A DNA stretch of 64,000 nt from an uncultured Methanoregulaceae archaeon (GCA_963841015.1 CAWJAX010000003.1:160001-224000), one strand, 5' to 3'; positions 1-64,000 are shown, numbered from the stretch's first letter. Numbers and translations are program-made. Notes: a model not told the origin generated them from the sequence alone.

Positions 1-19
1 TTTTTCTTTTATCTGAACT

Positions 20-110
20 GCTTCCCTGAAATACGATAACTCACAAACATACAATATGTCCCCATCATTCTCATCGCAGGAAGGAAAAGGCGCAGGGACG
101 GTATGTCGTT
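20..110 (+). repeat. degenerate copy of ~110-bp dispersed intergenic repeat
   Basis: Shares CGATAACTC (34-42), TCATCGC (71-77) and GCGCAGGGaCGGtATG (90-105) in the same order as the copy at 21889-22001. Confidence 0.65.
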
Positions 111-184
111 TCTTCCATCGTACCCGTGCTTTTTACTTTTTGTAAAAAGTAAAAGGAATTTCAGAGAGCCTATAAATCAATTGC

Positions 185-1561
185 TCATGAATTTTTCCGG
201 CACAATTCGACAAAATGCCGGAACATCCCCTCACTTGCTACCGGGTGGAGGTGAGTGTAACTTCCCAGCGAATTGTTGATGACCGCACCGTCAAGATTTT
301 CATGAATTCCCACACCACGTGAGAGCTGATATGCAAAGTGTGTGCCTGGAGAGAGCAAGACATCAGAGTAATGAAATTCATGGCCCCGGAATGCTGCAGC
401 ACCCATCGGAGAATTGCTCATACTTCTGCCTTGGACATAACTGACAACCCTTCTTGCCGGCATCCGGGTCTCACCGGAAAAAACCCCGCACATTTCATAT
501 AGGGTATCCTTGTGTGCTCCCTGCCATCCTTTTTGTAAGAGTATACGGTCAGTGAGATACATCAGACCCCCACACTCCGCATAGAACGGATAACCATTTC
601 GGGATACTTCACGTATCGCTTCGCGCATCGGATTGTTTGCCTCCAGTTCTTTGACAAAGATTTCCGGGTAGCCTCCTCCGATTATATAACCATCCGCATC
701 AGGGAGCCGGTCATGTACCGGACTGAACGGAATATATTCTGCTCCAGCGGTTTGGAGAATATCAAAAAGATCGGCATAGTAAAAATTAAATACCTCATCA
801 AGGGCGACGCCAATTTTAACATCCGGGTCCACTCTTGTGTCAAAGAGTGTTTTTTCTCCAGGTTGCTGAACAAATTCCTTCATAAGTTTCTGGAACAACT
901 CAAGATCCACATACTTCCCAATCATATCCGTGATAGTGGCGATACGGGTATCAAAATCGCCGCGTCCGGAACCTTCACGGTAGGGTACGAGACCGAGATG
1001 TCGCATGGCAAGCTGCATCTCTTCCATACGAGGTATAGCCCCGATAACCGGAATACCACAATAATGTTCGATTGCCTTTTGTGCCTTTTCCCTGTGCGAA
1101 TCACCTTTAACATTGTTCAGGATGACCCCGGAGATATGGACATCCTGATCAAATACCTGGAATCCTTTGACTAGTGCAGCTGCACTTCGGGTGATACTCT
1201 GGGCAGAGACAACCAACACCATAGGGAGATCGAGTAATTTTGCAACAGATGCGGTGCTGCCAATATCGGTAAGTGCCTCAGCTCCTTCGTACAACCCGCG
1301 GACTCCCTCTACAATCGCGATATCTGCGCCGCGGCATCCATGCTGAAAAATTTCGCATATCTGTTTATCGGACAGTGTGAAACTGTCAAGGTTCCGACAG
1401 GGCCGCCCGGATACTGCAGAAAGGTAGGAAGGATCAATGTAATCCATCCCAACCTTGAAGGTCTGGATCTTGTTGTTCCGGGAAAGAAGCGAAGCAAGAG
1501 CAAGGGTGATGCTTGTCTTGCCGCTTCCGGATCGATCACCGGTAATCAGGATTTTTTTCAT
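185..1561 (-). CDS. cfbB: Ni-sirohydrochlorin a,c-diamide synthase (CbiA/CobB family)
   Basis: SGSGKT P-loop, KVGMDYIDP, EGVRGLYEG, glutaminase AECGGLMY and GHEFHYS; clustered with cfbD/E/A. Confidence 0.9.
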   Translation of the reverse strand: MKKILITGDRSGSGKTSITLALASLLSRNNKIQTFKVGMDYIDPSYLSAVSGRPCRNLDSFTLSDKQICEIFQHGCRGADIAIVEGVRGLYEGAEALTDIGSTASVAKLLDLPMVLVVSAQSITRSAAALVKGFQVFDQDVHISGVILNNVKGDSHREKAQKAIEHYCGIPVIGAIPRMEEMQLAMRHLGLVPYREGSGRGDFDTRIATITDMIGKYVDLELFQKLMKEFVQQPGEKTLFDTRVDPDVKIGVALDEVFNFYYADLFDILQTAGAEYIPFSPVHDRLPDADGYIIGGGYPEIFVKELEANNPMREAIREVSRNGYPFYAECGGLMYLTDRILLQKGWQGAHKDTLYEMCGVFSGETRMPARRVVSYVQGRSMSNSPMGAAAFRGHEFHYSDVLLSPGTHFAYQLSRGVGIHENLDGAVINNSLGSYTHLHPVASEGMFRHFVELCRKNS

Positions 1562-2622
1562 GAAAGACTCCGCAGAATGGCACCGAACTCACTCTCGACA
1601 ATTGTGCAGACACCCAGTGTCTTTGGATGCAGGTCGATTTCCACAATCACATGCTGGTGCCCTATAGCGTGCAGAGGACCTACCTGACGAGGGCCGTTTG
1701 TCACCGAGAAGCACTCGATACCCTGTGTGTATTCCTGAGGAATTGCATGAGGTACACCGGTAATCAGGGCAAATACCGGCGCAATCTCCAGTAACTTCCT
1801 GCCAAGCAGATCACCGTTCGCTCCATACTCGTCAAGTGCACCGATAATTTCGAGTTTCAAACCGCGGCAGGTCATCTCTTCATATATCCGCTCTGCATCA
1901 AGCCGCGTCTTAGGTAGTCCACGCTGATCGAGATTGGCAATATAAGTAATATCCGCCTCAGGGCATGCATCATGGAGAGCAACCAGCTCATCAGCGAACA
2001 TATAGGCCGTCTCTTTCTTTGCATTCAGGATTGCTGCGCCCCGTTTCCCGCTCCGGGCAAGTTCGAGCAGGCGCTGTGCAGCGATATGTTTCATGTCACC
2101 CCGTGAGGGCACAATATAGGGCTGGCTTGCCGCACCTCTCAGCCGCTCCACTTCGTTTGCCTTCTCCATTAAGAACCGCTGGCGGGTGAGTTCTTCTGGG
2201 GAAATCCAATCGGCTTCACATGCAGCTTCAAGTGTGGCAAGGACCCCGGCAATATTTTCGAGATATCCCGCATGAATATCAATTGCTATTGTAGGGGTGG
2301 TTATTCCGGCTCCATCGATGGCAGACTTGAGATCTTCACCGATAATCATCGCAACACAGGTACCAATCACTGCCATTCTTTTTGGGGAGAAATGATCTTC
2401 AGCATAACGCAGGACGTCTTCAAGGGGTTTCTGGCCGCCAAAGATGAACTCGTTATCAGCAAGGGAAGTTGTAAGCACCCGCATGCCATCTTCTTCCAGA
2501 AGCCGGGCGTGCTTGAACGAACAGCCGGAAGGACCGTGAAGGATAGCAACATCGACTTTGAGATCCCGGGCTGTATAGAGTGCAGCAACAATCGAACTGG
2601 GACGTGGGTGCATGTATTTCAT
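1558..2622 (-). CDS. cfbD: Ni-sirohydrochlorin a,c-diamide reductive cyclase catalytic subunit (NflD)
   Basis: N-terminal HPRPSSIVAALYT, HGPSGC, GTCVAMIIGED nitrogenase-like motifs; 4-bp overlap with cfbB. Confidence 0.93.
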   Translation of the reverse strand: MKYMHPRPSSIVAALYTARDLKVDVAILHGPSGCSFKHARLLEEDGMRVLTTSLADNEFIFGGQKPLEDVLRYAEDHFSPKRMAVIGTCVAMIIGEDLKSAIDGAGITTPTIAIDIHAGYLENIAGVLATLEAACEADWISPEELTRQRFLMEKANEVERLRGAASQPYIVPSRGDMKHIAAQRLLELARSGKRGAAILNAKKETAYMFADELVALHDACPEADITYIANLDQRGLPKTRLDAERIYEEMTCRGLKLEIIGALDEYGANGDLLGRKLLEIAPVFALITGVPHAIPQEYTQGIECFSVTNGPRQVGPLHAIGHQHVIVEIDLHPKTLGVCTIVESEFGAILRSLS

Positions 2623-2632
2623 GATAGTTCAG

Positions 2633-3855
2633 TTATCTCCAGGTTTTCACAGCAAGGACAATGGATCCATGGTCTGTCATACGCAGAGCAGAGGTATAGG
2701 CTTCTGCCAGCGTGGCCGTATACGCTGATATTTGTGGTGTCAGCCCACCGAACTCAGGAGTGTCCTGTGTCGGGTACTGCTCCCACCCCAACTACACACA
2801 CAGGACGGATTTGGTCGATAAGCTGCCCGAATCTGGTCGAAGGCAAATCCTTCGCAGACTGCCCCGTCACCTTCAGACTGCCCGATGACCAGAGTAATGG
2901 CTTCTTTTCCGGATATGCTCCGGGCGTACCGGGCTGCTTCAACAGTGGTTGCAAGGTTGGTACCGCTGTTGGCATTGTCTACAACAAGCACTCCCTGGTC
3001 ATACGATATTGACATCCTGCCCGGGAGCGCACTGAACGAGGATAACGGATCCGGGTCTATTCCCAACAGCATCGCTGCAGCAGCGGCAAGCATCAGGGGC
3101 GACTGATATCCAGGAAGTTCCAGAAGAGGATTGGAAAACCTGCTGGTTATCCCGGCCAGCGTGAGCGAACATTCAGTGCCCTTACAGGCTGCAACGTCTT
3201 CAATATGGACCACATGTTCATGGTTGTATGCAGGTATATTCTTCCCGAGGAGAAGGTGCTTGCAGTGTTGTGCCGAAGCGACTTTTGTACTGAGGGCAGA
3301 CTTTTTCCCGGCAGCAAAAAAATAATCTTCATCTGAAGTAATAATCCCGAGCGTTCCTGCGCAGGATATTCCCAGGGATTCCTCAATAATCAGCCAGCCA
3401 CGGATACTGCACGCCATCCTCGCGGCAGCGAGTACCGATGCCGGTGTAATGCTCGATTGTGACAGCAACTTCTTTTCCGGGTATTGGTACGTCCCGGTTG
3501 AGGTGTGCAGAATACCTGTCCCTCGCATCAGGAAAGCAAGAGCGTGAGCCGTTGTCGTCTTCCCTTGTGTTCCGGTGATCTCGATCATAGGTTCCGGAGT
3601 ATTCTCACCCAGCAGATCGCGCACTGCTTCATGGTGGGAAATGACCGGAGCAGTGGAAAAGTTCAGGAGAGGATGACCGGGATCGAGATGTACAGGTGCG
3701 ACAATCAGATCATAATTTCCTGTCAGTACTGTTGTTATGTCGGTTTTGCTCTCTCCCCGGTACACATCCACGCAATCAACACGATCGCCCCTTGATGCAT
3801 ACGCCAGACCGATCGCTTTTCCGCCGTGGATAGTGTCCAGTACCAGGATGTGCAT
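2633..3855 (-). CDS. cfbE: coenzyme F430 synthase (Mur-ligase-like); two apparent frameshifts near the 3' end
   Basis: LDTIHGG, APVHLDP, EITGTQGKTTT, DNANSGT, AVCEGF; the C-terminus continues in other frames to ...SIVLAVKTWR* (stop 2633-2635). Confidence 0.88.
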
Positions 3856-3865
3856 AAAAAAGAGG

Positions 3866-4309
3866 TTACAGAAGTGTGAGCGCTTTTGTCGCGTTCTTAA
3901 TCATCAGGTCGGCAAGGAGGGGATCACTGCCGATAGGATCCGCATATACCAGGGGAACTGACCTGCCATTCAGGGTAAATAATCCCTTCTTGGTGCCCTC
4001 AGCAAGTCCTATCTCTCCCGGAATATCTTTTTCTATGTGGACGCCTTTTGCAAGAAAAAGGGGTACAACCACCAGCGCATCAATCGGTTCTCGCCGGAAA
4101 TCATTGAGTGAGTCCTTGATTGTTGGTGTATTCATATTCATAAATCCGCATTTTACGATAAAATCCGTATTTTGTCCTTTAATCAAGGATGCGGTTTTCT
4201 CAACAAGCTCTTTGTTGTAAGGCATCGTGCTTCCGTGCCCGACAAGTAACATTCCCTTCTTACCCATATAACACATAGTATTACCCGGGATCTTAAAAAT
4301 TCTTACCAA
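3866..4309 (-). CDS. cfbA: sirohydrochlorin nickelochelatase (CbiX-S family); true start probably at MGKKG (~4267)
   Basis: LLVGHGS, VPLFLAKGVH..DIP, YADPIG; first gene of the cfb cluster. Confidence 0.9.
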   Translation of the reverse strand: MVRIFKIPGNTMCYMGKKGMLLVGHGSTMPYNKELVEKTASLIKGQNTDFIVKCGFMNMNTPTIKDSLNDFRREPIDALVVVPLFLAKGVHIEKDIPGEIGLAEGTKKGLFTLNGRSVPLVYADPIGSDPLLADLMIKNATKALTLL

Positions 4310-4459
4310 ATGTTTTTTGGAATGATATCCCCCTTTATCATAGTGTGATTTTTAAAAACGGAATCGCACAGTGTTTGAACCAGTTTTCGAGAATTTGCTG
4401 ATAAAAACGTCCGCTCAAAAAAAAGGTTAACTGATTGGGGTTAATGCAAAGTAATTTGG

Positions 4460-5626
4460 TTGATCAGCCTCAACAGATATGAATCTATGATGGATGCCTT
4501 CGAGCGCTTTGGGCTGCTCATTAACAACCGGATTGTCAGGACACCTGTTGCAATTGCATCCATGGCGGGAATGGTTGATTCATCTTACGTCCTTGAACGC
4601 GCTGATCACATCGGTGCTGCATTTATCGGAGGGTACTCTATTGATCAGCCCACCATGGATGCGGCTAAATCTGTCACCGCTGAGGGGAACCGTAAAGAAT
4701 TTTTATACGCCGATCCGGCAGAAGAACTGAGAAAACAGATGGCACTCATGGAAAAGAGCGCGGTTGTACTGGGACTCAACCTCAGGGGCAGTTCTCCTGA
4801 ATCCTTCGGATCTATGGCGCGATCACTTGGTGAAAGTGTTGTCTACGAAATTGATGCCCATTGCCGGCAGCCTGCCATGATAGCTGCGGGATGTGGCGAG
4901 CATTACCTGAAAAAACCCGGAGAATTAATGGCTGTTGTCCGGGCGCTCAAATCTGAAAATGTGGCGGTATCGGTAAAAATCCGTGCCGGTGTTGCGGCCG
5001 ATGACAGGCTCCTTGCCCGGAAATTGTGGCAATCTGGAGCAGACATTCTGCATATTGATCTGATGGACTACGGATCAGCAAAACTCCGGCAGATCCGGAA
5101 CAGCTGCCCCCTTATGCTTATTGCCAATAATTCCATAAACACGTTTGACCGGATGCGGGAGATGCTTTCTCACGGAGCGGACATTGTTTCTCTTGCACGC
5201 AAATCCGACACACGCACCCTGTCCGGACTGGACGCAGCGATTACCCGTTATGCTATGGAAGAAGGATGGTACAACTCTCCAAAGCAGCTGTGCCGGGGCG
5301 GAGACATACGTGCACTCACCTTTTGCTGTATGCCGGTCAAAGAATGCCCGCTACTCCCCACCCTTTCCCGGATCAATATGCCAAAAGAAGACTACATCCA
5401 AATGAAACTGGAATCGGTAAAAGGTACCGCCCTCAAGGAAGGGAACCAGACCTGTTTTGGCAGCCTCGCCTGGTGCTGTAAAACATCCTCTCCCTGCATG
5501 TTCCGTGATATGACACTTAAACAGGTGGGACTATCAAAGAAAGAGTATATGCGCCTGAAACGCGAGCTCTCAGATACAATAATGAGCCGTGTGTTCCATG
5601 ACGTGTCTTCTGATGAGAGCAGCTGA
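4460..5626 (+). CDS. methanogenesis marker protein 9 (DUS-like TIM barrel plus Cys-rich C-terminal domain)
   Basis: ASMAG, EIDAHCRQ, SVKIRA; C-terminal CRGGDIRALTFCC...C...TCFGSLAWCCK...C. Confidence 0.85.
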   Translation: MISLNRYESMMDAFERFGLLINNRIVRTPVAIASMAGMVDSSYVLERADHIGAAFIGGYSIDQPTMDAAKSVTAEGNRKEFLYADPAEELRKQMALMEKSAVVLGLNLRGSSPESFGSMARSLGESVVYEIDAHCRQPAMIAAGCGEHYLKKPGELMAVVRALKSENVAVSVKIRAGVAADDRLLARKLWQSGADILHIDLMDYGSAKLRQIRNSCPLMLIANNSINTFDRMREMLSHGADIVSLARKSDTRTLSGLDAAITRYAMEEGWYNSPKQLCRGGDIRALTFCCMPVKECPLLPTLSRINMPKEDYIQMKLESVKGTALKEGNQTCFGSLAWCCKTSSPCMFRDMTLKQVGLSKKEYMRLKRELSDTIMSRVFHDVSSDESS

Positions 5627-6420
5627 ACGTGCACAGCTGGCCCTGATGCTTGAAGTCTGCGCCTACCCGAAACCAGGGAACGTCGACCGTTGCCATGATT
5701 ATGCCGAAACGCGCCTTGAACATTTCCTGGCTTCAACGCTATTTGCCCGTGCGGCGCTTGAAGAGGCTGAAACAGGTACCGGGCGGATCGGGGAGATCAT
5801 CCGGCATGCAGTCCGGGACACCAATTGTCATAATGGGGGCAATACACATTTTGGAGCATTTATCCTTCTCATCCCGCTTGTCTATGGCGGAGATATCCCC
5901 GGGGCGATCCGGGCAACCGAAAAAACTGATGTTTCAGATGCAGTTGCCTTCTATAAGGCTTTTGCCTTGACATCAGTGAAAATGAACGTTACCGATGAGC
6001 TGGATGTTCATGATCCCCATACCCTTACGATAATCCGGGACCAGGATCTGACACTTCTCGATGTGATGAGGCATTCAGCGGCAAATGACATGGTGGCACG
6101 GGAATGGGTGACCGGATTTCGACTGACAAGGAGGGGAGCGGACCTTCTGAAACAATTCGGCCCGGGCAGGCAGGCAATTGTCAATACGTTCCTCACGCTC
6201 CTCGCTTCTGAACCGGATACTTTCATAATCAAAAAACACGGGACTGCGGTTGCACAGGAGATCCTGCTTATTGCCAGGGAAGTCCTTGACGGTAAACGAT
6301 CCTTAGCGGATTTCGATGCAGATTGTATTGAACGGGATATCAATCCGGGTTCAACAGACTGATATTATCATAGCTTCAATCTTTGTTGCACTTGGAGAGG
6401 GATGGCAATGGGACTTTTAA
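5589..6420 (+). CDS. citG: triphosphoribosyl-dephospho-CoA synthase (CitG family); frameshift near 6358
   Basis: LEVCAYPKPGNVDR, GGNTHFG, INPGST; removing one base restores ADIIIASIFVALGEGWQWDF* ending at 6420. Confidence 0.8.
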
Positions 6421-6959
6421 AAGGAGGTATTAACGAGGTAATCGCAACCACACGGTTCAATGCGGCCCCGATGGGTATCCATTACCGGGAGGGAATTGCC
6501 AGTATGGTGCTTTTTTCGGGCAGTAATACCGCAGAAAACATTGAGCGGGACGGATGGGTTGTTGCCAATTTTGTGCAGGATCCCGTTCTTTATGTCAGGA
6601 CTGCATTTGAAGATCTGTCGAAGACTTCATTTACTGAAGAAGTCGTCTCAACAAAAACAATTACAAGGCTCGCATGCGCTGATGCCTGGGCAGCATTCAC
6701 CGCAACCATTGTGCGCAGAACCAACGAGTCCATGATCATACGTCTCAAACCGGAAAAAGAGATTATTGAAGAGGTTGCTATACATCCGGTGAACCGGGGA
6801 TTCAACAATCTTATCGATGCGACCGTCCATGTCACTCGATTTAAGGAAAATAAGGATCCGGAATTGAAAAGGCTTATCGATTATCATGTGGGCATTGTGC
6901 GTAAGTGCGGGGGGAAACGGGAACTGGAAGCCCTGGAATTGTTAAAAAAGTATATGTAG
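6402..6959 (+). CDS. DUF447 family protein (flavin-binding split barrel-like)
   Basis: EVIATT..NAAPMGI, NRGFN.LIDATVH, VRKCGG. Confidence 0.8.
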   Translation: MAMGLLKGGINEVIATTRFNAAPMGIHYREGIASMVLFSGSNTAENIERDGWVVANFVQDPVLYVRTAFEDLSKTSFTEEVVSTKTITRLACADAWAAFTATIVRRTNESMIIRLKPEKEIIEEVAIHPVNRGFNNLIDATVHVTRFKENKDPELKRLIDYHVGIVRKCGGKRELEALELLKKYM

Positions 6960-7004
6960 GAGTTACCTCGGGTTGACACACATATTGCAGAGTAAAAGAA
7001 GGGT

Positions 7005-7120
7005 TTGATTTTTAGTACCTGTCTCACTGGTTGTTGCTGCTCCCGATTACATTGAAGAAGCAGTACCGGTTCAATGATTTATCGCATTTTAGGTGCTGCT
7101 GGAACGGGCTTGGGCTGCTT
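7005..7120 (-). repeat. weak degenerate copy of dispersed repeat
   Basis: CCgGTTCAATGATTTATCGCATTTT resembles CCTGTTCAAGTGTTATCGCATTTT of the 12550 copy; upstream GTACCTGTCTC resembles GTGCCTGTCCC. Confidence 0.4.
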
Positions 7121-7262
7121 ATGCGGTTTTTTGTTTTGCTTAAACAGTTCTTGGGTAACTCCATGGTTACGGTATTATTGCTCGCGAGAATGGTTGTCCT
7201 ATCACTGTTTTTATTTGTTCCGAACTCCCACAATAATGGTTAGAAAAGAGTGTGAATTACAG

Positions 7263-7487
7263 ATGTGTGTAGCAGTTCCTGCAGAAGTGCTGGAGATAAA
7301 AGAAGGGAATGTGGGTGTTGTAGACTATGGCGATCTCCAACAGGAAGTCAGGCTCGATCTGGTTGATGTGAAAATTGGCGAATTTGTATTGGTCCATGTG
7401 GGTTTTGCTATCCAGAAACTCTCCCGGGAAGAGGGACTTGAGACCCGGGAGCTGTTCAAACAGGTCTACGCTGCGATGGAGGAGTGA
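7263..7487 (+). CDS. hypC: hydrogenase maturation chaperone HypC
   Basis: MCVAVPAEV N-terminus, VLVHVGFAI. Confidence 0.95.
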   Translation: MCVAVPAEVLEIKEGNVGVVDYGDLQQEVRLDLVDVKIGEFVLVHVGFAIQKLSREEGLETRELFKQVYAAMEE

Positions 7488-7828
7488 TGCACGAGTACGC
7501 CATCGCTTATGACCTCTATGCGACTACCCGCAAGACTGCAATTGAAAACAAAGCCAGTCAGATAAAAAAAGTACGCGTTGAGGTAGGAAAGATGGCGATG
7601 GTGAATCCTGATCAGGTAGTTTTTCTCTTTAATACAATCAAGGAAGACGATCCTCTTTTCTCTGACGCGGTTCTCGATTGCAGTGAGATGCTGCCCCAGA
7701 CCCGATGTCCCTGCGGGTATTCCGGGGATGAAATGTTCGTCTGCCCGGGATGTGGAGCGCTCCCTGAACTGGTCAAAGGCAGAGAGATTCTGGTCACCAG
7801 CATCGAAATAGAGGTGGACGATTCATGA
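7487..7828 (+). CDS. hypA: hydrogenase nickel metallochaperone HypA
   Basis: MHE N-terminus, CPCG and CPGC zinc motifs, GREILV. Confidence 0.93.
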   Translation: MHEYAIAYDLYATTRKTAIENKASQIKKVRVEVGKMAMVNPDQVVFLFNTIKEDDPLFSDAVLDCSEMLPQTRCPCGYSGDEMFVCPGCGALPELVKGREILVTSIEIEVDDS

Positions 7829-8821
7829 AGGTCACCCTGATGCATGGTGCCGGCGGAGAAGTCATGGGAGAACTCCTGCAGACGCTTACAAAATTCAAAC
7901 ACAACAACGCCGGAGGGATCGGACTTGAATCTCTTGATGATGGAGCAGTTATCCCTTTCAATGGCGAGAACCTCGTGTTTACCACAGATTCCCATGTGGT
8001 CCGCCCCATTTTTTTTCCTGGCGGTGATATCGGGAGAATTGCGGTCTGCGGGACTATTAATGATCTTGCGATGATGGGAGCGCGGCCTATAGCACTCTCG
8101 TGTGGCATGATAATTGAGGAAGGATTTGAAATTGACGACCTCGTCAGGATTGTTGCTTCAATGGACGATGCTCTTGGTGAAGCGGGTGCAAACCTGGTAA
8201 CGGGAGACACAAAAGTGATGGAGCGAGGAGCACTGGACGGGATCACGATCAATACTGCCGGTATTGGCATTGCAAAGATTATCGTGCGGGACAACGGTCT
8301 TGTGCCTGGCGATTCAATTATTGTTTCCGGAACTCTTGGTGATCACGGTATAGCGATTATGGCACACCGTGAGGGATTCGATCTCGGTGAGCAGATCAAA
8401 TCCGATGTTGCACCCCTCTGGGGAATGATGGAAAAGGTTCTCGATGCCGGTACCATCCATGCAATGAAAGACCCGACCCGGGGGGGATTTGCAAGCACTA
8501 TCAACGAGATGGCAAGAAAGAGCCGGGTAGGTATCCGGATCAAGGAGGAGAAACTACCTATCCGGAAAAGCGTCAGGAGTGCTGCAGGGATGCTCGGAAT
8601 AGATCCGCTTGAGGTGGCAAATGAAGGAAAGGTTGTAATGGGAGTCCCGTCTTCCAGTGTGGATGCGATCCTTGCAGCACTTCGAACGCATAAATATGGC
8701 ATGGATGCAGCTGTTGTCGGGTACTGTTATAAAGGGTGCTCATGTTATTATGGAAACGACCATTGGTGGTGAACGATTCATTGAACCGCCAATAGGTGAC
8801 CCGGTGCCACGGGTCTGTTGA
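7825..8821 (+). CDS. hypE: hydrogenase maturation protein HypE; frameshift near 8720
   Basis: HGAGG, TTDSHVV, FFPGGDIG, DPTRGG, ANEGK; removing one G restores the conserved C-terminal GDPVPRVC* (stop 8819-8821). Confidence 0.93.
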
Positions 8822-8849
8822 TCAGATCTTTTTATTTAACGTTTCTTTA

Positions 8850-8934
8850 CGCCGGGGAAGAGATTTGAACTCTTGAGGTGCAGGGCACCAGTAGCTTTCA
8901 AGGCTACCGCCTTCCCGGACTAGACTACCCCGGC
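8850..8934 (-). tRNA. tRNA-Ser (anticodon TGA)
   Basis: Minus strand GCCGGGG...GTAGC-CT-TGA-AA-GCTAC, long variable arm, GTTCAAATC T-loop, CCCCGGCG acceptor end; CCA not encoded. Confidence 0.95.
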
Positions 8935-9001
8935 AATGCTGCATATGTTGGGTGTCCGATATAAAAAAGGCTTCTTTATCAGCAGTCTGATAAGGAGTTG
9001 T

Positions 9002-10102
9002 TCAGATTACTCTTTCCACTTGTATCTTTTGACTATCAGGAACGCTATCCCCAGCGAAACAACCCCCAGCAATGTCAGGGGGGGGGGATGTTGGGGTATC
9101 CGTTGGTGTTTGTGTAACACTCGCAGCAAAAGGTGCCGGCACGGTCGGGCTTACAACAATGGATACGGCATTTTCGGCATACAAGAACACCTCGCTGTTC
9201 ACTGAACTCTTCATCGGATAAACCTTGACATACACCGTTTTTCCCCTTCCGGGAACCTGGACTTTTTCAGGATATTGTTCGCCCTCGTCATTTACAATGT
9301 TGATCGTGCCCTTGTCATCGACATACTCCATAACCCAGTCAATGGATGAAGAGGTATGAATGTTGACTTTTCCATTGCCGGTCTTTATGGAAAAATAGAC
9401 GGGATTATCTCTCGAGGATTTCGCGTGAGCGGAAACAATGGACAATGTGGTCGGTGTCGGACTTGCTCCCAATGTCTGGTTTTGCTGACTTGTGACCGTT
9501 ATACTACGTTTTCCGACGTATCCCCTGGCATCAGTGAAACTCACCTCATAATCTCCTGGTTCAGTTATGGGTACATCTATTGCAAAGTTGCCCTGATAGT
9601 CGGTATTTATAAAACGTGGTCCGAAAACAACGTTATCAGAAGGCCCGATAACTTCTATCTGTACTCCGGAATTTTCATCCCCTTTAATCATTCCTGCAAT
9701 AGTAATCTTACCGTTAAAATTCTGGGTGGTAGAAGAGCTGAGATCGATATCATCAGAGCGATCAAAAAGGTACACGACTCGCATGTTTACCGACTCACCC
9801 GCGCCGTTGGTCGGCACTTCAACTTTGTACATCCCGGTTTTTAATCCGGTAGTATCAAAGACAGCACGGAACGAGCGATCTGACTGGACGTAGACAATCT
9901 TGCGTTTTATCTCGCTGGTCGTTGTCAGCTGGTAATAGAGCACTACATCAATGGGTGTGCCAATCCCAAACGTGGTCGTCCCATTCACAATGAGGGGTTT
10001 TCCTATCGGTAGTGAATCTGGTGCATCGATATTTACCTGGTAAGCCGAACCAATTCCCGATAGAAAGAGAAGTCCCATCACCAGCAGGACGATCTTTTTC
10101 AT
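9002..10102 (-). CDS. secreted/cell-surface beta-rich protein; C-terminal membrane anchor lies out of frame at a G10 run
   Basis: Signal peptide MKKIVLLVMGLLFLSGIGSA, Thr/Pro linkers; a 9-base run gives TSPPLTLLGVVSLGIAFLIVKRYKWKE*. Confidence 0.75.
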   Translation of the reverse strand: MKKIVLLVMGLLFLSGIGSAYQVNIDAPDSLPIGKPLIVNGTTTFGIGTPIDVVLYYQLTTTSEIKRKIVYVQSDRSFRAVFDTTGLKTGMYKVEVPTNGAGESVNMRVVYLFDRSDDIDLSSSTTQNFNGKITIAGMIKGDENSGVQIEVIGPSDNVVFGPRFINTDYQGNFAIDVPITEPGDYEVSFTDARGYVGKRSITVTSQQNQTLGASPTPTTLSIVSAHAKSSRDNPVYFSIKTGNGKVNIHTSSSIDWVMEYVDDKGTINIVNDEGEQYPEKVQVPGRGKTVYVKVYPMKSSVNSEVFLYAENAVSIVVSPTVPAPFAASVTQTPTDTPTSPPPDIAGGCFAGDSVPDSQKIQVERVI

Positions 10103-10121
10103 CTATATAGGTTCAACTATT

Positions 10122-11120
10122 ATGATGTTAATGATTTCTGAACTACAGGAAAAACCTCTCGCAAGCTGGCGGGGACAAGAGCGGTATGATAAAGAATTGC
10201 TCAATTGCCTCACCATTATTTTTAATAGTGCAGGCTGTTCATGGTCAAAATGCAGGATGTGCGGTTACCGGCACGAACGATATATTGGCGAACTGTCTTC
10301 CGAATCCCTTCTTAAGCATCTCCGTGCACAACTTGCTTGGGTTCGTACACAGTATAAACCTGATGAGTATCGTATGGTCAAGATCTTTACTTCAGGAAGT
10401 TTTTTTGATCCGCATGAAATACCTCCCGCATTTCTTTCTGATGTGGCAACCATGTTTAAGGGAAAACTGGTTATCGCAGAAACCCGCCCCGAATTTATTC
10501 ACCGGGAAGTCATCCTGTCATTCATCGAACTGCTGGATGACGGGAGCTGGAAGACACCGCTTTATTGTGCGATAGGTCTTGAAACAAGCAGTGACAGGAT
10601 CCGGGAAAAGTGCATTAATAAAGGTTTTACATTCCGGGACTTCGAAAAAGCTGCTGCAACAGCTCACTCTGCCGGAGCCGGGGTAAAAGCATACCTTCTT
10701 TTTAAGCCCCTTTTTTTGACCGAGAGTGAAGCTGTAGATGATATGAAAATCTCAATCCGGGAAACATCCAGGTATGCAGATATGATCTCCATGAACCCCT
10801 GCACAGTCCAGCGCAACACTGAACTGGATTACTACTGGAGGCGGGGAGCATATCGCCCCCCGTATCTATGGAGCGTCCTTTCAATTCTTGCAGACTCCCC
10901 CGTTCATATCACCTGCGATCCCCTTGGCGGTGGTCAGAAACGGGGGCCTCACAATTGCGGAGCATGCGATTACGAGCTGGTCAAAGGAATCCGGGACTAC
11001 TCATTGAATGCTGATCAGGATCTTATTACTGCGCTGCTTCAGACCAGCTGCGATTGTAAGCAGGAATGGGAATACATCCTGTCCTCAGAAAAATCATACG
11101 GTATGCCACTGACGCGGTAA
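10122..11120 (+). CDS. archaeosine biosynthesis radical SAM protein RaSEA (TIGR01210-type)
   Basis: GCSWSKCRMCGY, VKIFTSGSFFD, ETRPEF, INKGFT, YRPPYLWS, RGPHNCG. Confidence 0.88.
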   Translation: MMLMISELQEKPLASWRGQERYDKELLNCLTIIFNSAGCSWSKCRMCGYRHERYIGELSSESLLKHLRAQLAWVRTQYKPDEYRMVKIFTSGSFFDPHEIPPAFLSDVATMFKGKLVIAETRPEFIHREVILSFIELLDDGSWKTPLYCAIGLETSSDRIREKCINKGFTFRDFEKAAATAHSAGAGVKAYLLFKPLFLTESEAVDDMKISIRETSRYADMISMNPCTVQRNTELDYYWRRGAYRPPYLWSVLSILADSPVHITCDPLGGGQKRGPHNCGACDYELVKGIRDYSLNADQDLITALLQTSCDCKQEWEYILSSEKSYGMPLTR

Positions 11121-11134
11121 AAAACCGTAAAAAA

Positions 11135-12373
11135 TTATTTTTTTGTACGACTGCTCTGGATCTCGAGTTGTTTTACGAGGAGCGGGAGGAATGTTCCTGC
11201 ATCTGAGACGATGCCGATAGCCTGCATAGTTCCGCGATCCATAAGTTTTGTGAGTGAAGTCGGATTAATATCGACACAGACCGTTTTCACATGTGAAGGC
11301 AGGCAGTTACCCACAGCGATAGAGTGAAGAAGTGTTGCAATCATTAAAACCATACTGCATCCTTCAATATGGACTCTCATGGCATCCTGCGCCTCCATCA
11401 CATCGGTGATCACATCGGGGAGCGGACCATCATCACGGATTGAACCGGCAAGGACGAAGGGGACATTTTTCCTGACACATTCATACATTATTCCACTGGT
11501 TACTATGCCGTTTTCCACTGCTTTTTTGATTGAACCTGCCCGCATGATCTCACTGATAGCATAAAGATGATGCTTATGACCCCCCATTATGGGTTTTCCT
11601 GTTGAGATATCCATCCCCAGTGAAGTACCGTACAGATTATACTCGATATCATGGGTGGCCAGTGCGTTTCCTGCAAAAAGCACGTCGATATAGCCTTTTC
11701 GGATCATTTCTGCAAGTGCTTTATCTGCCCCTGTGTGAATAATGGCCGGCCCACCAACGATTGCAATCCTGCCACCTTTCCTGCGGACATCAAGTATTTC
11801 ACGTGCAATCTGTGCGATCAGTGTCTCACTCGGTCGTTCGGGAGAAACCGTGCCATGCATGAACTCAAAGGTGCTGCTCTCCCGGGGACGTTCAGGATAC
11901 CTGACACTGACGCCCTGCTCGCCAACAACCACCAAATCCCCCTTCCGTATTTTTCCCAGCGCCACGGCACCTGCACACTTCTTCGCAGGATCTACAACGA
12001 TCAGGAAATCCATCTCTATAGATTCTACGGGGAGCCACTCCCCTCCATACTTCACCTGGGTCGGGTGGTTGCTTGTTGTGTAGAATCCTTTGGGTACGAC
12101 ACGATCAGATTCTGCAGGGACCAGATATGCATCTTTTACTTCCAGCGGGCGGGCACCAAGCCGGTGGAGTTCTGAAAGGATGGAAAGAAGTTTTTCCTTG
12201 CTGGACGCCGCTATGCGAAGCCGGGCATAGCTCGGATCGGTTTTTTCCTTACCTATATCAAATACGAGGATCTCGAAATTACCCCCCATATCCATGACCC
12301 TGTCGAAGAGCTGCGTCATGATGCCCGAATCGATTATATGACCAGCGAGTCCGATCTCCTGCGATTCCACCAT
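11135..12373 (-). CDS. TIGR00300-family ornithine cyclodeaminase (ArgZ/AgrE C-terminal-like)
   Basis: GHIIDS, PKGFYTTSNHPT, GNALATHDIE, LAGSIRDDGPLP, KLMDRG. Confidence 0.82.
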   Translation of the reverse strand: MVESQEIGLAGHIIDSGIMTQLFDRVMDMGGNFEILVFDIGKEKTDPSYARLRIAASSKEKLLSILSELHRLGARPLEVKDAYLVPAESDRVVPKGFYTTSNHPTQVKYGGEWLPVESIEMDFLIVVDPAKKCAGAVALGKIRKGDLVVVGEQGVSVRYPERPRESSTFEFMHGTVSPERPSETLIAQIAREILDVRRKGGRIAIVGGPAIIHTGADKALAEMIRKGYIDVLFAGNALATHDIEYNLYGTSLGMDISTGKPIMGGHKHHLYAISEIMRAGSIKKAVENGIVTSGIMYECVRKNVPFVLAGSIRDDGPLPDVITDVMEAQDAMRVHIEGCSMVLMIATLLHSIAVGNCLPSHVKTVCVDINPTSLTKLMDRGTMQAIGIVSDAGTFLPLLVKQLEIQSSRTKK

Positions 12374-12549
12374 ACAACAGAGATCTTGGGTGATGCCCCT
12401 TAATATGCGTTCCTGCCAAATATGACAGGAATGCGCTTGTTTTGAGTACTGGGGCACAGATTGGGATGTTTGATAACGTTATTATTCATAAAAGGGGAAA
12501 TTGGGATCTCGATAGGAAATGTAATACAAAGCACTGGAGAGATGACGGA

Positions 12550-12668
12550 TGAGTCCTTATCTTTTCCCCTCTTGCCCCGTACTTGTAACGATGATGCCGA
12601 ATCTCCTGTTCAAGTGTTATCGCATTTTTCGGCTGAACATAAAGAGGGGGGGCGAAACTCCTCTTGAG
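12550..12668 (-). repeat. copy of ~110-bp dispersed intergenic repeat
   Basis: CGATGAT, CCTGTTC, GTTATCGCATT and GGGGGcGAAACtCCT match the reverse complement of 21889-22001 in order and spacing. Confidence 0.75.
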
Positions 12669-12721
12669 TCCTCAGCTGGCTTTTTAAGTCTCTTTCCTGA
12701 ACTGAAATCTCAGAAAAAATG

Positions 12722-13312
12722 TTATCGTTTTATAAACTCTTCAGCTTTGGCAAGATCAGCCCGGGTGTTTACGTTCAGGGCAAGCCCGGGATCGCTGAGC
12801 AGAATCTGCAGTTCTTCCTGGGGCTGTAAAATGAGATCACCCCGGAGAATGTTTATCCCTGCAGGACACGCTTCAATCCCGTTGATCTTTTCCTTATACG
12901 ATATTTCACCTCTGCATGATTGAACAAGATCTGCAGGTACCCAGGCTGAGCAGGCATCTTTTCCCGACATATTATAGGTATCGGCAATCTGGCGGATAAC
13001 GTTTACAGTAATGCAGGGGATGTCAGATACGCAGACAAACAACGGGCGTTGCACGTCCAGGCTTTCTACTGCACTTATCATATCTTCAATGTATCCCCTG
13101 CCCTCAGCTTTGCAGAATGCTATGCCCTGTGCCCGGCACCAGTTCATGGTCATGGGCGTCTTAGAAGAAGCTGCTACAACCGGGTCAAATCCCCCGGCAC
13201 AAAAAGCATCAATCACATAGGAAATCATCGGTCTTCCGCAAATTGATATCAGAGGTTTCTCGCCCCGGTTGAGCCGGCTGCCCGAACCTCCTGCCATAAT
13301 CAATGCATACAT
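12722..13312 (-). CDS. cobY: adenosylcobinamide-phosphate guanylyltransferase
   Basis: MAGGSGSRL..GEKPL NTP-transferase motif, NVNT; overlaps cobD. Confidence 0.85.
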   Translation of the reverse strand: MYALIMAGGSGSRLNRGEKPLISICGRPMISYVIDAFCAGGFDPVVAASSKTPMTMNWCRAQGIAFCKAEGRGYIEDMISAVESLDVQRPLFVCVSDIPCITVNVIRQIADTYNMSGKDACSAWVPADLVQSCRGEISYKEKINGIEACPAGINILRGDLILQPQEELQILLSDPGLALNVNTRADLAKAEEFIKR

Positions 13313-14295
13313 GCGGAAAGTGCCTCCAGAAGAACCTGGTTATCTTCCCGTGTTTGTACGGCAACACGAATACAGGTTGGTAATTCAAATGATGTGCAAT
13401 CACGAACAAGAACGACATGGCGGGCAAGAGCGGCACATAACAAAGCGACATCCCGTCCATATTCCACCAGAATATAATTAGCCGATGATGCATTGCATTG
13501 CATCCCAAGAGCATTAATCTGATTTGCAAGCCAGTCACGTTCTTGGGTGATGGCAGCCCGTGAGATTGCAAGTTCCCCCATATGTTTAAACGCTTCCATC
13601 GCGTACGCCTCGGCAAATGCATTTACGCTCCACGGAGGTCGGGTGATCTCAATTTTATCAATAACGTCCGGATCGCCAAAACCGTACCCGAAGCGGATAC
13701 CAGGTACAGAAAAACTTTTGGTAAGTGAATGGAGCACAAAGAGATTCGGATCCCGCACATCCACCATACTTTGTGCAGGATCAGACAATTCGATGAACGC
13801 TTCATCGCAGAAGAGGAGACCCCCTGATTTCATGCACTCAAGATGATTCTTCATGTCACTTTTTTTCTGTAATATGCCGGTCGGATTATTCGGGTTACAT
13901 ATAAACGAAACATCCGATTTTTGCGGATTTTCAACTCTGGAGGCCCCGGCCAGATGTGCTGATAATGCGTACTCCCCAAAAGTGGGGGATTCTGTGAAAA
14001 ATGTTTTATGCTTTCCCTTAAGCGCAACCGAGCAGAAAACCCGTATCAGCTCGATCGATCCATTCCCGACACAAATTTCCTCTTCAGTGCGGTTAAATGT
14101 GGAGGCGATCTGTCTTTTTAATTCTGTGTAACTGTCATCGGGATAATACGCAAGGATAGCAGGATCGCAATGCCACTCAAAGATAGGGGGAAAGGGATTG
14201 ATGCTCGCGCTGAAATCCAGCACATTTTTTTTGGTATTTTCGCGCTGTCGCTTTCCGTTGCCTCCATGAACTTCACGTTTGGGAAAGACAATCAC
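13300..14295 (-). CDS. cobD: threonine-phosphate decarboxylase (PLP class I/II)
   Basis: HGG, DFSASINP, CNPNNPTG, DEAF, SLTKSFSVPGIRFG; next to cobY. Confidence 0.82.
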   Translation of the reverse strand: MIVFPKREVHGGNGKRQRENTKKNVLDFSASINPFPPIFEWHCDPAILAYYPDDSYTELKRQIASTFNRTEEEICVGNGSIELIRVFCSVALKGKHKTFFTESPTFGEYALSAHLAGASRVENPQKSDVSFICNPNNPTGILQKKSDMKNHLECMKSGGLLFCDEAFIELSDPAQSMVDVRDPNLFVLHSLTKSFSVPGIRFGYGFGDPDVIDKIEITRPPWSVNAFAEAYAMEAFKHMGELAISRAAITQERDWLANQINALGMQCNASSANYILVEYGRDVALLCAALARHVVLVRDCTSFELPTCIRVAVQTREDNQVLLEALSACMH

Positions 14296-14421
14296 AATAA
14301 AAAGATCCTTTTTTTCCTGAAATACTTGGATTGATTGTTTTAAAAAGTGTTGTGTGAAGGATACAGTAGCAAAGAAGAAGGTTTTTATACATTAATGTGT
14401 AATTTTGGAGTATCTGGTTAA

Positions 14422-14482
14422 GTCAGACACAAGGGTTCTCTTTGTCTGACATATGAATGACAAATGACAGACATATGTCAGA
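14422..14482. promoter_or_regulatory. nested inverted repeats upstream of cdrS-ftsZ; candidate RHH operator
   Basis: GTCAGACA-N13-TGTCTGAC (14422-14450), TCTGACATATG/CATATGTCAGA (14445-14482), palindrome GACATATGTC (14470-14479); TATA-like TTTTTATA at ~14382. Confidence 0.55.
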
Positions 14483-14498
14483 AATGGGGGATACAACG

Positions 14499-14678
14499 AT
14501 GATGCAAAGAATCACGCTCCGGTTACCTGAACAGCAAATCAATCTGCTCCAGCTGATGGTGGATTCAGGGGAATTTCCCAATGTATCAGAAGCTGTTCGG
14601 GCAGCGGTCCGTGAACTTGTTGAAAAGCGTGCAAGTCGTGTCATGAAGGATAATGACCAGGTTTCATTCAAGGTATGA
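14499..14678 (+). CDS. cdrS: ribbon-helix-helix cell-division regulator, CdrS-like
   Basis: [32 protein letters not shown]; directly upstream of ftsZ2 as in haloarchaea. Confidence 0.8.
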
Positions 14679-14688
14679 GAGGGTAGAC

Positions 14689-15855
14689 ATGCAAAGCATA
14701 ATTAACGATGCGTTGAAAAACGCCGAACTGGAAAAAGAGCTGAACAAACCAAGTTCAGCAAATGCAATGGAAGACGACTTTGTCGGCCAGCCAAGAATCG
14801 TTATTGTCGGTTGCGGTGGCGCAGGCAACAATACCGTGAACCGTATTCATCATATGGGTGTTTCCGGAGCAGAAACTATTGCTATCAACACCGACAAACA
14901 GCACCTGGATATGATCCAGGCGGACAAACGTATCCTTATTGGCAAATCCCTGACCAAAGGTCTTGGTGCCGGTGGATATCCGGATGTCGGCAAGCGCGCA
15001 GCTGAGATGGCACGCCCGACACTTGAAGCAGTCCTCGAATCTGCTGATCTGGTTTTCATCACAGCAGGTATGGGAGGAGGTACCGGTACCGGTTCCGCAC
15101 CAGTTGTTGCATCAATTGCAAAGGAAGCGGGTGCTATTGTTGTCGGCATGGTCAGCTACCCATTCCAGGTTGAAAAAGCCCGCCTGATCCGTGCTGAAGA
15201 AGGTCTTGAGGCACTTGCAGCCGCTTCAGACTCAGTTATTGTCCTTGATAACAACCGGTTAAAGAACTTCGTCCCTAACCTGCCGCTGGGCCAGGCATTT
15301 TCCGTCATGGATCAACTCATCGGTGAAACCGTCAAGGGTATTTCGGAAACAATCACCGAACCATCGCTCATTAACATTGACTATGCTGATGTCAGGGCGA
15401 TTATGTCAAAAGGCGGTGTTGCAGTCATGCTTGTTGGTGAAAGCAAACAGCAGAATAAAGCTGAAAGCGTTGTTCGTGAGTGCCTGAGCAATCCGATGCT
15501 GGACATTGACTACCGCGGTGCAACCGGAAGCCTTATCCATATAACAGGAGGGACTGACCTTACGCTTCAGGATGCTGAAGAAGTGGCAACATCGCTTACG
15601 TACGAGCTTGATCCCCACGCAGATGTAATCTGGGGCGCTCGTGTCAGGAATGATATGGAGGGTAAGATTCGTGTACTCGCCATCATGACCGGTGTCAAGA
15701 GCGCGCAGATCCTTGGGACCCGACAATCATATAAGACAATGATTGCAGATATCGACAACAAGCGCTCAAACCCAAAAGCGGTTGAGATGCCCCAGAACAG
15801 AAGAAGCAGCCGGGACCAGCCCAGTGGCGGCGGAGTCCTGGAATGGGTCGGTTAA
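14689..15855 (+). CDS. ftsZ: cell division protein FtsZ (FtsZ2 type)
   Basis: [22 protein letters not shown] signature, INIDYADV. Confidence 0.97.
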
Positions 15856-16594
15856 CCACTCACGACAAATAAAAAAAGTAGTCGAAGAAAAACGTTCCAG
15901 ATAACCATCTCCTGCAGAAGTTCAGGAATTTAGTTGATTAATCCGAACCATGACCAACAACAGAGCTGGCTGATTCGGACCAGATAAAAGGAGTTAAGGG
16001 TACTCCTTATCGCAAACCCCTTTTTGTGCGATTTCTTTTAACGTGAGAACACGCACACTCTGATTTCTGTCTCCCCTTGAATCCTTGCGCTGGTAATGTG
16101 GGAGATTTCGGGCGTGCATGTGCAGAAGATACGATTCAAAGATCTTACACGTCATAAAAGAACTCTTAAACGATATTCATAAAGGCTGTTTTTTGGGAGT
16201 TTTGTTTTTCCCCCATATCTGATCCCATTCGCTCATGAGTTCCTCGGGAATAACGGCGAAATGCTTAATAATCCCCCGCTCCTTTAAAATATAGTACATT
16301 CGATCAGTTCTTTGCTGGGAGGATGGGGACGACACCAGATAGGTGATTCTGGTTTGTCCTGGTATCGGGAGTTGAACATCATGAATAGAGTGTTGAACAA
16401 AGACTTCACAATGAGGTCTTATCTGAATTCTGCGCTGATTTCTTTTTCAGATGTTTTTTACCCTGCATTTCGTATGCAGAGTTGTCATGTAAGAGAATCA
16501 AAAGGGTCAAACCGAATCTCTTTTGTATTATTTTTTATCTCCTGCATGCTTCTGCTGCCTCCCGTGCCGGAGAATCGATGAGGAGTAGTAACGC

Positions 16595-17455
16595 ATGTTG
16601 AATGACCTGATGGAAAAAAGAAAGAAAATTCTTGCTGAATCTGAAGAGCATAAAAACCGCCGCAACGAACTCAATACTGCTGCAAGCAAGTTCGCCCGTG
16701 AACGCAATACCCTCAACAACCAGACACGTGAGTTTGTTGAAGAGGCGCAAAAGAACAAAGATCTCCGGGATAAATATAACCAGGATGTCCTTGACTTAAA
16801 AGCGCAGCGGAACGAGTTAAATGACAAAGCAAATGTCCTGTTTGAAGAGATCGAAGGATTTAAAAAAGAACACGGCACGCTTAAGAACCGTGGTGTGAAG
16901 GAGCTCCAGAAGCAGATTGAATTCATGGAGTACCGGCAGCAGACCGAAGTCTTCACCACCGATAAAGAGCGGGAACTTATCGAAAAAATTAAACAGATGA
17001 TGGCCCAGGTTCGGGAGCAGGAAGCCGAGCTTGAACAGAACAAGGATATGCGCGTTAAGATCACAGAAGCTCGCGATTTTCGAAAACTAGCCTCTGATCT
17101 TCATGCAAGGGTTACTGAGTTTGCCGAACTAGCCCAGAAACACCACGATCTCATGGTTGAATCCTACAGAAAAGCAGACAAATCACGTGAGGCAGCGGAT
17201 GCCGCACATAAGAGTTTTGTCGAGGCTCAGGAATCTGCAGACTCCGAACATAAGTTTTTTATCGCCTGCCAGAAAGAACTTCGCGATTACGATAAGGTAA
17301 TTTCCGGCCTCCGTAAGAAGACAAAGAAGGTTAAGGTCACAAAAGAACAAAAAGCAGTACGCAAAGAGGCTGAGAGTCTCTTTAAGAACTTCCGGGCAGG
17401 AGAAAAACTCACTACCGATGATATATTACTCCTCCAGCGCTCAAAACTTATCTGA
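16595..17455 (+). CDS. conserved archaeal long coiled-coil protein (COG1340-like)
   Basis: All-helical K/E/R-rich heptads, QQTEV...ERELIE, C-terminal GEKLTTDDILLLQ. Confidence 0.8.
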   Translation: MLNDLMEKRKKILAESEEHKNRRNELNTAASKFARERNTLNNQTREFVEEAQKNKDLRDKYNQDVLDLKAQRNELNDKANVLFEEIEGFKKEHGTLKNRGVKELQKQIEFMEYRQQTEVFTTDKERELIEKIKQMMAQVREQEAELEQNKDMRVKITEARDFRKLASDLHARVTEFAELAQKHHDLMVESYRKADKSREAADAAHKSFVEAQESADSEHKFFIACQKELRDYDKVISGLRKKTKKVKVTKEQKAVRKEAESLFKNFRAGEKLTTDDILLLQRSKLI

Positions 17456-17514
17456 TTCTCTTTTTTTTACCGTCAGTAATAATTTAATAGGTTCACCGCA
17501 TTTTTATACTAATA

Positions 17515-18648
17515 ATGACGTTGGGTCGTACATTAGTACTCAGTGTTGATCGGGATGATGATATCGGGTGGAAGGCGAAAGTCGAAAGCCCGGCCATCGG
17601 CCGTGCAGCCTGCCTGAAGGCCGCAAACACCTTAGCACTGGCAGACCCTGAGGATTCTGACGTCAATGCAATATTTTCAGCAGTCAAGATCTATGATGAA
17701 CTGACTGAGAATGGAGAGGAGACGGCAATTGCAGTGATTGCTGGCAACCACCTCCATATGATTGAAGGGGATCGCAGAATTGCAGCCTCTCTTGAACAGG
17801 TAATCAAAGAGACCCAGGCTACCAATTGCATTCTTGTTACTGATGGAGCAGAGGACGAGTATGTAATTCCCATCATCCAGTCCAAGATTCCGGTTTCAAG
17901 TATCCGCAGGGTCATCGTAAACCAGATGCCCAATCTCGAAGGCACCTATTATATCCTGAAAAAATTTTTTGATGACCCGAAGATCTCCCGAATGATATTC
18001 ATTCCCCTTGGCCTGGCAATGCTTCTGTATGCCATCGCATACTTGCTGGATGCTCCGGGAATTGCAACAATCATTGTGGTGGGCGTTATCGGAGGATACC
18101 TGCTGTACAAGGGATTCGGTTTTGATGAGATTGTTCATAGTATCATCGAAACCCTCCGCATATCCCTCTCACGAGGACGATTCTCGTTCGTTACGTATAC
18201 TACAACTATTCTTCTTATCATCATTGGATTTACGGTAGGATTTATTAATGTCCTGAAATTTTACTCCACTGACAGTAGTTTAGGACTTCTTCTTTATCTG
18301 ATGACCTTTATTTATGGATCAATTGAATGGTTTATCTTTGCGGGACTCGTAACATCCGTTGGGATTATCATCGATGTGTACGCACATGAACGAGAGGCAC
18401 TGGGAAAGGTTATTGTCTTTCCCTTTTTTGTCATTGCACTCGGGTTCATCCTCTATGCTGCAAGTGTTTATATTATATCAGTAAGTGGTGTTCCCGATTT
18501 CCCCCTCACTCCGGATGAATCCGCAAAAAATATCCTTTATTCTACCATTATCGGTATTAGTTCTGCAGTTATTGGTGTTTTCACCAAATTTTTTGTTAAT
18601 AGAAAGATGGCAGAACTTCGCAAGCAGGAAATTATTGAAGTCATATAA
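17515..18648 (+). CDS. DUF373 family membrane protein
   Basis: LVLSVDRDDDIG, DPEDSDVN, VTDGAEDE, followed by multiple TM helices. Confidence 0.88.
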   Translation: MTLGRTLVLSVDRDDDIGWKAKVESPAIGRAACLKAANTLALADPEDSDVNAIFSAVKIYDELTENGEETAIAVIAGNHLHMIEGDRRIAASLEQVIKETQATNCILVTDGAEDEYVIPIIQSKIPVSSIRRVIVNQMPNLEGTYYILKKFFDDPKISRMIFIPLGLAMLLYAIAYLLDAPGIATIIVVGVIGGYLLYKGFGFDEIVHSIIETLRISLSRGRFSFVTYTTTILLIIIGFTVGFINVLKFYSTDSSLGLLLYLMTFIYGSIEWFIFAGLVTSVGIIIDVYAHEREALGKVIVFPFFVIALGFILYAASVYIISVSGVPDFPLTPDESAKNILYSTIIGISSAVIGVFTKFFVNRKMAELRKQEIIEVI

Positions 18649-19077
18649 AAAATACCGGTTACATTGTGAATTGTATTGTGGCGCTTACCAATTCAAAATG
18701 CCCCGCAGTGGAAACCGGGTATTTATATGCGACATATGAAATACCAGGATTACATGGATACGGGACCCTGTTGCACACCGGTACCGCTTTTCTAAGGAAA
18801 GGGGTGAATCTTCAAAACAAATTTCTAATTCGATCAGGTATCAGAGAATTCCCGGTTATGCAATTCCTTTCAAGGTGTATTTGTGATACCGGCATGAATT
18901 GGATCCCCGCCCGTGGACTTGTCAAGACAAACTGCAAGGATGATGTATTCACTTTTTTTGGTTGAATACCTTCAGTGATCTGAAGGAAAGGACAGGAAAG
19001 TGCGAAAGTAGTTTAAAAGGTAAATTATCCTTTTTTGATTAAGGAAAAAAATACAGGTATTTTTTTAAATTAATCCC

Positions 19078-19569
19078 TCATCGTTTTTCGTTGGGGGGAT
19101 TACCTTGAGCATTTGTCGTAAAATACCCCATTCCACCCGGGAATTGTTTGGTCATTGTGAAGTTTCGGGTTGCCTGCGGCGTCTTTACAGATAGCACAGG
19201 AATTACAACATTGAAATCGTGTGACGGGTACCAGAATATCCCATTACCGTACGATAATGCGGCATCTTCCACGGTGAAATCGGCGCTGGAGAGATCGATG
19301 CGATTCATCTGGGCGTCCTGATAGTTGAGAATCTTCATCAGCTTGTTCTTGAGATCCTGTTTACCCAGAATAAAAAAGATGAAACGCGTCCCTTCATCTA
19401 CTTTATAGTTGACGTGGATGTCAGCACTTCCATTGTTGAGTTTTATCTGAACGTCATGTACGGTTATGTAACTGTAACGATCAGCATTTGCAGCCATAAC
19501 AGGAACTGCCATGCTGAGCGTAAAAAGGATCAGCAGCACGACAGCATAAGCTCGCATAGAATAGTACAT
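19078..19569 (-). CDS. hypothetical secreted protein
   Basis: N-terminal signal peptide, 163-aa ORF filling the gap between genes. Confidence 0.7.
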   Translation of the reverse strand: MYYSMRAYAVVLLILFTLSMAVPVMAANADRYSYITVHDVQIKLNNGSADIHVNYKVDEGTRFIFFILGKQDLKNKLMKILNYQDAQMNRIDLSSADFTVEDAALSYGNGIFWYPSHDFNVVIPVLSVKTPQATRNFTMTKQFPGGMGYFTTNAQGNPPNEKR

Positions 19570-19667
19570 ACAACAATGCCACTTAAATCGTTTTGGGTAA
19601 TGGCACCAGATAATTTGCTGAATTTTCCCGACGGTTCTTGAGGTAGTAAAAACAATTTAAAAAAAAA

Positions 19668-19946
19668 TTATTTGTTATTAGCCAGAATAATTTCGATGGA
19701 GGAAACATTAGTTTTCCCTGAATCTGTGTCAATAACCTCGGTTGATGTAATAATTTCTTTTTTTGTTACACCTTCTAAGAATCGGTTAAGGGCAATCTCT
19801 GCCGTATCAACTGCCCGGGAAATTGCTTTTCCCCTTGCTTTTATGGCCACTTCTTCTGCTCCGTTGTTAAACTGTGTGATGACGGCAAGCACGTAATTCA
19901 TAACGGGCTTGTTACCGACGAATACTGTGTTCTCTTTTGGCTGCAT
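19668..19946 (-). CDS. albA: DNA/RNA-binding protein Alba
   Basis: [33 protein letters not shown]. Confidence 0.96.
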
Positions 19947-19962
19947 CTTTTTAGTCCCCGAA

Positions 19963-20982
19963 TCAGAGATATTTCTTCTTGGTAATCAGTTCTGCATTCA
20001 GTACACTTGCACCAGCTGCGCCCCGAATTGTGTTATGTCCCATCGCAACAAAGCGTATCCCCTCCCTGAGCCTGCCGACTGATACGGTCATACCGTTCCC
20101 GCGCATCCGGTCCAGACGAGGTTGCGGGCGGTCCTTCTCTTCTTCAAAGAAGTGAATTGATTCCTCAGGTTGTGTGGGGAGTCCTTTAATAGGGGGTTTG
20201 TATTCACGGAAAGATTTTTTCAGTTTTTCAACCGGTTCTTTGATATCGATCCAGACTGCCATACTATGACCGTCAATCACCGGAACGCGGTGACAACTGG
20301 CACTTACCTTAAACTGGGCATTTGCCACCTTGTTGCCCTTCAGGGTACCCATGATCTTAAGGGTTTCGGTCTCCATCTTCTCCTCTTCCTGACCGATATA
20401 GGGAATAACATTATCATAGATTGACATCGCTGCTACCCCGGCAAACCCGGCACCGGAGATAGCCTGCATCGTCGCCACCCTGATATCAGAAAATTTGAAT
20501 TTCCTCAGGGGGGCAAGTGCGGTCACCATTACGATAGTCGAGCAGTTCGGGTTGGTCACGATAAACCCGTCTCTGCCGGAATCACGCTGGACATCAATCA
20601 GGCCAAGATGCTCGGGATTCACTTCCGGAACAACGAGGGGAATGGAAGGTTCCATGCGGTGTGAACTCGCGTTGCTGCAGACAGCTATTCCCGCATCGGC
20701 AAATTTGTTCTCTACGTCTGTTGCGATATCAGCAGGAAGAGCAGAGAAAACCAAATCAACATCCTTCATAGCTTTTGGTGATGTGGGCACCACTTTAATT
20801 TTAGCGATTTTTTCGGGAAATGGCGTGTCAAGACGCCAGTTCACTATCTTCCCATAGGGCTGTCCAGCACTGCGTTCAGAAGCGGCTAGTGTCGATAAAT
20901 TGAACCATGGATGATCCGCTAACAGTTCAACAAATCGCTGGCCAACCGCACCCGTAGCTCCGAGCACTCCAACATTGATCAT
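19963..20982 (-). CDS. asd: aspartate-semialdehyde dehydrogenase
   Basis: [32 protein letters not shown]. Confidence 0.96.
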
Positions 20983-21267
20983 GTGTGTCAGGTCCTGTGT
21001 GTTAATGTTTCCCGTTGAAATATGACGGGTTATGAAATCCCATTTCTTCTGTGATAATAAAAACATTGTTTTTTACATTTTTATCCTGATGGCAAATTGA
21101 TACGATATCCAGCAATTACAAAAACCTGGGTTATACGGGTGATAATCCAAAATAACGACACCTCTTAAGAGTAATTATTAAGGATGTGAAGGTGAGAGAT
21201 AGCGCTGTACCTTAAATAAAAGTCTGAAAAAAGGAATTTTTAATCTGATAAAAAAAAATATCCGGCC

Positions 21268-21441
21268 TTATTCCATGTGAATTGCTTCAGAAGGACAGAC
21301 GTCAACACAGGTTTCGCAGTCTACACACATATCCTTATCGACTTTCGCCTTTTCGTTCTCCATTGCAATCGCCGATGCCGGGCACTCACTTACACAGGTC
21401 TCACACCCGGTGCATTTATCCTTGTCTACTACTGCTACCAT
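21268..21441 (-). CDS. 2x[4Fe-4S] ferredoxin
   Basis: Two CxxCxxCxxxCP motifs. Confidence 0.92.
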   Translation of the reverse strand: MVAVVDKDKCTGCETCVSECPASAIAMENEKAKVDKDMCVDCETCVDVCPSEAIHME

Positions 21442-21446
21442 ACCAT

Positions 21447-21620
21447 TCACTCCACCATTATTGCTTCTGAGGGGCAGATGTCAACACAGGTCTGGCAGTC
21501 TACGCACAAGTCCTTGTCCACCTGAGCTTTTTCGTTCTCTAGTGCGATTGCTGATGCAGGACATTCATCCACGCAGGTTTCGCATCCGGTACATTTACTG
21601 GTGTCAACGATTGCAACCAA
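21447..21620 (-). CDS. 2x[4Fe-4S] ferredoxin (tandem paralog, probable TTG start)
   Basis: Two CxxCxxCxxxCP motifs; nearly identical to its neighbour. Confidence 0.9.
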   Translation of the reverse strand: MVAIVDTSKCTGCETCVDECPASAIALENEKAQVDKDLCVDCQTCVDICPSEAIMVE

Positions 21621-21888
21621 CTTTGTCACTCCATCGTATATGTTACACAAAAGATAAAAAATAGGTTTCGATAGTACCCTTCAAAAAAAACGAGATAATC
21701 GGCATTTTTTTGTTTTTTAAACCAGTGCTATATATGATTGGTTAAAAAATGATTCGTCTGGGCCGTATATCATCTTGACAAGTCATAACGAATAATTTTT
21801 AAAAATAACTAAGGGCCACCATAATCTGACACGGGATTATTTAAAAAAAATTGCTCTGGAGAAATGCTCAATAACAGCTAAACGCTCA

Positions 21889-22001
21889 AGGGGTTTCACC
21901 CCCGCCGCTGTGGCTCCCCCAATGCGATAACTCCCGAACAGGTTCTACGTTATCATCGCTAAGCGCAGGGGCGGCATGGGGGGACAGGCACTGTCCCCTC
22001 C
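21889..22001 (+). repeat. best-preserved copy of ~110-bp structured dispersed repeat (MITE/REP-like or ncRNA)
   Basis: GC-rich island in an AT-rich spacer; hairpins GGGG-TTTCA-CCCC and GGGGACAG-GCA-CTGTCCCC at the ends, inner pairings GCCGC/GCGGC and GATAAC/GTTATC. Confidence 0.75.
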
Positions 22002-22069
22002 TTCATTCTTACCAGCATCTTGAATTTCATATCAATGGAAAAGGAATTCTACAAAGCCAAAAAAAATAA

Positions 22070-22834
22070 TTATTTTCCCAGACTGAGCACATCGCTCATA
22101 CCATATATGCCAGGCTTTTTACCAACAACCCAGCGGGCGGCATGAAGTGCGCCGGTCGCAAAGACAGAACGGTCGTATGCCCGGTGGGAGAGTTCGATGG
22201 TCTCAAAATTCTTCGAGAACATAACCTTGTGGTCACCAACAATATCGCCGCCCCGTATGACATGGACACCAATCTCATTTGAGCGTTCCATCATTCCTTC
22301 ACGACCGTACATCTTTTTTCGGGACCCGACTTCATCATCTAGGATCTGCAGGATAGTTTTTGCAGTACCGCTCGGCGCATCTTTCTTGTTCCGGTGATGC
22401 GCTTCGATCACTTCAATATCGTAATCTTTCAGGAGCTTTCCTGCATCCCGCAGAAGCTGCCAGAAGATATTGACACCCAACGAGAAGTTACTTGAGATTA
22501 CCGCCGGTACATTGCCATGTATTGCTTTTTCCATCTCTGCCCGCTGTTCGTTGGTAAATCCGGTAGTACCAACGACAAGTGCTACCTTGTTGCGGGCCGC
22601 CATTTTTACATTTCCAACAGCGGCATGTGCTATCGTGAAATCAATAAGCACATCAGGCCTGGTTTTCTGTAAGAGGGATTCGGCATTTTTTGTTTCGACA
22701 ATATCAATTCCGAAAAACGAACCTGGTTTGAGGTCTATACCCCCAACCAGTTCAAGATCGGAAGATTCGTTGACCATGCGGCCGATTGTCTGACCCATGC
22801 GGCCGGAGGCGCCACATACAACCACCTTTATCAT
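22070..22834 (-). CDS. dapB: 4-hydroxy-tetrahydrodipicolinate reductase
   Basis: GASGRMG, DFT, GTTG, EAHHRNKKDAPSGTA. Confidence 0.96.
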   Translation of the reverse strand: MIKVVVCGASGRMGQTIGRMVNESSDLELVGGIDLKPGSFFGIDIVETKNAESLLQKTRPDVLIDFTIAHAAVGNVKMAARNKVALVVGTTGFTNEQRAEMEKAIHGNVPAVISSNFSLGVNIFWQLLRDAGKLLKDYDIEVIEAHHRNKKDAPSGTAKTILQILDDEVGSRKKMYGREGMMERSNEIGVHVIRGGDIVGDHKVMFSKNFETIELSHRAYDRSVFATGALHAARWVVGKKPGIYGMSDVLSLGK

Positions 22835-22842
22835 AATTCAGG

Positions 22843-23808
22843 TCACCGCGCCCGTTTTTTTGTTGAGGGTTTGGCCTTCCTGGTTATGGTTTTTTGTGGT
22901 TTCTTGGATACAGGGGATTTTGTCTGCCCTTTACCAGGGATTGTTGCAAGAATTTTCCTGAGCTGGTCGGTCTTCTTTTCGTCAAGATCATCAAGCGGAA
23001 GCCTGACGGGTCCACCTGCCATGCCAAGAAGCTCCACTGCCTTTTTAACGGGAATCGGGTTTGTGTCAATGAACATCGAGCGTAAGAGAGGCGCCAGCGC
23101 ATAGTGAAGGACAAGTGCTTTCTGGTAGTCTCCGTGCTTCATGGCCTCGCACATGGCGACCATACGTTTCGGATCTACATTTGCTGCAACCGAGATTACA
23201 CCAACACCTCCCAGTGCCATGATGGGGAGCGTGATATTATCGTCACCGGAAATCACGACAAAGTCCTCATCCTGTGTTTCTTCAATGATCCGGGATATCT
23301 GCCCGATGTTACCACTCGCTTCTTTGATTGCAACAATATTCGGGTGGCAGGCTAGTTCTGCGACCAGATCAGGTTCGAGATTCTGCCCGGTCCGTCCCGG
23401 GACATTATACATGACCACGGGAACGTCAAGATCGGCAAGTTTTGTGTAATGCTTGATGAGACCTGAACGGTTCGGCTTGTTATAATATGGACTAATAACA
23501 AGAACACCATCAGCGCCGATGTCCTTTGCAGCCTTCGTGAGCCTGACCGCTTCTGCCGTGTTGTTGGAACCTGAGCCGGCTACCACAGGTATCCTGCCGT
23601 TCACCTTATCGACAGTAATCTCAATGACTTTTTCATGCTCTTCGAACGTAAGTGTTGCAGATTCACCAGTAGATCCGCAGGGCACAATCCCGTGAATACC
23701 ACAGGAAAGGAGAAACCCGATGTTGCGCTCCAGACCCTGAACATCAAGGCCCATCGCTGGATTTCTTTTAAAAGGGGTTATGATTGCTGGAAGGACACCT
23801 TCGAACAT
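22843..23808 (-). CDS. dapA: 4-hydroxy-tetrahydrodipicolinate synthase
   Basis: GSTGES, PYYNKP, YNVPGRTG, IKEASG, TNPIPVK. Confidence 0.96.
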   Translation of the reverse strand: MFEGVLPAIITPFKRNPAMGLDVQGLERNIGFLLSCGIHGIVPCGSTGESATLTFEEHEKVIEITVDKVNGRIPVVAGSGSNNTAEAVRLTKAAKDIGADGVLVISPYYNKPNRSGLIKHYTKLADLDVPVVMYNVPGRTGQNLEPDLVAELACHPNIVAIKEASGNIGQISRIIEETQDEDFVVISGDDNITLPIMALGGVGVISVAANVDPKRMVAMCEAMKHGDYQKALVLHYALAPLLRSMFIDTNPIPVKKAVELLGMAGGPVRLPLDDLDEKKTDQLRKILATIPGKGQTKSPVSKKPQKTITRKAKPSTKKRAR

Positions 23809-23816
23809 GAATAAGG

Positions 23817-24008
23817 TTATGAGCGTCTCTTGGTATTTATTTTTCTCGTGATATACCCGGCGACGCGGTTCCGGACACGCTTACTCCCGATTACGGTTGA
23901 TTTTCCAAGCTGTTGCTTGTTTTCATCGAAACTGCCGGAAAAATAGTCCCGCTGCTTGGCCAGAAGTTCAGTACCGAGAGATTTGATGTATGACGGTTTG
24001 ATTCCCAT
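23817..24008 (-). CDS. rps17e: 30S ribosomal protein S17e
   Basis: IKPSYIK...FDENK...SKRVRNRVAGYITR. Confidence 0.95.
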   Translation of the reverse strand: MGIKPSYIKSLGTELLAKQRDYFSGSFDENKQQLGKSTVIGSKRVRNRVAGYITRKINTKRRS

Positions 24009-24018
24009 GTGCATTTCC

Positions 24019-24624
24019 TCAAAGTTCTATATTTATAATGCGGTTCGATATCATAATAATATTGTTCGATACGTCGACTGGATCTTCACCAAAAAGACGA
24101 ACAATCCCTTCTTTTCCCTTTCCTCCTGTATCATAGCATACATCGGGAACGCCCTGTTTGCAACAGGATGCAACCCCCCAGTCCATTGAACTGATCCCCG
24201 GGGGTTCTGCTGCGGGGTCAAATGACGTGCACTCAAGAAACAGACTGTCTATGACCTTGAGAATATTTCTGGAATAGCGCAGTGTCGCCACGCATTGCAT
24301 ATGAGGATCAAATTTCATGACAGTGAGCAGAATTCGCGCGATTTCCTCATCCGCACCAAAAGCGCAGGGACCGCCGGCAAGTATATTTCCGTGTTCCAGG
24401 ATTATCCCGCCCTTCACTGCGGCGACACCATTTTTGTCCCGTGCGCCGCTTATTGCATAGGCCAGCCGGACTCCGTTTTTTGGAATGAGCCGGACATCCA
24501 TGGATCGTTGGAGCAATGCGGTTGCCCCGGTAAGTTTTTCAAGCACCTCACTGCGTTCCCGGCCCGGATCTTTCATATTCATACCAATGATGGACAGGCC
24601 TGATAATAAACGTGTCTTCTGCAT
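24019..24624 (-). CDS. ThiN-family thiamine-phosphate synthase domain protein
   Basis: LIP..G...AYA, VAAVKG, FGA...IAR, PDVCYDTGGKGKE. Confidence 0.78.
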   Translation of the reverse strand: MQKTRLLSGLSIIGMNMKDPGRERSEVLEKLTGATALLQRSMDVRLIPKNGVRLAYAISGARDKNGVAAVKGGIILEHGNILAGGPCAFGADEEIARILLTVMKFDPHMQCVATLRYSRNILKVIDSLFLECTSFDPAAEPPGISSMDWGVASCCKQGVPDVCYDTGGKGKEGIVRLFGEDPVDVSNNIIMISNRIINIEL

Positions 24625-24684
24625 TCATGCACGGGACAACCCGTTCGGATATACATATATCCTTTTACGGCGAAGATTCCTGCA

Positions 24685-24861
24685 ATGGATGCACGACTCC
24701 TTGATGTAATCATTGGCTTGTCTGGTTTTCTCGTCCTGATTGTACTGCTTGCTGTACTTCCTATGGTGATGGTTGCCGGAATAGCCTACCTTACTGCTAT
24801 TGTGATCTTTATTCTCTTCCTTTCGGGCGCCGGATATCTGGTAAATGGGAAAATAGTATGA
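24685..24861 (+). CDS. 58-aa two-TM membrane protein missing from the ORF track
   Basis: Hand translation: MDARLLDVIIGLSGFLVLIVLLAVLPMVMVAGIAYLTAIVIFILFLSGAGYLVNGKIV*. Confidence 0.7.
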   Translation: MDARLLDVIIGLSGFLVLIVLLAVLPMVMVAGIAYLTAIVIFILFLSGAGYLVNGKIV

Positions 24862-24900
24862 ATGTGTGACCGGATTATTTTTGATGGGTGCACCGCTTAT

Positions 24901-25941
24901 CTATGTTTTGAGTAAATATTTCTTTTTCTGACGGTAATAATTCAATGGATGATTTACATTTTCACATAGTTTATCCCGGTTAACGCAGAGTCCGGTTGTC
25001 TTCATTGCAGCACATGCCGGCGCGGTGTATTCCGTACCTGATCCCCCTCGTCCGGTGATATGCTCTACCTGGTACATGGTTTTTTCCTGATCAAAATCCG
25101 GTGACCTTGCATACATACGGGCTATTCCTGTTACATCCATACCTATGGTATGAATAAACGTGGTGAGGGCGAAGCGGCCGGCATGGGTAAGGTTGGTCCC
25201 GGCAGTCAGCGCTAAAACCAGTGCCTGAATACAGGGAGGGAAAGCACTTTCGTTAATAGCACCGAACTGCTGAAGCATCTGCTCCTGATATACTTTTTTT
25301 ATCGATGCAACATGGGGAGCCAGTATTTCACAGACAGAAGAGGGTACTTTATGAGGAAGATCATAACGTATCAGAACGCGGATTCGTTCCCGTAACAATT
25401 CATATCGTTCCTCTTTTTTAATCTCAACAAAGCCCCCGGTGAGATGACGATTCACGAGCCTGAACCGATCTTCATGGAGGGGAGATACCAGCTCCACATA
25501 ATCGGTGAGAGGCATCCGGTCCTTGGTAATCTGGATTCCCAGTTCGGCTGCAAGAGCTATGCAAAGACGGGAATATCCAGAATCTTCCAGTTTATAATTC
25601 TGGTTCCACTCTTCTTCATTAACCAAAAAATAATACCCCCTTTCAGCCTCATACCGGGTCAGTCGGTCGATAAGCTGTTTGTCATGTACACAGGATACAA
25701 TAATCCTGGCAAGTGCATATGCGGCAATCTCATCATCAACTGAATCTGAAATCCCCGGGGCAAATATTTTTTTTGGGGACAGGGCATCCCTGATGCGTTC
25801 AATGGCGCGGGAGATTAATGCCTCTCCCCGGGGGTCTTTCAGGAGCGAATCGAGCGAGGAGAATCTTGCATTGATATGGTTCTGGGCTTTTTTTAAAAAG
25901 GGAAAATGGGAAAGTTCCTTTGCAGATGGCACAACATCCAT
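24901..25941 (-). CDS. priL: DNA primase large subunit
   Basis: FPFL, FPPCI, NLTHAGRF, SPDFD...T.YQVEHI, C...K..GLC...C....HPLNYY. Confidence 0.93.
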   Translation of the reverse strand: MDVVPSAKELSHFPFLKKAQNHINARFSSLDSLLKDPRGEALISRAIERIRDALSPKKIFAPGISDSVDDEIAAYALARIIVSCVHDKQLIDRLTRYEAERGYYFLVNEEEWNQNYKLEDSGYSRLCIALAAELGIQITKDRMPLTDYVELVSPLHEDRFRLVNRHLTGGFVEIKKEERYELLRERIRVLIRYDLPHKVPSSVCEILAPHVASIKKVYQEQMLQQFGAINESAFPPCIQALVLALTAGTNLTHAGRFALTTFIHTIGMDVTGIARMYARSPDFDQEKTMYQVEHITGRGGSGTEYTAPACAAMKTTGLCVNRDKLCENVNHPLNYYRQKKKYLLKT

Positions 25942-26684
25942 CAGTCAGCCTCTATCCGGGGTGCGAGGAGATACTCGACATGCCCGTTACCACCGGCAAT
26001 AATAAAGGAAAACCTGACCGGATGATCAATACCCAGATAAATTTCGATCTCTGCAGCTTTACTCATGACCTTACTCATATCTTTTAAATAATCAAGGGAA
26101 AAGAGCGATCGGGCCTCAAGAGGAGTGAGTGATTTCAGTTCGTCTTTGCCAAACTCGCGCCGGATTGTGTCAGTATCTCCCTCAGCAATAAGGTAAAACG
26201 TCTGATCCTTTGGGTTGATTCCAAGCGCTATTTTATCCGAGATCACTGCCGCTGCTTTCATGGCATTGTTGAAATCATCACCGGTAATGACAATTTTGCC
26301 CGGGAGGTTGATAGTTGGAGGATTGGGGTCCTTCCTGATTGTGTTTGTATCCAGGAGGGTGATGGAATAATGGTAGCCGTGGGCTGATACGGACATTTTC
26401 TGGGCGTTATCGGCGAGTTCAAGACTGATGAGATCGCCCTTACCTGCCATGCCGAAAATATTTTTCATCTTGGAAATGTCAATGCCCAGCTGGCTTTTTG
26501 TCGCTTTAAAAGAATCAAATGCTTCTTTTTTCAGTTCGATTCCGATCATTGCCACATTAGCCGTGTCAACCGCTCTTGTTGAGATTCCATTTTCATCTGT
26601 ATGCAGACGGCACTCAGGGACGAGAGCCGAAATTGCTTCGATAAATTCCCTGAAAATATCTGCCTCAATTGTTGCTTTTAACAT
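25941..26684 (-). CDS. pcn: DNA polymerase sliding clamp PCNA
   Basis: RAVDTANVAM, SLFSLDYL, YLLAPRIE. Confidence 0.96.
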   Translation of the reverse strand: MLKATIEADIFREFIEAISALVPECRLHTDENGISTRAVDTANVAMIGIELKKEAFDSFKATKSQLGIDISKMKNIFGMAGKGDLISLELADNAQKMSVSAHGYHYSITLLDTNTIRKDPNPPTINLPGKIVITGDDFNNAMKAAAVISDKIALGINPKDQTFYLIAEGDTDTIRREFGKDELKSLTPLEARSLFSLDYLKDMSKVMSKAAEIEIYLGIDHPVRFSFIIAGGNGHVEYLLAPRIEAD

Positions 26685-26932
26685 CGCTTTTCTCACTTCT
26701 CCTTTTTTACCGTCTTTTAAACAACCCTTGGTTATGCCTTTCCCCTCGGATAACAATTTTTAGGTCGAATAATTTACGGCTTAACCTTTCTACGTTACGT
26801 TATTTATTACTCCATAATAATTTAACTCTAGTCTTTTGGTTTTACTGCTGATTCATTTCCCGGGTGAACCCTTCTCCCGTTCAGGTTGTGTATTCCCGGT
26901 TGAAAAGGGGACATACGTTAAAAAAATCCTGG

Positions 26933-27142
26933 TTATATGAAGTAATAATAGCCCAAACCCGCTATGCAGACTACACAAAACATGATTACAAGAACAATAT
27001 TGATTGTGTGCTCCTTCCGGGACATTGCCGACCACTCACTTTTCTGTTTTTTCGCAATAAATCCGATGACAAGACCAATACCCGTTCCGGCCAGGATTCC
27101 GAATGCCACCATCATCAGGATCTCAAATGTATCCGCAGACAT
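26933..27142 (-). CDS. small two-TM membrane protein
   Basis: Two hydrophobic helices flanking KKQKSEWSAMSRKE. Confidence 0.7.
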   Translation of the reverse strand: MSADTFEILMMVAFGILAGTGIGLVIGFIAKKQKSEWSAMSRKEHTINIVLVIMFCVVCIAGLGYYYFI

Positions 27143-27710
27143 GCAGGTTCACTCCTCCCGGTTGCCAATTCATCTATATAAAACATCAGGTATCGCCCGA
27201 AAACCGGTATCTTTCTTTTTATAAACAAGGGATCGGGGATAATAATACCGATTTCACTATTCTCTCGGTAAATACCTGGCAATCTGGATAAAACCAGCTG
27301 AGTGTTTAACAGGAGCGGGTGCTGCTGCTCGTAACGTATCCGGAAGGGACAATGAGTCGGGGATGAGAGAGATGCTGGTCCGTGTTGTCTACCCTTGATC
27401 CGCCCGGATTGCAATATCAGTCCGGCAGCGAGTGTTCCTCTGCAGGGGTCATGTGTATGATTAAAAAGTCTTTTGGTTCTTAGGGGTCGACGGCGATTAT
27501 ATAGATCTCTGCACAAAGTCAGGTCTCATCCTTTCATAATCAGGTTTTTGCCCTCAAACATCTGCATGCCCACGAAAGGGAGCAGTAACTCTGTTCGATG
27601 AGGTCATAAAAAGGGTTCACCCCACAAACAGATACCTCCCCCAGGAAAGAACGATTCATGAATTCCCTATTTCATGATGATATCCAGCAAACCACCTTCA
27701 TTAATTATTT

Positions 27711-28379
27711 TTATGGTTCGTTCTGGATATCTGTGCTCTCTCCCGGCATCAGAACTTTTACTCTTATATTGGTTGTGCGCTCGATTGCATTCTTGAACTG
27801 GAGAGGATCTGCGATAATCTTGTCCCACGTGTTGTAGTGAATTGGTATAACTGTTTTGGCACCAATAAAGTTCGCTGCCATCATCGCTTCTGCGGCACCC
27901 ATCGTGTAACGTCCGCCGATGGGGAGCAATGCGACATCGGGATGATAGAGTTCTCCAATCAGCTTCATATCGGAAAATAGTGCTGTATCACCGGCGTGGT
28001 ATATCTTCACTCCGTCCATCCCGATTACGAAACCTGCCGCAGTACCGCCATAGCAGCCGATACCAGCTTCCTCTATCCACGAGGAATGTACGGCAGGAGT
28101 CATCGTAAATGAAACATCGTCAACAATTGCGGTTCCCCCGATATTCATACCTTCAACAGTCAAACCCTTTGTCTTGAGGTACTTTGCGATCTCGGTGATA
28201 GCTATGGTTTTTTTACCGAGTGCTACTGTTTCACCCATATGATCTTCGTGCCCGTGAGTAACGGCAACAATATCCGGGTGAGTGTCAAGAGTGCTACCAC
28301 CCTCAACAAAGGGATCGATAAGGATCTTTTTTGATCCGGAAAGAAGTACACATGCATGCCCGAGCCAGGTAAGTTGCAT
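27711..28379 (-). CDS. metallo-beta-lactamase-fold hydrolase (UPF0173)
   Basis: WLGHA, IDPF, THGHEDH, YHAGDT, IPIHYNT. Confidence 0.9.
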   Translation of the reverse strand: MQLTWLGHACVLLSGSKKILIDPFVEGGSTLDTHPDIVAVTHGHEDHMGETVALGKKTIAITEIAKYLKTKGLTVEGMNIGGTAIVDDVSFTMTPAVHSSWIEEAGIGCYGGTAAGFVIGMDGVKIYHAGDTALFSDMKLIGELYHPDVALLPIGGRYTMGAAEAMMAANFIGAKTVIPIHYNTWDKIIADPLQFKNAIERTTNIRVKVLMPGESTDIQNEP

Positions 28380-28492
28380 ATATGCAGATATCCTTCTGCT
28401 GACATGAAATTTACCCTCCTGATGCCGGTTTCTGTAGCGTGGAAGGCAGGTTCACTAAAAAAATGAGTCAGATGTACATAAGGGGTAATCCC

Positions 28493-29101
28493 TTACATTA
28501 CATCAACCAGTTCAGCTTCTGTGATGTCGATGGAATCCCCAAGACTATCCGCAGTTGCACTTCGGGTCATCTGCTCGGATAAATCCCTGTCTTCCATTAC
28601 GTCCCGGACCCTGTTGATATAAGGGTCAATAGTGGGATCTTCCTTCTCCTCAATCACGTGCCGGTATTCGCGGAGTGTCGAAGGACTGATACCAAGTTCC
28701 TCTGAAACCTCTTTCATGGTCTTACCGGACTCGATCAGTTTTTCCATCTTCACCTTATCAAAAGGCATCTTGAAATCAAGTTCACGGAAGAGCTTGAGCC
28801 TGACGCGTGCACGTGCAACGGTCTTGCTGAGTTTCTCATCACCGAGCTGGCGGGCAATTTCAGTGTCATTCTTACCCGCGTAAAACAAGGTGACAAGTTT
28901 TGCAAGCTGGATCGGTTTTAAGGAGGTTTTGAAAATTCCCTGTTCCGTGATCTCTCTCATTACGAGAGCCACTTCACGTTCGATCGCGTCACTGTCTCTC
29001 AAAGTACCATGAATATTCTTCATCGGCTCGACAATCTTCGTCTTACCGGAGAGGGTACTGAATAGTTTTAGAAGCTGTACCTTGCGTTTGTCTTCGGTCA
29101 T
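28493..29101 (-). CDS. double-HTH protein resembling haloarchaeal 'conditioned medium-induced protein 4'
   Basis: FYAGKNDTEIARQL...TVARARVRL and EVSEELGISPSTLREYR HTH-like segments, acidic tail; family recalled, not searched. Confidence 0.6.
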   Translation of the reverse strand: MTEDKRKVQLLKLFSTLSGKTKIVEPMKNIHGTLRDSDAIEREVALVMREITEQGIFKTSLKPIQLAKLVTLFYAGKNDTEIARQLGDEKLSKTVARARVRLKLFRELDFKMPFDKVKMEKLIESGKTMKEVSEELGISPSTLREYRHVIEEKEDPTIDPYINRVRDVMEDRDLSEQMTRSATADSLGDSIDITEAELVDVM

Positions 29102-29654
29102 TGCATACCCCGTCATGGGATTAGGATATACAATACTTCGCCTTCTATTTAATGTTATCTTTAAGGATTGTTTGACCAAAAGACCTTTAAATGATGCAGG
29201 ATCAAATCTGCTGCGGGGTAATTCGTACTATAAAAACGTTTTACAAACTATTGAAGCAGATCTGACGACGGTCCGTTAAGACATGTGATCTCATTATTTT
29301 TAATAAATTCAGCTAATATTTTCCTGATAAGGCGATAGGGTCCTTTTTCGTATGCTGTCAGACTGATAATATGATAATTGTTGTCCGCAGGATCTGGTTC
29401 CTCCTTATACTCTTTCACGGAATACGACGGATTTTGGCTTAGAACTGCATTTAAGATTCGGGATTTTAGCTGTCTGTCGTTTTTCACCCGGAATACAAAA
29501 TCAGCTCATAAATACACCTCTGGGTAATTATCTGATTCTGAAACAATAATTCTATCCTTTCTATTAAAGAGTGCATTTTTTTATTTATTTTATCGAATCT
29601 TTAACATTCCATTTTTTTAATAAAATAAAAGGATGAGTAATCTGAATTGGCATG

Positions 29655-29767
29655 AACAATGCCCGGACCCATCACCTCTCAGCGATCACGCAGCGATTAT
29701 GACGGACTACTTTTCCAGGATGTATCCAATGGGGATGGAGCACAAAGCGGCAGGTGTCAGAGTCCCG
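29655..29767 (-). repeat. copy of ~110-bp dispersed intergenic repeat
   Basis: AGCGATtATgACG...GGAtgTATCcaATGGGG..GGAGCACAAAGCGGCAGG aligns with the reverse complement of 21889-22001. Confidence 0.7.
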
Positions 29768-30010
29768 TTAATATCTCAATTTCTTTGATATTTTTCTCCC
29801 AAGATTTTTCTTTATCAGAGCAGATTCCCCTTGGCAGGAAAAAAACAGTTCCAAGAATTTTTGTATTATTCTGATATTACCTCAAGATGCAGGGATACAG
29901 GCTATACGCAATGACAGGTCATCAGGGTTTCTCACCTCTTTTAACGAGAGTTATAATATCCGCGAGGGATAATTCAAATACACAATTTAAAAAAAAAGAA
30001 GGGGTAACCA

Positions 30011-31759
30011 GTGAAACAAGGTTCTGAGGATGTTTTTGAGAAGGTGATGGATCTTGCAAAACGCCGTGGATTTATCTGGCCGACTTCGGAATGCTATGGT
30101 GCTGTGGCCGGATTCATCGATTACGGTCCTCTCGGCGCGATGATGAAGCGGCGGGTTGAGGATATCTGGCGGGATTTCTATGTTATCCAGGAAGGATACT
30201 ATGAGATCGAGTGCCCGACGATTGCACAGGAAGCCGTTTTTATCGCTTCCGGGCATGTTGCAGGATTTGCTGATAAGATGTGCCAGTGCCCGCACTGCAG
30301 GGAATTTTTGAGAGCAGATCATGTTGCTGAAGCCGGGGGGGTGAAGCACTCCTCTGTTATGCAGAATGAGGAACTCTCGCTTGAACTTGCCAGCTGCAGA
30401 TGCCTCGCATGCGATGAGGTGCTGGGTAAGGTTGAAGTCTTTCAGTTTAACCTGATGTTCAGAACAAGCATCGGACCTGGCTCACAGCGTACCGGGTACC
30501 TCCGCCCCGAGACCGCACAGGGGATGTTTGTTGATTTCACCCGGCTGCTCCGTTTCTACCGGGACAAGCTTCCGTTCGGTGCTGTCCAGATAGGAAAGTC
30601 CTACCGGAACGAGATATCACCCCGTCAGGGTATGATCAGGCTCCGCGAATTCACCCAGGCAGAAGCCGAGATCTTTGTCAACCCATCCTGCAAGGACTGT
30701 CACCCGATGTTCCGACGCTATGCTGACTACATGATGCCCCTCCTCACTTATACCAGGCAGGAGATGTGCGAACCGCCGGTTTTGATGTCGATGCGGGAGG
30801 CCGTGGATAAGGGAGTTATCGCCAACGAATATGTCGCATATTACGTAGCTCTTACCCACGAACTCCTTGTACGGGTAGGTATAAAACCCGACCGGCTCCG
30901 GTTCCGGCAGCACCTTCCTGATGAACGGGCTCATTACGCGACCGATTGCTGGGACGCGGAGGTATTTTCCGGGCGGTTCGGCTGGGTCGAGACGGTAGGA
31001 ATTGCAGACCGGACTGACTATGACCTGACAGCTCACGGTACAGCGAGCGGTACTCCGATGACGGTTTTCATCCAGTATGGCGAACCAAAGAAAGTCCCGC
31101 GCCGGCGCATCATCCCGAATATGAGCGTGCTTGGCAAGCAGTACCGCACAAAGGCCAAAGCAGTTTTTTCAGCTCTCGAAACGGCAACCCCTGCTCTGAC
31201 AGGGGCTGATGTTGAGGTGGACGGGGAGATGATCCACATCCCTCCCGATCTCTTTGAGGTCCGTGATGAGATTATAGATGTACGGGGTGAGGACATCGTG
31301 CCACACGTCATCGAGCCGTCCTATGGTATCGACCGTATGTGCTATGCAGTGCTTGAACAGGCTTATGACGAAGACACCGCGGACGGTGAAACCCGGGTCG
31401 TGTTGCGGCTCGTGCCGCAGGTCGCACCGGTTCAGGTCGCAGTCTTCCCGCTCATGACCCGCGACGATCTCGACACAATAGCAGGAGAAATCACCCGGAC
31501 CCTCCACAAATCCGGCATCCTCGCCGAGTATGACGACAGCGGAGCGATTGGGCGCCGGTACCGGCGTCAGGACGAGATCGGTACACCATTTGCGATTACC
31601 GTTGATTATGAGACCAAAGAGAATAATTCCGTCACACTCCGGGACCGGGACACTATGAAACAGGTCCGTATACCGATCACAGAATTACCAGAGACAATCG
31701 GGGCGCTTGTTGCGGGGAGCATTACGTTCACATCCATTAAGTTTAACGAAATCCTATGA
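30011..31759 (+). CDS. glyS: glycyl-tRNA synthetase (alpha2 type)
   Basis: DYGPLG, LRPETAQG, RNEISPRQGMIRLREFTQAE, HVIEPSYG, IGRRYRRQDEIG. Confidence 0.97.
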   Translation: MKQGSEDVFEKVMDLAKRRGFIWPTSECYGAVAGFIDYGPLGAMMKRRVEDIWRDFYVIQEGYYEIECPTIAQEAVFIASGHVAGFADKMCQCPHCREFLRADHVAEAGGVKHSSVMQNEELSLELASCRCLACDEVLGKVEVFQFNLMFRTSIGPGSQRTGYLRPETAQGMFVDFTRLLRFYRDKLPFGAVQIGKSYRNEISPRQGMIRLREFTQAEAEIFVNPSCKDCHPMFRRYADYMMPLLTYTRQEMCEPPVLMSMREAVDKGVIANEYVAYYVALTHELLVRVGIKPDRLRFRQHLPDERAHYATDCWDAEVFSGRFGWVETVGIADRTDYDLTAHGTASGTPMTVFIQYGEPKKVPRRRIIPNMSVLGKQYRTKAKAVFSALETATPALTGADVEVDGEMIHIPPDLFEVRDEIIDVRGEDIVPHVIEPSYGIDRMCYAVLEQAYDEDTADGETRVVLRLVPQVAPVQVAVFPLMTRDDLDTIAGEITRTLHKSGILAEYDDSGAIGRRYRRQDEIGTPFAITVDYETKENNSVTLRDRDTMKQVRIPITELPETIGALVAGSITFTSIKFNEIL

Positions 31760-33993
31760 AATTTATCAGTCATCCTCTAATCAAGCCCGATACTATCGAG
31801 TCAAGGGAGTACCAGCTTTCGATAGCGATGCGGGCTCTGGATGCAAATACGATGGTAATTCTCCCGACCGGTCTTGGCAAGACCGCTGTAGCGTTGCTCG
31901 TTGCGGCGTCGCGGCTTTATAATGAGGGCGGGCGGGTGCTTATGCTGGCCCCGACAAAACCGCTCGTCGAACAACACCTCCGTTTTTTTGAGCGTTATCT
32001 TCTCGCTAAAAGCCTTGGGGGTTCAGAATTATCACCCTTTGTTATGTTCACCGGTGATGCCCCCCCTGGCGATCGCACTGAAGACTGGAACCGTGCAACG
32101 GTAATTCTGGCAACACCCCAGGTTGTAAAAAATGACCTTATTGCAGGACGCTACACGCTGAAAGATGTATCACTCCTTATTGTTGACGAATGCCACCGTG
32201 CAGTAGGCAACTACGCTTACGTATTTCTCGCACAACGATACCTTGCTAATGCTGATAAACCACGTATTCTTGCGATGACTGCATCACCGGGAGGTATGCA
32301 GGAAAAGGTGCAGGAGGTTTGTTCAAATCTGGGCATCTCCCAGATTGAGAACCGGACAGAACATGATCCCGATGTCCGCCCCTACGTATTCGAGCGGGAT
32401 CTCGAATACATCAGTATCGATCTCCCCCCCGATCTCAAAGCTGCAATCGCGGTTATCAACGCACTTATCGAAGAGCGTCTGGCACTTCTCGCATCCCTTC
32501 ACTTCACCGTGCCAAAACGCGAAAAACTCACCATGAAAGCGTTGAATGAGATCAATGCGCAAATCCAGCAGCGTATCGCAAACCGTGATCCTGTAGCATA
32601 TTCAGCAGCTTCGGTGTATGCTGCTTGTATGAAACTCAGACATGCAATTACTCTTGCTGAGTCCCAGGGAAGCGAAGTGCTGAAAGGATATCTTGCAAAG
32701 CTGGTCGCTGAAGGCACAGGTTCCGGCGGCAGCAAAGCAAGCCAGGGTCTGGTTAAAGACCAATCCTTCCGAGATCTTTTCGAGCGTTCGCTTACGTGGA
32801 AACAGGAACTCCATCCAAAACCTGAGATAACCCTGCATCTGGTACGAGAACAGCTGGATGAACATCCGGATAGTCGGATCATTATTTTTGCTACCTATCG
32901 GGATACCGTGCAACTCCTCGTGGAGTATCTCATGAAAAATAATATCCCCTGCGAACGGTTTGTGGGGCAGGCAACAAAAGACTCTGAAAAAGGGCTCTCA
33001 CAAAAAAAACAAATCGCAGCGCTCACCCGGTTCCGTGAAGGTGAGTTTAAGGTGTTGATCGCTACTTCTGTGGGAGAAGAGGGTCTTGATGTACCTTCCA
33101 CGGATATGGTTATTTTTTATGAAGCCGTGCCATCAGAAATCCGATCCATCCAGCGCAGGGGCAGAACAGGCAGGTCGCGAGCTGGCAGGGTGGTTGTTCT
33201 TGTAACTAAGGGGACGTCGGATGAAGTGTTCCGGCATGTCAGCCAGGCAAAAGAATCAACTATGCATAAGAGCATGAAAGTTATGGGTAGCAGGAACTTC
33301 CCCCTGCAAACGTCTGTTTTTGTAGAACAGGCAAGTATCGATGAGTTCACCGTTCAGGGACCAAGGATTAGCATTGACGACCGCGAGACCTCATCAAAAG
33401 TTGTTGAGATCCTCTCAGGACTTGGAGCCGCAATTCATCTAAAACGACTTCCCCATGGCGACTATGCTATTGGTGACCGCATTTTAATCGAGCGTAAAAC
33501 AGCCCGGGATTTTGTTGATACATTGATCAACCGGGATTTACTCGGCCAGATTAAAACCATGGCCGAGAGTGTCCCTCGCCCGGTCCTGATCATTGAAGGG
33601 GGAGATCTGTACAGCCAGCGTGATATCCATCCAAATGCCATCAAGGGAGTGCTGGCAGCCCTTGCCATCGACATGGGGGTTTCACTTTTATTTACCCGAG
33701 ATGAACAGGATACTGCACAAATGCTTTTTATCATCGCAAAACGCGAAGATAGTGAGCGTGGTGAGCGGAAGATCCACTCTCATAAATCACACCACTCAGT
33801 CCGTGAAAACCTGGAGCACATTATTTCTGCATTCCCTGAGATCGGAATGAAAAACGCACGCCTTCTTCTCTCTCACTTTGGATCAGTGCAGGCAATCGTT
33901 AATGCTGAATTCCGGGAATTAACTTCAATAAAAGGAATAGGGCAGAAGACTGCACAGAAGATCTATGATCTCTGCCGCCATCCCTATAACTGA
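31756..33993 (+). CDS. hef: Hef helicase-nuclease (SF2 helicase, ERCC4 nuclease, HhH)
   Basis: PTGLGKT, DECH, TASPG, QRRGRTGR, GDY...IERKT, HhH motifs. Confidence 0.93.
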   Translation: MKFISHPLIKPDTIESREYQLSIAMRALDANTMVILPTGLGKTAVALLVAASRLYNEGGRVLMLAPTKPLVEQHLRFFERYLLAKSLGGSELSPFVMFTGDAPPGDRTEDWNRATVILATPQVVKNDLIAGRYTLKDVSLLIVDECHRAVGNYAYVFLAQRYLANADKPRILAMTASPGGMQEKVQEVCSNLGISQIENRTEHDPDVRPYVFERDLEYISIDLPPDLKAAIAVINALIEERLALLASLHFTVPKREKLTMKALNEINAQIQQRIANRDPVAYSAASVYAACMKLRHAITLAESQGSEVLKGYLAKLVAEGTGSGGSKASQGLVKDQSFRDLFERSLTWKQELHPKPEITLHLVREQLDEHPDSRIIIFATYRDTVQLLVEYLMKNNIPCERFVGQATKDSEKGLSQKKQIAALTRFREGEFKVLIATSVGEEGLDVPSTDMVIFYEAVPSEIRSIQRRGRTGRSRAGRVVVLVTKGTSDEVFRHVSQAKESTMHKSMKVMGSRNFPLQTSVFVEQASIDEFTVQGPRISIDDRETSSKVVEILSGLGAAIHLKRLPHGDYAIGDRILIERKTARDFVDTLINRDLLGQIKTMAESVPRPVLIIEGGDLYSQRDIHPNAIKGVLAALAIDMGVSLLFTRDEQDTAQMLFIIAKREDSERGERKIHSHKSHHSVRENLEHIISAFPEIGMKNARLLLSHFGSVQAIVNAEFRELTSIKGIGQKTAQKIYDLCRHPYN

Positions 33994-34370
33994 CACAGTA
34001 TTTTGAGCGCTTCGGTTCCTGCCTTCACTGCGTTCATCAGGGCAAGCACATTATCCGGATCTTTTTCGTTTTGTATGCGCTCACAGAGCGAGACGATGGT
34101 CATTGCAAGTTCATCGGTAAGCAATCCACCTTCGCACGACTCTTCATGGTGTTCACCGCAGCTGCATTCGTTACTATGTTGTTGACGTTCCCGGGCAGCC
34201 GGTGCGGTGCCGGGTTTTTCCCCTTGGGCTTTTTCTGCACAGACCACACACAGTGTTTTGCCTTTCACTTCAAAGAGCGGGCATCCACAGGTTTTACAGG
34301 ACTTCTCGAGCATTTTCCCTCCTTTAAGGAGGTGCTCTGCCATGATTTCGTCTTCCTTACGTACCGGCAC
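33984..34370 (-). CDS. UPF0148 / autoantigen p27 zinc-ribbon protein
   Basis: MAEHLLKGGKML..SCKTCGCPLF......CVVC. Confidence 0.85.
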   Translation of the reverse strand: MPVRKEDEIMAEHLLKGGKMLEKSCKTCGCPLFEVKGKTLCVVCAEKAQGEKPGTAPAARERQQHSNECSCGEHHEESCEGGLLTDELAMTIVSLCERIQNEKDPDNVLALMNAVKAGTEALKILCQL

Positions 34371-34450
34371 ACAATCACCGTCGACTCAATATTTAACCTA
34401 TATATGTCGGTTCTACGTATTAACTACAGGTACACTGGTTAGGAGATACC

Positions 34451-34714
34451 ATGCCCAACCCTGAAAAAACTCTGGAAAACTGTATACTGATGCTGCAGCG
34501 CATTCAGGAAGACAGCTCAATACCCCGAAATATCCGGCGTGTGGCTGATGAAACCCGGACGCTGCTTACAAATAATTCCAAGGCAATGGGACTGCGCGCT
34601 GCGGAAGCAATTTCAAAGATTGATGAAATTTCCAATGATCCCAACATGCCGATCCATGCCCGGACAAGGATCTGGGAGCTGGTGTCGCAACTGGAGACAA
34701 TCCCTCTTGACTGA
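34451..34714 (+). CDS. UPF0147 family protein
   Basis: [23 protein letters not shown]. Confidence 0.9.
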
Positions 34715-35682
34715 CACATTATTGTAAAAAAAATTGGGTTCATTATCAAAAAATTTACGAGCAGATACAAAAATCGAAAATTGGCTTTGTAGAATTCCTC
34801 AATGAGAATTAGGAATGACAAAGATGAAATCATTCTTGAAATGTTGTAGAGTATAACTTTCATTTTGATCTCCTTGATTTGGGATCTATATTTGCGAGCT
34901 TTGAGAGATTCACCGAACTTTCTTTTCATGACAGAGAATACCGTTTCGATCTTGTTTCTCTGATGATATTTTTGATTATCGAATAAGCGAGCGATCCGTT
35001 TTCGGTAATAACCGGAGATACGTTTCCGTTTTCGGTTTCTGACGGGAATGAGGGAGCATGAGTTGAGGGTATCTTGGATTAATTCATGGATCTCTTCTGA
35101 ATCGTATCCTTTATCCATGACATAGAGCTCAGACGGTCTGGTCCTGTGACATTGTTTGAGGAGTTTTTCAGCATGAGGAATATCATGGACGGGGTGTTGG
35201 GAGATCTTCAGACCGGTAATGATTTGTTGATCCGTGTCAACCGAGATCGAAGTTTTCAGGAATCGTTTTCTGGTTTTTCCGGTTCTCCAGGAATAATAAT
35301 GACTGGCGTACGAACTGGTGAATCCGGATGAGTCGATAGCGGTACAGGGTATCCTCTCTCCCCAGTCATAGAACATTTTCATGAGTCTGTTCAGTAACCG
35401 GGTAAATGTGGAGGACCGGATCCGTTGACAGAACTTGTGAATCGTCGTGAAATGCGGTACTTCATCGAGATGGATCTTTTCCCGAAGTGAGTCCATAATT
35501 TCAGTAAGTTCGACGGTGTCCCGGTAATCTTCAGACAGGTATTCTTTCAGGAGAGGGAGAATGAGCAACTGGTGCTGGGTATAGATCTTTTTGGAATATT
35601 TTGAAGAGTACAGTGGAATTCGGCAATCTCGGATCAAACCAGAAGATAATTCAACAAACCTGATATACCGGTTTGTCGACAT
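34504..35682 (-). CDS. IS5-family DDE transposase; reads through the IS end into flanking DNA
   Basis: [34 protein letters not shown]. Confidence 0.92.
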
Positions 35683-35789
35683 TATCTTGCCTCCTTATGG
35701 TTACTGAACATAACAAGGTAAGGAGGCGCCGTACCTTAGCTTTTGTGGTCAGCTTTTTACTTCTGTGAACTTAGCATTTCTACAGAGCC
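34783..35789 (-). mobile_element. IS5-family insertion sequence, 1007 bp
   Basis: Terminal IRs GGCTTTGTAGAA (from 34783) and TTCTACAGAGCC (ends 35789); 8-bp target duplication CGAAAATT at 34775-34782 and 35790-35797. Confidence 0.92.
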
Positions 35790-35991
35790 CGAAAATTATC
35801 CGTTTTAATTCCGATTTCATATCTTACCGGCATGCCCGGAGTTTTTTCAGGTCTGGTTTCCTGAAGCTGTCAAAGGGATATGAAAAAAACCAACGGTATT
35901 TCACCCTCTTTTGTTGTATATGATACTGCAATCTGAGCGCTTCTTTTAAAAAAAACGGAACATCCAATCGGTTGATAATAAAACCATCACA

Positions 35992-37773
35992 TCATGGATG
36001 GTTGGCGGTTCTTGAAAACCGGTACACTCCTTTGGGTACATTCATTTCAAAGCGGGCACCATGCTGGAATTCCCCTGCTTCTTTAATAGAGATATTTGTT
36101 ATGGAAAGGATTTCCCGGGATAGAAATAATCCGAGCCCCGTATTCTTACCAAACCCTCGCTCGAAGATCATTTCCTTGTCATGTACCGGAATGCCAATGC
36201 CATCATCTTCAATACGGATCAAAAGGCCATCGGATAACTCCTCTGAAAACAGCCGGACTACAGACACCCGGTCACCATGCTCTACCGCATTCTCCACAAT
36301 GTTGTAAAATACTCGTTCGAGCAGGGGATCGGCAAATATCTCCAATCCATCAGCAGGAGCCTCAAACCGTATTTTTCTTATGTCAATGTGGATGCAGACC
36401 CTGTAGAACAAATCAGTCACATTCTGCCATTTGGGTTCTACGACCCCAAGATCCTGGTAGAGTTTGGTAAATTCTATGTTCTCCGTTATCATCTTTACTG
36501 CAGTTTTCAGCTTGGTAAGATACATGGAGTGTTGGGGTTCCGGGGGGTGATCCGTGAACAGTTCAAGGTATCCGCCAAGAACCGTCAGTTTATTCCGGAT
36601 ATCATGCCGGGTGATCTCAGCAAGGAGGTTGAGTTTTTTATTGGCGAGTTGAAGGGCATCATGTGCTTTTTTAATATCAGAAATATCATGGAATATCCCC
36701 ATCATGCACCTTCTTCCACCCAGGTTGAGTATTGCAGCGCTGACAATAACCGGGATAAGGTCCCCATTCTGGTCTACAACAACCTCCTCCTGCAATCCCA
36801 TCCCTTCCCGGGCATGTTTTTTGAAATATGCACGATATCTTTCCTCTTCCTCTTTTGGATGAAGCTGGCTTTCGTGCATGGTCTGGATTTCAGCAAGTGT
36901 CCTTCCAATCAGCGCCTGTGTTTTATTATTTGCATCGAGAAGCATGCCGGTTTCTGCGTCTGCAATAAAAATTGCATCATTTGCGTAATCCATGAGCCCC
37001 TTGTTCTTTTCATAGGCAGATTTCAGTTCGTCTTCCGCGTGTTTCCGGTCCGTGATATCCCGCACGAATGCAAAAACATATGCCTGAGGCCCAAATTCGA
37101 TATAATTGAGAAGAATTTCCACCGGGATAAGTGAGCCATCTTTTTTCCGGTGGGTGTCCTGAACAGTGAGATATTTCCGCTTGCTTATCCCGGGCCAGAG
37201 AGAACCTAAATGGTTGTCGATAAACCGTGGATTGATATCCTGTATGGTGAGCAGGGAAAATTCTTCCCGGGAATATCCAAGCATTGAACAAATTGTATCG
37301 TTAAAAAAAGTAATTCCCCCGTATTCATTGATCCAGAGAATTCCTTCAGCCGCATTACTGACGGTGGCCTTCATCATGCGAAGTTCCTCCTCGGCCTTTT
37401 TCCTCCTGAATGCCTGGCGTATCTTATGACTTAGTTCGCTGAACTGGGCCCGGGGATCCCCTCCTTTCTGGAGATAAAAGTCAGCACCGTTTTCGATTGC
37501 TTCAATAACGACTTCCTCACGTCCCTTCCCGGTAAAAAGGATGAACGGGATCTCTTTGAACTCCGTCCGCACCTGTTTGAGAAATTCTATTCCATCCATT
37601 CCCGGCATCTGATAATCAGAGACAATTGCATCAATCGTCCCTTTGTTAAGGATTTGTAACCCTTCCTTAGCGGAAGTGACGGTAGCAACTGAGAAATCCC
37701 CCTCCCTCTCTAAAAAAAGTTTGCAGAGGTCGAGCAGATCAGGCTCGTCATCTACGTAAAGGAGGGAAATCAT
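35992..37773 (-). CDS. hybrid sensor histidine kinase REC-PAS-PAS-HK
   Basis: YVDDE..SDYQMP, TRHDIRN H-box, NIVENA, DDGIG, TGLGL. Confidence 0.92.
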   Translation of the reverse strand: MISLLYVDDEPDLLDLCKLFLEREGDFSVATVTSAKEGLQILNKGTIDAIVSDYQMPGMDGIEFLKQVRTEFKEIPFILFTGKGREEVVIEAIENGADFYLQKGGDPRAQFSELSHKIRQAFRRKKAEEELRMMKATVSNAAEGILWINEYGGITFFNDTICSMLGYSREEFSLLTIQDINPRFIDNHLGSLWPGISKRKYLTVQDTHRKKDGSLIPVEILLNYIEFGPQAYVFAFVRDITDRKHAEDELKSAYEKNKGLMDYANDAIFIADAETGMLLDANNKTQALIGRTLAEIQTMHESQLHPKEEEERYRAYFKKHAREGMGLQEEVVVDQNGDLIPVIVSAAILNLGGRRCMMGIFHDISDIKKAHDALQLANKKLNLLAEITRHDIRNKLTVLGGYLELFTDHPPEPQHSMYLTKLKTAVKMITENIEFTKLYQDLGVVEPKWQNVTDLFYRVCIHIDIRKIRFEAPADGLEIFADPLLERVFYNIVENAVEHGDRVSVVRLFSEELSDGLLIRIEDDGIGIPVHDKEMIFERGFGKNTGLGLFLSREILSITNISIKEAGEFQHGARFEMNVPKGVYRFSRTANHP

Positions 37774-38196
37774 TGATTTTATTATTGTTCCGTCTAGGAT
37801 TTAGTTTTTTGTTCAGACAAGAATAGAAATCAGCGTATAAAACCCAAAACCAGAAAAAATCCCCTGATTTACCATTGTGTATTTGGATTCATGCAGTGCA
37901 TTGTAACGTTCACGGTAATTTCGTGTGATTGACATGAATATCTCATTAGTATGACAAAGCCAACAAAATCATGACGTGAAAGGTCGGAGCACAAGGATTC
38001 GGGAGGTAGTCTGTTTCCTGCTGATGAACTGCACTTATCCTTCATCAAAGATCAACACCGGGGTCGCTTATCAGTTATTCTTATCTGAATCTGGGGTTAC
38101 ATTCTTTTCATTTCAGGCACAGAGCGATCCCTTCAAAAAGGTGTTAAGGTTTTAAAAATGTCTTCATTTCTTTGGGGTTCAGCAGTGTTCGGTTTA

Positions 38197-40575
38197 TCAG
38201 CGTTGGAACCCGTCAGTCGGAACAATAATTTCAAACCGTGCACCCTTTTTATACTCCCCGCTCTCCCCGATCGTTATGCCAGTACTTTCAAGGATCTTCT
38301 GAGCCAGAAAGAGGCCGAGGGTTTTTCCATTCCCCGCCCTCCACTCAAAGAGGTGAACTTTGTTTTCCGGCGATATTCCAATTCCATTATCAGCGACCGT
38401 TATGATGAGGTCTGTTGTGGAGTAATGGAAAGATACATCGATACGGGTAACTTTCTCTCCATATTTATACGAATAATTAAAGAGATGGTAAAAAACCTTT
38501 TCAAAGAGCGGGTCAGCAAAAACAACAGGACTGTCCTGTTCTATGTTCAGGATAATTGATTCCGTCTCAACTTCGAGAAATGCCCTTCGTATTACTGCTG
38601 ATACATTTTGCCATGTGGGAGTATCGGTTCCAAGATTTTCATATTCTCGGGTGAAGATTATCTGACGTTGTATGGTTTTTGTTGCTGTCTGGGCACGAAC
38701 CAGATGTTTCAGCAGATCAGGTTCCTGGATACCATAGCTTGCAAGTTCAAGAGAGCCGCTGACAACCATCAGCTGATTCAGGATATCATGCCGTATCATA
38801 CTGGAGAACATGTCGAGATTTTTTCTTGCAAGAATCCGGGCACTTTCAGCCCGTTTCCTATCAGAGATGTCGTAAATCAGGCACTGGATAATCTGATGAT
38901 CATTGAGAGAACTGACCTTGCTGATTAATTCAACGTTAATTGTCTTACCGCCCCTGGTAACGAAGGGAATATCTTTGTACTGCATATATCCGGTTTTTTC
39001 CAGTTCTGTAAAGAATTGTTCAGCTGGTATTGCCTCTTTGGAAAATCCTATTTCACCGAGGTTTCTTCCAAGGAGATAATCCAGCGGATACCCTGTGAGC
39101 GTGACAATAAACGGATTTGCGTCGATAATCTTTTTGGTATCAGATTCAAGGATAATGATGCCATGATCTGTAGTATCAAACAAACGATGGAATTTTTCAT
39201 CCTTCTGGTGCAGTTCCCTGACATCATGCATCGATTGAATCGCACCGGAAAGCTGCCCGTTTTTATCAAATAACAGAGAAGCAGTCAGTTCAAAGGTGGT
39301 GGTTTTTCCTTTCAGACGGGGAACCTGTTTTTTTGCTCTGATGCAATTTTGGCTTCGCTGTATTGCCGAGTAGTGGTATGTCTGAAGTTCTGCGTCAGTA
39401 GCAAAAACCAGATCAAGAAGGCCTGGCATTCGTGTTCCGAATATGTGAAAAGAATATTCGTAATTACCCAGACCAAGTACCTTCTCGGCACTGATTTGGG
39501 TAAGTTTCTCCATTGCCTTGTTCCAGACAATGATGGTGCCTTGTGTATCTATGGCAAATGTTGCATCCGGAAGGAAATTGATTATCTCTAAAAGCCGGTG
39601 CTCCGATGTTTCCAGTTCTTCCCTTACCCGTCTTTGATTCTCCTCCTTTTCCATTGTTTTTAACACAAATGAAATATCTTCCGAAATTCCATTCAGTAAT
39701 CGGATCTCGGAATCGATAAAAAAGTTTTTCTCATACGAATAGAGAGTAATCGCCCCTCGTGTTGTTTTTCCCGTGCTTAACGGGAATGCTGCTGCAGATC
39801 GATATCCTTTCCTGAGGGCATCTTCTTCCCACATCTCCATTGTCGGGTAAGACTGGATATCATTGCATATGCTATACTTACCCTTTCTGATTGCAGTGAC
39901 GGTTGGACCCTGTCCATTGGTAATATCATCGGAAGATTCTCTGACTTTGACAAAAAAATTATCCACTATCCCACTTGCAGTGATACGATTAATTCTGTGG
40001 GTGTCAGGATCTTCAAACCCTGCCCAGGCCAAAACAAATCCCGCTTCTTTGACCATTATCTTGCACACTTCCTGCATCAGATGCATCTGGTCATGAATAT
40101 GCACTACTGACTCATTGATCCGCCGAAGTATCGCATCTACCCGGTTGAGACGTGCAATCTTCTGTTCGCTTTCCCGGAATTCGATAGCACGTTTTACCTT
40201 ATGGGACAACTCACCAAACTGGGATTTTGGATCTCTGCCTTTTTTTATATAATCTTCAGCACCATGGCCGAGGCCTTCAATGAAGATTTCTTCCCGGTCT
40301 TTCCCACTAAAAATAATTACGGGGAGTCTGGGGAAGTTTTCCCGGACAATTTTTTGAAGATGAATACTGTCAATGTCCGGCATCACATGATCAGATATGA
40401 TCGCATCAAATTGACTGCTCTTTAACCGTTCAAGGCCTTCGGCGGTAGTGTAGGCAATTTCTACCCGAATCGCCATCTCACGTTCAAAAAAACGCCTGCC
40501 CGAATCCAGAAGGACCGGGTCACTATCAATATACAGGACCGATATCACCGCAACCCACTTCAGCAGACTATCCAA
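38197..40575 (-). CDS. REC-GAF-PAS-PAS histidine kinase-like protein with degenerate N/G2 boxes
   Basis: REC, GAF (GYRSAAAFPL), PAS, IRHDILN, DNGIG; N-box reads HLFNYS. Confidence 0.88.
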   Translation of the reverse strand: MDSLLKWVAVISVLYIDSDPVLLDSGRRFFEREMAIRVEIAYTTAEGLERLKSSQFDAIISDHVMPDIDSIHLQKIVRENFPRLPVIIFSGKDREEIFIEGLGHGAEDYIKKGRDPKSQFGELSHKVKRAIEFRESEQKIARLNRVDAILRRINESVVHIHDQMHLMQEVCKIMVKEAGFVLAWAGFEDPDTHRINRITASGIVDNFFVKVRESSDDITNGQGPTVTAIRKGKYSICNDIQSYPTMEMWEEDALRKGYRSAAAFPLSTGKTTRGAITLYSYEKNFFIDSEIRLLNGISEDISFVLKTMEKEENQRRVREELETSEHRLLEIINFLPDATFAIDTQGTIIVWNKAMEKLTQISAEKVLGLGNYEYSFHIFGTRMPGLLDLVFATDAELQTYHYSAIQRSQNCIRAKKQVPRLKGKTTTFELTASLLFDKNGQLSGAIQSMHDVRELHQKDEKFHRLFDTTDHGIIILESDTKKIIDANPFIVTLTGYPLDYLLGRNLGEIGFSKEAIPAEQFFTELEKTGYMQYKDIPFVTRGGKTINVELISKVSSLNDHQIIQCLIYDISDRKRAESARILARKNLDMFSSMIRHDILNQLMVVSGSLELASYGIQEPDLLKHLVRAQTATKTIQRQIIFTREYENLGTDTPTWQNVSAVIRRAFLEVETESIILNIEQDSPVVFADPLFEKVFYHLFNYSYKYGEKVTRIDVSFHYSTTDLIITVADNGIGISPENKVHLFEWRAGNGKTLGLFLAQKILESTGITIGESGEYKKGARFEIIVPTDGFQR

Positions 40576-40747
40576 TCCGCTCTATTTACATTCTGTAATA
40601 CAGTATTAAATATACCGGTCGTTCTTGTTCATAAACCGAATTATCACGGGTTTTTGTTTGTAAATCGCAGCATTTTCCCAATCTGACGCAATCCCCGGCT
40701 TCCGTATATTTTTATATAATCACAAAAACCTATATGTTCCTGAATTC

Positions 40748-41725
40748 ATGGAAATCCTTTCTATCTTCCTGATCATCGCGGGTCTCGTTTTGTTTGAGAC
40801 AATAACCAGCATTGATAATGCCATTATCAATGCCGAAGTGCTCTCGACCATGGGTCAAAGGGCAAGACGCTGGTTTTTAACCTGGGGATTGTTAATCGCT
40901 GTCTTTGCAATCCGGGGTTTGCTTCCCTGGCTGATCGTCTGGATGTCAACGACCTCTCTGGGACCTCTTGGGGCATTAACTGCAACATTCTCAAGTGATC
41001 CACTCGTACTGGCAGCTATAGAACAGTCAGCTCCCATCCTTCTGATGGGAGGGGGAACGTTCCTGCTCTTTCTTTTCCTGCACTGGCTGTTCCTTGAGAG
41101 TAAAAATTTCGGTCTGCGGGGGGAGCGCTATATCGCTTCAAAAGGAGTCTGGTTCTTTGCCATTGTCTCTCTCCTCCTTACCGGGCTTGTCTGGTTTGCA
41201 TTGGAAAAATCTCCCCTTGTCGCGTTTGGAGCCGTGGTTGGTTCAACGACATTTTTTATTGTCCATGGATTCCGGCAGAATGCTGAAGAAGCGGAGAAGA
41301 AGATGCTTCAGTCATCTGGTATGTCAGATGTTAGCAAAGTCTTTTATCTTGAGGTCATCGATGCAACGTTCTCCATCGATGGTGTCATTGGTGCATTCGC
41401 GTTTACCATGTCTGTACCCCTTATCCTCATCGGTAATGGTATCGGTGCGTTTGTCGTCCGGGAATTAACCATACGAAACGTTGACAATATCAAGAAATAC
41501 CGGTATCTGAAAAACGGGGCAATGTACTCCATCTGCTTCCTGGGAGTTATCATGATGATGGATAGTTTCGGGGTTCATATCCCCTTCTGGGTCTCACCTG
41601 TCATCACATTTGGAGTCGTCGGATTCTTCATGATTAAATCGATGCGGGAAATCCCCCCGGCTGTCCGAATAAAATCAGGAGCCTGGCAAAACCATTGTTT
41701 TTTGGATGTCGCCAGCATGACCTGA
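40748..41725 (+). CDS. DUF475 / TerC-like membrane protein
   Basis: SIDNAIINA, YLEVIDATFSIDGVIGAFA, YLKNGAMYSI. Confidence 0.85.
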   Translation: MEILSIFLIIAGLVLFETITSIDNAIINAEVLSTMGQRARRWFLTWGLLIAVFAIRGLLPWLIVWMSTTSLGPLGALTATFSSDPLVLAAIEQSAPILLMGGGTFLLFLFLHWLFLESKNFGLRGERYIASKGVWFFAIVSLLLTGLVWFALEKSPLVAFGAVVGSTTFFIVHGFRQNAEEAEKKMLQSSGMSDVSKVFYLEVIDATFSIDGVIGAFAFTMSVPLILIGNGIGAFVVRELTIRNVDNIKKYRYLKNGAMYSICFLGVIMMMDSFGVHIPFWVSPVITFGVVGFFMIKSMREIPPAVRIKSGAWQNHCFLDVASMT

Positions 41726-41802
41726 ATCCTGGTTTTTTATAATGCTCCGGAAAATTTCCTGATTATGAAATGAAATATCGGTACAGGATAGTTTAAACGG
41801 GC

Positions 41803-41910
41803 GGACTGTGCCACTTTCCCGGAGGGCCCCTCCTGATATTCAGGTTAGGGGTATGTTACCCAATAGGGCATTATCCCTTTTTTTTGGGGAGCTGGAGCGC
41901 CAACGTGAAA
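41803..41910 (-). repeat. degenerate copy of dispersed repeat
   Basis: Minus strand TTTCAC...GCTCCCC...GATAA...AGGGGC...GGCAC.GTCC is collinear with, and about as long as, 21894-21996. Confidence 0.55.
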
Positions 41911-42025
41911 TACCGTAAGATTTGTGTTTTTTTTCAGTCTTACAAAAAATGAATGGACAGAATTCTGGCTGACGTCATGTATTCCCGTTTCTGCTGCACA
42001 TCTTCCATACCAACCTCAGAAAGCA

Positions 42026-43276
42026 TTACCGGGATTTTGTCGTCGGCGAAAACATTCGACCGATGTGTCTGATCTGGTTCATACACCACAGTCCACTTTT
42101 AAGCACCGGTACGATAAATCGCATCCTGCCATCCATCTCCTGCGACACTTCTCTGAGTCGGTCAGGGACAGGTATGTGCTGGGGACAGATTTTTTCACAC
42201 TTACCACATTGCCTGCACAATCCTGCGTAGGAGACATTTGAGAGTAGACCCCCGTGACGACTCATATAGTGGAATCTTGCACTCCCATCGTGAGGGAAAA
42301 AGCAGTGTGCGTTATAAAGAGAGAAACAGCCCGGGATATCAACACCCGCCGGGCAGGGCATACAGTATCCACATCCCGTACAGTTGACTTTCATCAGTCT
42401 CTGGTAGGTGTCGCGAACCCGGGCGACAATTTCCAGTTCCGGCAGGGAAAGTGAATTCGGGAGAGCTTCTCCGGCCACCCGCAGGTTCTCATCAATATGA
42501 AGCTCATCGTTCATTCCTGAAAGCACAACAGTTACTTCAGGATGATTCCATACCCAGCGGAGTGCCCACTCTGCAGGAGAGCGTTTGACCGGTGATTCGT
42601 CCCAGATTTTTTTTATCTCATCTGGTACATTCCCGGCAAGGTTGCCGCCACGGATAGGTTCCATTATCATAACAGCGATCTTTTTTCCGGCAGCATATTC
42701 AAGACCCCCGGTGCCAGCCTGATTGTGTTCATCGAGATAGTTGTACTGGATCTGGCAAAAATCCCAATCATAAGCATCGATGATCTCTTTGAATGTTGCA
42801 GGATCGCCGTGGAACGAGAAGCCGGCATTTTTTATTCTCCCGTCTTTTTTCTCGCTGTCGAGAAATCCCAGTACCCCGAGCTTCTTCATCTTCTCCCAGC
42901 TCGCTTTTGTGAGACTGTGAAGCAGATAGAAATCAATGTAATCAGTTTGAAGCGTGGAGAGTTGGGCAGAAAGAATATGGTTCATGTCATCAGGTGAATG
43001 GATTGACCAGGGCGGGAGTTTTGTTGCAATCCGCACTTTTTTCCGGTAGCCGTCTGCAAGTGCCCGGGCAAGAATTTTCTCGCTTTTGCCAAAATGATAT
43101 GCAGGAGCCGTATCGACGTAATTAACACCATTGTCGATAGCATACCGCAGCTGCCGGATCGCACGTTCTTCATCAATCCCGCCTCCGCTTTTTACCGGCA
43201 ATCGCATATATCCGAACCCGAGGATAGAAAGTTCGTCGCCGGTTTTAGGGACTTTACGGAAGAGCATAAGGGTCAC
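42026..43276 (-). CDS. aldo/keto reductase with C-terminal Fe-S domain
   Basis: LGFG.MRLP, YVDTA..YH, ATKLP, CTGCGYCMPCP and CRQCGKCEKICP. Confidence 0.9.
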   Translation of the reverse strand: MTLMLFRKVPKTGDELSILGFGYMRLPVKSGGGIDEERAIRQLRYAIDNGVNYVDTAPAYHFGKSEKILARALADGYRKKVRIATKLPPWSIHSPDDMNHILSAQLSTLQTDYIDFYLLHSLTKASWEKMKKLGVLGFLDSEKKDGRIKNAGFSFHGDPATFKEIIDAYDWDFCQIQYNYLDEHNQAGTGGLEYAAGKKIAVMIMEPIRGGNLAGNVPDEIKKIWDESPVKRSPAEWALRWVWNHPEVTVVLSGMNDELHIDENLRVAGEALPNSLSLPELEIVARVRDTYQRLMKVNCTGCGYCMPCPAGVDIPGCFSLYNAHCFFPHDGSARFHYMSRHGGLLSNVSYAGLCRQCGKCEKICPQHIPVPDRLREVSQEMDGRMRFIVPVLKSGLWCMNQIRHIGRMFSPTTKSR

Positions 43277-43379
43277 ATTTCTCTTATTTGATCTGTGATC
43301 TCAATAGGAGGCAGGGATTTAAAATTTTTCTTGGTTTCAGGTTCGACCTGAAAAAAGCGGATCAACCTGACATGTTCGA

Positions 43380-44187
43380 TTATCTCCCGCCATAGGACCT
43401 GACATGCTTCCAGGCACGGTGATATTGATCGAATGTCTTATCCTCCTCATTGTATATCCCAGGATCTTCCCTCAGGTACAGCTTGCGGTCTTCACCGACA
43501 GGACAGACCTTGATACAGAGACCGCATGGGGAGATAGATCTTTTATACAGAGCTTCAGACCGGGTGGCACATGCTTTTTTGTCGGTGAGCCCTTCCGGGT
43601 ATTGCCTGCCATCCAGGGCTTTTACCGGACAGATATCCACACACTGCATGCATTCTGTACATAAAGATCTTTCGATAACCGGATCGGGAGGAATATCCGC
43701 TGCGGTAAAAATCGAGGCAAAGCGTATTCTCGGTCCGAATTTTTCGGTCAGCAGCATATTGTTTAACCCAAAATTTCCCAGACCTGCAAGAAAGGCGGCA
43801 TGACGATGAGAGAAAAAAGTAACGGGGTTTTCCTTTAAGATACTTATCGATCCATAACCGTCCCGCGGGATCCAAATCGAAGGGAAGCCTTCAGCATTCA
43901 GGTATAAAGCGATACGGTACCCGCTCGCGTCCAGCAGCATATTGACCGTCCGGTACAGTTCGTGGTAATAGATTGAGGGAGATGTATCCACAATCGGCAG
44001 GAGTACCGGAATACCGATCACAATAACAGTCCGGGTCTCGGGAAAAATTGACCGTGGCCGGAAGTCCTCAGGAATCCAGGGTTCGAATAAAGGTTTGTCC
44101 CATCTTTGGGCTGGGGCAAAACCAATGAGGGGAATGTCGAGATCCTTAAGTCTGGAGATGATTTTTTGTTTTAACGTGATGTTCATG
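43380..44187 (-). CDS. epoxyqueuosine reductase-like 4Fe-4S protein
   Basis: SHRHAAFLAGLG, FGPRIRF, CTECMQCVDICP, CGLCIKVCP. Confidence 0.8.
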
Positions 44188-44336
44188 ATTCTACCATGGC
44201 ACGGGCAGCGATAAATGAATTTGGTGGCCTCTTCTGCTTTTGAAAAACATCTTTTTTGCACGAACCATTTCGAACAATGAGTTATGATATATTTATTAGA
44301 CCGGACACCAAGAAAAAAACGGGTGAGCAGATAACT

Positions 44337-44594
44337 ATGGCTTTTGTTCCTGATCCCGCAGTCCTGGTAAATCTCCTCCTGTGCTTAGTTATTCTTGTGT
44401 TGGGATACCTGGTATATCGGAAACGAAACAGTATCAGTGCATTGTTTATTGGTGTTGCTTTTGGCTTGTTCGGTTTATCACATATGAGCACACTGCTTGG
44501 ACAGACGTTGTTTCCCGAAGTTACCTTTATGCTGTTGAGGATTTGTGGATATTTGTTCGTTATTGCAGCCCTCTACCTGTCACTTACCGAATAA
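44337..44594 (+). CDS. small three-TM membrane protein
   Basis: MAFVPDPAVLVN..., AFGLFGLSH, hydrophobic helices. Confidence 0.7.
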   Translation: MAFVPDPAVLVNLLLCLVILVLGYLVYRKRNSISALFIGVAFGLFGLSHMSTLLGQTLFPEVTFMLLRICGYLFVIAALYLSLTE

Positions 44595-44643
44595 TCCGTT
44601 GGACTAAAACGATGAGGGATATGCAGGAAAGAAACAACAGGAG

Positions 44644-45063
44644 TCAGTTATTTCCCATAACCGTGCACACGATCGTCCGCTCGCGTCCAGCGTTCACATC
44701 ACATTCAAGCAGGACAATCTGCTGCCATGTCCCGCACATCAGGGTGCCTCCCTTCAGGGGTATGGTGAGTGAAGGGCCGACCAGAGCTGCTTTTACGTGT
44801 GAGCGGCCGTTTCCGTCACCCCAGCGGGCATTATGAGCATAATCTGCGCTATCCGGGGCGAGGACGGAGAGTGCTCGCCTGAGATCGGAAAGTACTCCTG
44901 GCTCGTATTCAATGGTCGTGAGTGCTGCTGTAGAATGTTGCACGAAAAGGTGGGCGACACCGTCCTTTATCCCGCTCTCCTGGATGGCGGTTCCGATTGC
45001 ATCCGTGATGTTGATGATATCCCCTTCACGGTGTGAGTTCACATGGATCTCTTTACGGTACAT
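44644..45063 (-). CDS. yjbQ: YjbQ/UPF0047 family protein
   Basis: HSTAALT..E, GNGRSHVKA, GTWQQI...E.D. Confidence 0.9.
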   Translation of the reverse strand: MYRKEIHVNSHREGDIINITDAIGTAIQESGIKDGVAHLFVQHSTAALTTIEYEPGVLSDLRRALSVLAPDSADYAHNARWGDGNGRSHVKAALVGPSLTIPLKGGTLMCGTWQQIVLLECDVNAGRERTIVCTVMGNN

Positions 45064-45231
45064 GAATTATCCCGATCAGGGAGATTGGGGGCCGGACAGA
45101 TAAATGATATGGGAAGAACCTAAACGGCTGAAATAAGATCCCAGATACCTGATTTAAGTCCCTGGATAGAACCGGTGGAAACCTGCCCTGGTCCTCTAAA
45201 ACCTCTTCCAGAATGACTTTAAAAAAAATCT

Positions 45232-47728
45232 CTAAAAAAAATTACTCTTCCGGTTTTTCCGCTCCGGGATCACTGTCCCATTGTCCATGTCCACCGGGAG
45301 GATCGCCACACCAACAACCTTGTCCTTTTCATCAAGGCGCATGACGCGGACGCCCTTGGTACCGCGGCCGATAACACGGATCTCACTGACCGGGGTCCTG
45401 ATGACCACACCTGATGCAGTCATGGCGATAATCTCATCAGTGTCGGAGACTGCACGCGACTCGATGATCACAGCATCGCGCTCGAGAACCATGGTGCGGA
45501 CGCCCCTTGTTCCCCGGCCATGCCCACGGAAATCGTCAAATTCGGTCCGTTTTCCGAACCCGACATCGGATATGGTGAGGAGTGTGTGTTCACTATCTAC
45601 GAGTGTAATGGCGCAGACCGTATCCTCCTTGATGTGGAACCGCATGCCAATAACACCGGATGCATTCCGTCCCACGATCCTGACGGTCTCTTCGTGGAAT
45701 CGGAGGCCGTACCCGAACCGGGTCGAGAGGACGACTTCCCGGGTATTGTCTGTCGTGATGACGTCGACAAGCTGGTCTCCTTCCTTGAGCCGGATCGCGT
45801 TCGTTCCGGTCGACCGAGGGTTCGAGAACTCAGTCTCCGGGATCTTGATAACCTGCCCGAGTTTTGTCGCGAACATAAGGTACTTGTCAGGCCGGAACTC
45901 GCGGATGGGGATAACGGTCGTGATGACCTCATCTTTTAAGTTGAGGAGATTAATGATCGGCTTGCCCTTTGCAATCCTTGAGCTCTCGGGGATCTGGTAT
46001 ACCTTGAGCCAGTACACCCGGCCGGTGCTTGTGAAGCAGAGAAGGTAGTCCTTCATGCCGGCAGCGAAAACTGAGCTGACGACATCATCCTCCTTCGTAG
46101 TCATTCCCGTGACACCATGGCCTCCACGCCGCTGCTTCCTGTAGGTGTCGAGATCCATCCGCTTGATATAGTTCGTCTTCGTGATGGAGACGAGCACCGT
46201 CTTGTCCTCGATCAGATCCTCGGTCGAGAGATCGCTTGTGTCGAGGGCAATCTCCGTTCTGCGGGCGTCACCGAACTTCAGGGCGATCTCGGAGGTCTCG
46301 CGCCGGATCTCGTCCTTGATGTTTGCCTCGGACGAGAGGATCGTCTCGAGCCTGCGGATCTCTGTTTCGAGATCGTTCTTCTCATCGGTTATTTTCCGCT
46401 GCTCAAGCGCCGCGAGCCTGCGAAGCTGCATCTGCAGGATTGCATTAGCCTGGGGTTCATCGAGGCCGAAACCCGCAATGAGCGCGATCCGTGCGTTGTC
46501 GACCGTGTCGGATCCACGGATTGCCGCGATGATCTTATCGATATTCGCGAGAGCGGTGAGGAGGCCGTTTAAGATATGGACCCGCTCTTGGCACTTGTTG
46601 AGGTCGAACTCCGACCTGCGCCTGATCACCTCGATCCGGTGGTGGACGAAGTTCCCGAGGAGTGCCGGGAGATTGAGGATCTTCGGGGCCCCGTCCACGA
46701 TCGCGAGGTTGGAAGCCGAGAAACTGGACTCCAGCGCCGTGTATTTGTACAGGTTGTTGAGAATGACCGCAGAGATCATGCCCTTTTTCAGCTCGAAGAC
46801 GACCCGGATCCCGTCCTTGTCCGATTCATCGCGGATATCGCTGATGCCATCGAGCTTCTTGTCTTTGACCATCTCCGCGATAGCCGTAATCCACAGGGCT
46901 TTGTTGACCTGGTACGGGAGTTCGGTGACAATAATCCGGTCGCCCCGGTTACCGCCTTCGGACTCTTCTATCTCGGCAACCCCGCGGACCACGACCCGGC
47001 CCTGGCCGGTAGCATAGTAATTCCTGACACCTTCGACGCCCATCAGGATGCCGCCGGTCGGGAAGTCCGGGCCCTTCATGATCTGGAGGAGTTCCTCTAC
47101 AGTTACATTCGGTTCTTCGAGGAAGCGGTTGACAGCTGCACAGACCTCGCGGAGGTTGTGCGGCGGCATCTTGGTCGCCATCCCGACTGCGATACCGTCA
47201 GTCCCGTTGACGAGGAGGTTGGGGATCTTCGAGGGGAGGACGGTCGGTTCTTTCAGTGACTCATCGTAGTTGGGGACGAACGTTACCGTCTCCTTGTCGA
47301 GGTCCTGCAGGATTGCCTCGGCATACGGGAAGAGCCGGACTTCGGTGTACCTGCTTGCTGCCGCGGAATCGCCATCCACGGAACCGAAGTTGCCCTGCCC
47401 CTGCACCAGCATGTGGCGGTACGAGAAGGCCTGGGCCATCTTGACGATGGTGTCGTAGATGGAAGCATCGCCGTGCGGGTGATACTTACCCATCACGTCA
47501 CCAACCACCCTTGCGCTCTTCTTGGTGGGCTTGTCACTCGTGTTGCCCATGTCCCACATCGCATAGAGCGAGCGCCGGTGAACCGGCTTGAGACCATCGC
47601 GGACATCGGGGATGGCACGGCCGATGATGACCGACATCGCGTAATTGATGTACGAGGTCTTCATCTCCTGCTCGATGCTGATCGGCTCGGTCCTGTGAGT
47701 TACAACTGCTTCAGCAGGGACATTCTTC

Positions 47729-47739
<11 letters not shown>
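45232..47739 (-). CDS. gyrA: DNA gyrase subunit A
   Basis: RDGLKPVHRR, YHPHGD, RYTE active site, GyrA-box QRRGGHG, beta-pinwheel repeats. Confidence 0.97.
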
Positions 47740-49838
<2,099 letters not shown>

Positions 49839-50109
49839 TTAAAAAAATACATAAAATTGCGCAGAATTTTCACATGTATTATTGGTGTCCGGATCATATA
49901 AGGGTACTCCTCTATTTTCAGACGTAAAAATAATAAAATTACTGCTTTGCAAAAACCACTATTTTCTGATGATTTTTTTAAAAATATATTTTGTCTTGGT
50001 TATGCAGGGAAACGTTGCCATCCAGAGGTAGAATCCCACAACTTTTTATAATATAGGTTTCTTCCTTCGCTGAATTTTCTGTTACCCCTGATCGAAAAAA
50101 GAGCCCGGG

Positions 50110-50418
50110 TCATTTGTACTCGCCGATTGATGCGTCAGCAATACCGAGTTCGCGGTCAATTGCGACTACCAGCCTGTTGAGGGTATTAACTACGTCTTTT
50201 GCTTCTTCCTTGTCCATAGTGCCCGGCTGGTGCCAGATTACTTTCTTTTTCAAAAGCGTGGTGATCTCTTCAACCTCAGTACCTTTGAACTTTTCCGGCA
50301 GCACCAGCCCCCCTACGTGATCCCCGGCCCCGAACCAGGCTTGATCCGGGGGCAGTGCAAAGTGCCGGACGATGAGCATGATGCTCGTGATAAATCCATG
50401 ACCAAACGGATGCTCCAT
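50110..50418 (-). CDS. hypothetical protein
   Basis: 102-aa ORF co-oriented downstream of cbiQ; WFGAGDH, AIDRELG. Confidence 0.65.
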   Translation of the reverse strand: MEHPFGHGFITSIMLIVRHFALPPDQAWFGAGDHVGGLVLPEKFKGTEVEEITTLLKKKVIWHQPGTMDKEEAKDVVNTLNRLVVAIDRELGIADASIGEYK

Positions 50419-50456
50419 GATTACAAGATGGTGAAGGAGTTAAAAAAAGATACTGG

Positions 50457-51285
50457 TTAAAATAGACGGACTGCAGTCACCCAGATCATCACCGGAACGG
50501 TTACGATAAAGCTGAGGGAGAACGTAAGAAATACCCACTCGTATCTCCGAAGGGGTTTTTTTGTCACAAAGAGAAAACTTTCCCTGCCATATCCCCGACA
50601 GAGCATACTGGTGTATACCCTTTCCCCCTGCTCGTACGAACGGATAAACATGGTGCCGATGGTGTAGCCCAGTCTGATTGAGACGATAGCGGTAGGGAAG
50701 ATGGCGATCGAACGCATCGAAGCATTTGGTCTTTAATGTTTCGTTGATCTTGCGGTACATATACCCGAACACAAACAGGTAGCGGATCATCATGCCCAAT
50801 GCTAGTGCGAATTCTGCGGGCAGTCCCATTCGGGAAGCTCCCTCGAGGAGCTCAGGCATCTTTGTCGTTGATGAGAGGAGAATAATAAAAGAGACCGTGA
50901 CAATAAACTTAACCAGGAGAATAAAGGCAAACTCTATGGATTCAGCATAGATGTTTATTCCCCACGGAAGGCTCACGACCACCGTGTAATCGGTGTAGTA
51001 CTTGTTCTTTACAAAAATCTGGAAGAAGATGATTATTCCCCAGAGAGGAAGTATCGAGAGCAGACGTTTTGCATAGACCGCAAGGGGAAGTCGTGAGCAG
51101 CACCAGAGTATGAAAAAGAAAGCAAAGAAAATAGCTCCCACAGTATAGATCATCGTTGAGTAGGGCACGGCAACAAGGGCAATGATTGCGGCAAACGCAA
51201 TTACGATTTTAACCCTTGCGTCAAGACGATGGATCACACTGGTCTTATATGCATCCCGTTCTATCTCAAAGAGCTCTTCTATCAT
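50457..51285 (-). CDS. cbiQ: Ni/Co ECF transporter T component (frameshifted)
   Basis: IHRLDARVK, MMIRY; C-terminus IGTMFIRSYEQGERVYTSMLCRG lies in a second frame. Confidence 0.88.
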
Positions 51286-52115
51286 GATCGTTTGCCAAAT
51301 GCTCGAAGCAGGGAGTTCTCTGCGTCCGCGTAGGTGTAGGCCATGGATACTTCTACGCCACTCTCTTTTAGCGTCTTTAAGAGTTTGGGAAGAACGGGTA
51401 CATCGAGTCGGACGGACTGAAGCATCTCCGGCTGCACAAAGATCTCGTCCACGGTTCCGCTCGCTACGATGCGTCCTTTGTCCATGACATAGATATAATC
51501 GGCTACCTCAGGAACGAGTGCCACATCATGAGTTGAGAAGATAACGGTCATCCCGTACTTTTCCGAAAGGGAGTTTATGAACCTGTTAAGGTCGGCAACG
51601 CCCCGGGGATCAAGACCGGCATTTGGTTCATCAAGCACGAGCACTTCCGGTTCCATCGCAATGACCCCGGCAATGGCAACCCGCTTCTTTTCACCCCCGC
51701 TCAGGTGATGGGGCACCCGGCTGGCAAGGTGCTCGATCCCTACCACCCGAAGAGCTTCGTGTACACGGTGGCGGATAGTTTCTGCATCGAGGCCGAGATT
51801 CGTGGGACCAAAAGCAACATCCTGCTCAACCGTTGGTGAGAAGATCTGGTCATCAGGATTCTGAAAAACGATGCCTACAAATTTCCTTATCTCCCGAAGG
51901 TTCTGCTTCGTGATGGGTTCGCCCCGGATAAGAACGGAACCGGAGGTAGGTTTGAAGATGCCATTGAAGTGCTTGAACAGCGTGCTTTTTCCTGCACCGT
52001 TCGATCCGATCACCGCGATGCGTGCTTTTCTCGGGGCGATAAAATTGATATGGTCCAGTGCGGTGACGTTACCGGGATAGACATAATTGAGCTCGCGGGT
52101 CTCGATCAGGTGCAT
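51282..52115 (-). CDS. cbiO: ECF transporter ATPase
   Basis: GSNGAGKST, FQNPDDQ, LSGGEKKR, LDEP. Confidence 0.92.
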   Translation of the reverse strand: MHLIETRELNYVYPGNVTALDHINFIAPRKARIAVIGSNGAGKSTLFKHFNGIFKPTSGSVLIRGEPITKQNLREIRKFVGIVFQNPDDQIFSPTVEQDVAFGPTNLGLDAETIRHRVHEALRVVGIEHLASRVPHHLSGGEKKRVAIAGVIAMEPEVLVLDEPNAGLDPRGVADLNRFINSLSEKYGMTVIFSTHDVALVPEVADYIYVMDKGRIVASGTVDEIFVQPEMLQSVRLDVPVLPKLLKTLKESGVEVSMAYTYADAENSLLRAFGKRS

Positions 52116-52157
52116 GAGTATAGGGAATAGGTTGAAAAAATGTAAAGTTCTTTGGGT

Positions 52158-52505
52158 TTAGTTTACCGGTTTGTTAGCAGCCTTGATGGCATAGGCAAGA
52201 CCGATTGCAACAAGGAATGCAAGCAAGGTGCCGACAATTATTGCAATTAGCCCACCCATAGGCCCCATCTCCTCCCCAAGGGAGTAATCCGGGCATGAGT
52301 GATGTATAGGAAAACTTTCCCGTCATGTCTTCGTGAATCTCAGCAGTTCCGGTGGTGTTGCGCCGGTAAGTTCCTTCTGTCCCTGCACAACCAGCGCTGT
52401 GCTTTCCATACCATCCGGATCACCAGATGCCATGAATACGGCAGTAACCCCAATGAGCAGTGCGATAATAATACCTGCAATTATGAATGTTTTGTTGTCC
52501 ATCAT
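52158..52505 (-). CDS. PDGLE-domain (NikN/CbiN-like) ECF accessory subunit (frameshifted)
   Basis: ASGDPDGMES; continues in another frame as MPDYSLG...TM helix, stop 52158-52160. Confidence 0.8.
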
Positions 52506-52529
52506 GATGCTTATGCCCCCGATGGAGTC

Positions 52530-53156
52530 TTAACTCCGCGTATCCACCAGATCCGGGCGGACATTGGTGATAAGGTAAATGGCTGCTACGGTTACAAGTC
52601 CTTCGATCACACCGATGATTGCATGGTAGATTCCCATCGCAATCAAGCCTTCCACGAGCGGGAATGTGCCTGCAAGGAACATCTCAACTGACAGGCGAGA
52701 GCCGGTATCAGGCAAGCCAGCCATGCCGCAAAGAAGGCGGAGATTGGCATGCTCTTTGTCATTCCCATCAATCCCTTGAACGTGTAGAAGCCGACAAAGC
52801 CTCCGATTACACCCATATTGATAATGTTGGCGCCCATCACAACGATACCGCCATCACCAAATACGACGCCTGCACAATCAGGACCAGGGTGAGAATGAAA
52901 GACAGCCGCGAAGGGTGATCCGAGAAGGATGGCTGCTAAGTGCACCACCTACGAGGTGTCCGCTTGTCCCCATCGATACGGGGAGGTTGAAGGACTGGAG
53001 GGCAAAGATACCGGCTGCAAGAACCGCGACCAGCGGAAGTTTCTCTTCGTTCAGTTCGTTCTTTGCCCACTTGAGAGCAAGTGCTATAAACACAAGGGCA
53101 ATAATCCAGTAGATTGCGCCCTGCCAGATTGGTATGAATGCGTCAGGAATATGCAT
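52530..53156 (-). CDS. cbiM: Ni/Co ECF S component CbiM/NikM (several frameshifts)
   Basis: MHIPD metal-binding N-terminus, GTSGH, FGDGG...GANIINMG, IEGLVT spread over three ORFs. Confidence 0.88.
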
Positions 53157-53170
53157 GGATTCACCACAAA

Positions 53171-53242
53171 GTAATTATTACAATTATACAATATCGTAAC
53201 ACCTAGTAATTAAAAAGTATTGCTATTTGATATTATATCAAA
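53171..53242. promoter_or_regulatory. candidate NikR operator(s) at the cbiM promoter
   Basis: TTATTAC-N14-GTAACAC (53175-53202) and palindrome TTTGATAT-T-ATATCAAA (53226-53242), between cbiM and divergent nikR. Confidence 0.5.
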
Positions 53243-53641
53243 ATTATTCTAAATTTCATCTGAACATTTAAATTAGTCTCACCCTGGGGCATACAATGTT
53301 GGAACAACATTTCAGAGGCGATAAAAAAAATTTAATTCCTTACATGAACCCTCTTTTGAGAAAGTACCACCATGACTCAATGGAGGGCTTTTAGTAATAA
53401 ATTTTTTTATTTTTGTATGATTTTTTAAATTAATATTAAAAAAAATAAAAATGTTATGTGAAATCGGCAATTCTCTCTCAATAACCATGGTTTTTCTTAT
53501 TAATTGATAACGGATTTTGATGAATCCATGGATGACTTGATAATTTCTCATGTCGGAAGTCTCATTCTTTCATACTTTCCCGAACATTTTTCAAAACCTT
53601 AAAAAACAATCCGCAATGATATAGACATCACTGAGGCTAGT

Positions 53642-54064
53642 ATGACCATGGACTCTGATCTCTCACGCATCGGAATATCGCTTCCCAGCAACCTGCTTGA
53701 CAAATTTGATGATATTATCAACCAGCGCGGGTACTCGTCGCGTTCAGAGGGGATCCGTGATGCGATCCGTACCTATATCACGTATTACAAATGGATGTCC
53801 GATGTCAAGGGTGAACGTGAAGGGGTCATTACCATGGTATATGATCATGATCAGAGAGGACTGCTGGTCACCCTCACCGATATTCAGCATGAATTTCATG
53901 CCATCATCAAGGCATCACTCCATTCGCACGTAACCCATGATCGCTGTCTGGAAGTGATTCTGGTTCATGGGGATGGTGCAGAGATCAAAACGTTTGCCGA
54001 GCGGCTCATGTCCCAGAAAGGTGTTGAGTCGGTGAAGCTTACGACTATCCACGTTGAAGAGTAA
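53642..54064 (+). CDS. nikR: nickel-responsive regulator NikR
   Basis: RIGISLP RHH, SRSEGIRDAIR, YDH, QH, HSH....CLEV nickel ligands. Confidence 0.95.
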   Translation: MTMDSDLSRIGISLPSNLLDKFDDIINQRGYSSRSEGIRDAIRTYITYYKWMSDVKGEREGVITMVYDHDQRGLLVTLTDIQHEFHAIIKASLHSHVTHDRCLEVILVHGDGAEIKTFAERLMSQKGVESVKLTTIHVEE

Positions 54065-54462
54065 GGGGCACAAAACCATTTTTTTTGGAATCTTTTTAAA
54101 ATAAAAAGGAAATGAGGTCATCTTTTTTCCCTGCTGCCGTAAAATCTCCAACAATAAAAAAAAAGATGCATTGCATCAATGCCTTGCCAGTCTTTATTAT
54201 TCTATCAGAACAGGATATAGATTGAGAAAGATCCGGACAGATATCACCCAGAACAAATCTTATACCGGGTCTTTCGGTTCCTTCAAATACTGCACATAAT
54301 CCAAAATATCTTCAAATAATGTTCTATATGTCGAAAAGTCCAATTAAAACAATGAAATTTTTTAAGGTAAATATAAATACATGTACGAAAAATTATTACC
54401 AACGGTAAACAGAGATTGTAAATTGACTATCTGTCAATATCGATGGATCTGCGGAGAATACT

Positions 54463-56712
54463 ATGTATAAAGTATTATATGTCGATGATGAACCGGTCCT
54501 CCTTGAAATCGTAAAAATTTTTCTGGAAAAAACAAAGGAGTTCACCATTGACGTAACTACTTCGGTAAACGAAGTAATTAAATCTGAAAAACTGAAAACA
54601 TACGATGCAATAATTTCTGATTATCAGATGCCGGGCATGGATGGTATATCCTTCCTCAAATACGTTCATACCGAACTTGGCGATATCCCTTTTATTATTT
54701 TCACCGGGAAGGGAAAAGAAGAGGTCGTCATTGCGGCACTCAACAACGGTGCTGATTTTTATATCACAAAAGGCAGCGATCCCCGATTCCAGTTTGATGA
54801 ACTTGCTAATAACATAAAAAAGGCGGTTAAAAAAAGGCGGATACAGGAAGAATATAAAAACTCTGCACAGCGGTTATCAGATCTTGTCAACTTCCTTCCT
54901 GATGCAACTTTTGCCATCGATCTTGATGGAAAAGTAATTGCCTGGAACAAAGCAATGGAAGAAATGACCGGGGTGAAAAATTCATCGATCATGGGTGAAG
55001 GAGATCATATCTATTCCCTGCCCTTTTATGGAAAAAAACAGGATTTACTTCTCGATCTTGTACTGCATGACAAAAAAGAGATCAGAGAGAAATACCCCTC
55101 CATCATTCACCAGGACAACAAGCTCATTGATGAGAAGGAGTTTCCGATTCTCCATAACGGAAAAGGAGCCTGCCTCTGGTTAATTGCATCCCCGCTCTAT
55201 GATGCAACCGGTACCATTACCGGTGCAATACAGGTTATCAGGGATGTCACGGAAAACAAGCGGGCGGAAAAGGCCTTAAAGGAAAGCGAAGAACAATACC
55301 GATCTCTGTTTGAATCTTCACAGGAGGCTCTCCTTCTTCTCGAAAATACCCGGTTTAAAAAATGTAACAGCAAAGCTGTGGCTCTGTTCGGATGCACAAA
55401 AATGAAAGAGATCGCAGGGCGATCGCTTATTGATTTTTCCCCGGTTGTGCAACCCGATCGGGCGGGTTCTGAGCAAAAATTTCAGGAGAAAATTTCAGAA
55501 GCCATTGAAGGCTCCACGCAGGTTTTCGACTGGGAATTTACCCGCCTGGATGGAAACCCCGTTCATTCTGAAGTCACACTTAACCGGGTAATAATCGGGG
55601 GAAAGACCCTCCTCCAGGCTATTGTACGGGATGTGAGCGAACGCAAAAGGGCGGAAGATGCACTGAAGAAGAGCGAACGAATCTACCGGACCGTTGTTGA
55701 GGATCAAAACGAATTGATTTCACGTTTCCGTCCCGACGGTACGCAATTGTTTGTCAACGAGGCATTCTGCCAGTATTTTAAAAAATCACGTGAGGAGCTG
55801 ATCGGAAAGAAATTTTTCCCCCGGATCCCGGCAGAAGATCATCGTCAGGTCAGGGAACATTTTGCATCCCTCAAAAAGGAGAATCCTTCTGCCATAGACA
55901 CCCACAGGGTAATAATGCCGGACGGTTCTCTCCGTTGGCAGCGGTGGTCTGACCGGGCAATTTTTGACAAGAGAGGCTCAATTGTCGAATACCAGTCCGT
56001 GGGACAGGATATTACCGAACAAAAGCGGGCGGAAGATGCACTTGCCCTTGCATGCCAGAAAATGAACCTTCTCTCAAGCATCACCCGGCATGATATCCTG
56101 AACCAGCTTACCGTTCTTTCCGGATATCTGGCGTTGTCCGAAGAATTTGCTTCTGATGAAAAACTTCTTGGTTTTATCAAAAAAGAAGCCACTGCAACAG
56201 AGCGGATTAACCAGCAGATTACGTTCACGAAACATTACCAGGACATCGGGGTCCAGGCGCCTCAATGGCAGAATGTGCATGATACAATTACTGCTGCTGC
56301 AACATTGCTTGACCTGAGTTCAGTTACTGTTCAGATACCCTCCTCCAATATCGAGATCTATGCAGATCCCCTTTTGGGTAAGGTTTTTTACAATCTCCTT
56401 GAAAATGCAGTCAGACATGGGCATGCTACCAGTGTTGTTCAGTTCTCTTTCCAGGAAACCGGGGATACGCTGATGATTGTGTGTGAGGATAATGGTGGCG
56501 GCATTGACAAGGAAACAAAGAAACATCTGTTTAAACGAGGGTATGGAAAAAACACTGGATTCGGCTTATTCCTTATACGGGAGATCCTGTCCATCACCGG
56601 AATAACCATTGATGAGAACGGAGAACACGGGAAAGGTGCACGCTTTGAGATCACGGTGCCGAATGGTACGTACCGGTTCAAAACGAATCAGGAAATCTCT
56701 GAAAAAAAATAA
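54463..56712 (+). CDS. hybrid sensor histidine kinase REC-PAS-PAS-PAS-HK
   Basis: YVDDE..SDYQMP, three PAS/PAC, TRHDILN, NLLENA, DNGGG, TGFGL. Confidence 0.92.
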   Translation: MYKVLYVDDEPVLLEIVKIFLEKTKEFTIDVTTSVNEVIKSEKLKTYDAIISDYQMPGMDGISFLKYVHTELGDIPFIIFTGKGKEEVVIAALNNGADFYITKGSDPRFQFDELANNIKKAVKKRRIQEEYKNSAQRLSDLVNFLPDATFAIDLDGKVIAWNKAMEEMTGVKNSSIMGEGDHIYSLPFYGKKQDLLLDLVLHDKKEIREKYPSIIHQDNKLIDEKEFPILHNGKGACLWLIASPLYDATGTITGAIQVIRDVTENKRAEKALKESEEQYRSLFESSQEALLLLENTRFKKCNSKAVALFGCTKMKEIAGRSLIDFSPVVQPDRAGSEQKFQEKISEAIEGSTQVFDWEFTRLDGNPVHSEVTLNRVIIGGKTLLQAIVRDVSERKRAEDALKKSERIYRTVVEDQNELISRFRPDGTQLFVNEAFCQYFKKSREELIGKKFFPRIPAEDHRQVREHFASLKKENPSAIDTHRVIMPDGSLRWQRWSDRAIFDKRGSIVEYQSVGQDITEQKRAEDALALACQKMNLLSSITRHDILNQLTVLSGYLALSEEFASDEKLLGFIKKEATATERINQQITFTKHYQDIGVQAPQWQNVHDTITAAATLLDLSSVTVQIPSSNIEIYADPLLGKVFYNLLENAVRHGHATSVVQFSFQETGDTLMIVCEDNGGGIDKETKKHLFKRGYGKNTGFGLFLIREILSITGITIDENGEHGKGARFEITVPNGTYRFKTNQEISEKK

Positions 56713-57275
56713 CTGACAGGTGTTAATGCAATTCATCCCCTGCCATTTCCTGAACAGTTTTTTCAACCTCTGCCTCTCTTTTTGTTCTGTCGAATTCCGC
56801 TTTATCGGATAATGATATAAAAATCTCAGGGGGCAATCACGGTTGAGACCTTGCCTGTCTCCAATGACCACGACTGAGTTTAAGGGATATTGATGCATGA
56901 CCTGCACAAGCGGGTATTGTATTTTCAGGAGAGACCGGAATGGCGGTTGAGAACCAGTTACAAACATTTCATTTTTTTTATCATTTCTCCATAGCAATCC
57001 GGGGTGTTTAATTTTTTTGGTATCAAGGCCATGGAACCACCAAAACTGCATTACGAAACACGCCATTTCCCCGGGTCTCTGCACGTTTTTTGGGTTTTTT
57101 TACTATTCATAAAAAATCAGATCTTCGGATATACCGAAAAATACGTTGAGGAGGAAACACTCTGTGCATTACCCGGATTCCCGTACCAGACAGTAACGCG
57201 GATACTCCATGGGTCTCAGGCATTTCAGGCCGGTAAATACCGGTTCCTTTATATCTCTCAAAGAGATTACTGAGT

Positions 57276-57557
57276 ATGTCACCGAGACGTGCACAAAAGC
57301 CGGAGAAACCTGATACAACTCCTCGCCTCAAAGCCGGACCCAGCAAGAACAGGGAACGACATCTTGAAGATGCCCGACATCATCCTTCCGATCATCCCCT
57401 TCCCCACCCCCCGCATAAAACCATAAAAAAACCTGTTCTTTCTCCAAAGCATACACCCCACTCCCATCCTCATGGTGATGAATTACCCTCTCATACAAAT
57501 CCACCGGGACCCATTAAGCCGTCAAAAAAGATAACCAAATCCGGTTCCCGGAAATAA
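57276..57557 (+). CDS. Pro/His/Lys-rich low-complexity hypothetical protein
   Basis: 93-aa ATG ORF preceded by TTTATAT; strongly biased composition. Confidence 0.5.
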   Translation: MSPRRAQKPEKPDTTPRLKAGPSKNRERHLEDARHHPSDHPLPHPPHKTIKKPVLSPKHTPHSHPHGDELPSHTNPPGPIKPSKKITKSGSRK

Positions 57558-57727
57558 TTTTTTCACAATAACTGTTCCGGCCCGTATAACTCCAGGACTA
57601 ATGGCAGGAGTATTTTCAGAATCGTTTTTCCGGGTCTTTCAAGACGAGAGCCGAATAAAATTGCAAATGCTGCAAGGGATTATGCAGTTTGTACACGAGG
57701 GTTTGAACCCTGCTTTTTGTTTTTTAG

Positions 57728-58876
57728 TTATCTGAACAATGACAGAAGTCCTGATCGGAAAAGTGGGGCTGCGCACCTGAGTATAGCAGGTTTGCGGAGA
57801 AGTTTCTTGACCAGAACACCGGGCCGGTCCATATCTCCATAGGCAACAATTGTTCGGAGGATCTCGGGATCCTTCAGTGCCCTGAGTAACGCATCCATTT
57901 CCTGGGCAGATATTGTCTGACGCATCTGAAAAATCCGGAACCCGAGATCCAGTTCCCGTCCCATATCTGCCTTCCATCGTTGTTCATATTCTGCAAGAGC
58001 CGAATCAGTAAATGTGTCAGTTTCACAACAGGCAGCCGCGATTGAGGCTGCGTGCCGGGCGGAACGTATGCCGGTGTATACTCCGCCTCCCGAAGTGGGT
58101 TTTGCAAACCCGGCAGCATCTCCAACAAACAGGGTGCGGGGACCATACGTTTTGGGCATAAGGCCCAGCGGAAGGGTTCCGGTCACATAATGTGTTGAGC
58201 TCTTGCCATATTTTTTTACGAACGCTGCGAATCGTTCCCGAACCTGCGACTGCCCGCAGAGTCCGATACGCACACGGTTCTTTCCTGTAGGGATCATCCA
58301 TCCAAAAAAGTCCGGTGATGCATCAGGATAAATTTCCACAAAGCGGGGATCGCATTCATGAGACAGATCCACCTGGACACCCGCAAGGTACGTCTTTGCA
58401 CGAGGCATGCTGTGGAAACGGGCAATCGTACTCCGGGGACCATCCGCAGCAATAAGGAGCCTGAACGGAATTTCTGCATGCCCGTTCACTCCCCGGGTAA
58501 GAAGTGTTGTTCCCCGAATACCACACGCCGCAGTTTTTAAAAGGAACTCTGCTCCCGAGTTTGCCGCATTCTCTGCCATCTCACGGTCAAGTGCCCCCCT
58601 GTCTGCAACAACAGCCTTGGGTATCTTTGCATCGATAAGGATCTCACTGCCCAGACCGGATACAACCCGTGCCCCAAAGACCCGGTTGAGTACCGGACGT
58701 TCTGATACCCTGCATTCTGCAAAGGCAGCATTCGACAGGAGTCCGGCACACTGAACCGGGTAACCGATTGTACCGTGCTCCTCGATGCAGAGTGTCGAAA
58801 GCCCGTGCCGTGCGCATTCGGATGCTGCTGCACAGCCTGCTGGACCGGCGCCGATCACAATAACATCGTACGACAT
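57728..58876 (-). CDS. geranylgeranyl reductase family flavoprotein
   Basis: GAGPAG, PVQCAG, DR..LD, ADG, FFGWMIP, VGDAAG..KPTSGGG. Confidence 0.88.
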   Translation of the reverse strand: MSYDVIVIGAGPAGCAAASECARHGLSTLCIEEHGTIGYPVQCAGLLSNAAFAECRVSERPVLNRVFGARVVSGLGSEILIDAKIPKAVVADRGALDREMAENAANSGAEFLLKTAACGIRGTTLLTRGVNGHAEIPFRLLIAADGPRSTIARFHSMPRAKTYLAGVQVDLSHECDPRFVEIYPDASPDFFGWMIPTGKNRVRIGLCGQSQVRERFAAFVKKYGKSSTHYVTGTLPLGLMPKTYGPRTLFVGDAAGFAKPTSGGGVYTGIRSARHAASIAAACCETDTFTDSALAEYEQRWKADMGRELDLGFRIFQMRQTISAQEMDALLRALKDPEILRTIVAYGDMDRPGVLVKKLLRKPAILRCAAPLFRSGLLSLFR

Positions 58877-58979
58877 GGAAACCGACACATTTTTTTTCTG
58901 TATGTTGTTTTTCGTATGTTGAACAGGGAGTTGTTTTTCTTTCCTGTTCATGATCCTATTGAGTAGTATTAACGGTCAT

Positions 58980-59510
58980 TCATGCTGCACCCTGGTATCG
59001 CTCTTCCTTCTGAAAATAACCCATCAGGATAGAGAACAGGCCAAACACAAAGGCGAAAGTGCCAATAATGATGATGATGAGATTTTTTGAATAATCAGGA
59101 AAATACCAGAGAAAAGCGGCAAGCAGGATAATAGCGGAAATGAACATACCCGGGATAAGGATATATTTGGTTTTTGGATGGGTGAGTGCAAGCGTGATAT
59201 CGGTGAACCCGTTATAACAGGCAATTCCCGCGATAATAAGCAGAAAAATGATCGCGAAGAATTGCTGCGCTAAAAATGAGAGAACTGCAAGAATGAGCAA
59301 TACTGCTGAAATACCAAACCAGAATAATGATTCATCGCTGTTTGAAGTGATGGCGAGGAAAAGAAAAACTGCGATAACCAGTCCGGTCAGGATAAGAAAT
59401 ATCACATAAAACGTTGCAAGCATCAATTCCAGATCGGGAAAAAGCAGAGCTAAAAGTCCAAAAATTACGCCGATAATGCCCCAGACAATGCATGATAAGC
59501 TTGTATTCAT
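58980..59510 (-). CDS. HdeD/DUF308-like six-TM membrane protein
   Basis: WGIIGVIFGLLALLFP start, six hydrophobic helices. Confidence 0.65.
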   Translation of the reverse strand: MNTSLSCIVWGIIGVIFGLLALLFPDLELMLATFYVIFLILTGLVIAVFLFLAITSNSDESLFWFGISAVLLILAVLSFLAQQFFAIIFLLIIAGIACYNGFTDITLALTHPKTKYILIPGMFISAIILLAAFLWYFPDYSKNLIIIIIGTFAFVFGLFSILMGYFQKEERYQGAA

Positions 59511-59781
59511 GGTAGTATGACCGTAAAGGAATCGGTTTGCACGGGTTTCCTAATACCGTGTTAGTGCCACAACTACAAAATTTATCCTATTTTTCCGCCA
59601 CTCCATTACCACAAATATTCACCTGTTACCCTCAACCGGGTCATCGATTCTAAAAAAGACCGGAATCCCTTTTTGTGCTTTTTGCTGGTAGTTAACTAGT
59701 CTTTCTTACTACTATCTTGTACTATTTTCAATATATGACAAGTATACAAACATTTAATTATTATCGTGCAACTTTAGGAGT

Positions 59782-60213
59782 ATGGATAACTTAACCCTTA
59801 AAATCAAGAAGCGTGCATTTCCGAGCCACGGACGGGTGCGAATCCACGAGTCGAGACTTACGGATCTCCAGATTGTCAACGGCGATCACATTGATCTCAT
59901 CAATGAAACTGCGAAAAAAACAGTCACGGTCACTGTTATTTCTGACACCATGGTTGGAAAAGATGAAATCCGGGTCAGTGAAGAGGACCTGAAGTCTCTC
60001 GGACTCAAGGAAGGCGAAGAGGTATCGATTAAAAAATCCCTCGGGATCAAGGAAAAGGCATCCAAAGCTGCCGCTGATGTATCGGCCGGGGCCAAGAAAG
60101 CCGGAAGTGATGTAGCAACCGGAGCGAAGAAAGCCGGGGCTGCCGTGGGAAAAGCCGCTGGCAGTGCAGCTGACAGCGTGAAGAAAAAGGTGAAAGGAAA
60201 AGATGACCTTTAA
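59782..60213 (+). CDS. stand-alone CDC48/NSF-N-like double-psi barrel fused to Ala/Lys 11-mer repeats
   Basis: GRVRIH...L.I..GD.I.L and EIRVS...LKSLGLKEGEEVSI half-repeats; AGGAG RBS; no AAA domain. Confidence 0.7.
   Translation: MDNLTLKIKKRAFPSHGRVRIHESRLTDLQIVNGDHIDLINETAKKTVTVTVISDTMVGKDEIRVSEEDLKSLGLKEGEEVSIKKSLGIKEKASKAAADVSAGAKKAGSDVATGAKKAGAAVGKAAGSAADSVKKKVKGKDDL
60067..60198 (+). repeat. 33-bp (11-aa) imperfect coding tandem repeat
   Basis: AAADVSAGAKK / AGSDVATGAKK / AGAAVGKAAGS / AADSVKKKVKG. Confidence 0.7.
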
Positions 60214-60261
60214 CCTCCCGGGGAATCCCGGTAAGGTGGTTCAACGTACTAAATCGGAGAG

Positions 60262-60681
60262 GTGATTCATATTATTCCAACATCACAAACAACTACAATT
60301 GTTGCGACATCGCCGCCATTAATTAATGACACGTCGTTTCTGGTAATTCTTGCAATTTTTATCCTTATCTTTATCTGGCTCATTGTCCGTGAATTTCGCC
60401 TTAAGGATGCCGCGAAACATAGCACCCAGCTGGAACAGGACAAGCTTAAAATCATCCAGATGGATGCAGCAACCAAGGCTTATCCGTTTACCCGGCTATC
60501 GCCAGAACAGACAGCAGAGATCAGAAACGTGGAAGACGAGAATATAACTCTCGAGACAAATATTTTTGCCCGGGAAAAACTCGTCGAGAAGCGACTTGAC
60601 AGGCTCGAGAATTATGTCAAGGTCAGAAAACTGGACAATATGATAGGTAAGATTCAGACAGAAGAGAAGAAGGTGAAATAA
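60262..60681 (+). CDS. single N-terminal TM plus coiled-coil protein
   Basis: FLVILAIFILIFIWLIV followed by heptads; GGAGAG before GTG. Confidence 0.8.
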   Translation: MIHIIPTSQTTTIVATSPPLINDTSFLVILAIFILIFIWLIVREFRLKDAAKHSTQLEQDKLKIIQMDAATKAYPFTRLSPEQTAEIRNVEDENITLETNIFAREKLVEKRLDRLENYVKVRKLDNMIGKIQTEEKKVK

Positions 60682-60683
60682 GA

Positions 60684-60989
60684 ATGAATACGGTTGTTAA
60701 CCAGACCGAAACAGCCCCGGGATACTGGAGCAAGGTCTCCAATTTTTCTGCGTCAGTCGGGTCAAAAGTTCCCACGTTTGATAAATCCATGGATGCATAT
60801 TTCGACCAGAACTTTGCGTCCATTATTGAGGAATGGGATCTCTTAACCGATAGTGATCTCCACAAGCTCGAATACCGGCTTTCCGAGATAACCAATGAAA
60901 TCAGCACCCTTTTTGCAGAAAAAATGGTGATAGAAAAACGAGTCGGAAACCTGGACATTCTGGTTTCTTCCATGGAGGGGTCAAAATGA
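60684..60989 (+). CDS. coiled-coil protein, EW[DE]L-motif paralog 1
   Basis: MDAYFDQNFASIIEEWDLLTDSDL followed by heptads. Confidence 0.8.
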   Translation: MNTVVNQTETAPGYWSKVSNFSASVGSKVPTFDKSMDAYFDQNFASIIEEWDLLTDSDLHKLEYRLSEITNEISTLFAEKMVIEKRVGNLDILVSSMEGSK

Positions 60990-61207
60990 GCGTCATGAAA
61001 AATTACATGAATGCCTATGTTGACCGGCGGATGAAATCTGTTGTTGAGGAATGGGACCTTTCCCGGAAGGATGATATTACAGATTTCACGGCACGGCTCG
61101 ATGCTATCGAACAGGAAATCCCGCGGCTGAAAGCGTCCAAAAAAGCGAGTGTGGAAAAACTGACAGAACTTGAAATCCGTGCACGAAAACTGAAGGAGAG
61201 GATCTGA
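60986..61207 (+). CDS. coiled-coil protein, EW[DE]L-motif paralog 2
   Basis: MNAYVDRRMKSVVEEWDLSRKDDI followed by heptads; ATGA overlap with the upstream gene. Confidence 0.8.
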   Translation: MSVMKNYMNAYVDRRMKSVVEEWDLSRKDDITDFTARLDAIEQEIPRLKASKKASVEKLTELEIRARKLKERI

Positions 61208-61208
61208 T

Positions 61209-61565
61209 ATGGACTGGTTTGAATTCATTATTCTTGTCCTCTTCATAGCGGCCGCATTTTTCCTTATCTATTATTACTTCCGTGGGGCTAAAGGGAACCT
61301 TTCGGTGACTCGACCCGTAGAGAGCCGGGTGGACGAGTACCTTGACCGCAGGTTTGAAAGTCTGGTCGATGAATGGGAACTGGTAAACCAGCCAAAACTC
61401 CAGAGGTTCAAGGAACAGAAATCAAAAGAACTTGAACAGGATGAGGCCCGCATTAACGATTTAAAGAAATTCGAACTGGATCTGGAGAGTTCCCTGACAA
61501 ACCTGGAGACCCGGCTTGACACTATTGAAAAAGGACTGGCTCAAAAAGGAAGCGCCAAAAAATAA
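61209..61565 (+). CDS. N-terminal TM plus coiled-coil protein, EW[DE]L-motif paralog 3
   Basis: TM helix, VDEYLDRRFESLVDEWELV, then heptads. Confidence 0.8.
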   Translation: MDWFEFIILVLFIAAAFFLIYYYFRGAKGNLSVTRPVESRVDEYLDRRFESLVDEWELVNQPKLQRFKEQKSKELEQDEARINDLKKFELDLESSLTNLETRLDTIEKGLAQKGSAKK

Positions 61566-61614
61566 GACCGCCGGCAGTGATCTCTTCCTTGAATTAAAAG
61601 AAGAGATCACCGTA

Positions 61615-61836
61615 ATGCGGAAACAAGGTGAGCCACCGGTTAAAAATCCCCACAGTTTCGCACAATATATGTGTGATCTGTGTAACTCTCCCTTTACAAT
61701 TTCTGAGCTCCGGCAATGTGTCTTGTGTGGCCGATGGGCTTGTAATACCTGCTGGACTGACCAGTATTACACCTGCAAATCATGTACAGGAATTATTAAA
61801 ATCCATTCAATACGAAAAACTCCCTTTAGAGAGTAG
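61615..61836 (+). CDS. 8-Cys FYVE/RING-like zinc finger protein
   Basis: CDLC-x11-CVLCG-x3-CNTC-x7-CKSC. Confidence 0.78.
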   Translation: MRKQGEPPVKNPHSFAQYMCDLCNSPFTISELRQCVLCGRWACNTCWTDQYYTCKSCTGIIKIHSIRKTPFRE

Positions 61837-61951
61837 GGATGAGCAGATAATTAACAAGTCAGATAATCTGTTTTAATAAATTGCCGAAATCCCCTTTTTT
61901 CTCGTGAATTCCAGTATCAGCACGTACAGTAACCGGACAGGTATAATGAAA

Positions 61952-62062
61952 GGGGGACATGCCCTTCCTCCCTTTTCGGCCCTGAATAACGAGCACTGAT
62001 TTCAGGTTACCTTTTTTGGAGTTATCGTTTTTTTGGGGCGGGAGCCGAAGCTAAGGTGTAAA
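61952..62062 (-). repeat. copy of ~110-bp dispersed intergenic repeat
   Basis: Minus strand GGCTCCC...CGATAACTCC (exact 10-mer)...CAGGGC...GGCATGTCCCC is collinear with 21889-22001. Confidence 0.7.
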
Positions 62063-62110
62063 GACACGAGGGGTGCTCAGTTTTAAAAAATAGTCCAGTA
62101 TAGCCTTTTT

Positions 62111-62335
62111 TCATTCGCGCCAAAAACCAAAAAATTCTATATGGAATATTTTTTCCAGACCATAGAGAATTGCAAAGAAAAAGACCGCATACAGGACAAA
62201 ACTGACCAGGAACTTCATCCAGCCGGCCATCCCTGTCATCGATACTAACGCATTGGAGAGTGTATCTGCGATCACAATAGCACAGAGAATACCAATAAAA
62301 AAAACCGCCCATTTTTTAACGGGTGCAAAATCCAT
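62111..62335 (-). CDS. small two-TM membrane protein
   Basis: Two hydrophobic helices, ATG start. Confidence 0.7.
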   Translation of the reverse strand: MDFAPVKKWAVFFIGILCAIVIADTLSNALVSMTGMAGWMKFLVSFVLYAVFFFAILYGLEKIFHIEFFGFWRE

Positions 62336-62498
62336 GAAATAACGTTCGTGTTCAGAGTATTAAAACTTCAATTCATCCTCAAAAAGAGAGATTCCATCTC
62401 TCGCATGCACAATACCGGGAACTTCTCCTGCCTGATTATGGTGACGGGTATCGCTTGTTTGATGACAACTCAAGTCAGGTTCTTTTAAGAAACGATTA

Positions 62499-63053
62499 TT
62501 GCATCTCATAGCCGAATACAGGGTATGGCTGATGATCCTGAGGGAGTCTCGTTTGGAACCAGAGGTCCCTGCCGAAGATAAAACTGCTGTCACTGAATCG
62601 CAGACAAGGGGTCCTGCATTCTACGGTGCGCTTGCGCTGGTCGGGGTTCTTGTTCTGTTGATCGTGTTTTTTAATGTATCAGGCACCCGGGCATCTTCAG
62701 GAATGCTCCTGACACAGAATACCTGGACGCTCCAGTCCTTTGTCGATTCAGGGGGTGTTCTTGTCCCGGCCATCCCCAAAACATCAGTAACTGCCAGATT
62801 CAAGACAGATGGCACGATGAGCGGATCTGGCGGGTGCAACAGGTACAATACATCCTATACAACAAAAGATTTGGCGATATCCATCTCCCAGCCGGATATG
62901 ACCGAAATCTATTGTGAAAATTCACGTGTCATGCAACAGGAGTCAGCGTACATCGATGACCTTTCAAAAGCAGAGGAGCTCCGGGTGAATGAATCAAACC
63001 TGAACCTGTACGATAAAACCGGAAAACCCGTGCTAATGTTTGTAGCGACGTGA
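62499..63053 (+). CDS. META/HslJ domain protein with membrane anchor
   Basis: TWTLQS, TARF..DG.MSGSGGCNRY, T..YC....MQQESAY. Confidence 0.85.
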   Translation: MHLIAEYRVWLMILRESRLEPEVPAEDKTAVTESQTRGPAFYGALALVGVLVLLIVFFNVSGTRASSGMLLTQNTWTLQSFVDSGGVLVPAIPKTSVTARFKTDGTMSGSGGCNRYNTSYTTKDLAISISQPDMTEIYCENSRVMQQESAYIDDLSKAEELRVNESNLNLYDKTGKPVLMFVAT

Positions 63054-63506
63054 AAATTTCATAGTTTAATGAATTCAGTTAAAACAATCCACGGAAAAAT
63101 CCCAAAAGATAATAAGTGAGTCTCAAAAAAAAGTTGATCTTAAAGAAACAGAAAAAAAATAATAATTTTATTTTTTGCGAAGATTTGAGAACGATAGGGT
63201 TTTCCTGTTTTTATGGATATGGGCTCACTTCCCGTCTCTCCACATGACACAGTCACCTTTGCAACAGAGTATGAGATTAAGATCCGATATTGTGCCATCA
63301 TTCAAACTGATATCTGAATTTTTTTTGACGACACCAGTACATTTCCATGAATCATAAAGCAGAGCTTACCGGCATCAATAGTATGCAGGTAAAGGGTGAA
63401 AGTGCAATCCTGGTCGGCAATCCTGTTGCAGTATTGCCAACATCAGATCGATCAGGTTCCAATTCATACCCAAGCAGCGTACTTCTGAAATTATGGAAGG
63501 AATAGG

Positions 63507-63698
63507 TTAGTTCTTATGTGTTCCTGCAATGAAAATGATTGCACTGATGATACCGATAAGGAATGCTATCAGGATGGCAACGGTCGGGAATTCCTGACTG
63601 AGGGGCACTTTCATATCTGCTATTGTTCCTGCTGACACTAATGTTATGTTTAAAAGAAACAGAACGATTATTATTCCGATTGTAAATAGTCGTTTCAT
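63507..63698 (-). CDS. small membrane protein
   Basis: MKRLFTIGIIIVLFLL signal/TM plus a second TM helix. Confidence 0.55.
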   Translation of the reverse strand: MKRLFTIGIIIVLFLLNITLVSAGTIADMKVPLSQEFPTVAILIAFLIGIISAIIFIAGTHKN

Positions 63699-64000
63699 AT
63701 CCTTATCTTTCCCGTGATTCTGATGTGAAATTGCGTTCGGAGAATCTTTGAACAATGGTATCACGATGATGGATGTCATCTTTCTGGTACTATGACGTCA
63801 ATTCATGTACCTATAAATTATGAGATCCGATTGTGTTTGTTCGTAGAACCGGAATGGACGTAAATTTAACTCTGGATTTAAATTATTGAAATTACCCGGC
63901 GGTCCCACGGTTTTACGATATACCTCAACTAACACTGCCATCATACCAACAACTAACAACCATGTTGATAGTCATGTTTTTGAAAAAGCAGGGTTCCATC

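Follow-up and report, generated by a model that had tools for sequence, protein, structure and literature searches.

What kind of system is encoded by six small, tightly packed genes, none of which shows an enzyme motif? Such a group is present at 59782-61836 on the plus strand of the window, i.e., the whole stretch of 64,000 nucleotides of a Methanoregula genome that was analysed here. The original prediction described six co-oriented genes without enzyme motifs, spaced by 48, 2, -4 and 1 nt, and listed their products as an ATPase-free double-psi barrel with 11-mer repeats, two proteins with N-terminal anchors, two soluble helical proteins and an eight-Cys finger. Layout, spacings and parts list were all found as described on reading the ORFs, and none of the six proteins scores high enough to pass the curated cut-off of any enzyme family. 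The genes (g1 to g6) and the elements around them are as follows.

59730-59781, plus strand: presumed promoter and RBS, as read from the sequence; A/T-rich with TATA-like stretches, and AGGAG lying 4 nt ahead of the start codon of g1
59782-60213, plus strand: g1, 143 aa, ATG start
60262-60681, plus strand: g2, 139 aa, GTG start
60684-60989, plus strand: g3, 101 aa
60986-61207, plus strand: g4, 73 aa; its first 4 nt overlap the end of g3
61209-61565, plus strand: g5, 118 aa
61516-61836, plus strand: g6, 106 aa counted from TTG 61516; its first 50 nt lie within g5, in a different frame
61895-61900, plus strand: possible archaeal oligo-T terminator, a T6 run about 60 nt past the g6 stop

Gene order, junctions and RNA coverage

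The order g1-g6 is identical in 26/26 related loci, which represent three Methanomicrobiales families, and the six-gene arrangement is therefore not due to chance; it was on such conservation in relatives that the original prediction had staked its case. The coupling is also tight. Counting the window and its 26 relatives, junctions that overlap or are no longer than 10 nt are found at g2-g3 in 26/27 loci and at g3-g4 and g4-g5 in 27/27, with the g3/g4 overlap itself kept in 24/27. A 49-nt gap ahead of g6 had been assumed from a start at ATG 61615 and was not retained. The g6 frame is open upstream of this ATG, an N-terminal extension (M-x-L-W-K-K ... DLFxxLKxEI) is conserved in most of the 27 proteins, and the internal ATG is absent from several relatives, so g6 likely starts at TTG 61516, with GGAGA 6 nt upstream. 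Three relatives diverge at the first residues of the extension. With the starts of g6 picked by the same criterion, the g5/g6 overlap amounts to 29-62 nt in 27/27 loci. An antisense ORF of 207 aa (60623-61246) was set aside, as the conservation tracks the plus-strand genes.

Four metatranscriptome runs, which come from three studies, yield contigs that cover 59799-61893 and span all gene junctions, although contigs of RNA libraries may include DNA and a single transcript is not provable from them. The stretches 59300-59700 and 61926-62026 have no contig cover in the four runs, which is uninformative either way.

Predicted proteins of the cassette

Membrane helices are found in g2 and g5 only. 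The best 19-residue Kyte-Doolittle mean is 2.9-3.1 in 27/27 proteins of each kind, and it does not exceed about 0.8 in g1, g3, g4 and g6. In the window, the Kyte-Doolittle values are 3.07 at residue 24 of g2 and 2.58 at residue 6 of g5. According to prediction and alignment, g2 has a short outside N-terminus, a membrane helix at about residues 24-44, a cytoplasmic helix, a PFTRLSPEQ loop and a further helix. In g5, the membrane helix at residues 4-23 is followed by a conserved juxtamembrane motif (RPxESRVDEYLDRRF..V.EWxL) and then by a coiled-coil-like helix, of which residues 80-112 match designed coiled coils in the PDB (E 3e-4). Lys and Arg come after the membrane helix in both proteins, with a median of 0 before and 4 after it in g2.

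The g3 protein is a soluble paralogue of the cytoplasmic domain of g5 (YFD...IIEEWxLxT..DL..LE.RL, then a helix), and g4 reproduces this domain in a minimal, likewise soluble form. The paralogy of g3, g4 and g5 that had been suggested at first sight is confirmed by hhalign, at 97.4% (E 1e-11) for g3 and 98.1% (E 9.4e-14) for g4 against g5. No relation of g2 to g3-g5 was detectable apart from the membrane helix. As for known families, g2 attains no Pfam cut-off, and none of g2-g5 reaches a family of known function at its cut-off. Sub-threshold matches to Phasin PF05597 were found in 18/27 g3 orthologues (best E 9.4e-5), with 16.1 bits for g3 and 15.6 bits for g4 of the window versus a cut-off of 28.8, and the phasin model TIGR01837 gave 14.8 bits versus 94.7. 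In addition, three g3 orthologues weakly match BMFP, one g2 orthologue touches a ZapG-like model (E 0.018) and one g5 homologue is auto-annotated as "phasin" in its source. All source names listed for the cassette proteins are "hypothetical" or automatic coiled-coil guesses, and the ESM Atlas searched with g5 returned only "hypothetical protein" clusters. Long repetitive proteins of 1000-2300 aa among the domain matches were discarded, since they align to the generic coiled-coil part only.

A multimer prediction of g2 (45-139), g3 (28-101) and g5 (30-118) with g4 as partner scored 0.75-0.77. The score fell to 0.00 and 0.00 when g4 was swapped for unrelated proteins and was still 0.76 when g2 was swapped, so that the prediction is neutral on binding.

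Residues 1-88 of g1 form a double-psi beta-barrel of the Cdc48/p97-N type, followed by a Lys/Ala/Gly-rich tail ending in ...KDDL; a [DE]L C-terminus is found in 17/27 orthologues. The match to Pfam CDC48_N (E 5.6e-7, 30.1 bits) is under the cut-off of 35.1, and the g1 profile matches designed DPBBs in the PDB at 7e-5. In the AlphaFold2 model, block-mean pLDDT is 86-93 for residues 1-80, 76 for 81-90 and <50 for 92-143. By Foldseek, this model matches p97/CDC48 N domains in the PDB with E 2e-8 and probability 1.00 (rmsd 1.2-1.5 A over 82-90 columns, about 17-23% identity), including p97 N in complexes with gp78, Derlin-1, RHBDL4 and VIMP. The tail is 21% Lys, with Ala, Val, Thr and Gly, and its self-similarity is 0.30 at offsets 11 and 22 versus 0.10-0.22 at other offsets. 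In profile, the tail weakly touches apolipoprotein A-IV, apolipophorin-III and SHERP (E 0.007-0.4), and g1 touches an "addiction module antidote" model (E 0.11). Instead of binding lipid, the tail, modelled at pLDDT <50, could also act as a disordered, hydrophilic linker or bind nucleic acids.

The g6 protein belongs to Pfam PF14445, Prok-RING_2 (E 6.2e-33; 113.2 bits, or 114.2 bits when the genome was searched, versus a cut-off of 22.4; aligned over model positions 1-55 of 56), a family that reportedly goes back to Burroughs, Iyer and Aravind (Mol Biosyst 2011). Full-text searches on PF14445/Prok-RING_2, with the original family paper outside their scope, returned unrelated eukaryote papers only, and none was found linking a RING finger with Methanomicrobiales. 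Eight Cys are invariant in 27/27 proteins (C53, C56, C68, C71, C76, C79, C87 and C90), and the layout comprises a helix at 19-30, a binuclear eight-Cys finger of the cross-brace type and a C-terminal helix at 88-101 (AlphaFold2 mean pLDDT 82, modelled without zinc). In VIA-align, the 17 best rows are FYVE or FYVE-type fingers, with Z 3.9-6.1, middling by the tool's own scale, and rmsd 1.9-4.0 over 48-64 residues. RING and U-box chains rank low for the zinc-free model (Foldseek E >=0.8; Slp4 "RING" Z 3.0), and the g6 profile touches the TFIIE-alpha helix and zinc ribbon in the PDB (E 0.0016). FYVE domains bind PI3P through the motifs WxxD, R(R/K)HHCR and RVC. These motifs are absent from g6, which reads ...SFAQYMCDLC..., ...ELRQCVLCG... 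and ...YYTCKSC..., with neither a His pair nor a basic cluster, and Pfam FYVE PF01363 reaches 18.6 bits, under its cut-off of 27.8. The earlier label "FYVE-like" thus stands for the predicted fold but not for family membership, which is Prok-RING_2, nor for lipid-binding motifs.

Distribution, genomic neighbours and a two-gene core in Methanobacteriales

Within Methanomicrobiales, the cassette is all-or-none. Of 91 Methanomicrobiales genomes, 26 carry the g4-type domain in exactly three copies and are all PF14445-positive, and 64 have no copy; the remaining genome has a single weak match (E 2.3e-4) inside a 928-aa frame. Full-length PF14445 matches were confined to Methanomicrobiales in the sampled genomes. 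In many complete Methanomicrobiales genomes, the search turned up no cassette (0/12 in f3 and 0/43 in f5), and it is therefore dispensable there.

The flanks of the cassette give no consistent functional hint, any one neighbour being common to at most 6/26 loci. A hint of a lipid link had been drawn from two adjoining genes and was not borne out in relatives: the geranylgeranyl-reductase-like gene is beside the cassette in 0/26 other loci, and the DUF308/HdeD-like gene in 3/26 (4/27 with the window). VTT/DedA genes flank 5/26 loci. A scan of the ten recurrent flank clusters gave VTT, DUF308, deoxyhypusine synthase, OMP decarboxylase, CbiZ or MFS proteins, or no family, and no AAA ATPase, E1, E2, ubiquitin-like or JAB gene is among them. 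Strong matches to an established complex, which would have counted against the original prediction, were not obtained in searches with profiles and against the PDB, PHROGs and PADLOC, nor were strong matches to viral or defence families. The g5, g2 and g6 profiles matched only designed coiled coils, weak unrelated rows and TFIIE-alpha in the PDB. A viral or defence origin was rejected, as the single PHROGs match (a function-unknown family, E 0.0024) and the three coiled-coil-type PADLOC matches (E 0.001-0.007) are without significance.

A new finding is that Methanobacteriaceae carry a core of a g2-like and a g5-like gene, a simpler form of the cassette that is nearly universal in Methanobacteriales. 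In 76/80 Methanobacteriaceae loci, the g5-like gene is immediately preceded by a g2-like ORF (E 2e-5 to 1e-18), and the EWxL domain is present in 248/266 genomes of the phylum of this family. The search with the g2 profile missed an existing g2-like ORF in one Methanobacterium genome (G544), which marks a sensitivity limit of the filter. The g5-like protein consists of a membrane helix, a repeat, seen by eye as a Gly/Lys-rich stretch, and the EWxL domain. Neither barrel nor finger is encoded within 6 kb on each side of the core. In the g2 tree, both lineages are parted by one long branch with 100/100 support, and the sharing is therefore old rather than a recent transfer. The Methanobacteriaceae pair sits between frhADGB with an M24 peptidase gene and dnaJ/dnaK; a functional link to these genes was rejected in favour of family-wide synteny. 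A literature search by guessed Methanothermobacter locus tags found nothing.

Possible roles and comparison with known systems

The six genes may form a single operon whose products assemble, without enzymatic function, at the cytoplasmic side of the membrane, a reading that we hold with about even confidence. In such an assembly, g2 and g5 would each be anchored by one N-terminal helix, with the N-terminus outside and the bulk inside, and their helical cytoplasmic parts might bind the soluble g3 and g4 to give a hetero-oligomeric helical bundle. The bundle would carry two adaptor modules. The g1 barrel might serve as a peptide- or protein-binding fold, and its amphipathic Lys/Ala tail, with an 11-residue period, is of a type that may lie flat on lipid surfaces; the putative two-zinc FYVE-like finger of g6, placed between helices, might likewise engage client proteins. 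The cassette would then be an elaborated form of the older module of g2-like and g5-like genes. Judging from this architecture, the most likely role is that of a scaffold or tether which organises or protects a membrane surface and keeps client proteins there. For the fusion, fission or lipid/polymer inclusion proposed earlier, nothing was found beyond the sub-threshold Phasin matches.

Alternatively, g6 and g1 might sit on g2/g5 and serve, much as in ERAD, as an adaptor platform in the quality control of membrane proteins, selecting substrates that are passed to Cdc48/VAT, the proteasome or LonB elsewhere, perhaps with SAMP-type tagging. The name of the Pfam family of g6, prokaryotic RING finger, would fit this, as would the superposition of g1 on p97 N bound to membrane-anchored partners; VIMP consists of an N-terminal anchor and a cytosolic helix, a layout that the build of g2/g5 recalls. 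However, no gene for an ATPase or a tagging system is among the recurrent flank clusters, the g1 barrel stops near residue 88 and does not have the Nc half that forms the adaptor-binding cleft, the g6 model is closer to FYVE-type fingers than to RING E3 domains, and the Methanobacteriaceae core has neither module nearby; such a platform is thus unlikely. Slightly less likely still is a Phasin- or LEA-like coat on a hydrophobic inclusion, or a membrane shield under acid, desiccation or osmotic stress. Although the weak Phasin and BMFP matches of g3 and g4, the auto-named "phasin", the 11-residue periodicity of the g1 tail with its apolipoprotein matches, and the DUF308/HdeD-like and VTT/DedA neighbours all lean towards a coat, every Phasin score is under the cut-off, the scanned neighbours include no polymer-synthesis gene, and the membrane anchors favour the cell membrane over a free granule. 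The methanogens at issue are not known to accumulate PHA.

A scaffold for cell division or cell shape, like the small bitopic coiled-coil proteins FtsB/FtsL/DivIC or ZapG/YhcB, would share the N-terminal anchor, the coiled coil and the adjacent paralogue-like genes, and a core near-universal in one order fits a housekeeping function; the ZapG-like match of one g2 orthologue points the same way. We regard this as improbable, since FtsB and FtsL face the periplasm but the charge distribution puts the g2/g5 helices in the cytoplasm, no division gene is among the scanned conserved neighbours, and the cassette was not detected in many Methanomicrobiales genomes. By analogy, the modules also recall types known from eukaryotic trafficking and ERAD, and a machine for membrane tethering or remodelling might combine the FYVE-like finger, the p97/NSF-N-type barrel, an anchored four-chain helical bundle and a curvature-sensing amphipathic repeat, with the two-gene core of Methanobacteriales as its minimal ancestral form. 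If true, this would be a membrane-dynamics system of archaea other than Asgard, with no relation to ESCRT or Cdv, a reading that we consider a shade more improbable than a division scaffold. Most improbable of all is membrane-tethered gene regulation, in which an AbrB/VatN-like g1 barrel with a basic DNA-binding tail and a TFIIE-like zinc ribbon in g6 would be sequestered by the membrane proteins. Cradle-loop barrels do include AbrB-type DNA binders, the tail is rich in Lys, and g1 and g6 touch the antidote and TFIIE-alpha models, but these matches are all far from significance, the best structural matches of the barrel are p97 N domains rather than AbrB, and the tail has an amphipathic repeat with a period of 11 residues, not a histone-like Pro/Ala/Lys one.

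Whether scaffold, tether or otherwise, a conserved, transcribed and predicted membrane-bound assembly to which no role is assigned marks a genuine gap in the cell biology of methanogens. An EWxL-domain protein, usually with a g2-like neighbour, is found in almost every sampled genome of Methanobacteriales, an order that includes the gut genus Methanobrevibacter, and Methanoregula and related archaea carry the elaborated six-gene cassette. The Methanomicrobiales form adds a stand-alone p97-N-type barrel and a FYVE/RING-like finger, modules otherwise best known in eukaryotic membrane and protein-quality-control systems, and since they stand alone, the cassette offers a tractable place to study their action without an ATPase or ubiquitin.

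Among known systems, the phasins PhaF/PhaI (PF05597) and BMFP/UbiK (PF04380) share with the helical proteins a short motif (...L.T..D/E...L..R...LE) followed by a coiled-coil helix. However, the matches are never above cut-off, no PHA genes were seen among the scanned neighbours and the partners are membrane-anchored, which makes this a resemblance rather than membership. Unlike SNAREs, in which the anchor is C-terminal after the coiled-coil motif, g2 and g5 are anchored at the N-terminus; this difference, noted in the original prediction, is borne out by the helix positions, and the listed Pfam matches include no SNARE family. The g1 protein has the Nn double-psi beta-barrel fold of the Cdc48/p97/VAT N domain, but it is without the Nc beta-clam and the AAA+ ATPase, and in its 143 aa the barrel is fused to an amphipathic repeat tail. 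In periodicity and composition, this tail is like the class A 11-mer repeats of apolipoproteins, alpha-synuclein and group 3 LEA proteins, although it has no detectable homology to them and is predicted to be disordered in isolation. The g6 protein fits the Prok-RING_2 model end to end, whereas its predicted fold ranks FYVE-type fingers higher than RING E3 domains. Differing from FYVE fingers in its lack of PI3P motifs and in its sub-threshold Pfam FYVE score, g6 nevertheless shares the C-x2-C-G-x3-C-x2-C spacing and the C-terminal helix with FYVE and FYVE-type fingers (EEA1, Vps27 and endofin; melanophilin and rabphilin), and its helix-finger-helix layout is one that Rab effectors show as well.

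Gene layout, conservation and probable transcription of the cassette

The operon formed by six small genes of the window (g1 to g6, together the cassette) is real and conserved.

Genes of the cassette, with coordinates in the window
59782-60213, +, g1, ORF of 143 aa
60262-60681, +, g2, ORF of 139 aa with a GTG start
60684-60989, +, g3, ORF of 101 aa
60986-61207, +, g4, ORF of 73 aa
61209-61565, +, g5, ORF of 118 aa
61516 (TTG, likely start)-61836, +, g6, ORF of most likely 106 aa

The six-gene parts list of the original prediction was correct, and its first four gaps from g1 to g5 (48, 2, -4 and 1 nt) were confirmed from the ORF coordinates, while its start of g6, and with it the fifth gap, was wrong. 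That gap had been counted from the ATG at 61615, where the frame is open further upstream and most of the 27 sequences (the window and its 26 relatives) share a conserved N-terminal extension ('M-x-L-W-K-K ... DLFxxLKxEI'), with divergence at the first residues in three. Since the internal ATG is missing from g6 of several relatives and GGAGA lies 6 nt 5' of the TTG at 61516, g6 most likely begins at this codon, encodes 106 aa and overlaps g5 by 50 nt in another frame (61516-61565). With starts picked by the same rule, the g5/g6 overlap amounts to 29-62 nt in 27/27 loci.

Going by the names of close homologues, the window belongs to Methanoregula (Methanomicrobiales). The 26 relatives' loci were fetched around matches to PF14445 (Prok-RING_2, the Pfam family of g6) in three GTDB families of Methanomicrobiales, and the order g1-g2-g3-g4-g5-g6 is identical in all of them (10/10 in the first subset). 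The junctions are also tight: g2 and g3 lie at most 10 nt apart in 26 of the 27 loci, g3 and g4 overlap in 24, mostly by 4 nt, and the g4-g5 spacing is -4 to +3 nt in all 27.

No conserved flank was found, any flanking cluster recurring in at most 6 of the 26 loci. A link to the neighbouring genes, which had been taken as a weak hint of a lipid link, is unsupported, as the reductase-like neighbour, matching FAD-binding families only, has no counterpart adjoining the cassette in the 26 other loci. A divergent DUF308/HdeD-like membrane protein gene lies upstream (58980-59510, -), and DUF308 genes in varied positions and genera also flank L024, L038 and L043 (4/27 loci with the window), a weak and unexplained recurrence. 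Directly downstream of g6, on the same strand, a VTT/DedA-family membrane protein gene occurs in 5/26 loci of different genera (L019, L021, L026, L040 and L045) and not in the window. The window also carries a 749-aa hybrid response-regulator, triple-PAS histidine kinase 3 kb upstream (54463-56712, +), which is not conserved with the cassette in the flanks of the fetched loci, and a META-domain protein gene 3' of the cassette (62499-63053, +), relatives of which lie 5' of the cassette in L040 and L045.

The cassette is probably transcribed. Of 18 sequencing runs listed as containing part of the stretch, 11 are on record as RNA, and contigs of four metatranscriptome runs from three studies cover 59799-61893. 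Single contigs span g1/g2, g2/g3/g4/g5 (one, of 742 nt) and g5/g6, which fits transcription of the whole cassette, though a single transcript is not provable from them and DNA carry-over is possible.

Distribution and the two-gene form in Methanobacteriaceae

PF14445 is present in one copy in the source genome and matches 60 of the 201 genomes sampled in its order, 55 of them above the cut-off; these counts, like those below, refer to genome samples, in which not found does not equal absent. By sampled family, it was found in f1 (36/43), f4 (15/39) and f2 (3/20), not in f3 (0/12) or f5 (0/43), and with weak partial matches only in f6 (5/43). Across the phylum it was found in 50/401 genomes, with full-length matches confined to the order. 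A g4 profile matched 27/91 genomes of the order (26 with exactly three copies, one with a single weak match, 64 with none) and 19/261 of the phylum, all in f1 and f4. As all 26 three-copy genomes are PF14445-positive, the cassette behaves as an all-or-none unit.

Searched against 1.8 billion representative proteins, the g4 profile gave 145 matches. Apart from proteins of the cassette itself and a number of long repetitive ones, these include proteins of 115-200 aa that combine a g5-like N-terminal membrane helix with a repeat rich in Gly and Lys and with the EWxL domain (the helical domain common to g3, g4 and g5), one of them from Methanopyrus. A scan of species genomes yielded 80 loci, almost all of which bear the title Methanobacterium, Methanobrevibacter or Methanobacteriaceae. 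In 76 of them the ORF directly 5' is a g2 homologue (E 2e-5 to 1e-18); of the remaining four, three are truncated at contig ends and one lacks a g2-like ORF. No ORF resembling g1 or g6 was found in the 6 kb retrieved to either side of these loci. The EWxL domain occurs in 248/266 genomes of the Methanobacteriaceae phylum. Judging from this retention, the conserved core is the g2-type and g5-type pair; in Methanomicrobiales, the g5-type component would have been tripled, and the barrel protein (now carrying the repeat) and the zinc finger added. In the g2 tree, 27 Methanomicrobiales and 75 Methanobacteriaceae sequences are separated by one long branch (support 100/100), which fits an old split or old transfer rather than a recent one.

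Some Methanobacteriaceae genomes carry 2-5 EWxL domain copies, and a second locus type (L086, L089-L091) encodes shorter proteins of 128-134 aa with different neighbours. The pair of Methanobacteriaceae type also occurs at two loci with other titles, L123 (Bacteroidaceae) and L068 (Methanomicrobiales). The g2 tree places both among the Methanobacteriaceae sequences, and mis-binning or mislabelling of these contigs is probable. Unrelated N-terminal parts are joined to the EWxL domain in P0250 (320 aa; its N-terminal part looks Hint- or intein-like by eye) and to a g4-like protein in P0154, which may be fusions or assembly artefacts.

Encoded proteins

The AlphaFold2 model of g1 is confident over the barrel, where block means of pLDDT reach 86-93 across residues 1-80 and 76 across 81-90. 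It superposes on the double-psi barrel that forms the Nn part of p97/CDC48 (Foldseek E 2e-8, rmsd 1.2-1.5 A), the Pfam CDC48_N match (E 5.6e-7) is below the cut-off, and designed DPBBs match by Foldseek and profile search as well. The tail (residues 92-143) has pLDDT below 50, consists of Lys to 21% and of Ala to 15% over the set of orthologues, and is self-similar at offsets 11, 22 and 33 (0.30, 0.30 and 0.26 versus 0.10-0.22 elsewhere). It ends in [DE]L in 17/27 orthologues, often K-[DE]-[DE]-L (60199-60210 in the window), which may be a docking peptide.

A single strongly hydrophobic N-terminal segment is present in g2 and in g5 in 27/27 orthologues each, with none comparable in g1, g3, g4 or g6. 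Basic residues follow this segment and do not precede it, which suggests an N-out, C-in topology. The domain 'D.YLD....hI.EW.L.T..DL..LE.RL' plus a long helix is common to g3, g4 and g5 (hhalign: g5/g4 98.1%, g5/g3 97.4%), and kinship of g2 with it is undetectable beyond the membrane helix.

The g6 model (pLDDT 82) consists of a helix (19-30), the finger and a second helix (88-101), and the eight Cys are invariant (27/27). Its Foldseek matches are all weak, with FYVE domains at the head; in VIA-align the best 17 rows are FYVE or FYVE-type fingers (Z 3.9-6.1), followed by PHD fingers.

Possible assembly and known systems

There is about an even chance that the cassette encodes a non-enzymatic scaffold assembled at the membrane on its cytoplasmic side. 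In such a scaffold, g2 and g5 would be the membrane anchors, their helices would bind g3 and g4 in a hetero-oligomeric bundle, the 11-mer amphipathic repeat might touch a lipid surface, and g1 and g6 would serve as adaptor modules. The data document anatomy, coupling, co-occurrence, folds and RNA-library presence; mutual binding of the proteins, lipid binding and any cellular role are inferred.

An ERAD-like adaptor for an unfoldase is unlikely. The barrel has the fold of the p97 N domain, with neither the second subdomain nor the ATPase present. A phasin- or LEA-like coat is a slightly weaker candidate: the helical proteins resemble phasins below threshold only, and the lipid-body or fusion idea of the original prediction is unsupported. 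A division or shape scaffold is improbable, and membrane-tethered regulation very improbable; searches of PDB, PHROGs and PADLOC gave no match to a known machine, and all homologues among those listed are named 'hypothetical' or by an automatic coiled-coil guess.

The tie to the near-universal two-gene module of Methanobacteriales provides a concrete, testable handle. The domain families of the cassette are already known: the g6 finger is alike in fold to FYVE, yet its sequence lacks the FYVE lipid-binding motifs and its FYVE score stays below the cut-off, and g6 is a full-length member of the catalogued Pfam family Prok-RING_2 (113 bits).
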